Source: a virus
Taxonomy: Duplodnaviria > Caudoviricetes
Strand: one strand, 5' to 3'
Length of the DNA: 64,000 bases
IMG/VR virus record: IMGVR_UViG_2869221657_000003
Location: 1-64,000 of that record
The notes under the pieces are model-generated. The model ran no database searches. It was not told the origin of the DNA and was given only the letters and a program-made list of their open reading frames with translations. Position 1 is the first letter of the stretch; each line of letters begins with the position of its first letter. Position numbers and translations under genes: made by a program. This document shows positions 1-64,000 of the stretch, in pieces.

Positions 1-750
1 CTAGCAGGTGGGAATCCCCGCGCCAGGCGGGGTGACGTAGATCGAGCTGATGTACGCGCCGTTTGCGAGTCGGTACCACAGGTTGCTGGGGGCGTGGTCG
101 GTCTCTGTCTTCAGTTCGCCCGTGGTCTGGCACACGACATTGACCGTGGCACCCTCATCGAGCACGTTCGGGACTAGCCGTGGCGCGTCATTCTTGGGTT
201 CGGCACGCTGTTGAACGCCGTAGCATGTGCCTTGCTGATCGCAAGTGCCGGTGATTGACACGGAGTACCCCATCGAGGGCAATCCGGTGCTCGGCTTGGT
301 TGTCGCTGGGCTCGCGCTCGTCGTTGCTGACGGTCGAGCGGGTGTACTGGCTTCGGTCCAGGTTGCACAACCTTGCGTTTGAAAGGCCTTATCGGTAGGC
401 AGAATCTCCACAACCTGGGGACCCACGCTGTTGTTGTTGTCGATAATGTCGTTCGTATTCAAGCTTCTAAGTCGCGCCCAGTAGCAGGCGGTTCCACCCG
501 GCTCGCGGTATGTTCCGGGCGCAATGTCGATGCCGACCAAATATGTGCCTTCATCCGGAATGGTGGTTTTCGGACCTGGCGGTGGCGGTGGTGTGTAGGT
601 GACCGTTTCCCTGCTGGTAATAACTGACTGCAACGTTGATGTCACTATGGAAGTTCGGGCCGTCTGGGTGGCAGAACCACACCCTGCTAACAGAACTAGG
701 ACTGCGCCGGAAACGGCGGACGTCAAATTTACCCCCGGCACGATTGACAC
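1..750 (-). CDS. Putative lipoprotein with C-terminal SH3-like domain
   Basis: Hydrophobic signal ending LAGC lipobox; GTYLVGIDIAPGTY..CYWARL domain; C-terminal V.VVCQT.G..WYRLANGAYISSIYV. Confidence 0.6.
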   Translation of the reverse strand: MSIVPGVNLTSAVSGAVLVLLAGCGSATQTARTSIVTSTLQSVITSRETVTYTPPPPPGPKTTIPDEGTYLVGIDIAPGTYREPGGTACYWARLRSLNTNDIIDNNNSVGPQVVEILPTDKAFQTQGCATWTEASTPARPSATTSASPATTKPSTGLPSMGYSVSITGTCDQQGTCYGVQQRAEPKNDAPRLVPNVLDEGATVNVVCQTTGELKTETDHAPSNLWYRLANGAYISSIYVTPPGAGIPTC

Positions 751-989
751 TGTAACTAGTGATTCTCCGGAGGGTCACCAGTCGTCGAGATTGGCCGGCT
801 GAGCCCGGTCGAACTCCGTCCCGAACGTGACTGCCGCCAGTCCTCCGGCGTCATGTTCCACCGCGACGAAGTCGGAACACTCGCCCAACCCAGGAGAACC
901 GCATGACCGACGAGAACGATGACGCGATTACAGGATTCGCACTGACGGATCGGCGGTACCCTCCTCACAGGAAATCTCCAGGGGGCGAC

Positions 990-1811
990 ATGTCGGAACC
1001 GGGGTGGTACCCGCCGCCGCTTGAGGGCGCGCACTGGCAGCAGCCTGCCCAGGACTACCCCACAACCGAGCTACCGCCACCGGCGAAGCGGCGAAATTGG
1101 CTAGTCCCCGCCGCCTTGGCCGTCGGAGTCGCCGGTGTTGCCTCCGCTGTCACGTTGGCGGTGGTCTTGTGGCCCCGGCAGGCGACCACACCAGCCCCGA
1201 CGCCGACGGTGGCGGCACCCGCCCCCGTTGAACCGTCACCACCCACCACGTCGACACCGCCGCCCACTGATGCGATCTCCAAAGAGGTGCAAACGTCGAT
1301 GCAGAAGAAATTCGACTCCGATCCCGACCTGTCCGGGTTGAGAGTCACCAAGGTGACGTTGGTTAACAAGTCGGGCAATGAGTACAAGGGCATCGCGAAA
1401 GTGCGCACACCGGACGGGGTGTCGCACGACGTTGAGGTCGACGTGACCTCCGACGACAACAACACCCTGTGGGAAACACCGCCAGGGGCGCTCGCCTTCG
1501 CATACGACAAGCCCGCACCGCCGCCGGCGGCCGCGCCACCGCCGCCGCAGTCGAGCCCGGTTGAGAATTTCAAGATCTGCCCATCCGGCGTGAGCGGGGT
1601 TGCCACCGGCGACACGAGCTGCGCTTTCGCGGACAACGTCCGTGCGTCTTGGTATTCCAGTGAAAGCCCAACGATTCTGGCCTACAGCCCGGTAACCAAC
1701 CAGTCATACGTGATGACGTGCACGACGACACCTACGGACGTGTGGCCGGGCGCGAAGCGTTGTGTCGGCACGAATGCCCAAGGCACAACTTTGATCGTGT
1801 ACATCGAGTAG
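990..1811 (+). CDS. Pro-rich single-pass membrane protein (cargo)
   Basis: ORF 903..1811, likely ATG at 990; one TM segment; C-terminal Cys motif TSCAFADNVR...YSPVT.QSY.MTC. Confidence 0.6.
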   Translation: MSEPGWYPPPLEGAHWQQPAQDYPTTELPPPAKRRNWLVPAALAVGVAGVASAVTLAVVLWPRQATTPAPTPTVAAPAPVEPSPPTTSTPPPTDAISKEVQTSMQKKFDSDPDLSGLRVTKVTLVNKSGNEYKGIAKVRTPDGVSHDVEVDVTSDDNNTLWETPPGALAFAYDKPAPPPAAAPPPPQSSPVENFKICPSGVSGVATGDTSCAFADNVRASWYSSESPTILAYSPVTNQSYVMTCTTTPTDVWPGAKRCVGTNAQGTTLIVYIE

Positions 1812-3020
1812 TAGAGAGACAAAGACGACCCCGATCAGGCGTACGACCGCCGCGATATGGTCGGCAACGTCGGGCCAAAGGATTTGGGGGAAGGGCAGGC
1901 ATGGCACGCCGCAATTCGCAATATTCGTCATACGCCCAGCGTCAGCGGGAAGCAGCGAGGGCCCACCAGCAAATCCCTGCTCCTCTGGAGCTAATTCCCA
2001 GATAAGTCCCACGACTTTCTGGCGGGCGGGGACGAGGACCGGTGCTAAGTCCCGGGCGGGACTTAGCACCAACGTCTTGCGCTGGTCATCTTCGTCGAGG
2101 TCTGGCAGCAAATACCGCGACACCGTGTGCTCAATCAACGAGAATTGATGCTCACAACCCGACTCGACATCTTTGTGCTTCTCGCAGTGGATCGTCGTCC
2201 GCAACTTCTCACCCTCAACGCGCAGGTCAGACCACACAGCGCCGTCCCACGTGTTCGACCCTCGCCCCGCGGTCCCGTTACGCGATGTGTGGTGGACAGC
2301 AAGAACCGCGCAGCCCGCCGCCGACCGGATCCGGTCGGCCTCAGCTATCGCCAGGCCTTGCTCAGTCGCGCTGTTTTCTTCCAGTCCCACGGTGCATCGG
2401 GCCCTGGTGTCAAGGACCAGCAGGGACGCACCGATCTCGGCCACCACGTCTACGGCGTCGGCCACGTCCGCCCCGTGACCGAGTTGTAAAGGCGCGGGCA
2501 GTATCCGCAACCAGTCACCCAGTTCGGCAGGCTCGACGGCCCACACCTCACACCACGCCAACAGCCGTTTACGGAACCCGTTCGCCCCTTCGGCGGCGAC
2601 GTAGACCACCTTCCCGCGCTCAGGCACAGCGAAATCCCCGAGCTGCGTTCCGGTGGCGACACAGCAGGCCATCGCGATAGCGATGAACGTCTTGTAGGTG
2701 CCGGGACCTCCGGACAGCTGGACCAGAGTGTCGCGGTAGATGAGACCGTCGACGAGCGGTGCTGTGGGCGGCAACTTCCCGAGGTCGTCCACCGTGAGCA
2801 ACCGGTCCCGCAGGTGTATCCGCGGCGGCATGTCGGCCCGCTCGTCGGGCGGTTCGTCGTTCAGCGGCGGGACGCCGGCGTAGTAGTCAGGCTGCGGCGG
2901 GGCCGCGGCGTCCAACTCAGGTGGCTCCCTGCCGTTAACGGGCGCGTACCTCCCCGACGACTGGGGGATCGTGCGGCCGAGCTCTACCGGATTTGTCACG
3001 ATGTTCTCCGCTGCAGCCAC
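1704..3020 (-). CDS. AAA_25/RecA-like ATPase (RepA-type helicase), C-terminus probably aberrant
   Basis: Walker A GGPGTYKT, VYVAAEG, Walker B LLVLDT, VHH, GRGS motifs. Confidence 0.75.
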   Translation of the reverse strand: MAAAENIVTNPVELGRTIPQSSGRYAPVNGREPPELDAAAPPQPDYYAGVPPLNDEPPDERADMPPRIHLRDRLLTVDDLGKLPPTAPLVDGLIYRDTLVQLSGGPGTYKTFIAIAMACCVATGTQLGDFAVPERGKVVYVAAEGANGFRKRLLAWCEVWAVEPAELGDWLRILPAPLQLGHGADVADAVDVVAEIGASLLVLDTRARCTVGLEENSATEQGLAIAEADRIRSAAGCAVLAVHHTSRNGTAGRGSNTWDGAVWSDLRVEGEKLRTTIHCEKHKDVESGCEHQFSLIEHTVSRYLLPDLDEDDQRKTLVLSPARDLAPVLVPARQKVVGLIWELAPEEQGFAGGPSLLPADAGRMTNIANCGVPCLPFPQILWPDVADHIAAVVRLIGVVFVSLLLDVHDQSCALGIRADTTLRARPHVRRCRRARHHV

Positions 3021-3418
3021 GGCTTAGCCGCGTAGAACCCGGCGCGCTGCTGAACTTCAGCGGCGACCTGCTGCCAGTCAGCCGCCCCGGCAACGGCTTT
3101 CGACACCTCCCCCAACTCCTCCTGGAAATACTCCAGGCGTAGCGCCCAATGCTGTGCGGCGTCCAACGCCGCCGCCCACTTCGCCGGATCGGTCCCGTCA
3201 AGGGCGCACCAGGCCGGGGTTCCGACCATCGGGAATGACCCCGCCCCAGCCAGCCAGGGCGTCACGAACTCGTGCACCGTCCACCAGGCCACAGCCCGCG
3301 ACCCGGTCAGGAGCCCGGTCTTGTCGCTGCGCGTTCTTGTCGGGCGACCGTGCGACAATTCCGACGACCGTGCAGAGTCGGATCGCCGCTCGCCGCCCTG
3401 GCGGGCGGCGATTCTCAT
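2996..3418 (-). CDS. DUF2742 family protein (phiRv1/phiRv2-like)
   Basis: SRAVAWWTVHEFV..P..GTPAWCALD..DPAKWAA.LDAAQHWALR motif. Confidence 0.75.
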   Translation of the reverse strand: MRIAARQGGERRSDSARSSELSHGRPTRTRSDKTGLLTGSRAVAWWTVHEFVTPWLAGAGSFPMVGTPAWCALDGTDPAKWAAALDAAQHWALRLEYFQEELGEVSKAVAGAADWQQVAAEVQQRAGFYAAKPWLQRRTS

Positions 3419-3543
3419 GAGCGGGGGCGCAGCAGTTCGACGAGTCTGATGCGCTGTTCGTCGGTGAGCGGCGGCGCAGCCGCCAACACCCTCCGAACGT
3501 AGGCGTGGATCCTGGCTTCAGGGCTGGGGGCTTTCGTTGTCAT
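3415..3543 (-). CDS. Small hypothetical protein typical of these elements
   Basis: Manual translation MTTKAPSPEARIHAYVRRVLAAAPPLTDEQRIRLVELLRPRS; ATGA overlap with DUF2742 start. Confidence 0.55.
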   Translation of the reverse strand: MTTKAPSPEARIHAYVRRVLAAAPPLTDEQRIRLVELLRPRS

Positions 3544-3621
3544 CGGCTTGGCTTCCGGTTGGTTGGTCAAAGCGGGTTGGTGCGCCGGATGTCCCCGCGG
3601 CGCAACGGGACTGAAAGTCGC

Positions 3622-3804
3622 TTAGTCGGCGCTGGCGAATTGTTCGTTCTCCCAGCGGATTACATCGCTGAGGCGGTAGCGCGCGTGGCGGCCGAAAAGC
3701 GCGTAACGCGGCCCTTCGCCACGGGTCGCCCACTGGGCGAGAGTGCCCACCGGGATCTTGATCCGTTCGGACACGTCACGCCGCGTCAGCCAAACGTCGT
3801 CCAT
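3622..3804 (-). CDS. AlpA/MerR-like HTH excisionase
   Basis: WLTRRDVSERIKIPVGTLAQWATRGEGPRY..GRHARYRLSDV. Confidence 0.8.
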   Translation of the reverse strand: MDDVWLTRRDVSERIKIPVGTLAQWATRGEGPRYALFGRHARYRLSDVIRWENEQFASAD

Positions 3805-3916
3805 TGTCGATTCTTCGGGCTGTGTGTCAGTTACGCAATTTGGGAAGATTTGGCGTTGCATGGATGTAATTCCAGCACTTGCTGCGGCTTGACGCAAGCC
3901 GTGGTACTTTTGCGGC

Positions 3917-4519
3917 GTGTCTACACAAGATGGTGAGTCGGCACCGAGGGACTGGGCCGAACGGCACGCCGCGCAGGTGGCCGCCGAGGTTCGCCGGCTG
4001 CGTCAGGTGCGGGGCTGGTCAGCGCAGAAAGTCGCCGACCGCTGCGCCCAACTCGGCCTACCCAGCGTCACCCGGCCGGTGATCGCCGACCTGGAAAGCG
4101 GCCGCCGCAAGTGGGTGTCCACCGCCGAATTGATAGTGCTCGCCCGCGCGCTGGACACCGCCCCGCTTGCGCTCCTTTACCCCGACCCGGCAGCCAGCGA
4201 AGCGCGAATGCTGCCGCACCTGAGGACCACGGCCACCTATGCGCTGCAATGGTTTTCGGGGCTAGTGGACGATCCAACCACGAACCCTGTAGCCGACGAT
4301 GCGGTGGCCTATGCGCAGAATCTGCGCCGCCTGCAGATCGCCCGGGAGATCTGGGAACTCAAGCGACGCGAGTTGGCGCTCGAATTCGGCGGGCCAGGCG
4401 AAACCATCAAGGATCGCCGCACTTGGGCGGATGCGGTCGCTGACTACAAGCTGCGGATCGCCGCGCTCGACCGCGACTACCGCAAGCTGGTCGATATCGA
4501 TGAGGGCGATGACGGGTAG
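3917..4519 (+). CDS. XRE-family HTH regulator
   Basis: VRRLRQVRGWSAQKVADRC...IADLESGRR; divergent from Xis, upstream of integrase. Confidence 0.8.
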   Translation: MSTQDGESAPRDWAERHAAQVAAEVRRLRQVRGWSAQKVADRCAQLGLPSVTRPVIADLESGRRKWVSTAELIVLARALDTAPLALLYPDPAASEARMLPHLRTTATYALQWFSGLVDDPTTNPVADDAVAYAQNLRRLQIAREIWELKRRELALEFGGPGETIKDRRTWADAVADYKLRIAALDRDYRKLVDIDEGDDG

Positions 4520-5684
4520 GGGCCGTCCGCCGCTGCGGATCGGCCAGCACGGCAAGATCTCCCGCACCTATCTCGGTAGCGGGATATGGATGGCGCGCTG
4601 CCGGTACCGCGACGCCGACGGGGTGACCCGAATCGTGGAGCGCCGCGGGCACCCCGACGAGTTTGACAAGCACGGCAAGCTCGCCGAAGACGCCCTCATC
4701 GAAGCCCTCGCCAAACGACAAACACCCGGTGCGCCAGGTCAGATCAGCCTCGACACGAAGGTTTCAGTGCTCGTCGAGGCGCATCTTGAGATGCTGGCTG
4801 AGGCTGGCAAGTCACCGTCCACCATGACGACCTACCGCTCCGCAGCCCGCAAGCTGGCCAAGTTCAGCGACGCGCTGCGAGTCGGGGACGCCACCCCGGG
4901 GCGGCTGGCCGCGGTGATCCGCTCGATGCGGGCGGCCCACGGGGCCAACATGGCGCGCCACGGCCGCACCCTCCTGCGGGGAGCCCTGCAGATCGCGGTC
5001 CTCGACGACGTGTTGGGTCGTAATCCGGTGGCCGAGGTCGGCCGCATCCACTCCGATCGCAAGCCTCAGGGTGCGCCTGCTCTCGACGCTGAGCAGCTCC
5101 GCGACCTGCTGGCCGCCTTGCGTGAGTCCCAGGCGTGCTGGGACGCCGACCTGGTCGACCCGATTACCATGCTGGCCGCTACTGGGCTGCGACGCTCGGA
5201 GCTGCTTGCGCTCCGCTGGGAGGACTACGACGAGGCCGCCAGAACGATCGCCGTCAGCGGCAAGATCGCCCGACTTCCCGGTGAGGGGCTGAAGCGGTTG
5301 GACAGCGGCAAGACGGAGTCGTCGCAACGTGTCGTCGCGCTGCCGGGGTTCGCCGTGTCGATGCTTGCCGAGCGGCGCGGCCGGGCGTTCTGGGGCGAGC
5401 AGACGATGCTGTTCCCGTCATCGGCGGGCGGCTGGCGCGACCTCGACAACTTCGACAAGCAGTGGCGACGCGTCCGAGACGATCTGGGCGTGCCGGAGGT
5501 CACGAGTCACAGCTTCCGCAAGTCGGTGGCGACGCTGATCGACGACGCCGGCCTGTCGGCGCGTATCGGCGCTGACCAGCTCGGCCATGCCAAGGTGTCG
5601 ATGACCCAGGACCGCTACATGCAGCGAGGCAAAGTGCACACCGAGGTGGCCGACGTACTGGACCGCGCCATTAGCGATGAATAA
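4509..5684 (+). CDS. Tyrosine integrase (phiRv2-like)
   Basis: TGLRRSELLALRW, HSFRK, DQLGH, TQDRY catalytic R-H-R-H-Y; ATG at 4509. Confidence 0.92.
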   Translation: MTGRGRPPLRIGQHGKISRTYLGSGIWMARCRYRDADGVTRIVERRGHPDEFDKHGKLAEDALIEALAKRQTPGAPGQISLDTKVSVLVEAHLEMLAEAGKSPSTMTTYRSAARKLAKFSDALRVGDATPGRLAAVIRSMRAAHGANMARHGRTLLRGALQIAVLDDVLGRNPVAEVGRIHSDRKPQGAPALDAEQLRDLLAALRESQACWDADLVDPITMLAATGLRRSELLALRWEDYDEAARTIAVSGKIARLPGEGLKRLDSGKTESSQRVVALPGFAVSMLAERRGRAFWGEQTMLFPSSAGGWRDLDNFDKQWRRVRDDLGVPEVTSHSFRKSVATLIDDAGLSARIGADQLGHAKVSMTQDRYMQRGKVHTEVADVLDRAISDE

Positions 5685-5705
5685 ACGATGAGCAGCCGTT
5701 TCATT

Positions 5706-5754
5706 TGGTGCCCCCACCAGGGCTCGAACCTGGGACCTGCGGATTAAAAGTCCG
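5706..5754 (-). other. att core: 3' part of tRNA-Lys(UUU)
   Basis: Reverse complement CGGACTTTTAATCCGCAGGTCCCAGGTTCGAGCCCTGGTGGGGGCACCA = anticodon arm, T arm and CCA without D arm or 5' acceptor strand; lies between two integrase genes. Confidence 0.9.
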
Positions 5755-5895
5755 TGAGTTCGACCCCTGCCACAGGGTCGTGTAATGTGTCAAACGCGCA
5801 GTTCAGGGGGCAGTACGGCCCCCGTACGACGTTATGGCAACACCACGTAGTTGACACCTATTGTTGACACCCGACCGGCCTAAGGGGGCTAAGCC

Positions 5896-7209
5896 ATGCC
5901 AGAAACCGACGCAAAGTCTAAGAGACGCCCAAAGGGTGACGGGGCACTTTTCTACGACGAGAAACGCGGCCTGCACATCGGAATTGTGTCCGTCTATGGC
6001 CCGGACGGCAAGCGCCACCAGAAGCGCGTATCGAGCAAGCTGGAGTCCAAGGCGCTAGAGAAGCTGAACAAGCTTCGGGCCGACGTTGTGAACGGAACAG
6101 TGACGGTCACACCGACTGAGATTCGGACGGTGGGCGGCTGGCTGGACTACTGGCTGATCCACATTGTGAAGCCCAGCGTGAAGCCTAGGACGTACGACAG
6201 CTATGCGGCCACGGTGCGGCTTTACCTGAAGCCCGAAATCGGGAAAATCCGATTGGACAAGCTGCAACCCGCGCGTGTGCGCGAGCTGTACACGAAGCTG
6301 CGCTTGCGCGGCACCGCTGATACCAAGCCGTCGACCCGGAACGCGCAGAAAGCGCACCAGGTGCTTAACGCGGCACTTACGCGGGCTGTCAAGGATGGGC
6401 ACTTGAGTCGGAACGTGTGCAAGGCCGTCGACAACCCGAAGCACAAAAAGGCACCGCGTGGCGCTTTCGAGCTGAAGACGGCAGTGCATGTCCTCAAGAC
6501 GGCGGCGGCTCTCGATGACAAGAACATCCCCGGCAAGCCCAAGCTGGCGTCGCGGTGGGTGGCGGCGTTTATGACGGGTGCCCGGCAGGCCGAACTATTG
6601 GGTATGGAACTTGACCGCATTGATTTGGATCAGGGCGTTATGGAAATCTCTTGGCAGCTTCAGCGTATGCACTACACGCACGGCTGCGGGACTAAGGCTA
6701 ACGGTGAACCTAGGTGCGGGAGGCAACGCGTTGGCTATTGCCCGGATCGTAAATGGGGCTTTGATCCGGTGTTCGACTACCGGGACTGCCATCGGTCCTT
6801 AGTGTGGACGCGCCCTAAGTCCTTAGCTGGGGAGCGATGGGTGCCAATGGCTCCGCTGTTGCATGAATCGTTGAAGGTGCATTTGAGGATGGACACCGAC
6901 CCGAATCCGCACGGCTTAGTGTGGCATCACCGGGATGGCAGGCCGATAAGCCAAGAGGACGATAACGAGCAGTGGAACATACTTATTGCAGCTGCCGGGA
7001 TTGAGAAGAAATCCCGCGAGGTCGTGTTGCATGAGGCTCGTAACACGGCGGCGACGATGTTGCTTGAGTCGGGAGTGGACGTGAAGGTGATCCAGAGCAT
7101 TTTAGGCCACGCGTCCATCTTGCAGACGCGGGATTACCAGAGGGTTAATTTGGAGCTGAGTAAGGTTGCGGTGTCGACTGCGTTCGACGCTCTACTGCCC
7201 GACGTTTGA
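5896..7209 (+). CDS. int: Prophage tyrosine integrase
   Basis: TGARQAELLG, LHEARNT, ILGH, TRDY; N-terminal arm-binding region. Confidence 0.93.
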   Translation: MPETDAKSKRRPKGDGALFYDEKRGLHIGIVSVYGPDGKRHQKRVSSKLESKALEKLNKLRADVVNGTVTVTPTEIRTVGGWLDYWLIHIVKPSVKPRTYDSYAATVRLYLKPEIGKIRLDKLQPARVRELYTKLRLRGTADTKPSTRNAQKAHQVLNAALTRAVKDGHLSRNVCKAVDNPKHKKAPRGAFELKTAVHVLKTAAALDDKNIPGKPKLASRWVAAFMTGARQAELLGMELDRIDLDQGVMEISWQLQRMHYTHGCGTKANGEPRCGRQRVGYCPDRKWGFDPVFDYRDCHRSLVWTRPKSLAGERWVPMAPLLHESLKVHLRMDTDPNPHGLVWHHRDGRPISQEDDNEQWNILIAAAGIEKKSREVVLHEARNTAATMLLESGVDVKVIQSILGHASILQTRDYQRVNLELSKVAVSTAFDALLPDV

Positions 7210-7957
7210 TGGGCTTCTCTAAGCGGACACGCCGCCACAGGTGGGCCTTCAGGTAACGCTGTTTGCGTATCCACGACAGTGTTGACGCGACCATGAGCAG
7301 GATCGCTGACAGGGTGGCGAATCGCCATTCCCAGCAGTTCACGATTGAGATGTCCGTCAGGTAGCGGATACCGGCGGCGACGACGGCGAACGTGAACGCG
7401 GCTATGTAGGTGTTGATGATGTGCGGTGCACGCTGGTCGGTGACGCGAATACACAAGAGCAGCCAGCAGATGTTGGCGAGCGTTCCGACGTAGGTAATCA
7501 GGATCACGGGATAGCACAATTGCTCATAGCCGGTGATGTACGAGCCTATGAGGATCGGCAGGAAGACGGTGTAGGGCAGGGTGATTCGTAACGTGACGAA
7601 CCGTCGCCGTTGGCGTGGTGTCCATTGCATTCGACCGGCGAGGTCGTGCAGGAATGTTGCGTAGGCGATGCATAGCAGGATGTGTCCCGCGATGACTTGA
7701 GGGTGTAGGTGCGCCTCTGTCATTTCGTCGGGGAGGGTCGGATTGAATGCGACCAGGTGTGGCGAGCCCAGGATGAGCGCCGCGCACATAAGTGCCCCTG
7801 TGAGCGTTGTGGCGGCTTCCCAGCGGACGTGCCAGGTGTGTCTGCGCCAGAACTGCGAAAGGGCGGCTGCGGCCAGCAGCGCGGCCATGAGTGCGCCGTC
7901 TAGCGCGGGGATGGTTTCAGCGACATGTTCCAGCTGATCAGATACGTGCATGAGCAT
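7145..7957 (-). CDS. Multi-pass membrane protein adjacent to repressor
   Basis: About 6-7 hydrophobic segments; RRHTWHVRWEAATTL motif. Confidence 0.65.
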   Translation of the reverse strand: MLMHVSDQLEHVAETIPALDGALMAALLAAAALSQFWRRHTWHVRWEAATTLTGALMCAALILGSPHLVAFNPTLPDEMTEAHLHPQVIAGHILLCIAYATFLHDLAGRMQWTPRQRRRFVTLRITLPYTVFLPILIGSYITGYEQLCYPVILITYVGTLANICWLLLCIRVTDQRAPHIINTYIAAFTFAVVAAGIRYLTDISIVNCWEWRFATLSAILLMVASTLSWIRKQRYLKAHLWRRVRLEKPIKRRAVERRTQSTPQPYSAPN

Positions 7958-8067
7958 GTGGGAGGACTGCCCTTTTTACGGCGGGTAGGGAAGCACCAAC
8001 GCACTGCTTGCGGGTGACCCAGGCCCGAACTTTTAGTTAACGCGGCAAATAACTCGCGTTACGGCAG

Positions 8068-8096
8068 ACAGTACGGCTCGCGTACTTCCCCGTCAA
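8068..8096 (-). promoter_or_regulatory. SigA-like promoter for the membrane protein gene, with overlapping GTACG-N5-CGTAC palindrome
   Basis: Minus strand TTGACG-17-TACTGT; palindrome 8071-8085. Confidence 0.6.
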
Positions 8097-8151
8097 CCCC
8101 CTATAGGTAGTGAATGTATCTGCGCCGCAAAGTCTTTCGACCTGCAACTAT

Positions 8152-8547
8152 TCAGAGCGTGGGTATATCGGTGCGTGCGCGCGGCCTGTTACGCCTCCGT
8201 GGCGCGGCCTGTTTTCGCGCCTTCCTAAGCGTCGTCGTCGCTTGAGGGTCCGCGCCCGTCTCCGGCTCCCCAGACGCCAGCTCCCCCGCACGCTCAAGGT
8301 ACGTAATGAGGTCGGCGTTGCTGAGATGCCCGAAGCGCACCAGCAGGTCAACCTTGTCCAGGTCAAAGTGGTCCGCGATCAGCATTAGGTTGGCAACGCT
8401 GTTGAGCACGCCCTTGTCGCGCTGTTCGTAGTAGGTGGAGCGCGAAATACCTAGCGCGCTCAGCGCCTCAGGCATACGCACCTGCCGCTTGAGTAGGTAG
8501 GAAACCACCACAATCAGGTCATTGTCTCGATCATTATTGGCCGACAT
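8152..8547 (-). CDS. Immunity repressor
   Basis: HTH ALSALGISRSTYYEQR; LLVRFG motif; divergent from Cro-like gene. Confidence 0.75.
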   Translation of the reverse strand: MSANNDRDNDLIVVVSYLLKRQVRMPEALSALGISRSTYYEQRDKGVLNSVANLMLIADHFDLDKVDLLVRFGHLSNADLITYLERAGELASGEPETGADPQATTTLRKARKQAAPRRRNRPRARTDIPTL

Positions 8548-8558
8548 GCCGATCAGTC

Positions 8559-8643
8559 TGTCCTATTTTCCGGACACTTACAACCCGTCCGGAACTGCGG
8601 AAACAAGCTTACAAGGTTGTAATTTTGTCCGATTTGTCGGACA
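8559..8643. promoter_or_regulatory. Repressor/Cro intergenic operators (18-bp TGTCCG-N6-CGGACA)
   Basis: TGTCCTATTTTCCGGACA 8559-8576; degenerate copy 8586-8603; TGTCCGATTTGTCGGACA 8626-8643. Confidence 0.7.
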
Positions 8644-8684
8644 AGTTTGAACCAGATCGGAACGGGGTAGGTATCGTTTTTTTC

Positions 8685-8993
8685 GTGCCGACAACCACAA
8701 CCTCCCACACCGACTACACGATCCGGTGGATTCCCCAAGCAGTCGAAAACCTGCTGCACAACAACGACATTATGACCAAGGCTGAACTCGCCTCATTCCT
8801 GGGAGTTGCCAGGTCAACGGTCTACAAGACGTTTGAGGACGACTGGTCGGGTGAAGTCACCACGAAGATGCTCGCCGCGATGTGCAGCCGCTTCGGCGTG
8901 CCGATGAACCGCATTGCTACTGAGCCCGGAAGGGCAGCGGCTAGGCCCACCCGCCGCCGTACGGCTGGCGTAAGTGTCCGGTTAGCCGGATGA
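8685..8993 (+). CDS. Cro-like HTH protein
   Basis: KAELASFLGVARSTVYKTF HTH; GTG at 8685. Confidence 0.7.
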   Translation: MPTTTTSHTDYTIRWIPQAVENLLHNNDIMTKAELASFLGVARSTVYKTFEDDWSGEVTTKMLAAMCSRFGVPMNRIATEPGRAAARPTRRRTAGVSVRLAG

Positions 8994-9220
8994 CGAAGAC
9001 CACACTTCTGGCCGACGAGCCAGATCGGTTGCTAGTCACCCGCCCGGAGGCCGCGCGAATCCTGTCCCTCTCCGAATCTGAGATTGACAACTTGCGGCGG
9101 GCCGGTCGGCTGCAAGCCAAAAGGCACGGAAAGAAAGTTCTGTTCCCGATAGACGAGCTGGAGCGGTTCGTAGCCAACCTGCCTTGGGAAGTGGACCTAC
9201 CTCAGGGTGGGGCCGCGTGA
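8990..9220 (+). CDS. Excisionase-like HTH protein
   Basis: LLVTRPEAARILSLSESEIDNLRRAGRL.AKRHGKKVLF. Confidence 0.75.
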   Translation: MTKTTLLADEPDRLLVTRPEAARILSLSESEIDNLRRAGRLQAKRHGKKVLFPIDELERFVANLPWEVDLPQGGAA

Positions 9221-9603
9221 GCGCCGCGCCGGAAATGCCGCTATGGCTCCAGCTAACCGAGCCCGACACCGAAGCCGTAGAAGACCTCAAATCCGCCTTA
9301 GCGCGGTTAAGAAAGGACGGGTGGACCCGTGGAAAGCTTTACGATTACGAAACAGGCAAGTGCTGTTCTCTTGGGGCGTTCAACCACGCATTCCCCCAGG
9401 AGTCACCCGGCACTCCGTACCTCGCCTATGCCATCCGCACCCGTAAGGGCGGGCACCCGTACCCGGCGGACATGCATGACCTCTTCGTCATCACCCGGTT
9501 CAATGACACGCCTAAGCGGAAGTTCGCCGACGTTGAGGCCGTGTTCCTCGCTGCAATTGCTTACGCGGAAGGTAAGGGCGTTCGTGCTCAACCCGGCACT
9601 TAA
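9217..9603 (+). CDS. Hypothetical phage protein (DUF6197-like)
   Basis: LRKDGWTRG..GKCCSLGA; GTGA overlap. Confidence 0.5.
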   Translation: MSAAPEMPLWLQLTEPDTEAVEDLKSALARLRKDGWTRGKLYDYETGKCCSLGAFNHAFPQESPGTPYLAYAIRTRKGGHPYPADMHDLFVITRFNDTPKRKFADVEAVFLAAIAYAEGKGVRAQPGT

Positions 9604-9684
9604 GGACCTTTGCGTGTCTGTGTTCTGCTTGTTAGTTCTGATCGCGTTCTATGCGGTCATCCTCAACGCATGGTGGGTGAAAGC

Positions 9685-10092
9685 ATGAACTCGAATACCA
9701 CTGCCGTACTCGATGGTTCTATTCCTTCAGATTCGGACGATAGCCCGGTAGTGTTGTTTTCAGAGGGGGGCGAGATGAGAAAGTTTCAAGACGTGATCAG
9801 CGAAATGCGACGGGTAGCATTTCACAATCCCTTGGGCCGGAATACAGCTCCGGAATACACCGAGGATGACGGAGAGCCGTGCTGCTTCGTTGGTCACGCC
9901 CTGAAGCGAATGGGAATCTCGCCCAACTTCAAACTTAACGATTACACCGCATCTGCCCTGCCTTGGGAGTTGTGGGGGATCGAACGCCCGAACTCTTACC
10001 AGCAGCTTTGGATCACTACCGTCCAATCTGCCGCCGACAATGGGAATGCGTGGATTATCAGCATTGCAACCGCTGACGCGCTCCTGATCTAA
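9685..10092 (+). CDS. Hypothetical phage protein
   Basis: ORF in operon orientation; PCCFVGHAL. Confidence 0.5.
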   Translation: MNSNTTAVLDGSIPSDSDDSPVVLFSEGGEMRKFQDVISEMRRVAFHNPLGRNTAPEYTEDDGEPCCFVGHALKRMGISPNFKLNDYTASALPWELWGIERPNSYQQLWITTVQSAADNGNAWIISIATADALLI

Positions 10093-10149
10093 GCTCCGGC
10101 TGCCGTCCGGTAAACAACGGCAAAACTGAATGCATTATATGTGAGTTTG

Positions 10150-10610
10150 AAACTACAGCTGTCACTTACGAAGTAACTCCGTTGACGGAGCGTCCGTGTT
10201 TAGTGTCCGGGCGGCAGAGTGGTTCGCCTGCAAGTAAGCCAGCATTGAATACGTGTGTTTTTACGCACAAGCTCGGGTGTATGGGGTGAGGCTTCCACTT
10301 GCCCCTGACCTGATACATGCCATGAGAAGCCGCGCTATCGGTGGATTAGCAGTATCAGAGGTAGAGACGAGCGAGTGCGGGAGCGCTAGGGCTGGCGGCT
10401 GAGGTCGGCCCCCGTAAGAGCGATCCTGACCCGCCTTTGAGAAGTGAAATGGGGTCAGGCGGTTCCGGTTCGATTCCGGGATAGCGCGCAAGGCCGGAGC
10501 GGTCAGAGCGCTCGGCGAGACGGGCATCTCGCTTAGTTGAGGGGTGCGCGTGACGCAAGGGTGTGGCGTCCGCGCGATCTAAGAATGCGGCTCCCGCTCC
10601 GGCTGATCTT
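10150..10610 (+). ncRNA. Candidate large structured ncRNA with tRNA-like acceptor/T-arm module
   Basis: No credible ORF; several 8-10 bp stems; T-loop TTCGATT (see findings). Confidence 0.45.
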
Positions 10611-10644
10611 TTAAACCGTGTCACCACAACACGAAAGGCCAGTT

Positions 10645-11010
10645 ATGACCTCGATCTATCTGGGAGAGCCCACCGGCCCACGACTCCGCGACCTTTCCCG
10701 GTCGCAAGAGGAGGCCCTTAATGACTGGCTGACGATGGCGTTGATTGCGCCGCCGTCTAAGCGTGACGAACTGCCCGTGGATTACACGCGAGCGCTTAGC
10801 TCGCTGGCTAAGCGGCGCGGTATCCGGTTCTTCTTTAACAGTGACCGTATGCGAGTACGTGGTGAGCACGTCTTGGGTAAGAACCTGCCCGGTTGTGTGG
10901 GCGGCTCTAAGCGAAAGGTGACGCAGCGTGACTACAGCCAAGTGGTTGCGAAATCTGGACCCAAGGTTGCGCCGTACCACGAAAGGGACTGGCGTGACGA
11001 CCGCCTCTGA
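10645..11010 (+). CDS. Hypothetical phage protein
   Basis: RBS GAAAGG, ATG 10645. Confidence 0.55.
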   Translation: MTSIYLGEPTGPRLRDLSRSQEEALNDWLTMALIAPPSKRDELPVDYTRALSSLAKRRGIRFFFNSDRMRVRGEHVLGKNLPGCVGGSKRKVTQRDYSQVVAKSGPKVAPYHERDWRDDRL

Positions 11011-12112
11011 CGCGCTATTGCGTAAGCGCCGCGATGATGCGCGCCGCGCAAAGCTGGAGCTAGACAGGCTCCGTAAAGAGATGTTTGACAATAGGGTACG
11101 GGACAAGTACTCTGAGGATCACCGGAGGTTAGACGCATGGACAAGAGAGAGTGCATTTTGGGATGCGGGTCCTCGTACGCGGAGGAATACCAGCTCCACC
11201 TTCACTACTACGCCTCCGAAAAGGGCATCCTCCCCAACTGCGGTCGGGGAGCTGAGCGAAAGGCACCAGGCCGTAATGCTGACTACAGAGCTGAGGCAGC
11301 CTGAAAAGTTGATGCTTGCGGGCGACTGGCACGGGAATATCCCGTGGGCGCTCAAAGCTATTAACTTCGCTAAGCAGCGGGGCGCGGACACGATCTTACA
11401 TGTTGGCGATTTCGGGTGGTGGTCGGTCGCTAACCCGAGGACGGTTCAGTACCTCGATGTCGTGAGTAACGAGCTTGAGCACACCAATCTTGAGGTGGTG
11501 TGGCTTGACGGTAACCACGAAGATCATTCGTTCTGGCACCAGTTCAATAAGCCGGAATCGTTGCCGATGACGCTCATGTCAGCTCCACGCATTACCCATC
11601 TTCCACGCGGCTTCCGCTGGGAGTGGTGGGGTGACACATGGATGGCCTTGGGTGGTGCTCACTCGGTTGACCGGTCGTTTGCGGTTGAGGGTGAGTCCTG
11701 GTGGCCGGGCGAGTGGATTAATGACGAGCAGCTGAAGTACGCGATGCGGCCCGGCAAGGTTGACATCATCGTGGCGCATGATGCGCCGTCATCAGTCGAC
11801 ATCCCCGGCATAAAGCCGGATGGCCCGATCTATCTCAATATCGACGGGAAGGTCCGCCGGGTGCCGCATACGGACCTGTTGGCCGCTAACGATCATAGGC
11901 GGCGGATTCAAGAGGTCTGCGATGCCGTTAAGCCAGTTGAGTTCTATCACGGTCATTATCACCGCGCCTATAACGCCCTGGGTCGGATTGCTGGTGGTGG
12001 CTACATGAATGTTCGTGGGCTCGATAAGGACGAAACCACGATGGCTAAGAACACGCATTTCATCACGGAAGGTACGAAAGATACCGATGAAGACGACGAA
12101 CTTGCCTGGTGA
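10994..12112 (+). CDS. Metallophosphoesterase (calcineurin-like); start may be 11276
   Basis: GDWHG, VGDFG, DGNHE, HDAP, GHYH motifs. Confidence 0.85.
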   Translation: MTTASDALLRKRRDDARRAKLELDRLRKEMFDNRVRDKYSEDHRRLDAWTRESAFWDAGPRTRRNTSSTFTTTPPKRASSPTAVGELSERHQAVMLTTELRQPEKLMLAGDWHGNIPWALKAINFAKQRGADTILHVGDFGWWSVANPRTVQYLDVVSNELEHTNLEVVWLDGNHEDHSFWHQFNKPESLPMTLMSAPRITHLPRGFRWEWWGDTWMALGGAHSVDRSFAVEGESWWPGEWINDEQLKYAMRPGKVDIIVAHDAPSSVDIPGIKPDGPIYLNIDGKVRRVPHTDLLAANDHRRRIQEVCDAVKPVEFYHGHYHRAYNALGRIAGGGYMNVRGLDKDETTMAKNTHFITEGTKDTDEDDELAW

Positions 12113-12190
12113 GCAAGGAAGTGGCTTGCTTACCGTCGCGCAGTATGTCAATACCGCGAGCTATCTCAACGATAAACAGAAGCCCGTCTG

Positions 12191-12493
12191 ATGAGGGCTA
12201 GCGAGCGCTTAGCTGAGCGGAACGACATTCTGGCGGTCATTAACCAGATTGACGATGACCTGGATACTGCGGACGCTGATTTGACGCGGGAACTTTTGGA
12301 CATCCGGCGCGGCTTGGGCCGCGAGTTGAGCACGCTCGGGTTCACTGCGCCCGATCTGGACGAGAGGTTTAAGGAACATGAGGGCACTGTTGCTGGTGCT
12401 GTTGATAGCGCTGGCGGTGGCGGCGGGTCTGTTGATTCGTCTGTGGTTGCGAAACGCCGTATTGGACCGCCAGGCGAAGTCGCTTCAGGCTAA
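12191..12493 (+). CDS. Hypothetical protein
   Basis: ATGA overlap with upstream small ORF; 3' part overlaps next ORF. Confidence 0.4.
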   Translation: MRASERLAERNDILAVINQIDDDLDTADADLTRELLDIRRGLGRELSTLGFTAPDLDERFKEHEGTVAGAVDSAGGGGGSVDSSVVAKRRIGPPGEVASG

Positions 12494-12629
12494 GTATCCA
12501 CTGCTGGCTGTTCCGGGCTTGTCGCGTAGGCAGCGCCGGGATTACGTCACTGAACTGTTGCGCCGTGAGCAAGAGGAATACGACGGGCGTGTTACAGCTC
12601 AATTGATGAATGGCTACAACTTTCGTTAA
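12378..12629 (+). CDS. Small membrane protein
   Basis: RBS AAGGA; N-terminal hydrophobic helix. Confidence 0.55.
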   Translation: MRALLLVLLIALAVAAGLLIRLWLRNAVLDRQAKSLQAKYPLLAVPGLSRRQRRDYVTELLRREQEEYDGRVTAQLMNGYNFR

Positions 12630-12707
12630 ACAACTTAATACCGAAGTAAACAAACAGGACCCCCGGCGGCTGCGGCTGTCGGGGGTTTCTCCTATGAAGG
12701 GAATGTT

Positions 12708-13640
12708 TTGAAACGTAACAAGATCGTGGCGTTGGCTATGGCGGGCGCGGCGGCGGTAACGCTGTCGGCGTGTTCCACGTCGGTCCCGGCGGGCAGCCAG
12801 GCCGTCAAGGTTGACACCTACGCGGTGATTCCGACCGATCCGACTGTTGAGGGCTGCATTAAGCCTGAACAGAACGAATGGAATCCGCCGGGTGGGTTCG
12901 ACGCGTACCTGTACCCGTCGCGTCAGATCAGTTTCGACGCCAGCGACGATAAGGACGCGGAAGCCCCGTCTACCGTCGTCGTGTCGAATGCAGAGGCACC
13001 GGCTGAGCTGAAGGTGCCTGTGACGGTCACGTTCGACCTGACGCAGGATTGCGAGAAGCTGAAGCAGTTCCACCGGGATTTCGGCACGAAGTACCAGGGC
13101 TGGCTTACTGAGGAGGGCGCGGTTACGCAGGGCTGGAAAGACCTGCTGAACTACGTGATCGGTCAGCCGCTCCGGAACACTCTGGTGTCCATCGCGCAGA
13201 AATACCCGTGGCGTGAGATTTGGAACGACGAGAAGATTCGTATCGAGTTCCAGAACGCGTTGACGCAGACCCTTCCGCAGGTGTCTAAGGACCGCACCAA
13301 CGGTGTCGAATACTTCACCAACTTTCAGGTCACGGTGATGAAGCCCGATCCGGTGGACGGCGGCTTGAAGTCGGCCATTGTTGCTGAGCAGCAGGCCATT
13401 GCTCAGGCTAAGGCGACTGAGGCGCAGGGTGTTTCGGCGGCTAACGCGGCTAAGGCGACTGCGGATGCTCAGGTGGCGCAGGCTGAGGCTCAGACGAAGG
13501 TGGCTGTTCAGGAGGCGCTGAAGCGCAAGGCTGAGATTTCGGGTTACCCGGATGTTGATGCCTATCTCAAGGCTCAGGCGATCACTAAGGGCATTACGCC
13601 GTGGCCGTCGCCGGTCATCGCTGGGGCTCCGGCTCGCTAA
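12708..13640 (+). CDS. SPFH/Band-7-like lipoprotein
   Basis: Lipobox LSAC; SPFH-like core; Ala/Gln coiled coil AEQQAIAQAKA. Confidence 0.7.
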   Translation: MKRNKIVALAMAGAAAVTLSACSTSVPAGSQAVKVDTYAVIPTDPTVEGCIKPEQNEWNPPGGFDAYLYPSRQISFDASDDKDAEAPSTVVVSNAEAPAELKVPVTVTFDLTQDCEKLKQFHRDFGTKYQGWLTEEGAVTQGWKDLLNYVIGQPLRNTLVSIAQKYPWREIWNDEKIRIEFQNALTQTLPQVSKDRTNGVEYFTNFQVTVMKPDPVDGGLKSAIVAEQQAIAQAKATEAQGVSAANAAKATADAQVAQAEAQTKVAVQEALKRKAEISGYPDVDAYLKAQAITKGITPWPSPVIAGAPAR

Positions 13641-13778
13641 GTAGGCCGTGGGTGGTGAGTAGCGAACCGGTAGCCCCGGACGTATACCTGCCCACTCTTT
13701 AAATCTCACCGGATGGGGCGCGCATATCCGGTCGTGATTAACGCACGCGCACACACACAACACTTAAAGGATTGAATT

Positions 13779-14153
13779 ATGGCTACGAAAGCCGAACTTG
13801 AGCTTGAGAACGCGAAGCTCCGCGCCGATCTGGAATTGGCGGGCAAAACCTTCAATGAGGCTGCCGAGGATAACGGCCTGTGCGACGCCTACGACGAAGT
13901 GGTGGAGGACCTGAACCGGCAGCTGGCTTCCGGCTTTAAGTTCCCCCCGCGCGGCACCGACCATGAGGTCGATGTTGAGTTGGTGGTAACGCTGGGCACC
14001 AGCATTAAGGTGTTCGCGCGCACCGACTACGAGGCCGAGGATAAGGCGCGGCACGAAATGGACGCGGAGGACGTGTTCAAGGCTGCGGGCCTGTCTGATC
14101 TTTTTGCCACGCTGTATAAGGCTGGCTGGAACCTCGATGTGGAGGTCGGCTGA
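13779..14153 (+). CDS. Hypothetical phage protein
   Basis: RBS AAAGGA; phage-like codon usage. Confidence 0.6.
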   Translation: MATKAELELENAKLRADLELAGKTFNEAAEDNGLCDAYDEVVEDLNRQLASGFKFPPRGTDHEVDVELVVTLGTSIKVFARTDYEAEDKARHEMDAEDVFKAAGLSDLFATLYKAGWNLDVEVG

Positions 14154-14155
14154 AA

Positions 14156-14398
14156 ATGGGCGTCTTCAAAAACAAGCGGGCACTGCCCGCCCCGGTAGCC
14201 CCGAAGTCGGTCGCGTCCATTACAGCGGGGCTGAACGACACGCTCGCTGAACTGGAGGCGCACGCTGAAGATCAGACGACGCAGGCCGAGCGGCAGAAGC
14301 GTTGGGCTGACAACGCGCTGCGCGCCGCTGCCGAGCATGAGGCTGAGGTCATTCAGGCACGCAAGATTGCCGGGAACATTAAGGCGCTGCTCAGCTAA
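14156..14398 (+). CDS. Hypothetical coiled-coil protein
   Basis: Closely packed ORF after GGAGG. Confidence 0.55.
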   Translation: MGVFKNKRALPAPVAPKSVASITAGLNDTLAELEAHAEDQTTQAERQKRWADNALRAAAEHEAEVIQARKIAGNIKALLS

Positions 14399-14578
14399 AG
14401 CCTAATTGCCTGCTACAGAGCTAACCCGTGAGGTCGGGAGAATCTGGGCACGCTTGGAAACGGGCCGCGAGAGCGGGGAAGATTCCCGGTCAAACCTGCT
14501 TAGGCAGTTAGGGCCGTTAGGTGGGGCGCTGCATACCTGACCACGCGCATAAACCTCTGAACATGCAAAGGAACATTC

Positions 14579-14971
14579 ATGTCGAAAAAGAGCCTTTTCA
14601 ATCAGCCGGGCGTCGAACAACTCGTACCCGGTCGGGACCTGCCGGTAGCCGTTAAGGTCACGGGCCGCAATCTGCACGCGGTGGGCCTGCTGGTGTCGGT
14701 TTCCAGCGAGACAGTTAAGGGCCGGTCCGGGCTCGGTGTCCATTTCGAGGATGACGGTTCGCTGTCACACATTCTGCTGGTCTCGGACGGTACGGAGCAA
14801 TTGCGCGTTAACGCCGGGGAATACCTGTTGATGGGTCCGGATAAGGCCGCGATCATCGCCGCTTCTAAGGCGGAATACGAGTTCTACAAGACGCTAGCTC
14901 CGCTGGTGGTGTCGGTCGGCGCGGCGTTCGCCACGCTCGGCTCCAGCATCGCCAGCGCTATCGGAATCTAA
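14579..14971 (+). CDS. Hypothetical phage protein
   Basis: RBS AAAGGA; C-terminal hydrophobic tail. Confidence 0.55.
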   Translation: MSKKSLFNQPGVEQLVPGRDLPVAVKVTGRNLHAVGLLVSVSSETVKGRSGLGVHFEDDGSLSHILLVSDGTEQLRVNAGEYLLMGPDKAAIIAASKAEYEFYKTLAPLVVSVGAAFATLGSSIASAIGI

Positions 14972-15024
14972 ACAGCCCTTACCCGCCACCGTGGCTTTCT
15001 AAAACGACGAGAAAGAGAAAACTT

Positions 15025-16458
15025 GTGACGACCTTTTTGCAGCACCTACAGTCGCAGTCCAATACGACGCGCACCGAAAACGGCGACAAGGCCCACAAGT
15101 CTTCGCTTGATCCGGTGGTGGATTACTTCAGCCTGGCGGGCGCTATGCGTTCGCGGGCCGGGGATACCGCTGACCTCTTTGAGGCGGCATACCGTAGCGA
15201 CCCCCTGGCGGCGACTAGGGCGCTTTTCTACCTCCGGGACATCCGTGGGGGCCAGGGCGAGCGTGACGTGTTCTACGCGGGCCTCAAGCGCCTTTTCCAG
15301 CTGTCCCCGGAGAAGTTCGCCCGGAACCTCACTCATGTCCCGTTCTATGGCCGCTGGGATGACCTGTTCATCTTCGGCGCTGAGGTTCCCGCGTCGGTGG
15401 CGGCGCTAATCAATCAGCAGTGGGCGTTGGACGTGGACGGCTACGAGCAGGGCGGCCAGGTGTCACTGTTGGCTAAGTGGCTGCCGTCGCAGAAGACAGG
15501 TTCGGTCAATCCGCTGCGTCGTCAGCTGGCGATCAACGTTCGTGAGGCTCTTGGCTTGTCGCAGCGGGAGTACCGGCAGACCCTTAGCGCGCTTAGGGGT
15601 CGGATCGGCCTGGTGGAGCACGACATGTCGGAGCGCACCTACGAGCACATCGACTACTCGCGGCTCCCGGCCCAGGCGCACCGTAAGCACGTTAAGGCGT
15701 TCCGCCGCAACGACAATGAGCGCTATCAGGCGTTCCTTGATTCGGTGGAGCGCGGCGAGGCGAAGGTGAACACGTCGACCCTGTATCCGTATGAGCTGTT
15801 TGACCTGGTGCAGACCGACGCTAAGGCGGCGGACGTGCTGTGGAAGAACCTGCCGGATTACACGCGGCCCGGCCAGGATGCCCTTGTGCTGCCTGACGTG
15901 TCGGGTTCGATGTGGGGCCGTCCCATGTCGGTGTCGGTGTCGCTGGCTCTGTACTTCGCTGAGCGCAACACGGGTCCGTACAAGGGCTACTTCCTGTCGT
16001 TCGATACGACGCCCAAGCTGGTTAAGGTGCCGGAGAGCGGGGGCTTGGCGTCCAAGCTGTCCGCGATTGAGTACCACACGCGCAACTGTGGGTCCACGAA
16101 CCTTGAGGCGGCGTTTGACGCGATCCTTAAGGCGGGCGTGGCGTCGGGGACGGTGCCGAAGGTGCTCTACATCGTGTCGGACATGCAGTTCAACTCGGCT
16201 CTGAACCATGCTGACGCGTCGGTTTTCGAGTCGGCCAAGTTGTCGTTTAACGAGGTTGGTTTGGAGTTGCCGCACGTCGTGTTCTGGAATGTGAATGCGC
16301 GGCACGATCAGCTTCCGGCGACGATCATGGATGGCAATGTGACGTTGGTGTCTGGTTTGGCGGCTACGACGTTCAGCATGGCGGTGGAGGGTAAGTCCCC
16401 CCGCGAGCTGGTGGATAGCGTGCTGAACAGTGAGCGGTACGCCCAGATCACTCTCTGA
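15025..16458 (+). CDS. DUF2828 family TROVE/Ro60-related vWA protein
   Basis: TRTENG, RDIRGGQGER, YGRWDDL, LLAKWLPS, TLYPYE, MIDAS DVSGSM, SDMQF, VFWN, LVSG motifs. Confidence 0.8.
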   Translation: MTTFLQHLQSQSNTTRTENGDKAHKSSLDPVVDYFSLAGAMRSRAGDTADLFEAAYRSDPLAATRALFYLRDIRGGQGERDVFYAGLKRLFQLSPEKFARNLTHVPFYGRWDDLFIFGAEVPASVAALINQQWALDVDGYEQGGQVSLLAKWLPSQKTGSVNPLRRQLAINVREALGLSQREYRQTLSALRGRIGLVEHDMSERTYEHIDYSRLPAQAHRKHVKAFRRNDNERYQAFLDSVERGEAKVNTSTLYPYELFDLVQTDAKAADVLWKNLPDYTRPGQDALVLPDVSGSMWGRPMSVSVSLALYFAERNTGPYKGYFLSFDTTPKLVKVPESGGLASKLSAIEYHTRNCGSTNLEAAFDAILKAGVASGTVPKVLYIVSDMQFNSALNHADASVFESAKLSFNEVGLELPHVVFWNVNARHDQLPATIMDGNVTLVSGLAATTFSMAVEGKSPRELVDSVLNSERYAQITL

Positions 16459-16462
16459 GCTG

Positions 16463-16504
16463 GGACGGAAGCAAGGTGATAAGGGAAAGGCTTTGCTTCC
16501 GTCC
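16463..16504 (+). other. Strong hairpin (terminator-like or degenerate array unit)
   Basis: GGACGGAAGCAA...TTGCTTCCGTCC. Confidence 0.55.
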
Positions 16505-16549
16505 TATTATTTCTGTATTCGCCTTTTGGTGAGTATGGTTAGAAACAAG

Positions 16550-16601
16550 TGGACGCTTACAGCAATTACAACTGTTTGCATACAACAAAAAACAGCGTCC
16601 A
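16550..16601 (+). ncRNA. Y-RNA-like stem unit 1
   Basis: TGGACGCT/AGCGTCCA stem, ACAGCAAT, AAAAAAC. Confidence 0.6.
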
Positions 16602-16610
16602 GATAGCTTG

Positions 16611-16744
16611 TGGACCCCCACAGCAATAAAATTCTTCCACTGATAAATGGCGAGGTAGCGGGTTCGACTCCCGCAGCTCTTACGGTTTTCACCGTAAGGG
16701 TTTAGCTCATCGGCTAGAGCGCGTATAGAAAAAACAGGGGTCCA
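16611..16744 (+). ncRNA. YrlA-like Y RNA (permuted tRNA-like domain), unit 2
   Basis: TGGACCCC/GGGGTCCA stem; T arm 16658-16674, loop-closed acceptor stem 16675-16702, D arm 16703-16721. Confidence 0.75.
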
Positions 16745-16754
16745 GTAAGCGGTG

Positions 16755-16808
16755 TGGACACGCACAGCAATCACATACCTTTCAATTGGTGAAAATAAAC
16801 TGTGTCCA
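16755..16808 (+). ncRNA. Y-RNA-like stem unit 3
   Basis: TGGACAC/GTGTCCA stem, ACAGCAAT, AAATAAAC. Confidence 0.6.
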
Positions 16809-16823
16809 GCAATACCGTGCTTT

Positions 16824-16860
16824 AGCCCCCCGCCATATCACTACTTGCGGGGGGCTTTCG
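16824..16860 (+). terminator. Intrinsic terminator
   Basis: AGCCCCCCGC...GCGGGGGGCT followed by TTCGTTT. Confidence 0.7.
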
Positions 16861-16999
16861 TTTGCCCATGAGAGGAAATCATGCCAGGACCAATGTCCGC
16901 GCCTAACGGAAACGCCCTGATCACCCGCGATCCAGAGGCGCGTAAGAAAGCCGGTCGCACCGGCAAGACCGAGAAAACCCGCGCTAAGGGGGCCAGTAA

Positions 17000-17350
17000 G
17001 TGAAAGCTCTAGCTGTTGCAGTTGCCGCCGTCGCGGCGCTCACCATGTCTGCCTGTGCAACGCAGAATCAGCACTGGGAGAAGAACTGCACCGTCACCGC
17101 TAAGACGATCCTCACGGATGTCTCCGGCGATAAGAACAGCACGTCCACTACCCGCACTAAGCGGGTGGACACCAGCTGCGGTTCGTACAACGTTGAGGAT
17201 GCCTGGGAAGTTGGGTCGTTCAATTCGTGGGACCTCTGGGGGAAGCTGCAAGAGGGCAAGGTCTACGACTTGAAGGTCGGCGGCATCCGCAACGGATTCT
17301 TCTCGATGTTCCAGACCGTGATTGACGTTAAGCCGGTGGGTCATGCTTAG
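17000..17350 (+). CDS. Putative lipoprotein
   Basis: Signal peptide with MSAC lipobox. Confidence 0.6.
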   Translation: MKALAVAVAAVAALTMSACATQNQHWEKNCTVTAKTILTDVSGDKNSTSTTRTKRVDTSCGSYNVEDAWEVGSFNSWDLWGKLQEGKVYDLKVGGIRNGFFSMFQTVIDVKPVGHA

Positions 17351-17594
17351 CGTCCGTGAGGCTGTCGCCAAGTTCTTTGAGGCTCAGGCCGTAGAGCGGG
17401 GCGAGGAACCGGACGCCGACAAGTTCTATCCGAAGCCGAATCGGGCACGTATCCGTGCTTACCGGTTCGGTAGGACGGGTGAGCCGAAGCCCAAGCGGTC
17501 GCGTATCCAGAGGGGTGTTACGCGGCAACCTGCGGCCCGTGGCGTGGTTGTGACTCACGGCATGGTGGGCGCTATTTCCAAGTATGGGGGATAG
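17343..17594 (+). CDS. Hypothetical basic protein
   Basis: Overlapping start in operon. Confidence 0.45.
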   Translation: MLSVREAVAKFFEAQAVERGEEPDADKFYPKPNRARIRAYRFGRTGEPKPKRSRIQRGVTRQPAARGVVVTHGMVGAISKYGG

Positions 17595-17895
17595 CAATGG
17601 CGCTGCTGTTTATCGCGGCAGTTATCGCGTCATGCGTAGCTTACGTTTTTGGGCTGCCGTGGTACGTGCTGCTGACCATTTGGCTCGCGTTTGGCGCGGG
17701 CTACGCCTACGGAGGTGGTTTCTTTGAGCTTCGTTAGTGAAATCAAGGTTAAGGACGACTACGTTCACCGGGTCCTGGAATCGGACCGTGAGCCGGTTGT
17801 CGGTCGAATCGGGACGCTAACTGTGGTCACCGATAAGCAATATGTCGTGTACGCGCCGGGTTACTGGCAGAGCTACAGCGTTAGGGAAAAAGCAA

Positions 17896-18096
17896 ATGGC
17901 TAAGTTCGGCACTGTTTGGCGTAAGGATTACACAACCTGCGGGTGTGCGGCGTTGCCCTGTTTTGACATGTATATCAAGACGATTGACGGCTGGCTGTGT
18001 GTTGACCAGCACGGCTCTCAGGGCATCGTGACCGATAAGCCGTGGAAGCGCGCAGACGGATTCGTTCGTTTCCCTCCTAAGGTTAGCGAGGAATAA
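17896..18096 (+). CDS. Hypothetical protein
   Basis: Operon packing; Cys-containing. Confidence 0.45.
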   Translation: MAKFGTVWRKDYTTCGCAALPCFDMYIKTIDGWLCVDQHGSQGIVTDKPWKRADGFVRFPPKVSEE

Positions 18097-19080
18097 GTCA
18101 CTGACTATCAAGTAAAGCGCGACTACTGGGACCGGCCCATCGTCTTCCCCCCGGACTATGAATATCCGGACGGGAAGATGCCGGGCGAATGGCGAGAGGG
18201 TAGGGGCCGTGACGGAAAGTTCAAACGCTGGTGGTACACCAACGTCGGCAAAGGCTACAGCCGCGCGTCCGGTGCTGGCAAAGGGCTCGACACCAAAGAC
18301 GGCCTTATCGACTGGGCGGCCTGTCAAGCAGCAGTCGGCATCCTCTTGGACGCCGCCGCGCGCTCAGAGGTCTCAACGCTTATCAATGAGTACGACGCCG
18401 ATCCCTGGTACAAAGGCGACGACGGCGGCACCCGCTCCGGAAAAGAGCGGCTTAAAGCAGCTGTTGAGAAAGCCCGTAACACTGCCGGGCAACATACTGC
18501 TAGCTCTACTGGCACTGAGTTTCATAAGCTGGGCGAGCTACGCAATAAAGGCGAAACGCCACGCGTCGTTCAGGACCACCTAAAGGAACCGCTTAAGCAG
18601 TACGACCGCGCGGTTGAACCGATTGAGTTCCTTGAGCAGGAAATGCTCATTGTGAACGATCCTCTGGAGTTGTGTGGTTCGGTCGACTATCTGATGGGGT
18701 TGCCGCCGGGCATCACTACGCCGGATGGCGAGTACCACGATGAGTCGTTGGTGGTGGTGGGCGACCTTAAGACGGGTCGCTGGGACGCTAAGCGTCCAAT
18801 GAGTGTGACGTGCCAGCTGTGCGCGTATGGCACTGGTGTGCGCTATGACCAGGAAACGAATACTCGTACTCCGTTGCATCCCCGCATTAATAACAAGTGG
18901 GGCGTCATGGTGCATTTCCCGATTATGACTAAAAACCCTCAGGTCAAGTTCTATTGGGTGGACTTGACGTTGGGTCTTAAGGCGTCCGTTTTGGCTAAAG
19001 AGGTTGAGGCTATGCGGCGCGTTTTCAACAGTAAGGATTCTGAACTTAAGGAGTTGGACCTTGACCGCTTCCAGTGGTAG
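18097..19080 (+). CDS. PD-(D/E)XK exonuclease (RecE/Cas4-like); first ATG 18178, frame open from GTC 18097
   Basis: CGSVDY, VGDLKTG, QLCAYG motifs; next to ERF. Confidence 0.75.
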   Translation, partial: VTDYQVKRDYWDRPIVFPPDYEYPDGKMPGEWREGRGRDGKFKRWWYTNVGKGYSRASGAGKGLDTKDGLIDWAACQAAVGILLDAAARSEVSTLINEYDADPWYKGDDGGTRSGKERLKAAVEKARNTAGQHTASSTGTEFHKLGELRNKGETPRVVQDHLKEPLKQYDRAVEPIEFLEQEMLIVNDPLELCGSVDYLMGLPPGITTPDGEYHDESLVVVGDLKTGRWDAKRPMSVTCQLCAYGTGVRYDQETNTRTPLHPRINNKWGVMVHFPIMTKNPQVKFYWVDLTLGLKASVLAKEVEAMRRVFNSKDSELKELDLDRFQW

Positions 19081-19399
19081 CACTATCGCCCGTGCGCGGG
19101 CGCTTCCGGAAACTAGCCGGGCGGCTTTCGCCTCTGTGACCCGTAAGGGGTTGCGTGATTCGCAGTTGCGTGTTCTGCGGACGCTGGGGAATCTGCGTAA
19201 TGGTGGCACCGATGTTGATATCGCTCGCGCGTATCACGATTCGGGGTTGGCTGATCTGTTCCCGCAGACCCCTTCGGGGTTGCGTACTCGTCGCCGCGAG
19301 CTGGCGGACGCGGGCCTGGTCGTTGATTCGGGCAAGCGTAAGCGTTTGCACACGGGCCGCAACGCGATTGTGTGGTCCAAGGTTCGGAACGGGGTTTAA
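19061..19399 (+). CDS. Winged HTH-like phage protein
   Basis: PSGLRTRRRELADAGLVVDSG...GRNAIVW. Confidence 0.55.
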   Translation: MTASSGSTIARARALPETSRAAFASVTRKGLRDSQLRVLRTLGNLRNGGTDVDIARAYHDSGLADLFPQTPSGLRTRRRELADAGLVVDSGKRKRLHTGRNAIVWSKVRNGV

Positions 19400-20101
19400 T
19401 TGGCTGCCCCTACAGACGAGATGGATCAGCCGGAGGTTAAGGCCGCTCCGGCTGGTTCGCCGACCGTTTTCGAGGCGTGGAACGCCGTCATGCGTGACGT
19501 GCAGTTCATCAGTAAGAACTCCCGCAACGAAGCGCAGAAGTTCAACTTCCGTGGCATTGACGCGGTAATGAACGCGGTCGGCCCGGTGCTGCGCGAGCAC
19601 GGCGTGATTGTTGTGCCGCTGGGCGCTAAGCACGAAGCGGAGCGCTACACGACCGCTAAGGGCGGGCAGATGTGTAACCGGGTGGTCGAGATGGGCTACC
19701 AGGTGTTCGGCCCGCGTGGCGATTCGTTCACCGGCATTGCGTATGGCGAGGCGGCGGATTCCGGCGACAAGGCGATCACTAAGGCTGAGTCGGTGGCGCT
19801 GCGGACGTTCCTGCTGCAATCGCTGATGTTGCCTACGGATGATCCGGACCCGGATGCGGAGTCGCATGAGCGGGCGGTGCCGGTCCGGACTCAGGCTGCC
19901 GCTCCCGTCGTGACGGGCAATGCGGATTCGGTGGCGGCGCGGGAAAAGCTTAAGGCGCTGGCTGGCGCTAAGGGTTGGGCGCTGCCCGCGATTGCCGCGA
20001 AGTTCACTGAGAAGAACAACGGAAAAGAGCTTAAGGACGCCACTAAGGATGAGGTTGAGGCGTTTCAGGTTCTTCTAGAGACAGGGGCGGTTTCCGTCTG
20101 A
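19400..20101 (+). CDS. ERF-family ssDNA annealing recombinase
   Basis: FNFRGIDAVMNAVGPVL, GEAADSGDKAITKA.S.A.R..L. Confidence 0.85.
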   Translation: MAAPTDEMDQPEVKAAPAGSPTVFEAWNAVMRDVQFISKNSRNEAQKFNFRGIDAVMNAVGPVLREHGVIVVPLGAKHEAERYTTAKGGQMCNRVVEMGYQVFGPRGDSFTGIAYGEAADSGDKAITKAESVALRTFLLQSLMLPTDDPDPDAESHERAVPVRTQAAAPVVTGNADSVAAREKLKALAGAKGWALPAIAAKFTEKNNGKELKDATKDEVEAFQVLLETGAVSV

Positions 20102-20352
20102 TGTTCAACAACACGATTGCGGGTGTGCCGGTCGGCCTCATTGAGGCTCCGGCGCACCTGACTATTCCTTGTGAGCAGTGCTTTGAGGTTGAGGCTGCTT
20201 TTGCTGTCGGTTCGTCGGATCACAAGCTGGTGTGTGAGGCGTGTATGGATTGGGGCGATTCCCGCCGTTGGTGGCATATGGAACCGCGCCAGTCCATTGT
20301 GCCTAAGGCTGCGGCTGCTGAGGTTTATCCCGTGTGGGTGCGGGCTGCGTGA
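20101..20352 (+). CDS. Hypothetical Zn-binding protein
   Basis: CxxC...CxxC. Confidence 0.45.
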   Translation: MFNNTIAGVPVGLIEAPAHLTIPCEQCFEVEAAFAVGSSDHKLVCEACMDWGDSRRWWHMEPRQSIVPKAAAAEVYPVWVRAA

Positions 20353-20364
20353 ACAGGGGGGCTT

Positions 20365-20730
20365 TTGAGTGAAGTCGAATACAACCCTGTATCCGTAGAG
20401 CAGGAAATCTTAGCGACGGTTAACGATATCTCAAAGGGTGTTATCACCGCGCGAGATGCCAACGTGGCGAAGCTCGAAACAGAGCGTGCTTACAAACGTG
20501 CGTATGCCCGCGCTTTTATGGCGCATAAAGGGCCGCAGACTGAGAAGAAAGTTGCGGCCAATATCGTCCCCGAGGTTATGGATGCGGAGGATGCGCGCGA
20601 TGTGGCGGCTGTTACTTACGAGTACGCGAAGGATCAGAACCGGGCGCTGAGTAGCAAGTTGGATGCGATTCGGTCGGTGGGCGCTTCTGTGCGTGAGGCG
20701 TACAAGAATGCGGGCAGGGGTGAGTGGTGA
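20365..20730 (+). CDS. Hypothetical helical protein
   Basis: Operon packing. Confidence 0.55.
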   Translation: MSEVEYNPVSVEQEILATVNDISKGVITARDANVAKLETERAYKRAYARAFMAHKGPQTEKKVAANIVPEVMDAEDARDVAAVTYEYAKDQNRALSSKLDAIRSVGASVREAYKNAGRGEW

Positions 20731-21116
20731 TTACCGCTAGCGATTGGGATGTGCTTGCTGAACAAGCGTGGCATGTTCGGGATCACGCACGCCTTATCGG
20801 CAAGACCGCCGTAGGGGCGGCTGTGCTCTCTCACCGGAAGCATATTCACGTCGGGTGCAATGTTGAGCATAAATACCGCGCGCATGATGTTCACGCGGAG
20901 GTTAATGCTCTTACCTCTATGGCTGCTGCCGGTGACGGTAGGGCTATTGCAGTGGTTATCACTGCGGATCGTGAGAAGTTCACGCCGTGTGGCGGATGTA
21001 TGGATTGGATCTTTGAGTTGGGCGGTCCTGACTGCCTGGTGGCGTTTCAGGGCAGGCCATACGACGGATTTACCACTCACCGCGCCGACGAATTGATGCC
21101 GCACTATCCCCGGTGA
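20724..21116 (+). CDS. Cytidine deaminase-like protein
   Basis: VGAAVL, G.NVE, HAE, PCGGC zinc motifs. Confidence 0.85.
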   Translation: MVITASDWDVLAEQAWHVRDHARLIGKTAVGAAVLSHRKHIHVGCNVEHKYRAHDVHAEVNALTSMAAAGDGRAIAVVITADREKFTPCGGCMDWIFELGGPDCLVAFQGRPYDGFTTHRADELMPHYPR

Positions 21117-21451
21117 GTGAGCGTGAATGCCGCCGGGTAACTAAAGAGCGCTGTGAGGGGTTCTGTGAGCGGTGCTGCTACGGCGGCACCCTCACCCTCC
21201 ACCATCGCAAGAAACGCTCTCAGGGCGGCTTATGGACGGCTGAAAACTGCGTCCAGTTATGCGGCCACGGTACGGCGGGGTGTCACGGGTGGGTTGAGCA
21301 CAACCCCAATGCGGCTGCCGCCGAGGGATGGCATGTGCGGCCTTGGGAGGACCCGGCTGCGATTCCCCTGCTTTGGCGGGGCTCTACATGGGTGCTTCTA
21401 ACCCCGGAAGGGACTTTTACAGATGACGCAGACGTTGGACGCGGCCCGTGA
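21113..21451 (+). CDS. HNH endonuclease
   Basis: CERC, HHRK, NCVQLC..GCH. Confidence 0.75.
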   Translation: MSERECRRVTKERCEGFCERCCYGGTLTLHHRKKRSQGGLWTAENCVQLCGHGTAGCHGWVEHNPNAAAAEGWHVRPWEDPAAIPLLWRGSTWVLLTPEGTFTDDADVGRGP

Positions 21452-21902
21452 TTGGCTCCGGGACCGGGTAGACGACGGCGAAGAATGCCCTTGCTGCCGC
21501 CAGTTCGCAAAGGTCTATAAGCGCAAACTGAATGCCGGAATGGCGCGAGTCCTAATCGCCATGTACCGAAAGGCCGGTACGGACTGGACCTACCTGCCGC
21601 ACGTTGACCTTAAGGACGGCGAGAAGCGCCGCACTGTGGGTCACAGCGGCGAAATGTGCATGACTCGCTACTGGGGGCTTATCGAGGCTTACCCGGACAC
21701 TAAGCGCGAGGATGGCAGTTCGCGGGTTGGCTGGTGGCGGCTTACCCCGCTAGGGGTGGAGTTCGTCTTAGGTCGGACGCAGGTCCCGAAGTACGCGCGG
21801 GTCTACAGCTCCCGGTGCCTTGGCCTAACCGGCGATCCGGTGTCTATTACCGACGCGCTGGGAACTAAATTCAACTACGCCGACCTTATGGCTGGCGTAT
21901 GA
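21423..21902 (+). CDS. Hypothetical protein (CPCC, HTH-like)
   Basis: Operon packing. Confidence 0.5.
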   Translation: MTQTLDAARDWLRDRVDDGEECPCCRQFAKVYKRKLNAGMARVLIAMYRKAGTDWTYLPHVDLKDGEKRRTVGHSGEMCMTRYWGLIEAYPDTKREDGSSRVGWWRLTPLGVEFVLGRTQVPKYARVYSSRCLGLTGDPVSITDALGTKFNYADLMAGV

Positions 21903-22576
21903 GCGAGTTCGGGAAGATTCACCGGAAGTTCTGGGAACACCGGAAAGTCAAGCAATGCAGCAACGGCGCTATCGGCCTATGGGCCAAAGCGAACTCATGG
22001 TGCCGGGATAATCGGTCCGCCGGAGTAATCCCGCTAGACGACGTTCTGCTACTGGGCACCCGCGAGGAAGCCGACGAACTGGTTAACGCCGGGCTCTGGC
22101 TTAAGGGTGTTCGGGGTGACCTGCCGGTAGCGATCTTCAAAGACTACGAGGAATGGAACGATGACGTTGAACCTGATACGGAGGCGGGGAATCTTGTCCG
22201 CCGCGTGGTTCCAGCTTCGCACCCTTCGGTGGTGCGGGCTCAGCTGGTACGCCAAGCATCTTCTCTACTCCGCGAGGGCTTAGACCTCGGAGTTGTCGAG
22301 GCCGCGCTAAAGCTCTGGCTCACTAAGAGCCTGTCACCGTCTCTGTTGCCGTCTTTGGCGTCTGAGGCGATGAAAGATGCGCAGCGTGCAGCCACGCTGA
22401 GAAACACGATCAATGAATGCCTTAAGTCGGGTCAGGTATCTCCGCTTAAGGCATATGGCTTTATCTTCACAGCTCCCGATCCGCCGGATGGTTTGGACGT
22501 TGAACAGCGTCGAGCTTTCATGGGTGGCGCTAAGCGGGACTGGCTGAGGGAACTCAAGGAAAGGGTGGCTGCCTAA
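21899..22576 (+). CDS. Putative replication initiator-like protein
   Basis: FGKIHRKFWEH.K...AIGLW N-terminus typical of actinophage Rep-like proteins; upstream of DnaB. Confidence 0.45.
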   Translation: MSEFGKIHRKFWEHRKVKQCSNGAIGLWAKANSWCRDNRSAGVIPLDDVLLLGTREEADELVNAGLWLKGVRGDLPVAIFKDYEEWNDDVEPDTEAGNLVRRVVPASHPSVVRAQLVRQASSLLREGLDLGVVEAALKLWLTKSLSPSLLPSLASEAMKDAQRAATLRNTINECLKSGQVSPLKAYGFIFTAPDPPDGLDVEQRRAFMGGAKRDWLRELKERVAA

Positions 22577-22878
22577 TGGGTGTCGCTTATCCGCGCCGCG
22601 ATGACGCGGTGTATTACGAGGAATTTGACGGGTCGCTGGAATCCGCGCAGCGGGTTGCCAACCTGACGGGCCTTAAGGTCAACATCGCCTTATTGCCCGC
22701 AGACGGTTACCGCCTTGGCGACACAGTTCGCATTAAGGAGCTGTCATTCGGTGCCCCAACCAATATCGTTACAGCAGAGGACGTTGTTGTAGCGACGGGC
22801 CGCTTGAATAAATCTTTGCGTATCACGGTCATGGACCGTTGGACCTTCGCGGAAAAGTTCAGCAAGGATGGCAGTTGA
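22576..22878 (+). CDS. Hypothetical protein
   Basis: Operon packing. Confidence 0.45.
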   Translation: MGVAYPRRDDAVYYEEFDGSLESAQRVANLTGLKVNIALLPADGYRLGDTVRIKELSFGAPTNIVTAEDVVVATGRLNKSLRITVMDRWTFAEKFSKDGS

Positions 22879-24140
22879 GCGAACCGATGCCGCCTCACGA
22901 CTTGGCGGCAGAGCAGTGCGTAATCGGATCGCTACTCATGTCACAAGCTGCACTTAACACAGTAGCCACGATGCTTACCGTGTCGGATTTCTACCGGCCC
23001 GTTCACGGTGAGATATTCGCGGCGGCGCTAGCCCTGGTGGCTGCCGGTGAGCCGGTCGACGCTATGACGGTCGCGCGTGAGCTTGAGACACGCGGCCAGC
23101 TCGCCAAGATTGGTGGCGCTCCGTACCTGCTGACCTGCATCGAGGTCACGCCTACGGCCTACAACGTGTCGTCGTACGCGCAGATCGTCTTGGACAAGGC
23201 CCAGCTCCGGCGGCTGTCCGAGCTGGGAACACGGCTTAAGCAGCTGGCGTACACGGAGGCGTCAACGTCTGATGATGTTCACGCCCTGATGAGCCAGGGT
23301 GAGAAGTTTTTCCGCGAGCAGTACGAGCCGGATAGAGCGTCATTGACGTTCGATCTGCTGGCTGATTCGTGGGAGGAATGGCTTGCCAGCTCTGAGAGTG
23401 TGATCCCAACGCCGTGGCCCTCACTGAACGACAGTCTGAACGGCGGTCTACGTCGCGGTGCGCTCTATTGCATAGCCGCCCGGCCTGGTGTCGGTAAAAG
23501 TGTCGCAGCGTTGCAGATAGCGGGCCATACGTCGCATTGGGGATTCCATAGCGCCGTGTTCTCAATGGAAATGTCCAGAGATGAAGTGATGTCCCGGCGG
23601 ATTGCTGACGGGGCGGGCGTCAATTTCAGCCACATCATGCGTAAAAAGCTGGACCTTGAAGAACGAGCCCGGATTGACCGGTGGCTTAAGGAAAACCGGA
23701 CCCTGCCTTTCGAGGTTAACGACCGGTCGCGGCAGACGGTCGAGCAGATCGTTAGTCACGCCCGGTCAATGGCAAAGGTTGATGTGCTGGTTGTCGACTA
23801 TTTGCAGCTGATGGCTGCGACAGACAAAAAGGCGTCACGGGAGCAGCAAGTGGCTCACATGTCGCGTGAGTTGAAGATCGCGGCTAAGGAATTGAATGTG
23901 GCAATCGTCGCGTGTTCCCAGCTGAACCGTGGCCCGCTACAGGGCGGTAAGGTGCGCGCCCCGAATATCGGTGACTTGCGCGAGTCGGGCGCTATCGAGC
24001 AGGACTGCGATGTGGTTTTGCTGCTGCACAACGACGAGGACGATCCCGGCATTCTGCAAATGATCGTGGGGAAGAACCGTAACGGGAGGATGGGCGATCT
24101 TGCACTCAGTTTCGAGGGGCATTACCAGCGGATTTCATAG
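22875..24140 (+). CDS. dnaB: DnaB-like replicative helicase
   Basis: PPHDLAAEQCVIGSLL, AARPGVGKS, SMEM, VVDYLQL, SQLNR, DLRESGAIEQDCD, KNRNG. Confidence 0.93.
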   Translation: MSEPMPPHDLAAEQCVIGSLLMSQAALNTVATMLTVSDFYRPVHGEIFAAALALVAAGEPVDAMTVARELETRGQLAKIGGAPYLLTCIEVTPTAYNVSSYAQIVLDKAQLRRLSELGTRLKQLAYTEASTSDDVHALMSQGEKFFREQYEPDRASLTFDLLADSWEEWLASSESVIPTPWPSLNDSLNGGLRRGALYCIAARPGVGKSVAALQIAGHTSHWGFHSAVFSMEMSRDEVMSRRIADGAGVNFSHIMRKKLDLEERARIDRWLKENRTLPFEVNDRSRQTVEQIVSHARSMAKVDVLVVDYLQLMAATDKKASREQQVAHMSRELKIAAKELNVAIVACSQLNRGPLQGGKVRAPNIGDLRESGAIEQDCDVVLLLHNDEDDPGILQMIVGKNRNGRMGDLALSFEGHYQRIS

Positions 24141-24439
24141 TGAGCATTGAATTGCTTATGTCACCTAAGCCTCTTAGGTGGCAGGACGAGGCCAATTGCC
24201 ACGATGATCCCCGATTCACGGGCGTTATGAAGACACTAACTCTTGCCGATAGGCGGGAGATGCGCGCTAAGTGCGGTGTCTGTGCCGTTTTCGATGAGTG
24301 TTGGACCTGGGCGCGCGATGAGCAGGTGACGGGTGTTTTCGCGGCGGGCTATAGGAGGTTTTCGCCAGATGAGTTACGTGATTCCAAAGAGGACTGTGGA
24401 AAAGCTGGGCCTGGGGACGAACCTTATGGCGCAGCTTAA
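24140..24439 (+). CDS. WhiB-family protein
   Basis: W...ANC...C..C.V..EC..WA...GVFAAG. Confidence 0.65.
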   Translation: MSIELLMSPKPLRWQDEANCHDDPRFTGVMKTLTLADRREMRAKCGVCAVFDECWTWARDEQVTGVFAAGYRRFSPDELRDSKEDCGKAGPGDEPYGAA

Positions 24440-24665
24440 CGACCGGTGCGCGGGCTGCGGCAATTCCGCTTATGGCGGGCGGCATGGTGCTTGCGAGCGC
24501 TGCGAGGGCGGCTACGAGGACGAAGACGAGTATCCCCGTGATTGAGCCTGACGACGACTACATAAACCCGATAGGTGAACAACTCCCTATCGAAACAATT
24601 GTTGAGCTAGCCGCAGCGCACTTCGTTATCCGGCTCGCGCGAATCATTGGCTTAGGGGATGACAC

Positions 24666-25541
24666 ATGGCCGTTTTTTTGAGGACTTACACGCCCAGCGC
24701 TGGGACTTGGCGGAATGCTGCTGAGGTTTTCAAGTTTCCGGGCGGGGAGGTCCACCTTAAGAACATCATCCCGGAGGCCGACGAGAAGACGGTCTATATC
24801 GCGGATGTTCGTGGTGCGGACTTAGACGACCTTATGGCGGCTGCCTTGTGGGCGGACATAGCGCACGACCGCGAAATGTGGTTCGTGCTGAAACTGCCGT
24901 ACCTCCCAGCGGCGCGGGCCGACAAGAGCGATGGCACTCAGCCAATCGCTAAGTACGTCTATGCCAAGTTCATTGAGTCTATGGGCGCTGATCAGATCAT
25001 CACGATTGACACCCATTCCGGGTTCGGTAACGGCACTTGGTACGGGGCCGAACATGGCCTGCTGGACCTTAGCCCGCTGCCGTTGATTGACCGGGCTTTG
25101 GAGACTCAGGGGCATTGGCGCTACGACGGGATTATCGCCCCGGATAAGGGCGCGGTGGATCGCGCTGGCGCGGTCGCTAAGCATTACGGGCTGGACCTGT
25201 ATGTGGCCGACAAGGTGCGGGATTTCAACTCCGGGATTCTGCTGGACTACAAGCTGACGGTACCTAAGAGCGGCAAGTATCTGGTGGTTGACGATATCTG
25301 CGATGGCGGTTGGACCTTTACAGAGTTGGCGGACGCCAGTGGACTTGACCGCGCGCACCTTGACCTGTGGGTTACGCACGGCATTTTCTCCGGTAAAGCG
25401 AATCTGCTTACCCGTTATTACGGGCGGATTATGACGACCGATTCTCACCCTGGGCATAACCGGGTGGGTGTGGCTTCGTCAATCGTGCCGACTTTCACTT
25501 ACATGCACGAAACGATGGTTGAAGGGCTTAAATATGTCTAG
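24666..25541 (+). CDS. Ribose-phosphate pyrophosphokinase-like protein (candidate NARP1 Adps)
   Basis: FPGGE, PYLPAARAD, PDKGA, VVDDICDGGWTF, THGIFS. Confidence 0.85.
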   Translation: MAVFLRTYTPSAGTWRNAAEVFKFPGGEVHLKNIIPEADEKTVYIADVRGADLDDLMAAALWADIAHDREMWFVLKLPYLPAARADKSDGTQPIAKYVYAKFIESMGADQIITIDTHSGFGNGTWYGAEHGLLDLSPLPLIDRALETQGHWRYDGIIAPDKGAVDRAGAVAKHYGLDLYVADKVRDFNSGILLDYKLTVPKSGKYLVVDDICDGGWTFTELADASGLDRAHLDLWVTHGIFSGKANLLTRYYGRIMTTDSHPGHNRVGVASSIVPTFTYMHETMVEGLKYV

Positions 25542-27015
25542 GTTCGCGCCGGTAGCGGCACTCTTTGAAACCGATGCTTACAAGCTCGGTCATATCGACC
25601 AGTACGCGCTCAGCGGCAAGGTGAGCGGCGTGTACTCAAATTGGACTAACCGCAAGTCACGCTTGCCTGGCGTCGACAAGGTTGTCCACTTCGGATTGCA
25701 GGCGTATATCCAGGCTCACCTGGTAGACGCTTTCAAGCCTTTCTTCGCGGCTAATGAGGATGAAGTGGCGTTGCTCTACCGCGAGCGGGTCACTCAGGTT
25801 CTCGGGCCGGATGCTGCGGAGAGTATCGGTACCGCCCATATTCGGGCGCTTCATCACCTGGGCTATCTGCCTCTGCGGTTCTGCGCGGTCCCGGAGGGCA
25901 CCCTTGTGCCTATCGGTGTGCCTTCGTTCACGGTGGAGAACACCTTGGACGATTTCTACTGGCTGACCAACTACGTCGAGACGGGCATTAGCGCCGGGGT
26001 GTGGCAGCCGTCTACGTCTGCGACCATCGCTAAGGAATACCGGCGCGTCATGGAACGTGCTGCTCTGCTGACGGGTGCGGATCGTGTCGGGATCGACTGG
26101 CAGATTCACGATTTCAGCTATCGGGGTATGTCGTCGCATGAGACGGCGGCGGCGTCCGGTGCGGCTCACCTGTTGAGCTTCACGGGCACGGATTCGCTGG
26201 TGGCTCTCGATTGGATCGACCGCTATTACGGCGGCGAGTACATCGCGGGGTCGGTGCCTGCTACTGAGCACTCGGTGATGTGTACCGGCATCGAGTCTGT
26301 GGGCGAGCTGGAGACGTTCTCCCGGCTGCTGGACCTGTACCCGACCGGCATTGTCAGCGTTGTTTCTGACACGTTCGATCTGTGGAAGGTGCTCACGGTT
26401 TACCTTCCGGCGCTTAGGGACAAGATTCTGGCGCGGGACGGCAAGCTGGTTATCCGGCCTGACTCGGGTGACCCGGAAAAGATCATCTGTGGTGATCCGT
26501 CTGCGCCGTATGGTTCGCCGGAGTGGAAGGGCGCGCTGGGGCTGCTCTACGACACGTTCGGCGGGTCTAAGAACGCTGCCGGGTTCATTGACATTGATCC
26601 GCATGTGGGTCTGATCTATGGCGACTCGATCACGCTGGACCGCGCCAAGAGCATCACGGAGCGTATGCGGCGGTCGAACCTGTCGTCGGCCAATGTGGTG
26701 TTCGGTGTGGGTTCCTTTACGTACCAGCACAATACGCGCGACACGTTCGGGTCTGCGATGAAAGCGACGTGGGCGAAGGTCGACGGCAAGGGCGTGAACC
26801 TGCTGAAGAATCCGATCACCGACGACGGCACTAAGAAGTCTGCTACCGGGCGTTTGGCGGTGCTGCATGACTTGACCGGCGAGCTGGTGTTGGTGCAGGA
26901 CGCCGACGCCTACGACGAGTCGGCCAGTGTGCTCCGTCCGATCTGGGAGAACGGCCAGTTTGTGAATCGGCAGACGTTCGCCGAGGTCAGGGCCAATTTG
27001 GCCCGTCAGCCCTAA
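25534..27015 (+). CDS. Nicotinamide phosphoribosyltransferase-like protein (candidate NARP1 Namat)
   Basis: TDAYKLGH, HDFSYRG, SVPATEHSVM, SVVSDTFD, IRPDSGDP, KKSA.G. Confidence 0.9.
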   Translation: MSRFAPVAALFETDAYKLGHIDQYALSGKVSGVYSNWTNRKSRLPGVDKVVHFGLQAYIQAHLVDAFKPFFAANEDEVALLYRERVTQVLGPDAAESIGTAHIRALHHLGYLPLRFCAVPEGTLVPIGVPSFTVENTLDDFYWLTNYVETGISAGVWQPSTSATIAKEYRRVMERAALLTGADRVGIDWQIHDFSYRGMSSHETAAASGAAHLLSFTGTDSLVALDWIDRYYGGEYIAGSVPATEHSVMCTGIESVGELETFSRLLDLYPTGIVSVVSDTFDLWKVLTVYLPALRDKILARDGKLVIRPDSGDPEKIICGDPSAPYGSPEWKGALGLLYDTFGGSKNAAGFIDIDPHVGLIYGDSITLDRAKSITERMRRSNLSSANVVFGVGSFTYQHNTRDTFGSAMKATWAKVDGKGVNLLKNPITDDGTKKSATGRLAVLHDLTGELVLVQDADAYDESASVLRPIWENGQFVNRQTFAEVRANLARQP

Positions 27016-27022
27016 TTCTGTT

Positions 27023-27073
27023 TGTCCGATTTTCCGGACAGTTTGGACTGTTTCCGGAGTACGGCTGCTGTAC
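27023..27073. promoter_or_regulatory. Distal operator pair (18-bp class plus 15-bp class)
   Basis: TGTCCGATTTTCCGGACA 27023-27040; GTACGGCTGCTGTAC 27059-27073. Confidence 0.65.
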
Positions 27074-27106
27074 TTGATCCATCGCAGCAACAACTTGGAG
27101 GTTTAA

Positions 27107-27331
27107 ATGAGCACTGTCGCAAAGACGACTAAGCAGAACGGCACGGTCACTCTGGAGTTCCCGGAGCAGCTGGCCCCGTTCGTCAAGATCGGCCTCAAGA
27201 ACATCGGGGTGAAGCTGGCCCAGGATGACCAGTTCCACACGAATGACAAGAGGTCGCTGTCGGCCAGCGTGGCGTCCATCGGGCTCGCTGACATTTATGA
27301 CTCGATGACTCAGGCTGGGGTGTTTTACTAA
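27107..27331 (+). CDS. Hypothetical protein
   Basis: RBS GGAGG. Confidence 0.6.
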   Translation: MSTVAKTTKQNGTVTLEFPEQLAPFVKIGLKNIGVKLAQDDQFHTNDKRSLSASVASIGLADIYDSMTQAGVFY

Positions 27332-28290
27332 TGACCCTGACGCTTACCGCGATGCGGGGTTATCCGGGTTCAGGTAAGTCCACTAAGGCGCGGGAAATCG
27401 CTAACGAAACCGGCGCGGTAGTTGTTTGTCGGGTCGAGCTGCGGAAGATGCTCCACGATAACTACTTCACTGGGAATAAGGACCGTGAGGCCGAGGTCAC
27501 TGTTGCGGAGCGTGCGCAGGTTAGCGCGTTCCTGAAGAACGGTACGTCGGTGATCGTGGATGCCACGCATTTGGAGCCGTCTTACCTGCGTAAGTGGGCG
27601 AAGATGGCGAGCCAGTACGGCGCGAAGTTTGAGCGCGTCGACATGGACACTCCGGCGGCGGACTGCATCCGGCGGGACCATGCACGCCAGCTCACTAAGA
27701 CTGCTGGTCGCGTGGTCGGCGAAGACGTGATTAAGCGGATGGCTAAGCGTCACCCGCAGAAGAACTGGCCGGATATCCAAGCGCCGCCCACGTTCACGCC
27801 GGTGCCGGTCGAATGGGTCGACGGACTGCCTGAGGCAATCATCGTGGATATCGACGGCACGGTGGCCCATATGGACGGGCGTTCGCCGTACGACTACACA
27901 CAGGTCCACACGGACACGGTTGACGAGCATGTTAGGTGGCTGGTCAATCTGGCTGCGTCTATCCGCTACGACTCGGTTGTAGAGGCGCGCGACCTGCCAT
28001 ATCCGCGTGTCCTGTTCGTCTCGGGTCGGGATGATTCCTGCCGGGACGAGACGGTCAAGTGGTTGGCGAACCACGGCATTCAGTTCGATGAGCTGCACAT
28101 GCGGCCTACCGGCGCTAAGGACGGCAATGGGAACAAGTTGCCTGACTACCTGGTGAAGTCGACGCTGTTCGATGAGAACATTCGCGGCAAATACAACGTC
28201 CGCTTCGTGCTGGACGACCGTGACCAGGTTGTGAACCTGTGGCGCTCGCTGGGGCTTAAGTGCCTGCAAGTTCAGCCGGGGGACTTCTAA
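27331..28290 (+). CDS. Polynucleotide 5'-kinase/3'-phosphatase (T4 Pnk-like)
   Basis: GYPGSGKST, IVDAT; HAD DIDGT, FVSGR, VLDDRDQVV. Confidence 0.92.
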   Translation: MTLTLTAMRGYPGSGKSTKAREIANETGAVVVCRVELRKMLHDNYFTGNKDREAEVTVAERAQVSAFLKNGTSVIVDATHLEPSYLRKWAKMASQYGAKFERVDMDTPAADCIRRDHARQLTKTAGRVVGEDVIKRMAKRHPQKNWPDIQAPPTFTPVPVEWVDGLPEAIIVDIDGTVAHMDGRSPYDYTQVHTDTVDEHVRWLVNLAASIRYDSVVEARDLPYPRVLFVSGRDDSCRDETVKWLANHGIQFDELHMRPTGAKDGNGNKLPDYLVKSTLFDENIRGKYNVRFVLDDRDQVVNLWRSLGLKCLQVQPGDF

Positions 28291-28341
28291 CCAGGCGGGC
28301 CGCATATTTGAAATGAGGCAGCAGTAGAACACCTGCTAACA

Positions 28342-28722
28342 GTGCCGATGAAGCGACCGCCCCTAACCACCAATCAGGCGTGGCAATCCCACTGGCGGAA
28401 ACGTTCAGACGCAAAGAAGCAAGTAGAAGAAACAGTAGGTTGGTTGGCCCGGCAGGCGGGCTTAAAAGACTTAGGTCCGTCTGTCGTGTCAATCACCTGG
28501 TACGCCCCGGATAGACGCAACCGGGATTCGGACTCACTAGCGGAGTTCCAAAAAGGTGTATTAGACGGCCTGGTGAAAGTCGGTGTTTGGCCCGACGATC
28601 ACAGCGATTACGTCATACAGACGCGGCTAGCCGTAACTAAGGCAGAGACACGAAACCCTCGTATTGAGATAAGGATTTGGGAAGTTGACGACACCAGAAT
28701 TGAGATGGTGGGAACTGGCTGA
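28342..28722 (+). CDS. rusA: RusA-like Holliday junction resolvase
   Basis: RRNRDSDSL..KGVLDGLV..GVWPDD. Confidence 0.75.
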   Translation: MPMKRPPLTTNQAWQSHWRKRSDAKKQVEETVGWLARQAGLKDLGPSVVSITWYAPDRRNRDSDSLAEFQKGVLDGLVKVGVWPDDHSDYVIQTRLAVTKAETRNPRIEIRIWEVDDTRIEMVGTG

Positions 28723-29023
28723 GTGCCAGTACATCGGCATTGAGGCATTCTACGCCGAAGGGCAAGGCCACAAGATGACTGAGGCTAAGAAAATCTGCGC
28801 CGGGTGCCCGGTCGTTAGCGAGTGCTTAGAGGCCGCGCTAATCGAGGAAAGCGGCCTTGACTACAACCACCGCTTCGGGATGCGCGGCGCGTTGAGCCCC
28901 CGTGAACGGTGGGCGCTAGCTAAGGAACGCGGTGAGGACACCGAGTTCGATAACGGCGAGCCGGTTTATTGGCCTGTCGAAATGGAGCCTGTTTATTGGC
29001 CCGTCGAGTTGGAGGTTGCGTGA
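28685..29023 (+). CDS. WhiB-family protein
   Basis: AKKICAGCPVVSECLEAAL...GMRGALSPRER. Confidence 0.85.
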   Translation: MTTPELRWWELAECQYIGIEAFYAEGQGHKMTEAKKICAGCPVVSECLEAALIEESGLDYNHRFGMRGALSPRERWALAKERGEDTEFDNGEPVYWPVEMEPVYWPVELEVA

Positions 29024-29394
29024 GTAAGTCGCCAGGACGAATCGTCAAGCGCATGGGATTGGGCCAGGAGACTATTCAGGTAAAGAACCTGAGTGGTATT
29101 CGTACCCGCCTTATCCCGGAGTTGGAGATTCCGGAACTTCCGGGCGCAGCCTGCAAGGGTGTGGTTACCGGCCCTGAGAATGACATCTTCCATCCCGGCC
29201 CTGGCGCTGGTGGCCGCAATAAGCGTGACGCCGCTAAGGCGATGTGCGGGGGTTGCCCGGTTAAAGCGGCGTGCTTGGAGTACGCGCTTGATTGGGACTC
29301 AAGCCATGACTATTACGAGCGGTCCGAAGGTGTGTGGGGGGGAACCACTGAGGCGGAACGCAAGGAAATCCTTAAGGGGAGAAATGCTGCTTAG
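29020..29394 (+). CDS. WhiB-family protein
   Basis: AKAMCGGCPVKAACLEYAL...GVWGGTTEAER. Confidence 0.9.
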   Translation: MSKSPGRIVKRMGLGQETIQVKNLSGIRTRLIPELEIPELPGAACKGVVTGPENDIFHPGPGAGGRNKRDAAKAMCGGCPVKAACLEYALDWDSSHDYYERSEGVWGGTTEAERKEILKGRNAA

Positions 29395-29629
29395 CACGAA
29401 AATCAAGCTGGACTGCGGGGGTGTGCTTAGCTACTCGCTCAATCCGAAGTACGGCACGCATTGTGTGTACGTCGACAAGGGGTGCGGCCAGAGTGATTTG
29501 TCCGCCCCTATTGTTTTCCTGCCCGGCGAGGCGATCAATCTGCTTGGTCCTCACCGTGACGCTAACCCGGAGGTTCAAGAGCTAATCCGTTGGCTCTCTA
29601 ACCTGCCAAGTGGTCAGCGGTGGTTCTAG
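29384..29629 (+). CDS. Hypothetical protein
   Basis: Operon packing. Confidence 0.4.
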   Translation: MLLSTKIKLDCGGVLSYSLNPKYGTHCVYVDKGCGQSDLSAPIVFLPGEAINLLGPHRDANPEVQELIRWLSNLPSGQRWF

Positions 29630-30174
29630 AGCCACGCTGCCGCGCCGGTAAGCGCTGTGTGAGCCGTACGCCTGACGGCCCCGCCATCACGGCGCTACGG
29701 CCCCTGTGTGACGGGTGCGTGCGCGACGTGCAGAAGTGCCTTGACGAGCTGCCCACCTATCTCGGCCTGTTGGACAAGTACAAGGGCTACATCCCACGTT
29801 CGGTAGGCCAGTCCAAGGTTAAGGGCTCCGCTGAACCTAAGGCTCCGCTGAACCTGACGGTCATGGATTTGATCGCAGAGATAGGCGCGCTGATCCGCCG
29901 GGTCGACGGTTACCAGATTCGGGACCTGATCACCCTTACCGGCGGGCTGGAGATAGCTCTTGATGTCCGCGCGGCCCATTCCAAGGCTGACGGCATTATC
30001 GGGCTACAGCGGATTTGGGAGCGGCGGCGGGTGCCGTGTCCTGAGTGCAAGCTGCCAACTTTGGGCGGTTGGGTTGGTGAAGAAAAAATCTACTGCACAA
30101 ATTCTGACTGCGGGACGACTCTGACTAAGGCGCAATATGAAGACTACTGCGAGGTTAAATCCCGTAAGCGGTGA
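29620..30174 (+). CDS. Zn-finger phage protein
   Basis: C...C, CxxC, PCPEC, CTNSDC. Confidence 0.55.
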   Translation: MVLEPRCRAGKRCVSRTPDGPAITALRPLCDGCVRDVQKCLDELPTYLGLLDKYKGYIPRSVGQSKVKGSAEPKAPLNLTVMDLIAEIGALIRRVDGYQIRDLITLTGGLEIALDVRAAHSKADGIIGLQRIWERRRVPCPECKLPTLGGWVGEEKIYCTNSDCGTTLTKAQYEDYCEVKSRKR

Positions 30175-31015
30175 GCGGGTATGTCACGAATGGCCCACAT
30201 GTGAGCGCAAATACTACGCTAAAGGGTATTGCTTCTTTCACTACCAACGGATTAAGAACGGCGTGCCGTTCGACGCGCCCTATAACGTTAGGCCGAATAG
30301 GGCTGCTGAGCACGGGTTGCAGGGGTATCGCCGGGGATGCCGGTGCCCAGTTTGCGGTGAAGCAAAGTCAGCCCACAACCGAAAGCATTGGCACGGCCCC
30401 CGTCCCCGCGTAGTGGAGTTTGATTGCCAATTCTGCGGCAAACGGGGCATTGCAGATAAACGGACCAGGGCTATGTTCTGCTCCCGCGCATGTTCCGCCA
30501 GGGCTGCCGCTTGGCAGATGGCCGGTCCCCGTCCGTTGGTTAAGTGGGTAGGCGACCCGCTGGCAGAAAAGAGGGCCAAGCTTAATACCCACTCGCGCGG
30601 CGACAAGGTGTTAATCGCCGGGTATTGCGTGATCTGTGATGGCTCGTTCATCTATGCGAGCCGTTGGAGGCGGACCTGCTCGGACGAGTGCGCGGAGCGG
30701 TTAGAGGAAAATGGTAGGCGCGCGGCTCGCGCCCGCCGCCGCGCCCGTTTGAGGGACGCGTTTGTTTCGTCGGTATCTCCTATCGAAATATTCAAACGCG
30801 ACCACTATTGGTGCTACTTGTGCAATAGGCGCACTAGCGATGATGCGAAGGTGCCTGATCCACTCGCGCCAACCATTGACCATGTGATTCCCCTTGCAAA
30901 GGGTGGGGCGCATGAACCCGGAAATTGTCGTACCGCTTGCTTTGAATGCAACGTGCGTAAGGGCGACCGGGATGTTAACGAAATGCCGACTGGTGAATAC
31001 CAGTTGGCGGGATAA
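30137..31015 (+). CDS. HNH endonuclease
   Basis: CYLC...PTIDHVIPLAKGGAHEPGNCRTACFECN. Confidence 0.85.
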   Translation: MKTTARLNPVSGERVCHEWPTCERKYYAKGYCFFHYQRIKNGVPFDAPYNVRPNRAAEHGLQGYRRGCRCPVCGEAKSAHNRKHWHGPRPRVVEFDCQFCGKRGIADKRTRAMFCSRACSARAAAWQMAGPRPLVKWVGDPLAEKRAKLNTHSRGDKVLIAGYCVICDGSFIYASRWRRTCSDECAERLEENGRRAARARRRARLRDAFVSSVSPIEIFKRDHYWCYLCNRRTSDDAKVPDPLAPTIDHVIPLAKGGAHEPGNCRTACFECNVRKGDRDVNEMPTGEYQLAG

Positions 31016-31025
31016 GGAGTATTAG

Positions 31026-31403
31026 TTGGCTAACGTCGATATCAGGATTGAGGGCAACCTAACCGCCGATCCGGAACTGCGCGTTTTGGAATCCGGGGTG
31101 TCGGTCGCTCAGTTCTCGGTGGCGTCTACGCCGCGCGTCAAAAAGGGCGATGAGTGGGTTGACGGTGAAACCGTGTTCCTGCGCGTGTCTGTTTGGCGTG
31201 AGCTGGCTGAGGGTGTGACTGATCAGCTCCGTAAGGGCGATTCGGTGATTGTGGTCGGGAAGCTTAAGCAGCGTTCGTACACAAAGGACGGCGAAAAGAA
31301 GTCGGTCTTTGAGGTTGACGGCGAGTTCGTCGGTAAGAACATGCGGGCTAAGAAGAACCGCGAGGGTGGCGGCTATTCCGGTGGGGATAACTCCGGCTGG
31401 TAG
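31026..31403 (+). CDS. ssb: Single-stranded DNA-binding protein
   Basis: GNLTADPELR, FSVASTPR, V.VWRELAE, LKQRSY. Confidence 0.93.
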   Translation: MANVDIRIEGNLTADPELRVLESGVSVAQFSVASTPRVKKGDEWVDGETVFLRVSVWRELAEGVTDQLRKGDSVIVVGKLKQRSYTKDGEKKSVFEVDGEFVGKNMRAKKNREGGGYSGGDNSGW

Positions 31404-31432
31404 GTCGCTTAACCGCTACGAAAGGTTGCTTT

Positions 31433-31651
31433 GTGTCTCACGAAAAGACTTCTGTTGTGCTGCGCAAAATTGACCGGGCGGCGAAAGTGCGGGGGATGAC
31501 CTTCGTCTTTCGCCGTCCTGGCGGTAATCACAGCATTTATGACTTAGACGGCCATATGGTCACGATCCCCAATGGGTCGAAGGTGACGCGTGTGGAGTGT
31601 GTTTACCAGCAGTTGCAGGACAAGTTAGGGCGGGGTTGGTGGCGTGAGTAA
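31433..31651 (+). CDS. HicA-like toxin
   Basis: GGNHSIYDLDG..VTIP...LG.GWW. Confidence 0.55.
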   Translation: MSHEKTSVVLRKIDRAAKVRGMTFVFRRPGGNHSIYDLDGHMVTIPNGSKVTRVECVYQQLQDKLGRGWWRE

Positions 31652-32057
31652 ACGGATATTGGTAACTGGTTCGCGGGACTGGTCAAATTGGGAACTGTTG
31701 CACTTAGCGCTTTACGCGCAAACCAAGCATTTCGAGGACGCGATTATCGTCCACGGGTGCGCGCCTGGCGCTGACACTATTGCCCGCCGGTATGCGGGTG
31801 GCCGGGTCGGCGTCACAGCGGAGGGCCACCCGGCGGAATGGGATAAACCGTGCGGCACCGGCTGCTATCACAGGCCGCGCTTTAAGAACGGTAAGCCTTA
31901 TTGCCCGCTGCAAGGCCACTTCCGTAATCAGCTGATGGTGGATCTTGGCGCGGATTTGTGCCTGGCTTTCCCGTTGGGGGAGTCGCGTGGCACTAGGGAT
32001 TGTATGAAGCGGGCTGAGCGTGCCGGTATCCGCGTGATCAATTACGGAGATGACTAG
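31644..32057 (+). CDS. SLOG/DUF2493 (YspA-like) protein
   Basis: RILVTGSRDW, IVHG.A.GAD, RNQLMVD, GTRDC. Confidence 0.8.
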   Translation: MSKRILVTGSRDWSNWELLHLALYAQTKHFEDAIIVHGCAPGADTIARRYAGGRVGVTAEGHPAEWDKPCGTGCYHRPRFKNGKPYCPLQGHFRNQLMVDLGADLCLAFPLGESRGTRDCMKRAERAGIRVINYGDD

Positions 32058-32285
32058 ATGAGTGTTCTGCATTACCAGGGCCGGGTGAGCCCGCCCCACG
32101 ATGAGCTACTTGGCCCCGACAAGTTTGGTGCCTATTACGCGCCTGTAGCTGACTCGTATGACCCTGTGGCGGATGTGACGGCGGTGACTGTGCGCCCGGC
32201 GCTGAAAGAGGCGCGAGAGGCGCACGTAGACCGCCGCAAAGAGCGGGTGCTGATCTTGGACCGGATTCGGCGGCTGTTCCTGTGA
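32058..32285 (+). CDS. Hypothetical protein
   Basis: Operon packing. Confidence 0.5.
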   Translation: MSVLHYQGRVSPPHDELLGPDKFGAYYAPVADSYDPVADVTAVTVRPALKEAREAHVDRRKERVLILDRIRRLFL

Positions 32286-32325
32286 CAGCTGCGGCATGGA
32301 TTGAGAAATTGGATCGGGAGATAGA

Positions 32326-33603
32326 GTGAGTTTCGACATTCCGGAGAACGTTAACTACGCGGCAACCATCGTTAAGGTGCCCGAACCGCTGCGCGTGGTC
32401 GGCTTGGACAACCTGGTTGCCATTCCGCTGTTCGGGTTTCAGTCGCTAACCCAAAAGGCTGACATTAAGGCCGGGGACCTCCGGGTGTTGTTCACTGCGG
32501 AGACGCAGCTTGATACTGAGTACGCGGCGGAAAACAACCTGTTCCGTGAGGCGACCCTGAACCGGGACGCCAACGAGACGGGCTACCTTGAGCCTAACGC
32601 CCGCGTTAAGGCGATCCGGCTGCGGAAGAACAACAGCAATGCGCTGCTTATGCCGCTGTCGTCGCTGGCCTACACCGGCTATGACGTGTCGACGCTGCAA
32701 CCGGGTGACACCTTCGACAAGCTGAACGGTCACACGATCTGCCGTAAGTACGTGGTGCCGGGTAAGGCCGTGCAGGGTTTGCCTAAGGGTCCGAAGATTC
32801 GTTCGCGGGTTGACCAGAACATTTTCAAGATGCATCTGGACACCGAGCAGCTGTTTAGGAATCTGCATCACTTCCGTGATCCTAAGTTCGTCGTGGTCAC
32901 GCAGAAGTTGCATGGGACCAGCTGGCGCGGCGGTAACGTGCCGGAGCTGCGTGACAAGGGGCGGCTTGAGCGGTTCGTTAACAAGTGGCTGAAGATTTCC
33001 ACGCCGGATACCCACTACAAGCACAACTTCGGGTCACGGCGGGTCATTAAGGGCCGTCCGGACAATAACCACTTCTACGACACCGACCTGTGGACCGAAT
33101 ACGGTAAGAAGCTTGACGGGATGATCCCTAAGAACTTCATCGTGTACGGCGAGCTGATCGGTTGGGTGGACGAGCGCAAGCCGATTCAGGCGGGTTACAC
33201 CTACAACCTGAAGCCGGGTGCGTGCGAGCTTTACGTGTACCGGGTGGCGACGGTTAACGAAGACGGCATCATGGCCGATCTGTCGTGGGCTGGCGTTAAG
33301 GACTTCTGTGCGACGTTGGGGCTCAAGCATGTGCCGGAGCTTTGGTCGGGTTGGGTGATTACCGACGCGGACTTTGAGCACAACTTTGTCGAGCGCTGGT
33401 CGTCGCTGTATCTGGACACCCGCTACACGGATAACCACGATAACGCGGTTCCGCTTAGCGATCCCAAGTCGGTGGACGAGGGTATCTGCGTGCGTATCGA
33501 GGGCCAGATTCCACGGGTGCTCAAGGCAAAGAGTCCGAAGTTCTTTGAGTACGAGACTAAGCAGTTGGACACTAACGAATTGAATATGGAGGATGCTGCG
33601 TGA
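32326..33603 (+). CDS. ATP-dependent RNA ligase (Rnl2-like) with N-terminal OB-like domain
   Basis: TQKLHGTS, YGELIG, YVYRV, VPEL, DEGICVR, LKAKS. Confidence 0.85.
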   Translation: MSFDIPENVNYAATIVKVPEPLRVVGLDNLVAIPLFGFQSLTQKADIKAGDLRVLFTAETQLDTEYAAENNLFREATLNRDANETGYLEPNARVKAIRLRKNNSNALLMPLSSLAYTGYDVSTLQPGDTFDKLNGHTICRKYVVPGKAVQGLPKGPKIRSRVDQNIFKMHLDTEQLFRNLHHFRDPKFVVVTQKLHGTSWRGGNVPELRDKGRLERFVNKWLKISTPDTHYKHNFGSRRVIKGRPDNNHFYDTDLWTEYGKKLDGMIPKNFIVYGELIGWVDERKPIQAGYTYNLKPGACELYVYRVATVNEDGIMADLSWAGVKDFCATLGLKHVPELWSGWVITDADFEHNFVERWSSLYLDTRYTDNHDNAVPLSDPKSVDEGICVRIEGQIPRVLKAKSPKFFEYETKQLDTNELNMEDAA

Positions 33604-34262
33604 CGCTGACTACCGAGGAATTTCGGGAGGCTTACCGGGCTGAGAAGCTTGGGCAGCTGCGGGCTGAGCGTGAGTTGGCTGAGCTGCGGACCGCTCAGGC
33701 TTTGCGCGAGGAGCGCCATTTCAACGCGACCGACGATATGGTGCGCCAGCACTATTTCATCGGTGCCGTGGATAGCGCGCACGTCAGCGCTTGCGCGCAG
33801 CACCTTGCATTCTGGGACCGTATCGACCCGACGTGCGACATGAATGTCGAGATTCATTCGGGCGGCGGCTCTTGCTTGGCGGGCTTGAACCTGTTTGACA
33901 CGCTGACCCGCTATTCGTTGCGGGGCGGCGGCAAGCACAAGCTGACTATCACTGTGCGTGGGTTGGCGGCGTCTATGGCGACGGTCTTGGTCCAGGCGGC
34001 GGATGAGCGCGTTATTGGCCCGGAGTCGTTCTTTATGGTTCACGAATTGTCCGGTCAGACGGCGGGCAAGATCGGTGAGCTTGAGGACACGATGGCTTAC
34101 TACCGGAAGATGAACACCCGTATCGGCGAAATCTATGTCGAGCGGTCTAACGGTAAATGCACTCCGGAGCAGTTCACAAAGTTGTGGACTCGGCAGGATG
34201 TGTGGCTGAACGCTCAGGAGGCGTTTGGTTTTGGTTTTGTGGATCGGATTGAGGGGGCTTAA
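33600..34262 (+). CDS. ClpP-like protease
   Basis: IHSGGG, GLAASMATVL, FMVHE, WLNAQEA..FGFVD. Confidence 0.88.
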   Translation: MTLTTEEFREAYRAEKLGQLRAERELAELRTAQALREERHFNATDDMVRQHYFIGAVDSAHVSACAQHLAFWDRIDPTCDMNVEIHSGGGSCLAGLNLFDTLTRYSLRGGGKHKLTITVRGLAASMATVLVQAADERVIGPESFFMVHELSGQTAGKIGELEDTMAYYRKMNTRIGEIYVERSNGKCTPEQFTKLWTRQDVWLNAQEAFGFGFVDRIEGA

Positions 34263-34265
34263 GTA

Positions 34266-34769
34266 ATGGTGGATTGGGATTTCTCGGGGGTTGGCGCTAA
34301 GGCCCCCACGTTGCGGCCTGAGCGGGAGCCGGTCACTCCCGGCGTCAGTAAGGTGCAGGCGGTTAAGGCTCTGCGGGCCGAGTTCCCGAATCTGGGCCTT
34401 AAAGAGGCGGTCGACATTGTTGACGGTAAGGCTGCCCGTCCGGATGATCCCGAGGTTCAGTTGATTGAGCTGACTGACACCGAGCGCCGGGTGGCGGTCA
34501 AGGCGCTGTCCAGGGTCACCCTTAACCCTGACGCCAAGGTTGACTTGATCGTGGACGCGATCAATAAGGTGCGTACCAGCGACCCGGAGGGCACCGTCCG
34601 TAAGTCGGTGGCCGGTCAGTACGCGTTCGCAGTCTCGCCGGGCACCTACCTGATCATCGAGACGGGCGACAACCCGCGCTACAAGTCCGCTAGCGAGCCT
34701 GAGGCGCGCGATATCAAGCGCTTTTGGTCGCGGGTTACCCCAGCCTCGTTTATGAGCCGTGGCGGGTAG
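34266..34769 (+). CDS. Protein with ribosomal L7/L12 C-terminal-like domain
   Basis: KVQAVKALRAEFPNLGLKEAVDIVD. Confidence 0.55.
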   Translation: MVDWDFSGVGAKAPTLRPEREPVTPGVSKVQAVKALRAEFPNLGLKEAVDIVDGKAARPDDPEVQLIELTDTERRVAVKALSRVTLNPDAKVDLIVDAINKVRTSDPEGTVRKSVAGQYAFAVSPGTYLIIETGDNPRYKSASEPEARDIKRFWSRVTPASFMSRGG

Positions 34770-35109
34770 CTGGCCCTGGCCCGAAGACACTAAGGACGAC
34801 CGGCTGCGCCGGATCATTGATCACTACCGGGACGCGCTCGCTGATATCGACCTAGAAGCGTGCTTAGGGGTCGACAAGCTGATGGTTGATTACGGTCAGC
34901 CGTGGGTGTGTGACAACACGGTGGTGGACGTTAACGCGATGGTCCCGGCCCGGTGGTTCTTTGAGAAGTACGGCATCCCGGAGTGGAATATTCGGGATTG
35001 GTCGCGGCGGCATCCGGAGCGCATTCGGAAGCACAAGGCTGCGAATGGTCGGACTTTGTTTCGGGTGGGGGATGTCCTGACGTACAACGCCACAAAGGGT
35101 AGCCAATGA
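34759..35109 (+). CDS. Hypothetical protein with C-terminal HTH-like region
   Basis: IRDWSRR..IRK..GRTLFRVGDV. Confidence 0.5.
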   Translation: MAGSWPWPEDTKDDRLRRIIDHYRDALADIDLEACLGVDKLMVDYGQPWVCDNTVVDVNAMVPARWFFEKYGIPEWNIRDWSRRHPERIRKHKAANGRTLFRVGDVLTYNATKGSQ

Positions 35110-35311
35110 AAATGATGGTTCAGGTTCTAAACGTGCCCGACATGGATTGCTTAGAGCAAGCGGAGCTATTGGTGGAGCTTCGCCAGTCGGTTATCGACAA
35201 GATGCAGCAGAAAGGCCATCCGTTTGGCTCGGGCTATTCGGTGTGGGCTTTCTATGACGACTAGCGCTGTAGTTCTTTTGTAAGCGTGCTAATGTTTTTG
35301 TAGGGAGAACT

Positions 35312-35731
35312 ATGTCTTGGCTGCCCTTATCTGGTGCCGATGGGTTCTTTATCAGCGATCAGGGGAAGTTCAAATCTCCGACTGGCCGCATCTTGAGCGA
35401 GTTCACCATTAACGGCTCCACGCGGGCCGTCAAGGTTCGCAAAAAGACGGTTCAGGTACATCTGGCGGTGCTGACCACGTTTGTCGGTCCACGGCCCCCT
35501 GGGGGCGTTCCCTGGTGGTCGAATGGCGACCCTACGGACAACCGGCTGGTGAATCTGAAGTGGCATGTGCCGAACAGTGATGAGGCTGAGGTTTTGGTGC
35601 GGGTGAATCGCTGCCGGAACGGTCATGTCTATTCGCGGGAGAACACGAAACATTGGGGCACCGGTCACCGGATTTGTTTGGACTGTGAAAAGGGCCATCC
35701 CCCGGTGACGCAACTTCCAGAGGTTCTGTAA
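35312..35731 (+). CDS. NUMOD4/HNH-type endonuclease
   Basis: VHLAVLTTFVGPRP..NGDPTDNRLVNL.W; CRNGH...CLDC. Confidence 0.75.
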   Translation: MSWLPLSGADGFFISDQGKFKSPTGRILSEFTINGSTRAVKVRKKTVQVHLAVLTTFVGPRPPGGVPWWSNGDPTDNRLVNLKWHVPNSDEAEVLVRVNRCRNGHVYSRENTKHWGTGHRICLDCEKGHPPVTQLPEVL

Positions 35732-35875
35732 AGAGGATTAGCGCGCCCGGTAAGGCTGGCTTTTAAACCGGAAGTCCTTATCGGTTCTGGCTGCGCTAGG
35801 GCGGTGCTCTCGGACGGCTGGCCTGAACGGGACGGCTCTATCAGGGAGCACCGCCTTACTTACTTAGGGGGTGCA

Positions 35876-36145
35876 TTGAAGCCGTCCGACATCGCGTGGC
35901 TCGCACTCACTGGCGGGATCATCGCCTATGAGATTGCGTGTCCGCCGGGGGAGCTTCTTAGCGAAGGTTGGGACAGATACGTAGAGAGTCACCCGATCCT
36001 GGCGCGCGCTGTGCCGGTGATCGTGGCTCTGCATTTAATCAACGCACTTCCGGGTGGTTTAGACCCGTTTGTGGCGGTTGGGAGAATTTATCTTGACTGG
36101 TTTGGAGCTAGTTTCCGCCGTAATGCTTTTTATCGGCGGCGTTAA
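35876..36145 (+). CDS. Small phage membrane protein
   Basis: AWLALTGGIIAYE.ACP.GELLSE. Confidence 0.55.
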   Translation: MKPSDIAWLALTGGIIAYEIACPPGELLSEGWDRYVESHPILARAVPVIVALHLINALPGGLDPFVAVGRIYLDWFGASFRRNAFYRRR

Positions 36146-36491
36146 CGGTACACCGTATATCTCGGGTGGCAATTCCCCGGCGGGTACTGATTGTAGTGGT
36201 TTAGCGTCGTGGGTTTCCAACATTGCTGTTGGCCGCGATCCGTTTAGCGGCAGGTTTGACACTCATAGTGAGGCGGCGGCTCTTAGGGAGCGTGGCTTTG
36301 TTGATGGGGATAAGCCTGGTGCTTTGGTGATCGGTTGGAACTCTAAGCACACGGCGGTCACGTTGCCGGATGGCACAAACATTTCCTCAGGTGAACGTGG
36401 CGGCGTTGCGGTTGGTGGCGGGGGAGCTTACCAGGCGCAGTTTACGCACCACATGTATTTGCCGGGGTCGGAGGAACGGGGAATTGACTAA
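36093..36491 (+). CDS. NlpC/P60-like endopeptidase
   Basis: PY..GG.S..GTDCSGL; HT.V.LP. Confidence 0.65.
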   Translation: MTGLELVSAVMLFIGGVNGTPYISGGNSPAGTDCSGLASWVSNIAVGRDPFSGRFDTHSEAAALRERGFVDGDKPGALVIGWNSKHTAVTLPDGTNISSGERGGVAVGGGGAYQAQFTHHMYLPGSEERGID

Positions 36492-36870
36492 GGAAACGGT
36501 CTGCCAAGAGGCTGAGCGGATTATCAACGGGCAGCGTCAGCAGGACTATGGCGATACCGCGCAGAACTGGAACCGGATTGCTGAGCTTTGGTCGGCGTAT
36601 CTAGGTACGAAGATTTCCGCGTTGGATGCGATTAACTTGCTGCTGCTGATGAAGGTGTCGCGCGCTAAGCGTGGTTATCACCGGGATTCGTATGTGGACA
36701 CTGCGGGCTATGCGGGCCTTGCTGAAAAGATTAATTCGGCTGAGCAGCCAAAGGCGCAGGCGGTGCTGCCCAGTATCCACGACACTCACGTTTACACCGG
36801 CCCTATGGGCGCGGGTCTGGTCACCGATCACATGAAGGCTATGGCCGCTGGGCCAAAGGCGTTCGCGTGA
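36484..36870 (+). CDS. DUF6378-like protein
   Basis: ING.RQQDYG...NW.RIA.LWSAYL...KVSR...DSYVD.AGY. Confidence 0.65.
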   Translation: MTKETVCQEAERIINGQRQQDYGDTAQNWNRIAELWSAYLGTKISALDAINLLLLMKVSRAKRGYHRDSYVDTAGYAGLAEKINSAEQPKAQAVLPSIHDTHVYTGPMGAGLVTDHMKAMAAGPKAFA

Positions 36871-37652
36871 GCGCCAAGGTCCTAATCCTTGACATTGAGA
36901 CGCAGCGCGCCATTGTCGAGACGTTCGGCCTGTTTAAGCAGTTCATTGGCATTGACCAGGTGCAGACCCCTACGCGGGTGTTGTGCTTCGCCGCTAAGTG
37001 GCGTGACGACGACAAGGTGATCTTCAAGGCCGCTTGGGCGGACTATGACGACGATGCTTACCGGCGCATGATGCAAGCCGCTTTCGACCTGCTGAATGAA
37101 GCCGATATCGTGGTCACTTGGAATGGTGACCGGTTCGACCTGCAATGGTTTGAAGCCGAGTTCATTCGCCTGGGTCTGGGCCGCCCGCTTCCGTACAAGT
37201 CGATTGACTTGATTAAGACTGTTAGGCGCTGGTTTAAGGGTGGGCTTATGTCCATGAAACTTGACTGGTCGTCTCGCATGATCCTTAAGGATCGCAAGGT
37301 TCATCACGGCGGGTCCGATCTTTGGTGGGATATCCGGCATGGGACGCGGGCTGAGCAGCGCGCGGCGCAGAAGCTTATGCGTGAGTACAACGAACATGAT
37401 GTGGTTTTGACCGGTCGTTTGTTTGAACAGCATTTGCCGTGGTTGACGAACCTGAATTTGGCTTTGTATGAGGACACCGTTGATGACGGTGAGTTGCATT
37501 GCACTAAGTGCAATGGCACGAACTTGAAGAAAGACGGCGTTAAGGCGTATGTCACTGCTGCGGGTGTCTATCAGATGCATCGTTGTAATGACTGTGGCGC
37601 GACTTCGCGCGGTAAGCGTATTCGGAGCACTACTGAATTGAGGTCGGTGTGA
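36867..37652 (+). CDS. DEDD/RNase H-like exonuclease with Zn ribbon
   Basis: LDIET, WNGDRFD, YN.HDV, CTKC...CNDC. Confidence 0.8.
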   Translation: MSAKVLILDIETQRAIVETFGLFKQFIGIDQVQTPTRVLCFAAKWRDDDKVIFKAAWADYDDDAYRRMMQAAFDLLNEADIVVTWNGDRFDLQWFEAEFIRLGLGRPLPYKSIDLIKTVRRWFKGGLMSMKLDWSSRMILKDRKVHHGGSDLWWDIRHGTRAEQRAAQKLMREYNEHDVVLTGRLFEQHLPWLTNLNLALYEDTVDDGELHCTKCNGTNLKKDGVKAYVTAAGVYQMHRCNDCGATSRGKRIRSTTELRSV

Positions 37653-37942
37653 GTTCATGGGCATTGCCAGCTGATCCGTTGGCTAAGCCGAAGTGGAGTG
37701 GCGTTATTTACGCTAAGAATCATCCTGAGGGGGGCCGTATCCGTGAGGGGTTCGGCCTTGACGGGTGGTTGGTGACTACGCCTCGCGGCGGTAAGCATTT
37801 CGGTCGCGGGTTTGCGCCGGGTTCGATTGCACCGCGTCTGCTGCTAGTGGGAGACATTGATGTCTCCAAGGATTCGCTGCAAGCGTTGACCGTTCTTTGG
37901 TCCGACACGATGGTAACTGTTGGGCGGATCGGCACTGCGTAA
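37649..37942 (+). CDS. Hypothetical protein
   Basis: GTGA overlap. Confidence 0.4.
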   Translation: MSSWALPADPLAKPKWSGVIYAKNHPEGGRIREGFGLDGWLVTTPRGGKHFGRGFAPGSIAPRLLLVGDIDVSKDSLQALTVLWSDTMVTVGRIGTA

Positions 37943-38211
37943 TGAGCCAGAAGTTCGCTGTCTTAGCGGGGTCACTGGAGCGCGCTAAGGCGCTGTTCCG
38001 CGAGTTCGGCTGGGAGCAGGGTCACGATAGGGCTTTCGGGCGGTCTAAGTGGGGCGTGGATATTCGTGGGCAGAGGTTCGATTTGCTGCTGATTGATGAG
38101 ACCGCACTGCCGCTCGATGGCGATACGTTTGCCGCGTGCCGCGCGGCGGTCTGTGGTGGAAACGCTTATGTGTTGCGGACTGTTCAGCCTGGGGATTTAG
38201 TGGGGAGATAA
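37942..38211 (+). CDS. Hypothetical protein
   Basis: TAATG coupling. Confidence 0.45.
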   Translation: MSQKFAVLAGSLERAKALFREFGWEQGHDRAFGRSKWGVDIRGQRFDLLLIDETALPLDGDTFAACRAAVCGGNAYVLRTVQPGDLVGR

Positions 38212-38216
38212 AAGAG

Positions 38217-38402
38217 ATGAAGCCTGTTGCGCGGCCTAATGTGATGCGCCAAATGATTTTGGGTGCTCTGCTCGATAATAAGCAGGTGTTTGTTCCGCCT
38301 GCCGATAAGGACTCGGGATTGCCAGGGTCTTGGCGTCCTACTTTGGCTAACAATGTATCTGCTTTGAATGTGGATCGCATGGCCCGTCGTTGGATTAAGT
38401 AA
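38217..38402 (+). CDS. Hypothetical protein
   Basis: Operon packing. Confidence 0.4.
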   Translation: MKPVARPNVMRQMILGALLDNKQVFVPPADKDSGLPGSWRPTLANNVSALNVDRMARRWIK

Positions 38403-38745
38403 TGGGTAAGCCTGGGGATACTTCGCCGGGGCTTGCTGCGGCGGCCGGTTTCGGCATTGTGAGTGCTGGGCTTGAGTATGCGCGCGCTAAGGGCGATGAT
38501 CCTGGGCTTATTGATGAGCTTGAAGGTGTTCTGCTTATTCATGCTCGGCGGCTTGTGGATTTGGACGATGAGTAGGGACGCTGCGCGGGCTCGGCAAGAG
38601 TTGCGCCGTTCTAACGCGGCTGTCCCGCACCGTAACCGTTATCGAGAGGCTAAGGCTGGCTTGATCACGCCTGGTGGGAATCCGGTTTGCCTTGTTTGTG
38701 GCGATTGGTATGGCCCGCCTTGGCGGCATGATTGCGAGGTTGACG

Positions 38746-39165
38746 ATGCCGGGGAACCTCCGGAAGAAAGGTGCAACGGGCAAGACTGAGGCCGACTACC
38801 TGAGGGCTCGTCGCCGGGTGCTGCGTGAGTCGCAGATTTGCGCGTACCCGCCGTGCCGTAAGGCTATTGACCTGAACTTGAAGCCGATTTGTCAGTTCGT
38901 TGATACGTCACTGTTCACGGTTGAGACTGCGCATTTGATTCCGCTTACTTGTGGTGATGATTGCCGCAAGTTGAAGCACGCTCGTAAGTCTAATCCGTGG
39001 GGACCTTCGGCTAACCACAAAGTTCCGGTGTCTTCGTTGCCGCCGGATTCACCTTTGCTCGCCTCTGCTAAGAATCTTGAGCCTATGCATTTGAAGTGCA
39101 ATAAGGATTTGGGGGATGGCGGCGTTACGCCTAGACATAAAACCTCTAGAGATTGGTTTGCATGA
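38746..39165 (+). CDS. HNH endonuclease
   Basis: Y.RARRRVL...C...HKVPVS...NLEPMHLKCN. Confidence 0.7.
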   Translation: MPGNLRKKGATGKTEADYLRARRRVLRESQICAYPPCRKAIDLNLKPICQFVDTSLFTVETAHLIPLTCGDDCRKLKHARKSNPWGPSANHKVPVSSLPPDSPLLASAKNLEPMHLKCNKDLGDGGVTPRHKTSRDWFA

Positions 39166-39386
39166 TGTCTGATATCGCTCCGGATGATAAGGGGAACATC
39201 CTTGTCGGTGAGCTTCGGATCATTCAGTACGTTGACCCGGATGGGAATCTGAATACGGTGGATTTCTCGCAGGGGCATGGCGGTGCTGAGCTTACGGAGG
39301 ATCAGTATTCCAAGCTGATTGATTGGGCGCACGCGTTCAATTTGGCTCCTAAGGTGGCCGCGATTCTTGCGGGGTCTAGTGACTAG
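39162..39386 (+). CDS. Hypothetical protein
   Basis: ATGA overlap. Confidence 0.5.
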   Translation: MMSDIAPDDKGNILVGELRIIQYVDPDGNLNTVDFSQGHGGAELTEDQYSKLIDWAHAFNLAPKVAAILAGSSD

Positions 39387-39484
39387 CGAGGTTTATCAGT
39401 CTGAGGTTGAGTGCCGTTGTATGGATTGTGACGACATGATTCGTTTGGGTGATGAGGTTGTGGAGTTCGCGGGGGAGATGTTCC

Positions 39485-39829
39485 ATGCCGAGTGTGTTTA
39501 GTGAGCCTTTGCCGTCTGTGACGGAGAGTGAGCGTGCCAATGAGTTCATTGGGTGGGCTTACGAGGGCGGCTTTGACACCGCGCTTGAGATGTACCGCGA
39601 GCGCTATGGGGATGCACCGAACTATGCGGTGGACTCGCCGGATGGGGGGCACCTGGCGGCGATGACGTGGCTCAAGCGGGCTGTAGAGCTGCTGGAGGCT
39701 CGGGAAGCTGAGAAGCGCCGCACACCGTGCGCTAGTCCGACTGTGCGCCGCCAGGATGGCTGGAATGCGCCAGCGAGCACGCCGCGCAAGTTGTGCAGCG
39801 AGCCGATTGGGCTGCATGTCCGCGCCTGA
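39485..39829 (+). CDS. Hypothetical protein
   Basis: Operon orientation. Confidence 0.4.
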   Translation: MPSVFSEPLPSVTESERANEFIGWAYEGGFDTALEMYRERYGDAPNYAVDSPDGGHLAAMTWLKRAVELLEAREAEKRRTPCASPTVRRQDGWNAPASTPRKLCSEPIGLHVRA

Positions 39830-39837
39830 GTTTGTTA

Positions 39838-39921
39838 GGTCGTGTGGCGGAATTGGCAGACGCGCCAGCCTCAAAAGCTGGTGGGCTTACGCCCGTGTGA
39901 GTCCGAGTCTCACCACGACTA
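39838..39921 (+). tRNA. tRNA-Leu(CAA)
   Basis: Cloverleaf; CCAGC-CTCAAAA-GCTGG; long variable arm; T loop TCCGAGT. Confidence 0.85.
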
Positions 39922-39933
39922 CAACTGAATAGT

Positions 39934-40009
39934 GCTGCCTTAGCTCAGATGGTAGAGCAGCCGCCTCGTAAGCGGCAGGTCGGCGGTTCGATTCCGCCAG
40001 GCAGCTCCA
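39934..40009 (+). tRNA. tRNA-Thr(CGT)
   Basis: GCCGC-CTCGTAA-GCGGC; encoded CCA. Confidence 0.92.
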
Positions 40010-40010
40010 G

Positions 40011-40088
40011 CGCGGGGTGGTAGCAGTTAGGTAGCTTCGCGGCCTCATAAGCCGAAGGTCACAGGTTCAATTCCTGTTCCCGCGACCA
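40011..40088 (+). tRNA. tRNA with CAT anticodon (Met or Ile2)
   Basis: CGGC-CTCATAA-GCCG; C1-G72 paired; CCA. Confidence 0.85.
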
Positions 40089-40089
40089 T

Positions 40090-40164
40090 CTGGTTGTAGC
40101 TCAGCTTGGTTAGAGCGCTCGCTTTGGATGCGAGGGGTCGCATGTTCAAATCGTGCCAGCCAGA
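40090..40164 (+). tRNA. tRNA-Pro(TGG)
   Basis: CTCGC-TTTGGAT-GCGAG. Confidence 0.88.
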
Positions 40165-40178
40165 CACTAGGGGGTGTG

Positions 40179-40613
40179 GTGAAACGCTGCGGTAAATGCC
40201 AGCAGGAAAAGCCACACTCTGAGTTCAATAAAAATAAGTCAGCTAAAGATGGTCACCAGGGCCGGTGTCGGCCATGCCAGAAAATCACTGACCGGGCGCA
40301 CTATCACGGTAGCGACAAGCGAAAGCTGGCGGTGGCTGCTCAGCGAGTTGCGGCAATTGCTAAGGCTCGGGCGTACGTCGATGGGTGCCTAGCGGCGCAA
40401 CCATGCGTGGATTGCGGGGAGCGTGACCCTATCGTGCTTGAGTTTGATCATGTGCGGGGTGTTAAGCGAAACAACGTTTCGGAAATGGTGCTGGCCGGTT
40501 TCGCCGTCCAGACGATAGCTCTTGAGATTGCCAAGTGCGAGGTCCGGTGCGCCAATTGCCACCGACGTGTTACGCACGCCAGGCGATTGCAAGCGGCTCA
40601 ATTAGGAGGTTGA
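40179..40613 (+). CDS. HNH endonuclease inside tRNA cluster
   Basis: CGKC, CRPC, CVDCGE..LEFDH...CEVRCANCH. Confidence 0.8.
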   Translation: MKRCGKCQQEKPHSEFNKNKSAKDGHQGRCRPCQKITDRAHYHGSDKRKLAVAAQRVAAIAKARAYVDGCLAAQPCVDCGERDPIVLEFDHVRGVKRNNVSEMVLAGFAVQTIALEIAKCEVRCANCHRRVTHARRLQAAQLGG

Positions 40614-40614
40614 T

Positions 40615-40746
40615 ATGACTGATAAGGACCCGATTAAGGTCGCTAAGGACAAGCTGAATGTGGTTCAGGAGTTGCGTGATCGCAATGAGTGGCCTAAGGC
40701 TGAGGCTCCGGACCCGGCTGATTCTGCGGCGAAGGTCGGCAACTAG
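40615..40746 (+). CDS. Small hypothetical protein (43 aa)
   Basis: Strong RBS AGGAGGT; manual translation MTDKDPIKVAKDKLNVV... Confidence 0.5.
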   Translation: MTDKDPIKVAKDKLNVVQELRDRNEWPKAEAPDPADSAAKVGN

Positions 40747-40749
40747 TGA

Positions 40750-41098
40750 GTTTCAAGTCTTGTAGGGATCACCCTAGCCTTGTGGGCTAGTGGGCCTACC
40801 GGTTAGTCCCATCGACTGAACGGGACCGGTGAGGGAAACCACCGTTATAGCCAACCGCACAAAACTTGGGTCGGTGCAATAGCGGATCGTCAGCCGCGCA
40901 CACGACGCCTTTATAACCTAGGAACTGTAGCCCCTAAGTAAAGAGCGCTGACGGAAACCCATTCCGGGATGGGTAGCTACCCAGAGGACGGGTTATCAAC
41001 TCGCGTGGCCCTGCGGCGAATTGGGCTGTGTCGGCATGATGCATAATGCGGGCGCATATTCGTTAACCAGGGGCGAAGGTAAATAATCCCTGGTTCTT
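40750..41098 (+). ncRNA. Candidate structured ncRNA in tRNA cluster
   Basis: ORF-free 350 nt with many hairpins, GAAA tetraloop and long-range pairings. Confidence 0.45.
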
Positions 41099-41171
41099 AT
41101 CGCGCTAGCTCAATTGGTAGAGTCCCCGCCTCCAAAGCGGGTGGATGAGTGTTCAAATCATTCGTGCGGTG
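41099..41171 (+). tRNA. tRNA-Trp(CCA)
   Basis: CCCGC-CTCCAAA-GCGGG. Confidence 0.85.
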
Positions 41172-41227
41172 CTTTTAATGGTCATTCTATGGCCCATTAT
41201 GCGGGTGTCTGCATCTTTGCGACATAT

Positions 41228-41302
41228 GGCCCTCTAGCCCAACTGGCAGGAGGCGCGCGCCTTAGAAGCGCGACAGTGAGTGTTCGAATCACTCGGGGGC
41301 CA
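41228..41302 (+). tRNA. tRNA-Leu(TAG), short variable region
   Basis: CGCGC-CTTAGAA-GCGCG; variable region ACAGT. Confidence 0.82.
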
Positions 41303-41374
41303 CGCTAAGTAGCTTAGTGGTAAAGCTCCCGACTGTGACTCGGGCGTCGACTGTTCGATTCAGTCCTTAAGCCA
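41303..41374 (+). tRNA. tRNA-His(GTG), imperfect acceptor stem
   Basis: CCCGA-CTGTGAC-TCGGG; GCTAAG versus CTTAAGC. Confidence 0.7.
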
Positions 41375-41375
41375 C

Positions 41376-41449
41376 GCGCGGGTAGCTCAGTTGGTTAGAG
41401 CACTGCCCTGATAAGGCGGGGGTCCGGGGTTCAATTCCCTGCTTGCGTA
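41376..41449 (+). tRNA. tRNA-Ile(GAT)
   Basis: CTGCC-CTGATAA-GGCGG. Confidence 0.88.
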
Positions 41450-41516
41450 CGCGTTTATTTGTCAGTAGCGCGAGGTATTGACGTTTTATTGACCGGTAGC
41501 ACAATTAGGCGGGTAC

Positions 41517-41660
41517 ATGTCAGATAAGACGTTTTATCGGTTATGCACAGCGTGGGTGATCTTTATGGCCGTGCTGATTACGATTCCGGTGGCTACCGGG
41601 GTTGTTGGGGTGGTTTACCACTTGTTTGATCCGGATTGCCCAACGGTGATCTGCACTTAG
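41517..41660 (+). CDS. Small membrane protein (47 aa)
   Basis: Manual translation; one hydrophobic helix. Confidence 0.4.
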   Translation: MSDKTFYRLCTAWVIFMAVLITIPVATGVVGVVYHLFDPDCPTVICT

Positions 41661-41702
41661 ATATACACACACGTATTCAATGCTGGCTTACTTGGGGGTG
41701 GA

Positions 41703-42395
41703 GTGTCTAAGGTTCTTAGCCTGTATGGCACTCGTAGCTCACAGTTTTGGTCTGAGGCTCCGGCCAAGATGGACGCGTTGAATCTGCGTGCGATCTTCCC
41801 ATCGGATAACGCGTTCGGCTTCCCTGATCTGGAGCGGTGTGATTGGGTGCCTGATTATCTGGGTGCTTGGCATATGCCGCGTCAGCGTGAGCGTGCAGCT
41901 CGGGAGAACGGCGCTATTCATTTCTTTTTGGACGACTACCGCTTTGAGACTGCGTTTACGAGCCCTGAGAGGACCGTAGGCAGAGTTTTGGCGGTGGGTG
42001 GGGCACTGACCCCCGATTTCAGTTTGTGGCGTGACATGCCGCGTGCAGCGCAGATTTGGAACGTGTACCGGTCCCGTTGGTGTGGGGCGTTCTGGCAAGG
42101 CCAGGGCGTGAGGGTCATTCCTACTGTGTGCTGGGCTCGTCCGGACACGTACGACTTCTGCTTTGAGGGGTTGCCTCGCGGCGGCGTGGTGGCTGTGTCT
42201 GCGTTGGGTGTGCGTGCGACTGAGGAAGATCAGACGTGGTTCCAGATGGGGCTAAGTGAGATGGTGTCTCGGCTTGAGCCGGCGATTGTGCTTAGCTATG
42301 GGAAGTTGCGTTATGTGGAGGGTTTGGATTTGCCTGTGGTGAAAGAGTTTCCGACGTTTTGGGATGAGCGCCGTAAGGTGCTTAAGGGAGAGTAA
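41703..42395 (+). CDS. DUF4417 domain protein
   Basis: HFFLDDYRFE, LTPDFSL..DMP.A.QIWN.YRSRW.GA.WQ..G..VIPTV.W. Confidence 0.85.
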   Translation: MSKVLSLYGTRSSQFWSEAPAKMDALNLRAIFPSDNAFGFPDLERCDWVPDYLGAWHMPRQRERAARENGAIHFFLDDYRFETAFTSPERTVGRVLAVGGALTPDFSLWRDMPRAAQIWNVYRSRWCGAFWQGQGVRVIPTVCWARPDTYDFCFEGLPRGGVVAVSALGVRATEEDQTWFQMGLSEMVSRLEPAIVLSYGKLRYVEGLDLPVVKEFPTFWDERRKVLKGE

Positions 42396-42476
42396 AGCAG
42401 GCCGTTAGAGTGCCGACTAGTCTTGAAAACTAGGTGTCCCTGTGAGGGGACTGGGGGGCGGGTCCTCTGCTCTCCG
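42387..42476 (+). tRNA. tRNA-Ser(TGA), atypical T loop
   Basis: GGAGAGT/GCTCTCC; CTAGT-CTTGAAA-ACTAG; long variable arm. Confidence 0.7.
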
Positions 42477-42699
42477 CTTCTAGCTGGTGTTGCTGTTCTT
42501 TTACTTGGCCGATTCGGAAGGTGTAGCCGAGTATGGCGGCGATTAGCAGGAATGCTGCTAGGTGCCATGTTTCGAGCGTTACTGGTAGATACCAGAATGC
42601 GGTGGTGATGTCACCTTCCATTGTGGCTTTTCCCCCGGTTTCGGTTTTGTTTTCGCGTATGTTATCGCACCTGTGTGGTTCCTGCAAGGGTGCTGTGGT

Positions 42700-42775
42700 G
42701 CCGCTGTGGCTGAATGGTTAGGCTGCCGCCCGCAAAGCGGTTTATTCCGGTTCGATTCCGGGGGGGGGGGCGGCT
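42700..42775 (+). tRNA. tRNA-Cys(GCA), 3' acceptor strand obscured by G11 run
   Basis: GCCGC-CCGCAAA-GCGGT; T arm TCCGG-TTCGATT-CCGGG. Confidence 0.6.
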
Positions 42776-42787
42776 CTTTATTGACAT

Positions 42788-42860
42788 TGGCATGTAGCTC
42801 AATTGGCAGAGCACTAGATTGTTAATCTGGGGGATGCAGGTTCGACCCCTGCGATGTCAG
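42788..42860 (+). tRNA. tRNA-Asn(GTT)
   Basis: CTAGA-TTGTTAA-TCTGG. Confidence 0.85.
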
Positions 42861-42870
42861 CTTTAGAAAG

Positions 42871-42943
42871 TGCGCCCACTAGGGATCGAACCTAGGACCC
42901 GAAGATTAAAAGTCTCCTGCTCTACCAACTGAGCTATAGGCGC
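42871..42943 (-). tRNA. tRNA-Lys(TTT)
   Basis: Minus strand GCGCCTATAGCTCAGTTGGTAGAGCAGGAGACTTTTAATCTTC...GGGCGCA. Confidence 0.92.
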
Positions 42944-42954
42944 TTGCGGCACGA

Positions 42955-43302
42955 TCATACCCCCTGCGTTTCGGCCATCTCGTCGTAGGTGTCGAACAGC
43001 TCCGGCCAGTCATCTCCGGGCTGGAAGACGCTGCCGGGTAAGCGGTTCGTTACTACGGCTAGCCTCATGCCGATGTGCTCTATCCCTACGGTTGCAAGCC
43101 AGCCTGCGCAAGCCTGTTCCTTACCTTCGTCTGTCTTGTGGCAGGCGAAGATGGGTGAGCCTAAGGGGCGTTCGTGCCCGGCCTCTCCGGCGGTGCTGCG
43201 GAGCGCTTCGTAGCGTTCTGCGGGGAACTTGCCGGGTGGGGTGTCGCGCCGCCAGGGGCATTCGTTGCATGGGTAGCGCTTGTGCGGGAGTGATCCGGTC
43301 AT
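42955..43302 (-). CDS. DUF6283-like Cys-rich protein
   Basis: PCNECPWR..G.F...FACH...CAGWL; leaderless start. Confidence 0.65.
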   Translation of the reverse strand: MTGSLPHKRYPCNECPWRRDTPPGKFPAERYEALRSTAGEAGHERPLGSPIFACHKTDEGKEQACAGWLATVGIEHIGMRLAVVTNRLPGSVFQPGDDWPELFDTYDEMAETQGV

Positions 43303-43309
43303 GTCCTAT

Positions 43310-43338
43310 ACAGTACGGGAGCCGTACGCCTTTGTCAA
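43310..43338 (-). promoter_or_regulatory. SigA leaderless promoter with palindrome
   Basis: TTGACA-17-TACTGT-7-ATG; GTACG-N5-CGTAC 43313-43327. Confidence 0.75.
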
Positions 43339-43611
43339 CTACCTATTAGCCCAATAGCGCAATTCGATCTCTTTATCTTGGCACTTCTCGACTAAGGGCC
43401 TTAGGTCGGCTATCTCCTCGCGGAGAACTTCAATGACGATCTTTAGTTGGTCGAATTCGTGTGCTGCCTTGCGAATGTTTTGGGTGGCTTGCCACAAGGT
43501 CGGCCAGCTGCTTTGAACGTCCGACATCACGCGTCGGTGATAGTCGGGCTGGGGACCTTGATCGGTGATCGCGGCCTCTAGCTGCTCTAATGCCGCCTTA
43601 AGGTCACTCAT
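43339..43611 (-). CDS. Hypothetical protein
   Basis: Leftward operon. Confidence 0.5.
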   Translation of the reverse strand: MSDLKAALEQLEAAITDQGPQPDYHRRVMSDVQSSWPTLWQATQNIRKAAHEFDQLKIVIEVLREEIADLRPLVEKCQDKEIELRYWANR

Positions 43612-43937
43612 TCCTGCACCACCCAATGAATGCGAGCCGCTAACAGTTCCGGCTTATCCTCGCGGCCAAGTTCCGCATAACGGATAACCAGGTGGTTGTA
43701 GAAGCCGCGCACTTCATCCTCATTCCGGGATATGGACGATATGCGGGGTTCAAAGCCCTTTTCGGACCAACGCACGGCCCAGATCGGCCCGCCCGCGTAG
43801 ACACCGGCCACGCCGGTTGTGCTGCCGGGCTTGTGCTTGTCTTTGCATTCCTGGCACCAGCCGCCCCTTAGTAGGGACTTGCCGCCAATCTGGCACTTAA
43901 TGCAAATGCCTACGCCTATAGGCTTAGCCTTAGTCAT
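43608..43937 (-). CDS. Hypothetical Zn-binding protein
   Basis: CIKC...CQEC. Confidence 0.45.
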   Translation of the reverse strand: MTKAKPIGVGICIKCQIGGKSLLRGGWCQECKDKHKPGSTTGVAGVYAGGPIWAVRWSEKGFEPRISSISRNEDEVRGFYNHLVIRYAELGREDKPELLAARIHWVVQE

Positions 43938-44172
43938 CTTCGTTCCACCTTTCGCCCGCGTACGTTGGGTCAAACCAACTTGGCGGGGTGTCTGTGTCGG
44001 GGTACTGCTGGCGGATCGCGTCGATGCGTGGCTGGACCCGTTCGACGTATGTGCCGTAGTGGCGTGTGCAGCGGGGGTACAGCTCGCCGCTGCCTGATAG
44101 GGCTTCGTAGCGGTTCACCGGCCCCTGGCATGGCCCGTACTCGTCAATGTGGGCGTCTACGCAGTTGTCCAC
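43930..44172 (-). CDS. Hypothetical phage protein
   Basis: C.GPV..YEALSGSG..YPRC; P.WFDP.YAGERW. Confidence 0.6.
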   Translation of the reverse strand: MDNCVDAHIDEYGPCQGPVNRYEALSGSGELYPRCTRHYGTYVERVQPRIDAIRQQYPDTDTPPSWFDPTYAGERWNEDD

Positions 44173-44201
44173 GGTCTAGCACCTTTCGTCACTGTGACAG
44201 A

Positions 44202-45062
44202 TTAGGCTGCGTCGGCCTTGACCAGGCCCAGCTGCTTCAACACGGCTGGCACAAACTTCCCGGCCTGACTGTCGCTTGAAATGACTGGGATGTAAATCGA
44301 GTATGGGGGAAAGTCGTCCATGTCTTGAGCGGCGTGGACGGGCATACCGTAGCTGCCGCTGTGCGCGATGCCGCAGGCCCTACGCACTTCGCTTGAGTGG
44401 TTGTGCATTGCGTTGAAGATGTGACTCCGCAGGAATGACGGGTGAGTCAGTGCGTACATGAACATGCCCACGTCGAACGGTTCACCGGCCCGCTTGAGCT
44501 TAACGGCGGTGCGAGCCCAAACCTTTGTGCCGCCGCGAGAGCCCCGGACGTGATTGTCCGCCCAGATTTCAGCTTGCAGGCCGCATGTCTCGATGGCTTC
44601 AACTAGCGCCATCATTGACTGGCCGTTCTTCTTAATGGCGTCAGCGCTAATGCCGCAGTTGTACGAGATATTCATAATGAGTGTGACGATGTTGGACTTG
44701 CCGGGTTCGTCGGTGGGGAAGTACGTCACCATGCATTCGGGGGTGCCGTCCACGAATCGGCCCATGTCTACGAATGACCCGCTGGTGTCGTAGAACTCGT
44801 CAAAGACTGGCCGGATGAGGTCGCCAGCGACGTGTGAGACGTGATCGTGTGCGAGGTTGATTGCTTCAACGCCGTCTCGCGGTAGACCCCGGCGGGCCAT
44901 AGCGTCGGCTTCTTTCATGTTGGCGGCACCGTAGAACGTGCTGTTCATTGCCGCGCTGCGGTGGTCGTGCTCGCGGTTATGGTCGATTAGCTCGGTGAAC
45001 GATTCAAACATGACAACTGAGCGGTTGCGTCCGTCTTCCTCTACCCGCCTGTCAACGCGCAT
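44202..45062 (-). CDS. vWA-like partner of MoxR AAA, paralogue 1
   Basis: G..VDMGRFVDGTPECM; A.VKLKRAGEP. Confidence 0.6.
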   Translation of the reverse strand: MRVDRRVEEDGRNRSVVMFESFTELIDHNREHDHRSAAMNSTFYGAANMKEADAMARRGLPRDGVEAINLAHDHVSHVAGDLIRPVFDEFYDTSGSFVDMGRFVDGTPECMVTYFPTDEPGKSNIVTLIMNISYNCGISADAIKKNGQSMMALVEAIETCGLQAEIWADNHVRGSRGGTKVWARTAVKLKRAGEPFDVGMFMYALTHPSFLRSHIFNAMHNHSSEVRRACGIAHSGSYGMPVHAAQDMDDFPPYSIYIPVISSDSQAGKFVPAVLKQLGLVKADAA

Positions 45063-45124
45063 GGTTAAGCCACCTTAGAGTTTTTGGAATAAGTTTTGTT
45101 TAGGAGAGGGAAACGGAGAGGCGA

Positions 45125-45502
45125 CTATTCGCCGCCCCTCCGTTCCACTATCTCGATCACCTTGTCAAGAACGGGCAGGGTGTCCCCGTTCCTGTCTGCG
45201 CCACCAGTCACCACAACCACGCCGCAGAGGCGATCAATGCCGACAGCATCAGGGTTCAGAGCCCACCAAAGGGCTGTGGCCTGCGTGTTTATCGGCTGGG
45301 ATTGAAGTTTACCGTGTTCACCAAGCATGAACGCGACATCTGCCCGTTCGGCGTTCGCGTCGGTCCATCCGTAGACGGCCTCAAGGTCGTCACCGATTGT
45401 GCTGCGCATGAACCGGTACAGGTCCATATCGTCGCCGGGCACGGCCACGACTTCGTGTGTACGGTCCGTCTTGAGGACCAAGACTTTGGTTTCGCTGCTC
45501 AT
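45125..45502 (-). CDS. DUF3846-like protein
   Basis: GEHGKLQSQPIN..AT..L.G.VVVTGG; leaderless. Confidence 0.6.
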   Translation of the reverse strand: MSSETKVLVLKTDRTHEVVAVPGDDMDLYRFMRSTIGDDLEAVYGWTDANAERADVAFMLGEHGKLQSQPINTQATALWWALNPDAVGIDRLCGVVVVTGGADRNGDTLPVLDKVIEIVERRGGE

Positions 45503-45509
45503 GTCACCT

Positions 45510-45538
45510 ACAGTACGTCAGCCGTACGCTGATGTCAA
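45510..45538 (-). promoter_or_regulatory. SigA leaderless promoter with palindrome
   Basis: TTGACA-17-TACTGT-7-ATG; palindrome 45513-45527. Confidence 0.75.
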
Positions 45539-45768
45539 GCCTTTGATTTTGGGGGTTTCGGGGGAGGCGGTTCCGGGTTAAACCGGGGGTTGCCTCCAGC
45601 TGCGATAACCTGCAAGTTGCCACGCGGAAACTTAGTAACGAACTCAAGTTCGTTGTATGAGTAGCCGGTGGCTTTAGCTTCGCGTATCAGATCATAGAGG
45701 GCGATGATGGCGGCGGCTATCTCGAAGGTTTGGGCACCTATGGTGTCTAAGGTGGCGTCAGTAGCCAT
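45535..45768 (-). CDS. HTH-like small protein
   Basis: A...GYSYNEL...T.F.R. Confidence 0.45.
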   Translation of the reverse strand: MATDATLDTIGAQTFEIAAAIIALYDLIREAKATGYSYNELEFVTKFPRGNLQVIAAGGNPRFNPEPPPPKPPKSKA

Positions 45769-45952
45769 GCTCGGAGAGTACACGCTCACCATCGTTTACC
45801 TCTCTTAAGCGTTGGTCGATTTTGTCGATTCGTTCCTGGCGCTGTGTGATCTCTTGCACTAGTTCGATGCGCTCTTGTGTGAGTCGCAGGCGTTCCTGCT
45901 GGAGCATGAGCGCGGCGGCGCTGTTGGGGATGTCAGGGAGGACGTTAGACAT
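45758..45952 (-). CDS. Small coiled-coil protein
   Basis: Leftward operon. Confidence 0.45.
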   Translation of the reverse strand: MSNVLPDIPNSAAALMLQQERLRLTQERIELVQEITQRQERIDKIDQRLREVNDGERVLSEHGY

Positions 45953-45960
45953 GCGTACAA

Positions 45961-46230
45961 CTATTTCACAGCCTCAGCCAGCGCCTTAGCTAGATGCTCA
46001 AAGTAGGGCAGTACCGGCTGGTTGCATAAATCCAGTCTGACCAGCGTGTTCTTGATGACCATCTGCTCGGATGCGGACACGCCTTTGGCTACTTCTACTA
46101 CGACTTCCAGGGGGATGCTGTGCCACTTCCACGGGCCACCGTCCGGTGTGTCGATGTGGAACGTATGGTGTAGGTCTACGCCTTTCTCGTCTAGGAAGGT
46201 GTCGATCCACTTGCCGAACGCGGTCATCAC
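45961..46230 (-). CDS. Hypothetical phage protein
   Basis: F.KWIDTFLDEKGVD...YFEHLAKA. Confidence 0.55.
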   Translation of the reverse strand: MMTAFGKWIDTFLDEKGVDLHHTFHIDTPDGGPWKWHSIPLEVVVEVAKGVSASEQMVIKNTLVRLDLCNQPVLPYFEHLAKALAEAVK

Positions 46231-46406
46231 GCAACCGCCATCGCGGCGTCGGTCATAGGCTTGAGGCCCAAGGTGCCCTTGCTGGTCACGGGTGCCTCCA
46301 GCTGGGGGTGTGGCTCACTGGGGAACGTGTAGCTCACGGTGCCGTCTTCGGCCTGGTGCATGACGGTGAAACCTGTCGGGCTGACCCACTTCACGGTGTT
46401 TGTCAT
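46227..46406 (-). CDS. Small hypothetical protein (leaderless)
   Basis: ATG 7 nt after -10 TACCGT. Confidence 0.5.
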   Translation of the reverse strand: MTNTVKWVSPTGFTVMHQAEDGTVSYTFPSEPHPQLEAPVTSKGTLGLKPMTDAAMAVA

Positions 46407-46413
46407 GGTTGCC

Positions 46414-46443
46414 ACGGTACGGCTGCCGTACTCGGGGTGTCAA
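46414..46443 (-). promoter_or_regulatory. SigA leaderless promoter with palindrome
   Basis: TTGACA-18-TACCGT; palindrome 46417-46431. Confidence 0.7.
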
Positions 46444-46588
46444 GTTTTTCGGGATTGCCAATTTTTTGGATTCGCAATTTCCTTAGCGCGCGTTAGGTGC
46501 GCCAATTTTTCAATTTCCAATTTTTCCAATTTCTTGGGGGCGTGCCGGGGCCGGTGCGGAACCGAGCAGCACTCACCGAACGGGGGCG

Positions 46589-47086
46589 ATGATGGGCGGA
46601 CGTGGCGGCGGCGGATCGGGCGGCGGCTCAGGATCGGGCGGTAACAGTAACGCGGACTTGCCACTAAACGACCAGGGCAAGCTAAGCGACCTAAGCGATA
46701 AGGGGACCGCTAGCGAAGCTGCGGACGCGCTAGGGCTAACACCTGACGAGAAAGAACACTTTGAGAACGGGGCGGACGCTAATGACCGGCGGATGCCTAA
46801 GCCCGCTAAGCCGGGGGCGGGTAAGAAACCGAGCAGGTCCGTCGACGCTGGCGAACTGGCCGACGCTCACAAGCGGGCCGTTGCGGCATACGCACGCAAG
46901 CACGGGCGTAAAGCGGCACGGGCATACTCACGCGGCGCTTACTGGTCACTGGTACGCGCAATCAAGACAACGCTCGCGGTTGCGTCCACGGGTGGTCAGG
47001 TTGCGAGCGCACCAACGCACGCGGCGGTCAACTCGGCGCTACTCGCGGCCTACTGGACCGATAAGTTCAAAAGGGCGGCACGCTAA
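46589..47086 (+). CDS. Hypothetical protein beginning MGGRG
   Basis: Isolated rightward ORF between leftward operons. Confidence 0.55.
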   Translation: MMGGRGGGGSGGGSGSGGNSNADLPLNDQGKLSDLSDKGTASEAADALGLTPDEKEHFENGADANDRRMPKPAKPGAGKKPSRSVDAGELADAHKRAVAAYARKHGRKAARAYSRGAYWSLVRAIKTTLAVASTGGQVASAPTHAAVNSALLAAYWTDKFKRAAR

Positions 47087-47201
47087 ACCGTCAGCGCTAT
47101 CCGTAAGGGTGGCTGTAGTCAACGCTAAGCGACTAACGGGCGTGCCCTAGTGGGAATGGATGCCGGAAACGCTTAGAAACGCACTGAGACGCCAATGCAG
47201 A

Positions 47202-47232
47202 AACGCCCCGCCTGGTAATCAGGCGGGGCGTT
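47202..47232. terminator. Bidirectional terminator
   Basis: AACGCCCCGCCTG-gtaat-CAGGCGGGGCGTT between convergent genes. Confidence 0.75.
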
Positions 47233-47250
47233 CCGTACTGCGGTTTGGCG

Positions 47251-48090
47251 CTAGGCGATACCCAACCGCTCTAGCACGCGGGTAACCGTGCGCTCGGCGC
47301 TGTCCTGGCGCTCGCCCAGGCGCACAGCGGGCAGATACACAGCGTTCTCCCCGTAGCTTTCCTCTACGTGTACCGCGCCAGTCTCAACGCAACCGTAGCC
47401 CGCGCCGACACCGTAACGACGTTGCATGTCGGGAGTAAGCCGGTGCATAGCGTTAAAGCACAGCGCGCGCAACATGCTTGGATCGGTGAACGCGTACATC
47501 ACGGACCCCATGTCCAGCGGTTGACCAGCGGCACGGATACGCACAGCGATACGGAAATGGTGGGCAATCTCGCGGCCATTACTGCGGCCAATGTTGGTGG
47601 AGTCAACCCACAACTCAGTAGCACGCCCGGACGTTTCAATCGCTTTGATCAGCGCCACAACCAAACGCCCGCGCGTCTCAAGTTCCTCCTTGTCGATGCC
47701 GCCGGATGCATTCACGTTGCTAACTATGGTCACAACGGGCGTGGTCTTGGGCTTGTCCTCAAACACACTGTCGACCATGCATTCGGGCGTGCCGTCGAGA
47801 AAACGGCCCATGTCCACATATGAGCCGGTCACGTCGTAAGTGCTGAACATGTCGATCTCGGTGACCTGGCGCATGGCGCTATCCACCATTGCCTTAGACG
47901 TGTCCAGCACGCGGACACCAAACTCGGGCAATCCTGCCTTAGCGCGGGCCGCAGCCTCGCCCACACTGGCGCAATTAGAGAAAGACCGGCGGCATCGCTG
48001 GTAGCCAACGTTAGCGGCCTGGTAATCGGCGAACTCAGCAAGGCTCGGGTACTGATGAACCAGCAAGTTTCGGTTCTCAATGATCTGCAT
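47251..48090 (-). CDS. vWA-like partner of MoxR AAA, paralogue 2
   Basis: GSYVDMGRFLDGTPECM. Confidence 0.6.
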   Translation of the reverse strand: MQIIENRNLLVHQYPSLAEFADYQAANVGYQRCRRSFSNCASVGEAAARAKAGLPEFGVRVLDTSKAMVDSAMRQVTEIDMFSTYDVTGSYVDMGRFLDGTPECMVDSVFEDKPKTTPVVTIVSNVNASGGIDKEELETRGRLVVALIKAIETSGRATELWVDSTNIGRSNGREIAHHFRIAVRIRAAGQPLDMGSVMYAFTDPSMLRALCFNAMHRLTPDMQRRYGVGAGYGCVETGAVHVEESYGENAVYLPAVRLGERQDSAERTVTRVLERLGIA

Positions 48091-48210
48091 GGTGTGCCCT
48101 TTCTGAGCGCGTGGTTGTGGTGTGAGTGTCAGAGTACAGTACCCGTACTCAAACGCAAGCGACCCGGCAAGACTAGGTGTCTTACCGGGCCGCTGTGCGC
48201 TAAGCGTGGC

Positions 48211-49428
48211 TTAGGCGGACACCTTAGACCAGGTGGCATCATCCATGCCCTTTTGAAGGGTCCAAGCCACTGCCTTATCCCAATCCAAGCCTTGCGCGAG
48301 CAGGGCGGACATGTTCTGAGATGCACGCGGGGTGATAGTCACGCCCGTGATTGCCTCACGCTTGACGTTCTTACGAACCTTTTGCACGTAGGCCACGGCC
48401 CGCTGTGTCACGTCACGCGGCGCACCCTTAGCAAGTGCCGCCATCATTTCGATGTTTTCGTCAATCTCGATGGTCAGCGCGATGAACCGATCCTTAAATT
48501 CGGCGCTGAATTTCTGAGCCGCCGGGAACTCCCAGGTCGGGCCGTCACCGTAAGTGTTGGTAGCGGCAATGATGACATGCTTATCGGTCAAGCGGACAAT
48601 CTCACGATTGGGCAAGCTGATAAAGCGGTTGGACAACAGCGAGTTGAGCGCGGCCTGAATGCCGGGATGCGAGCGGTCCAGCTCGTCAGTCAACAGAATG
48701 CCGCCCTCAGGGTTAACGGCCCAATCGTAAACAGCGGTAGGGATGAACTCGCCCGTGGCGGACATGTAGCCGCGCAGCTCGCTAGCGGTGCTTTGCAAGT
48801 GAAAGCCGATCACGTAGAACTCGCGGCCAGTAGCCTGGGCAACCTGCTCGCACATGTGAGTCTTACCCACGCCCGGAGCGCCGACCAGCTGCACATTGCA
48901 ACCAGCCGCGATGGCGGTCAGCACGTCGCCAAACTGAGCATGGGTAACCCCGTCCACTTCCCGACGCTCAGTGTCGGTAAGGACGATGGTCCGCTCAGGC
49001 ATAACCACGCCCTCTACGACCTCACGCGCAATGCGTTCGACCTCGGCGCGGTCAATCTGCGGGCGGCCCAGAATGTCCCACAGTGCGTCGCGGGCATCTT
49101 TACTACCGCCCGTCTCGGTGCCGCCGGTCGCAACGGTTTCGGTAGCGGCCCGCGTGTCGACATTCTCGGTAGCGGTCTCGGTAACCGTCTCAGTGCCGCC
49201 CGTCTCGGTGGTGTTCTCAGTGCCGCCAAACGTCTCAATGCAGGTATGCAGGTATTGAGTGCCGATCACCTGACCCTGATCAGCTGCCTTAGTGACCATG
49301 TTCTTAACGATCAGGTGCTCAGCGCCGTCCTGGTCCGTTGCCAGGTAGAACGGTCCCTCATTACCGCACTTGGCGCACGGCGTGCGAAGGGTGCGGATGG
49401 ATTGCTTGGTAAGTGTGGTGACAGACAT
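48211..49428 (-). CDS. MoxR/CbbQ/CobS-like AAA+ ATPase
   Basis: GAPGVGKT, LLTDELDR, AATNT, FKDRF, TPRAS. Confidence 0.85.
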   Translation of the reverse strand: MSVTTLTKQSIRTLRTPCAKCGNEGPFYLATDQDGAEHLIVKNMVTKAADQGQVIGTQYLHTCIETFGGTENTTETGGTETVTETATENVDTRAATETVATGGTETGGSKDARDALWDILGRPQIDRAEVERIAREVVEGVVMPERTIVLTDTERREVDGVTHAQFGDVLTAIAAGCNVQLVGAPGVGKTHMCEQVAQATGREFYVIGFHLQSTASELRGYMSATGEFIPTAVYDWAVNPEGGILLTDELDRSHPGIQAALNSLLSNRFISLPNREIVRLTDKHVIIAATNTYGDGPTWEFPAAQKFSAEFKDRFIALTIEIDENIEMMAALAKGAPRDVTQRAVAYVQKVRKNVKREAITGVTITPRASQNMSALLAQGLDWDKAVAWTLQKGMDDATWSKVSA

Positions 49429-49594
49429 GGTGTTGACCTCTCGGTGGTTGGTGGTTGTGGTGAGTCTTTACCGTACACCACGCGTACCCGATTGGACAAA
49501 CGTTAGGGTACTTAAGTCGTACTTAGGGCGTGTTGCGGACGCCAAAACCCCCCGCTAGCTGGGCTAACGGGGGGCTAAGGGTGCTTAGGTGCTG

Positions 49595-49855
49595 CTAGGC
49601 GTTGGACTCCAGCCATTCAAACACTGTGATCAGACGCGTATCACCACGCGCCCATTGCTCGGTAGGCAGACAGTGATCCCGTACCGCTAGGTGAACCTTT
49701 GACCCGTGCCAGCCGATCAGAATGCGTTGACCGAGGTGCCGGTTGTAGATCACGACGCTTGCGCCGCGCTTGGCGTCGATTGGGTCAGGCTTAGGTGCTG
49801 TGACTGTCCAGCCGTGAGCGCGCGCAACGCGTGCCACTTCTGTGCGGATGCTCAT
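49595..49855 (-). CDS. Hypothetical protein
   Basis: Leftward operon. Confidence 0.4.
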   Translation of the reverse strand: MSIRTEVARVARAHGWTVTAPKPDPIDAKRGASVVIYNRHLGQRILIGWHGSKVHLAVRDHCLPTEQWARGDTRLITVFEWLESNA

Positions 49856-50037
49856 TCGTCGGTGCTGCTCATGCTCGCCACGGTGAGGATTGCGTTTAGC
49901 GCGCACGCCCAACCGATACCGGCGCACCACTTCACAGCGGTAGTCGTCTCGGGCCACAGGCCAGCGACAATCAGGAACGCTGCGCCGAACACGGATAGGC
50001 AGATTGCCGCCGCCGCTTTCTTGATATTGGCGTTCAC
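49852..50037 (-). CDS. Small membrane protein
   Basis: Two hydrophobic segments. Confidence 0.5.
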   Translation of the reverse strand: MNANIKKAAAAICLSVFGAAFLIVAGLWPETTTAVKWCAGIGWACALNAILTVASMSSTDE

Positions 50038-50645
50038 TGGCTGGCCTCCGTGTCCTCAGCTAGGCACTCTGCGCACAGCGACCGGAGCGACGTTCTGGCC
50101 TGCCGAAGCCGCGTAAGCGCCTTTTCGGTCACTTCGCCCTTCTCTAGATCCCGAATAGCCCAACCGATCGCTAAGGCCGCGCCATGCGTCACGTTGTCGA
50201 CCTTGCTCACTGGTCAATCTCCGAATCTGTGTAGGTGTCGCAATCGTTGAGATAGACATTCCCGCTGGGGTCCTGGGTCACGGTGCAACGCAATACCGGG
50301 TCAGCGTGCGCCTTAGGGGTCAGTAGCGCCACTGCCAGTAGCGCTAGCACGGTCACAGGCACGACGAACCCGAAGAAAAAGCGCCAGTAGGCGCGCCACG
50401 TTGCGGACATGTGCCAATGCGTCTCGGTCACGGTAGTGATGCCCTCAGGGCTGGTTACGGTGCGCTTGCGGATAATCACAGAATCCCGCCCTTCCATTCG
50501 CCATCATTCAGGGAATACCAAACGTCAGCGCTACGCCCATCCTTAAGGCGAATCGTCACGTACGGCTGCCTGTTGTAAAGCGCCGCTGTGCCTTGCCCGT
50601 CCGCCATAGCGTTAAGGGTGTCCAGTAGCGCTTGCAAGTGTTCGT

Positions 50646-50933
50646 TCACAGGGCACCGGCCCAAGACAGCATTTCCTCAATGTCATCAGCGGTAGGCATG
50701 GCGTCCGGGTCGCTGTGGTCCGCGTAGTCGTCCATGTAGGCGCTATGCACGTCGGCAATGTCCTGGGCGATCTGCTCGGCGCTATCCGTGAACATCAGGC
50801 GCGGCTTGTTAGTGATGGCGGACTCAAGCGGGCTCAGTGTCCCGTAGTACGTGCGTGGCCCGTAGTTGACGGGCTCACTGTCCCAGCGCCCTTGCCCTGC
50901 GCCTACTAGTGCGAAGTCCTCATATGCGCTCAT
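50646..50933 (-). CDS. Hypothetical protein, first gene of leftward operon
   Basis: RBS AGGAGG on minus strand. Confidence 0.55.
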   Translation of the reverse strand: MSAYEDFALVGAGQGRWDSEPVNYGPRTYYGTLSPLESAITNKPRLMFTDSAEQIAQDIADVHSAYMDDYADHSDPDAMPTADDIEEMLSWAGAL

Positions 50934-51449
50934 GTGTCGCGCCTCCTATGTGGTGGTGAGTGGTTGTGGTGAGCCCTCACCGTACGCCACGCGTACGCAT
51001 ACATGCAACAAGCGACACGCACTAGGTACAGCACACGTACGCAACGCCACCTCAGTGCCACGTAGGCACGTCAACACGCACACACCCTTGCCAGCACTAG
51101 CGCACGCCCTTACAGGCGCTCACAGGGGCGCTAAGCACGCACGCGCCAGCAACGCACACACAAGCGCACCGCAACCACGCCCTAGGTACGCCCCTAGTAC
51201 CCGATCCCCTAACACCCCCTACGAGCCCCTAATGCCCTAGTGCTAGCAGACCGGCTAACCCAATGAACAGGGCGAGACACCAGGCCATGCGTTGTTTCGC
51301 ACACACACAGCCTGACCAGCGCAAAGCTAAGCAAAACGTGTGACTAAGACACACACCACAATGTTTGCTGAGCCAGCTATGTGTAACCGGGCCGCAGTGC
51401 TAACAGTGCAGCTCAGGGCATGTTTCCGCGGCCTAAGGTGACCTAAGCG

Positions 51450-51520
51450 ACCCCCCTGGGGGGTGTCCAGCGCGTTAGCCGCCAGCTCTCCTCGTACGGC
51501 CAGCGATCCCTCTCTCTCTG
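51450..51520. other. Putative cos / genome-end region
   Basis: Non-coding, upstream of terminase; CCCCCC-T-GGGGG; candidate 10-mer TCGTACGGCC 51492-51501. Confidence 0.35.
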
Positions 51521-51592
51521 GGATTTCAGGCCATAACTAAGCGACCTTAGGTGCTCTAAAACTGCTGGTCGCACCCAATTTTGGAGGTTTTC

Positions 51593-51955
51593 ATGGGTGG
51601 TCGGGGTAGTTCGGGCTCTGCGGGGGCCGGTTCGCGTGACCGGAGTTCGCGGAAAGCGACTCGGGAAGCTTATGCGGCCAAATTGACGACTGCGCCGAGG
51701 TCCAACAGGGATTCCGCTCATTTTCGGGAGCTTGCGGAGTATCACGGGTGGACTCGGAGCGCTTTTGAACGGCATGGCCGGTCTGAATATGTCTCCTATG
51801 TCAAGGGTGACCTCAAGGTTGGTATTCATTTCACGCCAACTGGGCGTTTAGGTTCGGCGACTCTGACTAAGGGTGGCTTTGAGACTGCGCGGGTGCTCCC
51901 GAAGTTTGGAAATAAGCGGTCCAAGGTCAATGCGATGTTGATAGGAGCTAAATAA
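51593..51955 (+). CDS. Hypothetical protein beginning MGGRG
   Basis: RBS GGAGG. Confidence 0.6.
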   Translation: MGGRGSSGSAGAGSRDRSSRKATREAYAAKLTTAPRSNRDSAHFRELAEYHGWTRSAFERHGRSEYVSYVKGDLKVGIHFTPTGRLGSATLTKGGFETARVLPKFGNKRSKVNAMLIGAK

Positions 51956-52350
51956 TGCCGCCACGTAAGCGGGCTGTACCTAAAAAGGACTTTCCACCTG
52001 GCCTTTTGGAGGCTGGGCAGGAGCTTTGGATGAGCATTAGTGCGGAGCGTCAGTTGGATGCCGCGTCAAAGGTTCTTTTGATCAATGCTTGTCGCATCGC
52101 TGATCGGCTTGATGCGCTTGATTCTGAGATTGATGGCCGGTTGGTTTCGTTTAATGCGCGGGGTGATGAGGTTATTAACCCGCTTATCTCTGAGCATCGC
52201 CAGCAGTACACGACTTTGGCGAACATTTTGTCGAAGATGGGGCTGGGGGAGTTGCCTAAGCCGAAGCAGGGCGGGTCTCGTTGGGATGAGTTGGCGGCGA
52301 AGCGCGCGGAGCGTGCTGCTGCCCAGGCCGACGCCGCGAGGGTGGCGTAA
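51955..52350 (+). CDS. Terminase small subunit
   Basis: GL.EAGQELW..I...LL..ACRIADRLD.L...NPL.SE.RQQ. Confidence 0.8.
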   Translation: MPPRKRAVPKKDFPPGLLEAGQELWMSISAERQLDAASKVLLINACRIADRLDALDSEIDGRLVSFNARGDEVINPLISEHRQQYTTLANILSKMGLGELPKPKQGGSRWDELAAKRAERAAAQADAARVA

Positions 52351-52496
52351 TTGCCCGGAATGATGTTCAAGCCCGCTGGCTGGTATTCGTGCGGCTGCTG
52401 CCATGAGGCGCAGAACCGCCATGAGGGCCGGGCTTATGAGAAACGCAATTGGCAGCGTGAAGCTGAGGCCGAGCGAGAGGACTTTGGTGATGTTTA

Positions 52497-54062
52497 GTGG
52501 CAATGACGGTTATCGAGTCGATCCCGACTCAAAGGCCGGTCGAATCTGAGTCCCAACTTTGGACGCCTATTGATGACAAGCTTACCGAATGGCGGTCTAA
52601 GGGTCTAGTTGGCGATCAGAAGCCGCGTCTGTCGAATTATCCGACGTTCTTTACGTCGCTTGAAGACGACGGCATGGACTTCATTGAGGCTTATGGCTAT
52701 GACCTGTTGCCGTGGCAGGAAGCTTTGTTTAGGGCTTCTCTTGGCCGCACTCCGGAGGATTTGTGGGCGTGCCGTCAGGTATGTCTGATCATTCCTCGCC
52801 AGCAGGGCAAGACGGAGCTGCTTGAGGCGCGGGAGTTCTACGGCCTGTTCGGGCTGAATGAGAAGATTTTCCATACTTCGCAGCAGGCTAAGACTAATAC
52901 GCAGGCTTGGCAGGCGTTAACGAGTCGGATTGATTCGTATCCGGACCTTGAGGAATTGGTTCTGCCGCATAAGAACGGCGGCGAGGAAGTTTCGATCCGG
53001 CTGCGGAAGCGGGATGACAATCCTGAGCCGGGCTATGTGCGGTATATCGCTCGTTCTCCTAACTCTGGTCGTGGTTTCCGTGATATCGACCTGGTGATGT
53101 GCGATGAGGCTTATGCCTTGTCTGCTGCTGAGATTGCGGCGCTTGGTCCTACTCAGCGTGCTAACCGGAATCCGCAGACTTGGTTTACGAGTTCTGCTGG
53201 TACGGAGGATTCGGAAATCCTGACCGGTATTCGGGATGCGGGTATTGCCCACGCTAACGAGGCTTTGTTGTTCGCGGAGTGGTCCCTTGAGGAAGGGGCT
53301 GATCCTTCGGACCGGACGTTGTGGCCTGTGGCGCAGCCGAGCTTGGGTGCTCCGTTCTGCACGCTTAGGAATCTTGAGTCTGAGTTTGTTGGTTTGCCGT
53401 TTGTCGAGTTCGCCCGTGAGCACATGGGTATGTGGGATGACCCGCGAGTTAACTCGGTTATTCCGTTTGATAAGTGGGAGGACTGCAAGCTAGAGGACTT
53501 GGCGGATGGCGAGCAGCCGTCAGTTGAGGTTTTGTGGACTGTCGCTTGTGTGGATGTGGCCCCGGATCGAGCTTGGGCTTCTGTTGCTTTGGCTGGTAAG
53601 CGTCCGGATGGTAAGTCGCATGTTGAGGTTATCGCTGCGGATAAGGGCACGAATTGGATTGTGCCGACGATGCAGCGCCTTATTAGTTCTGCTACGCCGC
53701 CGAGGGCGGTTGCTTTGCAGGCTGGTGCGCAGGCTGGCGCGTTTTATGCGGAGCTTGAGCAGATTGGCTACAAGGTTCACATGTTGACGCCTCAGGAGGT
53801 TGCGGCGGCTACGGCGAAGTTTTATGACGACGTTGTTAGCGAGAAGCTGACCCATCTTGACGATGAAACGTTGGTGCGCGGTTTGGCCGGGGCTACGAAG
53901 TATCCCATTGGAAAGATTGAGCATGGCGGTTGGGGCTGGCTTCGTAAAGGTACGAGCGTCGATATCACTGGCATTGTCGCGTGTTCTTACGCGAACCGAA
54001 TTTTGACTTTGGAATCGGCTGAGGAAACTTTGACGAAGAAAAAGCGATACAGGATGGTTTAA
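52497..54062 (+). CDS. Terminase large subunit
   Basis: IPRQQGKTE, GRGF...DEA, EWS, DVAPDR. Confidence 0.92.
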   Translation: MAMTVIESIPTQRPVESESQLWTPIDDKLTEWRSKGLVGDQKPRLSNYPTFFTSLEDDGMDFIEAYGYDLLPWQEALFRASLGRTPEDLWACRQVCLIIPRQQGKTELLEAREFYGLFGLNEKIFHTSQQAKTNTQAWQALTSRIDSYPDLEELVLPHKNGGEEVSIRLRKRDDNPEPGYVRYIARSPNSGRGFRDIDLVMCDEAYALSAAEIAALGPTQRANRNPQTWFTSSAGTEDSEILTGIRDAGIAHANEALLFAEWSLEEGADPSDRTLWPVAQPSLGAPFCTLRNLESEFVGLPFVEFAREHMGMWDDPRVNSVIPFDKWEDCKLEDLADGEQPSVEVLWTVACVDVAPDRAWASVALAGKRPDGKSHVEVIAADKGTNWIVPTMQRLISSATPPRAVALQAGAQAGAFYAELEQIGYKVHMLTPQEVAAATAKFYDDVVSEKLTHLDDETLVRGLAGATKYPIGKIEHGGWGWLRKGTSVDITGIVACSYANRILTLESAEETLTKKKRYRMV

Positions 54063-55706
54063 ATGATTGATCTTCCCGACGAGATCGCGGATGGCGATGT
54101 TCGGAAGCTCATTGAGAATGAGTTTTGGCCGGAGTTTATTCGGCGGCGCGAGGGGCTTGACAAGATTGCGCGGTGGGTGCGGGGCGATCAGCCTGATTAC
54201 CTGATTCAGAATGCTAGCCAGGAGAAGCGGGCTTTGCTTAAGCTTGCTAAGACTCCGTGGTTGGGTCTGGTGGTCACTCACTTTACGCAGGCTTTGTTTG
54301 TTGATGGCTATAAGGCTGAGGGTGCTAAGGACAACTCGGCGGGGCCGTGGCAGACGTGGCACGCGAACAACATGCAGTCTCGGCAGATTGCGATTCACCG
54401 GGCGGCGCTTACCTACGGGTATTCGTTTGCGCGGGTGTTGCCGGGTGTGGCGCTTGACGGTGCCGACCAGGCTGAGATTCGTGGGGTGTCGCCGCGCCGT
54501 CTGCTGGCTTTGTATGAGGACCAGGTTAATGACGAGTATCCGAGGTATGCGCTGGAGCTTGCTAACAACGGCAAGTCGGTGCGGCTTTATACGGATGAGT
54601 TCTATTACGAGCTAAAGATGTCGTCGCCGGGTAGTTTCCCGCGTGAGCAGACGATTAGGAAGGTTCGGCACGGTGTGGGTGTGTGCCCGTTCGTGCGGTA
54701 CGTGAACATGATGGATTTGGACGGCTTCACTATGGGTGAGGTCGAGTATCTGATTCCTGTTGCGTCCAAGATTGACAAGACTGATTATGACCGGTTGTTG
54801 GCTCAGCATTACAACTCTTGGAAGGTTAAGACCGCTACTGGTATTGACGACCTTGACGCTGAGGCGACGGACGATGAGCGGTCGCGGGCGAAGCTGATCC
54901 TGGCGCATGACGATATTTTGATGCATGGCAGCCATGAGGCGCGCTTTGGCACTTTGCCGGAGACGAGCCTTGATGGGTTTATCGCGGCTCATACGCAGGA
55001 TGTTGAAATCCTCGCTACGAACGCTCAGGTGCCGGTGTGGGTCCTTAATGGTTCTCTCGCCAATCTTTCGGGAGACGCGCTTACAGCGGCCACTAAGAGC
55101 ACTATTCAGAAGCTTTACGAGCGTCAGATTACGTTCGGCTCCGCGCATAACCAACTGTTGAGGTTGGCGGCGCATGTTGAGGGTGATTCTGAGGGTGCGC
55201 GTGACTTTACGGCTTCGGTGTCGTGGCAGGACACGTCGGTGCGTTCGTTGGCTCAGGCCGTGGATGCGTATGGCAAGGCCGCGACGATGCTGGGTATGCC
55301 GAAAGAGTTCCTGTGGGGTCTGATTCCGGGCATTACGCAGTCGGATGTTGAGCGGATGCGCGAGCACTACAACGACGACGACGAGATGACGCAGATGCTT
55401 CTGTGGTGGACGCCTAACGGTCCTGGGGGCAAGTTCGCCGCCGACATTGAGGTTGATACGCAGACGCAGATCATTGAGGCCCAGGGCGAGGTTCAGTCTG
55501 AGCAGATTGACCAGCAGGCGGCTCATGCTGCGGATGCTGCGGAAAAGGCTCAGGCGGCGGCTAAGTCTCAGGCGGTGGCGGTGGCTAAGGCCACCCCTGC
55601 CGCTCCGGCGGCTGGCCGTAAGACGGCTTCTACGTCTAAGCGGACGCCTAAAAAGTCGGGCGGCGTGAACGGTAACGATCCGTCATCGAGGTCTAAGGCT
55701 GCATAA
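54063..55706 (+). CDS. Portal protein
   Basis: Follows TerL; SPP1-like portal features (N.SGDAL, V.W.D...S.AQ..D). Confidence 0.88.
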   Translation: MIDLPDEIADGDVRKLIENEFWPEFIRRREGLDKIARWVRGDQPDYLIQNASQEKRALLKLAKTPWLGLVVTHFTQALFVDGYKAEGAKDNSAGPWQTWHANNMQSRQIAIHRAALTYGYSFARVLPGVALDGADQAEIRGVSPRRLLALYEDQVNDEYPRYALELANNGKSVRLYTDEFYYELKMSSPGSFPREQTIRKVRHGVGVCPFVRYVNMMDLDGFTMGEVEYLIPVASKIDKTDYDRLLAQHYNSWKVKTATGIDDLDAEATDDERSRAKLILAHDDILMHGSHEARFGTLPETSLDGFIAAHTQDVEILATNAQVPVWVLNGSLANLSGDALTAATKSTIQKLYERQITFGSAHNQLLRLAAHVEGDSEGARDFTASVSWQDTSVRSLAQAVDAYGKAATMLGMPKEFLWGLIPGITQSDVERMREHYNDDDEMTQMLLWWTPNGPGGKFAADIEVDTQTQIIEAQGEVQSEQIDQQAAHAADAAEKAQAAAKSQAVAVAKATPAAPAAGRKTASTSKRTPKKSGGVNGNDPSSRSKAA

Positions 55707-55722
55707 CTGAATAGGGGGTGGG

Positions 55723-56787
55723 TTGGCCGACGACGCGGAAGATAAGAAGCGCAAGGCCGCTGCACTCCCCGAACTGACGCCGATTCCTGCTCTTGCTGCT
55801 TGGTATGCGACTCAGCATGTCCAAGCGCAGGAGGGGATCGCGGCGTCTGTGTCTTCGGGGTTGGCCCTGTTGTGGCCGATCATTAATTTGGGCGATCTGG
55901 ACAAGTCGACACCTAGTTGGCTGCACGCAACCACGCTGCAAATCGAAAAGGGCTGGAATGAGTCAGCCGAGCGAGCGTATGAGTACGTGCAACAGGCTTT
56001 GTTGTCGGTGGAGCCGGATGCTACGCCACCCGCGAGGGTGGAGACGAAGTTTCCCGTGCAGGAAATCCAAACTGCGATGCGGGTTCGCGGACCGGTTGAG
56101 GTTAAGCGCCAGATTGCGCGCGCTGTGCCTGAACAGGACGCGATGGAAGCCGGTAAGAAAGCCTCTGATGGTGTGGGGGCTACTAAGGCGACTGACGGCG
56201 GTCGCACTCAGGTCTTAGAGCTTGTGCGGAGGGAAGCCCCTAAGCGGCTTTCTCGGGGCAAGCCTATCGGGTATGCCCGTAAGACTGACGGTAATCCGTG
56301 CTATTTCTGCGCCATTTTGGCGTCACAAGGTGCGGTGTATTTCTCTGAGTCCAGCTTTGACCGTTCTAACTCGATGATTCGAGAGGTTAAGTGGACTAGC
56401 AATAAAGACAAGGGCACGCGGCGCGCTTTCATAGGCGATGGCCCGGCGAAGGTGCATGACCATTGTCAATGCACGATGCGTCCGGTATTTAGCAAGAGTG
56501 ATTCTTTAGATGATCGCGCCAAGTATTTCCGTGACCAGTGGATGAAGCACGGCAGGGGCGGGAAGGGGTCGGACGGTAAATATCGTTCGGCTGAGAACAA
56601 TTTCCGCCGTAATTATGTGCCGCCACCACCTTACAGCGCAGATGTGCTGGATTTGAGCGAGCGTCGGCAGATTATCTCCGATGTTCAAAATAACCGTGAA
56701 CTTTTGTTGGCTCGCGGGTTTAAGGCGGATTCGCCAAACGTCAAGTTCCTTGACGACTCGATTAGAAAACTAAGCGCTTCAGCTTAG
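55723..56787 (+). CDS. Capsid maturation / MuF-like minor head protein
   Basis: GYAR..DG.PC.FC.ILAS.G..Y; HDHCQC. Confidence 0.75.
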   Translation: MADDAEDKKRKAAALPELTPIPALAAWYATQHVQAQEGIAASVSSGLALLWPIINLGDLDKSTPSWLHATTLQIEKGWNESAERAYEYVQQALLSVEPDATPPARVETKFPVQEIQTAMRVRGPVEVKRQIARAVPEQDAMEAGKKASDGVGATKATDGGRTQVLELVRREAPKRLSRGKPIGYARKTDGNPCYFCAILASQGAVYFSESSFDRSNSMIREVKWTSNKDKGTRRAFIGDGPAKVHDHCQCTMRPVFSKSDSLDDRAKYFRDQWMKHGRGGKGSDGKYRSAENNFRRNYVPPPPYSADVLDLSERRQIISDVQNNRELLLARGFKADSPNVKFLDDSIRKLSASA

Positions 56788-56838
56788 GACGCGGGACAGT
56801 CACGCGTTTTTATTGACTGGCTTTTAAAGGATTAATCA

Positions 56839-57438
56839 ATGTCTGAACTAGATAACAACCCTGACGACGACGTTACTAACGAGGGTGGCGATCCGGCGGA
56901 TAACACTCCGGAGAACACTTTCAAAGCTATTACCTCTCAAGATGATTTTGATAAGGCCGTAGCTCGTCGTGTTGCGCGTGAGCGTAAGAAGTACGAGGGA
57001 TTTGAGGACTTCAAGGCTAAGGCTGAGCAGTTCGAAAAGCTTGAGGCTGAAAAGGGTTCTGATATCGAGAAGCTGACTCGTCGCGCCGAAAAGGCTGAGC
57101 GCGATTTGGCTTCGCTAACGGAGAAGCTGTCTAAGGCTGAGCGCAATGAGACGGTCCGCGATATTGCTGATGAGCTGGGCCTGCCTAAGAAGCTGGTTAA
57201 GCGTGTTCAGGGCGATACCGAGGAAGATATTCGCGCCGACATTGAGGACCTTTTGGAGGGTCTACCTAAGGGCGAAACGAAGGACGATCCTGAGGATAAG
57301 GGCAATAAGAAGCCCCCTTCGCAGGCTCCTAAGGCTCGTATGACCTTTACCGCGCCGGGTGATGAGTCGGATCAGGGGCTAGAAGTTAGCGCCGACGACA
57401 TTCTGAAAGACCTCCCGCGTGGCGGTGGCGTGGGTTAA
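56839..57438 (+). CDS. Scaffolding protein
   Basis: Acidic/Lys-rich coiled coil; ..TSQDDFDK.V..R.ARER. Confidence 0.8.
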   Translation: MSELDNNPDDDVTNEGGDPADNTPENTFKAITSQDDFDKAVARRVARERKKYEGFEDFKAKAEQFEKLEAEKGSDIEKLTRRAEKAERDLASLTEKLSKAERNETVRDIADELGLPKKLVKRVQGDTEEDIRADIEDLLEGLPKGETKDDPEDKGNKKPPSQAPKARMTFTAPGDESDQGLEVSADDILKDLPRGGGVG

Positions 57439-57498
57439 TCCCGCCCCGCATTTCTAACCATATTCCATTTTCCAAATAACTAAATAGAGGAGATTGTC

Positions 57499-58659
57499 TT
57501 GGCTACTCCTGGACACATTTTCGTTAAGCCGGAACTTGTCGCTGAAATCGGCGTCAAGCAGCTTCAGCGCGAGATCGTGCTGCCCGGCCTTGTGTGGACT
57601 AACCCGCTAACGAACTTCGGTGGTTCTAAGAACGACACCATTACGGTGCGCGTGCCTGCTATCACCACGGCTCATCGGCGTGATCTGCGTAGCGATGACC
57701 GTACGGTTATTGCTAGCGAGCTGATCGAGCACAGCTTCGGTGTGACGCTTGATAAGCACATTTACCAGGCTTTGAAGTTCACGGATGAGCAGCGCACGTT
57801 GGATATCCGCGACTACACGTCTCAGGTGCTTATGCCTCAGGTCAGCGCGGTTGCGTATGAGCTTGAGGATTACATCGCTGAGCTGATCGAGGGTGCTCCT
57901 TACGAGGAAACCATTCTTATTGATCCGAGCGATACGGTTCCGGCGTTTATCACGGCTGATCAGCGTATGGGTGAGAACTTTGTTCCTACCGATTCGCGGA
58001 CGCTGGTTGTGGGTTCGGCTGTTGCCGCTGCCCTGGCGAAGGATAAGCAGTTCCGTCATGCCGACTGGAGCGGTGATCAGGCTAATACGGCTCTGCGTGA
58101 GGCGCATGTGGGTCGTTTGGCTGGTATGAACGTGATCAAGTCTTTGGCGATTGCGCCGGATAAGGCTTATCTGTGGCACCGGACCGCTTTCATCTTGGCT
58201 TACCGTACGCCGGTTGTGCCTGAGGGCGCTAAGGCTGGTGCTTCGTTCTCGGCTAATGGCATCGCTCTGCGTTGGCTGGCTGACTACGACTACTCGCAGC
58301 TGGGCGACCGGACCCTGTTGGACGTGTTCACGGGCCGCAAGGTTGTGACTGAGGTCGACGGTTCGTTTGTGCGCGCGGTGGAGCTTCAGCTGACCGCTAC
58401 GGGCATTTCGATTGTTCAGGGTGCCGCTGTGTCGCTTGCGACCACGACGGGGACCAAGCAGTTGAAGGTTCGTGACGATAACGGCACCGACGTTACGGCG
58501 CGTTGCACGTTCTCTAGCGCGACCACGGCTAAGGCCACGGTGAGCTCGGGCGGCAAGGTGACGGGTGTTGCTTCGGGCACGTCGGTTATCACGGCGTCTT
58601 ACGTTCCGCCGCAGGGTGGTTCGGCTAAGACGGCCACCACGACGGTCACTGTTCCTTAA
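57499..58659 (+). CDS. Major capsid protein with C-terminal Ig-like domain
   Basis: Position; HK97-like core; C-terminal KATVSSGGKVTGVASGT. Confidence 0.88.
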   Translation: MATPGHIFVKPELVAEIGVKQLQREIVLPGLVWTNPLTNFGGSKNDTITVRVPAITTAHRRDLRSDDRTVIASELIEHSFGVTLDKHIYQALKFTDEQRTLDIRDYTSQVLMPQVSAVAYELEDYIAELIEGAPYEETILIDPSDTVPAFITADQRMGENFVPTDSRTLVVGSAVAAALAKDKQFRHADWSGDQANTALREAHVGRLAGMNVIKSLAIAPDKAYLWHRTAFILAYRTPVVPEGAKAGASFSANGIALRWLADYDYSQLGDRTLLDVFTGRKVVTEVDGSFVRAVELQLTATGISIVQGAAVSLATTTGTKQLKVRDDNGTDVTARCTFSSATTAKATVSSGGKVTGVASGTSVITASYVPPQGGSAKTATTTVTVP

Positions 58660-58670
58660 GGGACTAGCTG

Positions 58671-59150
58671 ATGGCGGGTCTAGCGACGGTAACTGAGCTT
58701 CAGACCCTCATGTCTAAGACGTTCGCCGAGGGGAGCGATGAGCTAGCGCAGGCTGAGCTTGTTCTAGCCATCGTTTCCTCTTGGGCAAGGGTGGTGTCCG
58801 GTCAGTCATGGCCGGATGCCCCCACGGGCGTTCCGGATGATGTGCGGGCTGTTGTGTTGCAGGCGTCCCGCCGGGAGCTTAAAAACCCTGACCGCGTTAT
58901 TTCGCGGCAGATGGGTCCGTTCAACGTCACGTTTTCAAGCCCGCCGGATGGGTTCTTCTATCCGGCTGAGTTGGCTATTCTCAAGCGTTTTCGGCGCTCG
59001 GGTGGTCTGCGTACGGTGAGCGTTTCTCGCGGCGAGGATGGACGGCCTTGGGCCGGGAAGGTGGGTTATCTCCACTACGGCGAGGGTGACGGTATTTTCC
59101 CGTTCTGCTCGGGTGATGAGGGGTACGGTGACCCGGTTCCGTGGAGCTAG
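58671..59150 (+). CDS. Head-to-tail adaptor
   Basis: LATV.EL...NPD...Q.GPF...F..AEL. Confidence 0.8.
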   Translation: MAGLATVTELQTLMSKTFAEGSDELAQAELVLAIVSSWARVVSGQSWPDAPTGVPDDVRAVVLQASRRELKNPDRVISRQMGPFNVTFSSPPDGFFYPAELAILKRFRRSGGLRTVSVSRGEDGRPWAGKVGYLHYGEGDGIFPFCSGDEGYGDPVPWS

Positions 59151-59467
59151 AAACTCTGAATGTTTATCGGGGACCTACCGATAGGTACGGGAATCCGAAC
59201 AAGGATATCCACGGGACTGTTGACGGTGCGTTCGCTTGGGGTGGGCTCCGCTTCGGCGGGACCATCGCTGGCGGTAAGGCTGAAAGTAGTTCCGCATCGC
59301 CTCAGCTTTACGTGAGGCGGGGCGCTGACCTCAAGTATCGAGACCGTGTTGAGCGGGCTAATGGGGAAACCTATGTGGTTGGCCGGTGCGCGTGGGATCA
59401 GGACTTTCCGCTCGATGGCTACGACTTCGGTTACGTAGTTTTTGAGCTTGAAGCGGGGAATCTCTAA
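59141..59467 (+). CDS. Head-to-tail stopper
   Basis: Position; R....D.YG.P. Confidence 0.6.
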   Translation: MELETLNVYRGPTDRYGNPNKDIHGTVDGAFAWGGLRFGGTIAGGKAESSSASPQLYVRRGADLKYRDRVERANGETYVVGRCAWDQDFPLDGYDFGYVVFELEAGNL

Positions 59468-59889
59468 TGCCCGCGTCCGGTCACCGGTTGACCGATATTG
59501 ACATTCCTGAGCCGAATAAGGCTCTGGCGGCGCTGTTGCTTAGCAGGAACATGGAATTGCTTATGGGAATCCTTGGGCAAGAGGTTGTTCTTCGCTATCG
59601 GGCGAAGGTTGCTAAGCGCACGGGCCAGCTGGCCGCGTCTGCGAGTTCTCATGTGCAGATCGGTGGTCATAAAAACGACCGCTGGGTTGGCAGGGTCACT
59701 ATTGGTGGTGATATGGCGGTGGCTAAGTGGTTTAGTCCCCGTAACCCTAACCCTGGCGACTTGTTCTATTACGGCGTCCTCCATGAGCACGGCGACGGTG
59801 GCAATCCCCCTTCGGGTTGGGACTTTCCGGCGCATAAGGACTTGAAGGCTGTTGTTGAGAGCATGAATTTTGCGCAGGGGGTTAACTAG
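59467..59889 (+). CDS. Neck / tail completion protein
   Basis: AKRTG.LA.S...YG..HE.G. Confidence 0.6.
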   Translation: MPASGHRLTDIDIPEPNKALAALLLSRNMELLMGILGQEVVLRYRAKVAKRTGQLAASASSHVQIGGHKNDRWVGRVTIGGDMAVAKWFSPRNPNPGDLFYYGVLHEHGDGGNPPSGWDFPAHKDLKAVVESMNFAQGVN

Positions 59890-60392
59890 TGGCTTTGGTG
59901 CTGCCTGACTGGTATGAGGATTCGTTCGTTAACGTCGAGAATTTGTTAATCGACTTGTTCGGCGATCTTTTGCCTGATTGCGAGACGGGGTGCTGGGCAC
60001 CTGATGATTGGTTGGATAACAAGCTGCCAGTTAAGCCGGTGATTTGGTTCTTCCGGCTGCCTGGTGGGCGCGTGGACTGGTCCGGTCGTAAAGACGAGTG
60101 CCAGGTTCAGGTCATGGTGGTCACGGGGAGCCGTGATGATTCGTGGCGGCTAATGGATTTTGTGCGTTCGATGCTTCTGCCCATGCAGGGGGATAAGTAC
60201 AAGATGGCGGACGGTTATACGGCTCACATTCATAAAGCCGATGAGGTTGCCGGTCCGCAACTGTTGACACCGGGCCAGCGTATCGACACGCGCGTTGTGA
60301 CGGCCACTTTTCAAGTCTCAGTGTCGATGAAATCCGCGAAGAATTACAAGCAAAAGCTCTATGAGCTTTGGCAACGGCTGCGCGGTTCTTAA
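59889..60392 (+). CDS. Tail terminator
   Basis: Position before major tail gene. Confidence 0.65.
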   Translation: MALVLPDWYEDSFVNVENLLIDLFGDLLPDCETGCWAPDDWLDNKLPVKPVIWFFRLPGGRVDWSGRKDECQVQVMVVTGSRDDSWRLMDFVRSMLLPMQGDKYKMADGYTAHIHKADEVAGPQLLTPGQRIDTRVVTATFQVSVSMKSAKNYKQKLYELWQRLRGS

Positions 60393-60419
60393 CCCACAAC
60401 TAAATAAGGACAACTTAAT

Positions 60420-61316
60420 ATGGATTTTTACACGATTAAGGATGCGCAGGCCGACCTTGCTCTAGCGCCCCTAAACCTGACCGTGCTTTTGGCTCCGTAT
60501 GCGACGACTCCGGCTTTGACGCTGGAATCGCCTACGGATGGGTCTCTGACTATTCCTGATGGGTATAAGTCGGTTGGTCATTTCGAGAAGCAGGCGGGTT
60601 TGACGCTCGGTAATGAGTTCGATTCTAAGGATATCGACGCTTACGGTGAGCCTGAGCCCATCCGCACGATTATCAATAAGAAGACGACGACGTTCGATTT
60701 CGCCATGTTCCAGAATCAGCGCAATGTGCTGGAGCTGATTCATACGGCGGATTTCTCGCATGTCGAGCCTTCGGCGTTCGGTGGCATTGTTCTTGAGTCG
60801 CCCAAGGTGCCTAAGAACATTTACTACCGGGCGATTTTGGTTGGTCTGGATGACCGCAACGACCGTGAGGTTTGGCTTTACTGGCTGATGCCGAAGGTGA
60901 AGCTGGACAAGCTGGACAACCAGACGTTTAACGACGACAACGTTCTGACCTACAAGCCGACTTTGAAGGCTTTCAAGGATGACACGTTGGGTTATTCGGT
61001 GGCTCAGGGGTTCGCTGGTCCGGGTTGGCGCGACATTGTGGCGCTGGCTGGTTTTGGTCGGGCTCTTACGGCTCTGACGATCACGCCGGGCACGGGCTCG
61101 GTGACGGCGGCTACGGGTGCTTCGCACACGGTTCAGCTGCTTGTGGAGGGCGACAACGGCATTAACTACACGCCGGATGTCAAGTTCACGTCGAGCGCTC
61201 CTACGAAGGCCACGGTTTCGGCCAGTGGTTTGGTGACGGGTGTTGCTTCGGGCACCACGACGATCACCGCAACCAAGGGCGCGTTGACGGCTACGGCGAC
61301 CATCACGGTTACCTAA
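60420..61316 (+). CDS. Major tail protein with C-terminal Ig-like domain
   Basis: Position; FTSSAPTKATVSASGLVTGVASG. Confidence 0.88.
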   Translation: MDFYTIKDAQADLALAPLNLTVLLAPYATTPALTLESPTDGSLTIPDGYKSVGHFEKQAGLTLGNEFDSKDIDAYGEPEPIRTIINKKTTTFDFAMFQNQRNVLELIHTADFSHVEPSAFGGIVLESPKVPKNIYYRAILVGLDDRNDREVWLYWLMPKVKLDKLDNQTFNDDNVLTYKPTLKAFKDDTLGYSVAQGFAGPGWRDIVALAGFGRALTALTITPGTGSVTAATGASHTVQLLVEGDNGINYTPDVKFTSSAPTKATVSASGLVTGVASGTTTITATKGALTATATITVT

Positions 61317-61338
61317 GTCGTTTTGTTTGGGGGGAATG

Positions 61339-61376
61339 AGGGAGGTAGTCGTTTGGCTGCCTCCCTCTCCCTTTTG
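61339..61376 (+). terminator. Intrinsic terminator
   Basis: GAGGGAGGTAG...CTGCCTCCCTC followed by T run. Confidence 0.65.
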
Positions 61377-61410
61377 TGTTCAAAACTAGTTTATAAGGGG
61401 ATTATTTTTT

Positions 61411-61692
61411 ATGTCTGATTCTGACATTAATGAGATGGTTGGCTCGCTGTTTAAGGAACTGCTTGATTCGGTTCGCGTTCCGGAGCCTCTTGAGGTTGCG
61501 CCTGGCTTGGTTGTGAGTAACCCGACTAAGAAGCAGGCTAATGAGCTTATGAAGGCCACGACTGAGGAAGATGCTCAGCGGATCATCTTTGGTGATCAGT
61601 TCGACCGTGCTATGGATTTGTTTGATCCGCAGCCCATCCAGGTGTGGAACGCGTTCATGGAAAAGTATAACGAGCACTTTTTTCGGAAGTAA
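61411..61692 (+). CDS. Tail assembly chaperone (G)
   Basis: Between major tail and tape measure genes. Confidence 0.8.
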   Translation: MSDSDINEMVGSLFKELLDSVRVPEPLEVAPGLVVSNPTKKQANELMKATTEEDAQRIIFGDQFDRAMDLFDPQPIQVWNAFMEKYNEHFFRK

Positions 61693-62236
61693 ACGCTTAG
61701 ATCAGATCGCTTACGTCGCTCATGTTGTTGAGCGGTATTGGAAAGCGATCAACTGGGATTTTCAGCAGATTCTAGGTGTTAATGCGTGGGATTTCTTTGC
61801 CGCTCCGTGTCGCTGCGGGCAGTGTCGGGAGCGGCACGGGGATCGGTTGACTTCACGCTATTCCTCCCGGCGAAGCTGGGATCAGTTTCTCATGTTCTAT
61901 GAGGCGCTTTTGGAGTGGCGTGGTTCCTATGTGCAAGCCCTGTTCCTTAGCGACCCTGACGTTATCAACTCTCAGGCGGACGCCTCTGACGAAGACTGGA
62001 AGCCCAAAAAGCCCGGTCTGTGGCAGTGGACTAAGGAAATTGACGCGATGTTTCATGTCGCGGATCAGGTGCAGGCTGGTCGTATCCGTGATCCGGATCA
62101 TTTCAAGCCTTATCCGAGGCCGGTAATCCCTGCTGAGGTTGAACGAAAGAAGCGTAAGGAACGTAAGTCGAGTTCGGGTATCGAGGCTGCTATGGCGCGT
62201 GGGCGTGAGGCGGCTAAGTGGAACTACATAACTTAA
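61682..62236 (+). CDS. Tail assembly chaperone frameshift extension (T)
   Basis: Open +1 frame without own start, overlapping the G stop. Confidence 0.7.
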   Translation, partial: FGSKRLDQIAYVAHVVERYWKAINWDFQQILGVNAWDFFAAPCRCGQCRERHGDRLTSRYSSRRSWDQFLMFYEALLEWRGSYVQALFLSDPDVINSQADASDEDWKPKKPGLWQWTKEIDAMFHVADQVQAGRIRDPDHFKPYPRPVIPAEVERKKRKERKSSSGIEAAMARGREAAKWNYIT

Positions 62237-62261
62237 TAACAATTTAATAGAGGGGGCACCT

Positions 62262-64000
62262 GTGAGTGAATTTGTTGCCGCCCAGGCGTCGGTGCTTATG
62301 GTGCCGTCGCTTGGGAAGGGTGCCAATAGTTTCCAGACCAAGCTCCGCACGCAGCTTGAAAAGGTCCGCGCTTCTGTCGACGTTGAGGTTAAGGCTGACA
62401 CGGCGAAGATGGTTGCTGAAGTTACGGCGACTAAGAAAGCGCTGGAAAAGGACGCGGTTGTTGTGCCGGTCCATTACCGGACGAGTCGGCAGAGTAAGAG
62501 CGACCTTGACAAGCTAAAGCAGAACCTTTCTGAGGTTGGCGACAATTTCGATAAGGTTTCCGATAAGTTCCGCCGGAGTTTGGTCCTGAATCTTCAGGTT
62601 GCGGGCATGTCGCAGATTCGGGCTTTGATTCCTCTGTTGGGCGCGGTGAATGCGTCGATTGTGCAGCTCGCGCAGTCGGCGCTTCTGCTGCCCGGAATCT
62701 TGGCTGGTGTCGGTACTTCGCTTTTGACGACCGTTCTGGGTGTTAAGGGGCTGGGTGATGCGTTTAAGGCGCAGGCTAAGGCTTCTAAGGATTCAGTGGA
62801 GGCGTCGCGCCAGCAGCGGGACGCTAACAATGCGGTGCGGGATTCTACGCGTGATCTGAATTATGCGATCCGTGATGCCAAGCGGAATCTTGAAGACTTG
62901 AACGACCAGCTGCGTGATGCGCCGTTGGACGAAGCCGAAGCGATGATGAATCTGCAAGAGGCTATGGCTGAGATGGCCGACACGTCGGGCAAGACGGCTT
63001 TCCAGCGCCAAAAGGATGCTTTGCGGGTTGAGAAGTCTGAGGCGTCTCTAGCTGAGACGCGTAAGCGCAATGTGAGGCTACAGCAGGATGTTAACGAGGC
63101 CAACAAAAAGGGTATTGCCGGTAATGATCAGGTTGTTGCGGCTACGGAGCGTTTGACTAAGGCGCTTGAGGCTGCGACGGATCATAAGGGTTCGGTTCAG
63201 GACCTCGCGGATGCGATGGCGAAGTTGTCTCCGAATGCGCAGGCGTTTGTTACTCAGGTGCGGGCGTTGGGTGATGTTTGGAGCGATCTGCGCAAGTCTG
63301 TCCAGGATCGGCTGTTTGACCATCTGGGCGAAGATTTAACCTCCCTGTCGGCTATCACCTTGCCGAACGTGGAAGGTGGCTTACAGCGTGTTGCAGCGGC
63401 CATTAACGGCAATCTCCGTACGGCGATGGCTTCGCTCGGGTCGGATTCAAGCCAGGGGTTCTTGTCGCGGATTTTTGGTAACACTGCCGATGCGCAGGCG
63501 ATGTTTGATCGGGCTATCAATCCTCTGATTGATTCGTTCCTACGGTTGGGTGCGGTCGGGTCGGATTACTTGCCTCGTTTGTCGGACGGTTTCGGCGATG
63601 TTATGGCGCGGTTTGACAGGTTCATTGCGCGGGCTGAGGCTGATGGGTCGCTGGACAAGTGGATCAATAACGGTATTGACGCGTTGAAGCAGTTGGGTAA
63701 CTCGCTGGTCAATGTGGCGTCGATTATGAACTCTGTTGCGGATGCTTTCACTAATTCTGGTGGTAAGACGTTCGGGCAGTGGCTACAAGACAACACGAAG
63801 CGCCTAGCGGATTTCCTTAAGGGTCCAGAGGGTCAGCAAAAGTTGACCAAGTTCTTTGTTGACGCACGTACTGAGTTCGCAAAGTGGGAGCCGGTTCTTA
63901 AGACTATTCCGGGGATCATTAAGAACATCGCGTCTGCCGGGCGTGATTGGGCCAATGGCATGTTGCCGTTCCTTAACACGATTGGTCCGCTGCTTAGGGA
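62262..64000 (+). CDS. Tape measure protein (5' part, runs off window)
   Basis: GTG 62262 after AGAGGGGG; long Ala/Leu-rich helical ORF MSEFVAAQASVLMVPSL...; no stop seen. Confidence 0.88.
   Translation, partial: MSEFVAAQASVLMVPSLGKGANSFQTKLRTQLEKVRASVDVEVKADTAKMVAEVTATKKALEKDAVVVPVHYRTSRQSKSDLDKLKQNLSEVGDNFDKVSDKFRRSLVLNLQVAGMSQIRALIPLLGAVNASIVQLAQSALLLPGILAGVGTSLLTTVLGVKGLGDAFKAQAKASKDSVEASRQQRDANNAVRDSTRDLNYAIRDAKRNLEDLNDQLRDAPLDEAEAMMNLQEAMAEMADTSGKTAFQRQKDALRVEKSEASLAETRKRNVRLQQDVNEANKKGIAGNDQVVAATERLTKALEAATDHKGSVQDLADAMAKLSPNAQAFVTQVRALGDVWSDLRKSVQDRLFDHLGEDLTSLSAITLPNVEGGLQRVAAAINGNLRTAMASLGSDSSQGFLSRIFGNTADAQAMFDRAINPLIDSFLRLGAVGSDYLPRLSDGFGDVMARFDRFIARAEADGSLDKWINNGIDALKQLGNSLVNVASIMNSVADAFTNSGGKTFGQWLQDNTKRLADFLKGPEGQQKLTKFFVDARTEFAKWEPVLKTIPGIIKNIASAGRDWANGMLPFLNTIGPLLR

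What the first reader, a model, noticed from the sequence alone, without database searches (positions are those of the whole stretch)
10150..10610. Large ORF-free structured region with a tRNA-like acceptor/T-arm module and an expanded interior
Seen: CGCGCTATC (10331-10339) pairs with GATAGCGCG (10480-10488), abutting a canonical T arm TCCGG-TTCGATT-CCGGG (10464-10480). Inside are hairpins GGGCTGGC/GTCGGCCC (10389-10411) and CCTGACCC/GGGTCAGG (10425-10459), with no D arm or 7-nt anticodon loop. A second domain is closed by GCCGGAGCGG/CCGCTCCGGC (10493-10603). An upstream CCTGACC (10304-10310) could compete for GGTCAGG, suggesting alternative folds. Inference: an unrecognised phage ncRNA, either a tRNA-like processing or decoy element or part of a large ornate RNA.
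Basis: partly seen in the sequence, partly recalled or inferred. Interest (0 to 1): 0.7.

Follow-up and report, generated by a model that had tools for sequence, protein, structure and literature searches.

The report
Phage tRNA-like antisense RNA locus
A 550-base gene-free stretch in a mycobacterial prophage holds a conserved, folded RNA with a tRNA-shaped middle part and a single-stranded tail that is the exact antisense of the leader of a phage gene 31 kb away, which points to an undescribed phage RNA regulator.

Summary
The window holds a cluster-L-type mycobacteriophage prophage. The finding fills the gap 10093-10644 in its early lytic operon. That gap exists in all 93 cluster-L phage records found, and nobody has annotated it as RNA. 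Rfam and ARAGORN find nothing in it.

It has three RNA domains, each supported by compensatory base changes:
- A (10167-10258): three hairpins plus a single-stranded tail.
- B (10383-10488): a tRNA-like four-way junction with a canonical T arm and an acceptor stem. Some relatives encode ACCA after it.
- C (10493-10603): a closed domain with two invariant loops.

Its 9-bp closing helix (10331-10339) is unlikely by chance but occurs only in this prophage. The acceptor strand conserved in 18 relatives is 10383-10389.

The new result concerns the tail of A. In every lineage it has an exact inverted copy of 23-29 nt beside the tRNA cluster, usually just before the ribosome-binding site of a DUF4417 "nuclease" gene (window 41667-41694). 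The tail differs between lineages, and each distal copy follows its own tail.

Best reading: a processed antisense RNA locus, with the tRNA-like part acting as an RNase P/Z processing module. No expression data were found. It is a new variant of a known kind.

The parts
10167..10231 (+). Domain A scaffold: outer helix 10167-10170/10252-10255 and three hairpins (10177-10181/10186-10190; 10191-10198/10207-10213; 10214-10221/10225-10231, with invariant loop region AGUGGUUCGCC)
   Evidence: RNAalifold on 13 sequences. Pair counts: 98.8% of cells paired against 33-39% when partners are slid, 5 pairs with compensatory change, covariation score 0.253 against 0.128 in shuffles, 0/500 shuffles as high. 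This is the only part of the gap that blastn detects in most cluster-L records, at about 91% identity.
10231..10258 (+). Single-stranded tail of domain A (candidate antisense seed), CAAGTAAGCCAGCATTGAATACGTGTGT
   Evidence: 28-nt exact reverse complement at 41667-41694; the next longest such match in the window is 12 nt. Lineage-specific versions each match their own distal copy.
10261..10382 (+). Variable linker/leader.
   Evidence: Alignments and extracted sequences. Other lineages carry one hairpin of unrelated sequence here, such as CCCCACCC/GGGTGGGG or CTATGGGC/GCCCATAG.
10383..10488 (+). Domain B, tRNA-like four-way junction: acceptor 10383-10389/10481-10487, arm 1 10389-10411, arm 2 10425-10459, T arm 10464-10480, discriminator G10488
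   Evidence: Acceptor 7/7 paired in 18 relatives with 3 compensatory pairs. T stem has 3 of 5 compensatory pairs and a canonical TTCGATT loop. ACCA follows in L3 and L4 phages. Arm 2 is replaced by a degenerate cloverleaf in Douge and MkaliMitinis3.
10493..10603 (+). Domain C: closing helix 10493-10502/10594-10603; hairpin 10514-10520/10527-10533 with invariant loop CGGGCA; hairpin 10553-10556/10566-10569 (extended by 10546-10550/10571-10575) with invariant loop AAGGGUGUG
   Evidence: CGGGCA hairpin: 7/7 paired in 5 distinct versions, 5 of 7 pairs compensatory. AAGGGUGUG hairpin: 4 of 4 pairs compensatory, and the loop is kept even in the shortened L1 version. Closing helix covaries.
10604..10644 (+). 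U-rich tract after the closing helix (TGATCTTTTA), then the conserved CA-rich 5'UTR and ribosome-binding site (CACCACAACACGAAAGG) of the gene starting at 10645
   Evidence: Alignment; weak terminator-like call at 10588-10605.
41667..41694 (+). Distal partner: the + strand here is the exact complement of the domain A tail. It ends at the ribosome-binding site GGGGGTGGAG of the DUF4417 'nuclease' gene (GTG 41703-42395)
   Evidence: Gene family: PF14386 at 1.1e-61 and phrog_940.

Best explanation
The gap is a conserved three-domain noncoding RNA locus inside the early rightward operon of cluster-L mycobacteriophages.

Domain A is an antisense regulator. Three covarying hairpins present a single-stranded tail of 23-29 nt. 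That tail forms a perfect duplex with the + strand transcript that runs from the phage tRNA cluster into the DUF4417 'nuclease' gene. In most lineages the duplex ends immediately 5' of that gene's ribosome-binding site.

Domain B is a tRNA-shaped junction (acceptor stem stacked on a canonical T arm). I infer that the host tRNA-end enzymes (RNase P at the 5' side, RNase Z or RNase E and the CCA-adding enzyme at the 3' side) recognise it. They would cut the polycistronic early transcript there and release or stabilise the flanking RNA domains.

Domain C is a closed, protein- or RNA-binding 3' domain. Its GC-rich closing helix plus U-rich tract may also attenuate read-through into the downstream genes.

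The outcome of the A-target duplex is inferred. The likeliest outcomes are RNase III cleavage of a long perfect duplex, a block of translation, or both, tying expression of the tRNA/nuclease transcript to early transcription.

Shown here: conservation, helices with compensatory change, and co-variation between the two loci.
Inferred: transcription of the gap, processing, and direction and sign of regulation.

My odds:
- Functional structured RNA: 0.85.
- Tail and distal site interact as RNA: 0.65.
- tRNA-like module is a processing or stability signal: 0.45.
For: 1. Context. The gap lies after the cro-like and small early genes and before a gp45-like gene and a metallophosphoesterase, all on the + strand. 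The same order holds in DyoEdafos, Faith1 and others.
2. No sigma-70-like promoter was found in 8300-11200, which fits co-transcription with the early operon.
3. Structure. Domain A: 98.8% of cells paired, 5 compensatory pairs, 0/500 shuffles reach the covariation score. T stem 3/5, acceptor 3/7, CGGGCA hairpin 5/7 and AAGGGUGUG hairpin 4/4 pairs with compensatory change, with essentially all cells paired.
4. Indels of 1-2 nt and wholesale replacement of hairpins between lineages argue against a coding region.
5. Two-locus co-variation. There are four tail versions (window/L4, L2, L3, L1) differing at about 8 columns including an indel. Each is matched exactly by its own inverted copy about 29-31 kb away: window 28 nt; DyoEdafos 26; Douge 26; Chaser 25; Bromden 28 nt at 93% identity, the one inexact copy; five L2 phages 23; four L3 phages 24-25; LeBron and DirkDirk 27; a further phage contig 29.
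6. Own duplexes are -41 to -49 kcal/mol. Duplexes between different tail versions are -22 to -35.
7. In the window the 28-mer is a clear outlier; the next longest complementary match is 12 nt.
8. The distal site ends 8-13 nt before the nuclease start codon in the window, Faith1, Whirlwind and LeBron.
9. The acceptor plus T-arm minihelix and encoded ACCA (L3, L4) are the features tRNA-end enzymes are known to need (established knowledge of RNase P and RNase Z substrates; anatomy).
Against: - No transcript data exist for this prophage or, as far as I could find, for any cluster-L phage, so transcription, ends and processing are untested.
- In L4 phages two tRNA genes lie between the distal site and the nuclease gene. 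Occlusion of the ribosome-binding site therefore cannot be the universal mechanism.
- The nuclease start codon already sits in a predicted hairpin, so the sign of regulation is open.
- Identical 23-29-bp DNA sites could instead be bound by a protein.
- The 3' end after the acceptor is ACCA only in L3/L4. It is ACTG in L2 and GCAA in L1 and the window.
- In the window the homologous acceptor has a G-A mismatch at pair 7, and a competing distal strand exists.
- Whole-region thermodynamic folding is only weakly better than shuffles (z = -1.72).
Confidence: 0.5

Rival explanations
1. The region is a cis-acting leader or attenuator for the downstream genes (the gp45-like gene at 10645 and the metallophosphoesterase at 10928-12112). 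It folds into alternative structures or binds a factor. The GC-rich closing helix of domain C plus its U-rich tract terminates or pauses early transcription, and the conserved loops set read-through or translation of the next gene. This can coexist with the antisense function of domain A.
For: Domain C ends 30-40 nt before the next start codon. In every lineage it is followed by a U-rich tract and a conserved CA-rich 5'UTR. The LeBron homologue of the phosphoesterase was too toxic to clone (PMC13148394), so tight control of this gene would make sense. No separate promoter was found for the downstream genes.
Against: A branched 110-nt domain is not a typical intrinsic terminator, and the terminator scan gave only background numbers (3 found, 2.7 expected). 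Pairing between the AAGGGUGUG loop and the CA-rich UTR is not kept across lineages (5-7 bp, broken in window, L3 and L4; my reading). This rival does not explain the tRNA-like module or the co-varying distal site.
Confidence: 0.2
2. Domain B is a working tRNA mimic rather than a processing signal. It would be charged, CCA-tailed or modified, and would act as a decoy or substrate for host tRNA-directed enzymes, for example anticodon nucleases or other tRNA-targeting defences, or it would deliver an amino acid outside translation.
For: Canonical T loop TTCGATT, 7-bp acceptor and encoded ACCA in L3/L4. Nested degenerate tRNAs in two relatives show the locus is tRNA-derived.
Against: There is no D arm and no conserved anticodon-like loop. 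Arm 1 differs completely between L3 and the other lineages, its loop triplet changes from CUG to CCG in Tourach, and arm 2 is hypervariable. Pair 3:70 is G-C, so the alanine identity pair of tmRNA is absent. The 3' tail is not CCA in L1, L2 or the window.
Confidence: 0.12
3. The features act as DNA. The two inverted 23-29-bp copies are binding sites for one phage DNA-binding protein or recombinase, and the gap is an origin or another DNA-level site. The stem covariation would then reflect hairpins in single-stranded DNA.
For: Exactly two copies per genome in inverted orientation. Origins and regulatory sites often lie in large gene-free gaps of early regions (general knowledge).
Against: The tail begins exactly at the foot of a covarying RNA hairpin, and the distal copy ends exactly at a ribosome-binding site. 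Those boundaries make sense for RNA, not for a protein site. A protein site would rarely need 23-29 contiguous identical bases whose 3' extent varies by lineage. The site has no dyad symmetry. A canonical tRNA T loop and an ACCA end have no DNA-level rationale.
Confidence: 0.08
4. The region is a decaying remnant of tRNA genes with no present function.
For: A tRNA-derived T arm identical over 18 nt to that of a broken tRNA at 42745-42762. Degenerate nested tRNAs in Douge and MkaliMitinis3.
Against: The region is retained in all 93 cluster-L records with compensatory changes in at least seven helices and with invariant loops. Domain A is more conserved at DNA level than the rest of the gap.
Confidence: 0.03
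5. The region is the Y-RNA partner of the phage's Ro-like (DUF2828) protein.
For: A Ro-like RNA-binding gene lies 4.4 kb downstream at 15025-16458. Bacterial and mycobacteriophage Y RNAs contain tRNA-like domains (PMC4201824).
Against: No YrlA match here even at E up to 10. The domain order is not the permuted T arm, closed acceptor, D arm of YrlA. A YrlA-like candidate lies directly after the Ro-like gene at 16636-16744 (28.3 bits, below the gathering score).
Confidence: 0.03

Closest known systems
C4 antisense RNA of phages P1 and P7 (Rfam C4 family; accession from memory, not checked here)
   Same: Phage-encoded antisense RNA cut out of a longer operon transcript. The C4 precursor is an RNase P substrate with tRNA-like features. 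It acts by base pairing on a transcript of the same phage to control a gene whose timing matters (from my own knowledge of the P1/P7 immunity literature).
   Different: No sequence or structure match (Rfam, E up to 10). C4 is about 77 nt and the antisense bases lie in its own loops. Here the seed is a 23-29-nt tail of a separate domain upstream of the tRNA-like module, the target lies about 30 kb away, and a third 110-nt domain follows.
tRNA-like processing modules joined to other RNAs: MHV68 TMERs (tRNA-miRNA-encoded RNAs) and MALAT1/mascRNA
   Same: A non-decoding tRNA mimic is used as a handle for RNase P or RNase Z to set the ends of an adjacent functional RNA (from my own knowledge).
   Different: Those are eukaryotic or herpesviral, and TMERs rely on pol III promoters inside the tRNA-like part. 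Here the host is a bacterium and processing is only inferred.
tRNA spacer or trailer RNAs that pair with sRNAs (E. coli 3'ETS-leuZ sponge)
   Same: In Whirlwind and DyoEdafos the distal partner begins 2-5 nt after a tRNA-Lys gene, and in DyoEdafos it fills the spacer up to tRNA-Ser. It could therefore be released by tRNA processing and pair with a regulatory RNA.
   Different: The 3'ETS-leuZ system is chromosomal and Hfq-dependent with short imperfect pairing. Here pairing is perfect over 23-29 nt, and which partner regulates which is unknown.
YrlA / bacterial Y RNAs (RF02553)
   Same: A tRNA-like domain with a T arm inside a larger noncoding RNA; the family is present in mycobacteriophages that encode Ro-like proteins (PMC4201824).
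   Different: No model match, different order of arms, and not adjacent to the Ro-like gene, which has its own YrlA-like candidate.
tmRNA tRNA-like domain
   Same: Acceptor plus T arm without a normal D stem or anticodon arm, enclosing a large interior; ACCA end in some lineages.
   Different: ARAGORN and Rfam are silent. Pair 3:70 is G-C, not G-U. There is no tag reading frame and no pseudoknot series, and the interior is only about 90 nt.

Membership tests
tRNA (RF00005) | Model match at or above the gathering score, or an ARAGORN call | tested here: not met
   No hit in 9900-10900 even at E up to 10, and no ARAGORN gene in the gap in the window or in 7 relatives. Only the nested insert of Douge scores 36.2 bits.
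tRNA (RF00005) | 7-bp acceptor stem stacked on a 5-bp T stem with a 7-nt T loop | tested here: met
   Acceptor 7/7 in 18 relatives and 6/7 in the window. T stem 5/5 everywhere, with loop TTCGATT (TGCAATC/TGCAACC in L3). Both stems covary.
tRNA (RF00005) | D arm, and an anticodon arm with a 7-nt loop carrying U33 | tested here: not met
   Arm 1 is an 8-9-bp hairpin whose loop (GGCUGAG or ACCUGAG) lacks U33 and is replaced entirely in L3. Arm 2 is hypervariable with 7-19-nt loops.
tmRNA | G3-U70 pair, tag reading frame, pseudoknots, model match | tested here: not met
   ARAGORN (which also seeks permuted tmRNA) and Rfam are silent. Pair 3:70 is G-C in all five versions.
YrlA / Y RNA-like (RF02553) | Model match; permuted order of T arm, closed acceptor, D arm; Ro-binding terminal stem; location beside the Ro gene | tested here: not met
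   No match at E up to 10. The acceptor is closed by distant strands, not by a loop. The Ro-like gene is 4.4 kb away and has its own candidate at 16636-16744.
C4 antisense RNA (P1/P7) | Match to the Rfam model | tested here: not met
   No Rfam match of any family in the gap beyond three noise hits with E above 0.2.
C4 antisense RNA (P1/P7) | RNase P processing of the precursor and antisense action on a transcript of the same phage | not testable with these tools
   Antisense complementarity is shown. Processing and regulation need experiments.
Large ornate RNAs (GOLLD, ROOL, raiA, OLE) | Match to the Rfam models | tested here: not met
Trans-acting antisense sRNA (functional class, not a sequence family) | Accessible seed complementary to a target transcript, with complementarity kept through sequence change | tested here: met
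   The tail is unpaired in the consensus fold apart from 4 weak outer pairs. Four tail versions are each exactly matched by their own distal site.
Trans-acting antisense sRNA (functional class, not a sequence family) | The RNA is expressed and changes expression of the target | not testable with these tools
   No RNA run holds the stretch. The runs laid were DNA contigs.

The most novel reading that the evidence does not exclude
Cluster-L mycobacteriophages carry a previously unrecognised composite RNA gene. A tRNA mimic acts as built-in punctuation that excises two structured RNAs from the early operon. One of them is a chaperone-independent antisense RNA whose long perfect duplex with the tRNA-cluster/DUF4417 transcript forms a timing switch between early transcription and the tRNA/nuclease module. 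This would be the first regulatory RNA circuit described in a mycobacteriophage, in a host group that lacks Hfq.
Probability: 0.4. Interest if true: 0.8.

Novelty: new variant of a known kind. Interest (0 to 1): 0.7.

Why it matters
More than 90 sequenced cluster-L mycobacteriophages, widely used in teaching and in host-range and phage-therapy work, carry this 350-450-nt locus. It is either left unannotated or given small lineage-specific ORFs. I found no paper describing it in the library searched.

If the reading holds, it gives:
- A testable case of phage-internal RNA-RNA regulation in mycobacteria, which have no Hfq or ProQ.
- A bacterial example of a tRNA mimic used as a processing handle for neighbouring RNAs.
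- A handle on the unknown role and timing of the DUF4417 'nuclease', and on expression of the highly toxic phosphoesterase just downstream.
- A reason to correct the spurious ORF calls in the gap.

The two-locus co-variation is unusually clean comparative evidence, and it can be tested directly with compensatory mutations made by standard phage recombineering.

Tried and rejected
- Rfam at gathering scores over the whole window, and at E up to 10 over 9900-10900: only noise in the gap.
- ARAGORN on the window and 7 relatives: nothing in the gap.
- Homologues outside cluster L: none among 401 genomes of the host's family (one 35-nt T-arm-like hit in an unpublished genome, G069, was not used). 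None in genome contigs or metagenome contigs for domain A words.
- Twelve further viral contigs that match the 17-mer of the AAGGGUGUG hairpin are chance matches in unrelated contexts.
- Expression: no RNA holder listed. The four runs laid were DNA contigs. Two of them are related phage genomes that again carry domain A and its inverted copy.
- Promoter scan: no sigma-70-like site in 8300-11200. By eye I found no convincing mycobacterial -10 element before domain A.
- MAFFT plus RNAalifold on domain C gave register shifts and a doubtful interior. I replaced it by loop-anchored extraction of the helices.
- Pairing of the AAGGGUGUG loop with the CA-rich 5'UTR of the next gene: not kept across lineages, so dropped.
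- Hairpin 10389-10411 as an anticodon arm reading CUG: rejected. It has no U33, the triplet changes in Tourach, and the arm is replaced in L3.
- Two-piece or minimal tmRNA: rejected (see the membership test).
- Literature: the LeBron overexpression screen and the survey of candidate viral structured RNAs do not mention this locus. DUF4417 remains uncharacterised.

Full report
Where the finding lies. The window carries a prophage next to tRNA-Lys (5706-5779): tyrosine integrase 5896-7209, then a divergent repressor/cro-type region and small rightward genes. DNA searches place it among cluster-L mycobacteriophages (Lclasvirinae), all isolated on M. smegmatis. The finding fills the gap 10093-10644, between the last small early gene (9610-10092) and a gp45-like gene (10645), which is followed by a metallophosphoesterase (10928-12112). 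The same gap, 440-480 nt long, sits at the same place in DyoEdafos, Faith1, Douge, Bromden, Chaser, Whirlwind, Bazzle, Rumpelstiltskin, Lumos, LeBron and others. Queries taken from two relatives each find it in 93 phage records. Annotators leave it empty or place small ORFs in it that are not shared between lineages (LeBron gp44, Krypton555 gp43, CELFI).

Check of the observation. Rfam finds nothing in the gap, either at gathering scores or at E up to 10, and ARAGORN finds no tRNA or tmRNA there. I compared 19 distinct versions of the gap, covering subclusters L1 to L4 and the window. The T arm is clearly real: seven different stem versions all pair 5/5, three of the five pairs show compensatory changes, and the loop is the canonical TTCGATT, or TGCAATC/TGCAACC in L3. 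The closing helix of the second domain is real too: window and L4 have GCCGGAGCGG/CCGCTCCGGC, L2 has GGCCGGGAGG/CCTCCCGGCC, and L1 has a shorter AGCCGGGG/CCCCGGCT. It is unlikely by chance (6.5e-4 of dinucleotide shuffles). However, its 5' strand lies in an insert that the window shares only with Whirlwind, and the homologous Whirlwind bases cannot pair. In all 18 relatives the perfect 7-bp partner of the strand that abuts the T arm is GCGATAC, GCGATAT, GCGATGG or GCGATGA. These are homologous to window 10383-10389 (GCGCTAG), and pairs 4, 6 and 7 show compensatory changes. In the window this conserved strand pairs 6/7. Its last base, G10389, more plausibly opens arm 1. Energy alone does not separate the two closures (-61.5 against -62.9 kcal/mol). 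So the window may have two competing closures, but only the proximal one has comparative support.

Anatomy.
- Domain A (10167-10258) has a short outer helix and three hairpins. On 13 sequences, 98.8% of cells pair, against 33-39% when partners are slid. Five pairs carry compensatory changes, and no shuffle of 500 reaches the covariation score. After the third hairpin comes a tail that is unpaired except for four weak outer pairs.
- A variable linker follows. Most lineages have one hairpin of unrelated sequence there. The window and Whirlwind have a longer insert.
- Domain B is a four-way junction: acceptor, arm 1 (10389-10411; same place but different sequence in L3), arm 2 (10425-10459; hypervariable) and the T arm. 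The bases after the acceptor read ACCA in L3 and L4, ACTG in L2, and GCAA in L1 and the window.
- In Douge and MkaliMitinis3, arm 2 is replaced by a whole degenerate cloverleaf (Rfam tRNA 36.2 and 26.2 bits). The window's T arm is identical over 18 nt to that of a broken tRNA at 42745-42762. So the module is tRNA-derived.
- Domain C (10493-10603) has the closing helix, a hairpin with invariant loop CGGGCA (7/7 paired in five versions, five compensatory pairs) and a hairpin with invariant loop AAGGGUGUG (four of four pairs compensatory; kept even in the shortened L1 version).
- A U-rich tract and a conserved CA-rich 5'UTR lead into the next gene.

The second locus. A search of the host genome with the gap found one other match: 28 nt, exact and inverted, at window 41667-41694. 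Within the window the next longest complementary match is 12 nt. The 28 nt are precisely the tail of domain A. They begin at the foot of the third hairpin. On the + strand at the distal site their complement ends at the GGGGGTGGAG ribosome-binding site of a DUF4417 gene, called 'nuclease' in PHROGs, which starts at 41703. I then searched each relative's genome with its own tail:
- Five L2 phages have an exact 23-nt inverted copy.
- Four L3 phages have 24-25 nt.
- LeBron and DirkDirk have 27 nt.
- L4 phages have 25-28 nt. Bromden's 28 nt is at 93% identity; the other L4 copies are exact.
- A further phage contig found among public runs has 29 nt.
The tail differs between lineages at about eight columns, including an indel, and each distal copy follows its own tail. 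Own duplexes are -41 to -49 kcal/mol, and duplexes between different tail versions are -22 to -35. The flanks of the two copies are unrelated. In Faith1, Whirlwind, LeBron and the window, the distal site ends 8-13 nt before the nuclease start codon. In Whirlwind and DyoEdafos it begins 2-5 nt after a tRNA-Lys gene. In DyoEdafos two tRNA genes have come to lie between it and the nuclease. Two short sequences 30 kb apart cannot stay identical through that many changes without selection. The boundaries (hairpin foot, ribosome-binding site) point to selection on RNA pairing rather than on a protein-binding DNA site, though the latter is not excluded.

How it most likely works. No promoter-like site lies in 8300-11200, so the gap is probably transcribed with the early operon from the cro-side promoter. 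I propose that host tRNA-end enzymes recognise the acceptor/T-arm minihelix of domain B. That is the known minimal substrate for RNase P and RNase Z, and ACCA is encoded in two lineages. The enzymes would cut the polycistronic RNA there. This would set the 3' side of the piece carrying domain A and the 5' side of domain C. Domain A then acts as an antisense RNA. Its long perfect duplex with the tRNA-cluster/DUF4417 transcript would be an RNase III substrate, and in most lineages it would also crowd the ribosome-binding site. The L4 arrangement argues that cleavage or stability is the common denominator, not occlusion. The direction could also be reversed: the tRNA spacer or trailer, released by tRNA processing, could titrate or trigger cleavage of the early transcript. 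Domain C, with its invariant loops and terminal helix plus U tract, probably binds a factor or attenuates read-through into the next genes. One of those genes was too toxic to clone in LeBron (PMC13148394). All processing and regulatory steps are inferred. No RNA data could be found.

Comparison with known systems. The locus is not a tRNA, tmRNA, YrlA, C4 RNA or large ornate RNA by model match or by defining features (see the membership table). The phage's Ro-like DUF2828 protein (15025-16458) has its own YrlA-like candidate directly downstream (28.3 bits). In function it most resembles the C4 antisense RNA of P1/P7, which is excised by RNase P and acts on a transcript of the same phage. In architecture it resembles tRNA-like processing handles such as the MHV68 TMERs or MALAT1/mascRNA. 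The link to a tRNA spacer recalls the 3'ETS-leuZ sponge. These comparisons rest on my own knowledge of those systems, not on tests made here.

Verdict. The finding is a real, conserved and so far undescribed structured RNA locus. The interpretation 'unrecognised phage ncRNA with a tRNA-like processing element' is plausible. The added two-locus co-variation gives it a concrete, testable function. No claim in this report rests on the unpublished genome G069.

Noticed in passing
window 42700-42775 (+): A degenerate tRNA-like gene between the DUF4417 gene and tRNA-Asn. It has a D-arm-like GCTGAATGGTTAGGC, a T arm identical over 18 nt to that of the finding (42745-42762), and an acceptor 3' strand interrupted by a run of about ten G. 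Neither ARAGORN nor Rfam calls it.
   Followed up: partly
window 16636-16744 (+): Sub-threshold YrlA (Y RNA-like) match, 28.3 bits against a gathering score of 69, E 5e-4 in a local search. It lies directly after the DUF2828/DUF7788 Ro-like gene 15025-16458, in line with an earlier first-reader note.
   Followed up: partly
L016 (phage Douge) 1005-1077; L028 (phage MkaliMitinis3) 488-552: A complete but degenerate cloverleaf is nested inside the tRNA-like module in place of arm 2. Douge scores 36.2 bits on the Rfam tRNA model, with three acceptor mismatches and an 8-nt anticodon loop (TTATAAGA). MkaliMitinis3 scores 26.2 bits. Neither is annotated or called by ARAGORN.
   Followed up: partly
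window 41700-41735 (+), and the homologous sites in L043 and L044: The GTG start codon of the DUF4417 gene lies inside a predicted hairpin (GAGUGUC...GGCACUC in the window). A comparable hairpin is predicted in Faith1 and Whirlwind, so translation initiation of this gene may be structurally gated.
   Followed up: no
window 41376-41703 compared with L024 (DyoEdafos 65189-65948): Compared with DyoEdafos, the window's prophage lacks the tRNA-Gln, Gly, Lys(ctt), Ser and Ala genes between tRNA-Ile and the nuclease gene. It keeps the 28-nt antisense site that sits in that array in DyoEdafos.
   Followed up: no
window 10620-10644 and homologues: A CA-rich conserved 5'UTR (CACCACA..CACGAAAGG) precedes the gp45-like gene in all lineages. 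It is partly complementary to the invariant AAGGGUGUG loop of domain C, but the pairing is not kept in every lineage.
   Followed up: partly
L004 (Faith1) about 4960-5015 and other L2/L3 phages: Just upstream of domain A the motif GAAGTAAC (GAACTAAC in L3) occurs twice, about 20 nt apart, around a TTGACC. It could be a protein-binding site or part of a promoter; the window has only the second copy.
   Followed up: no
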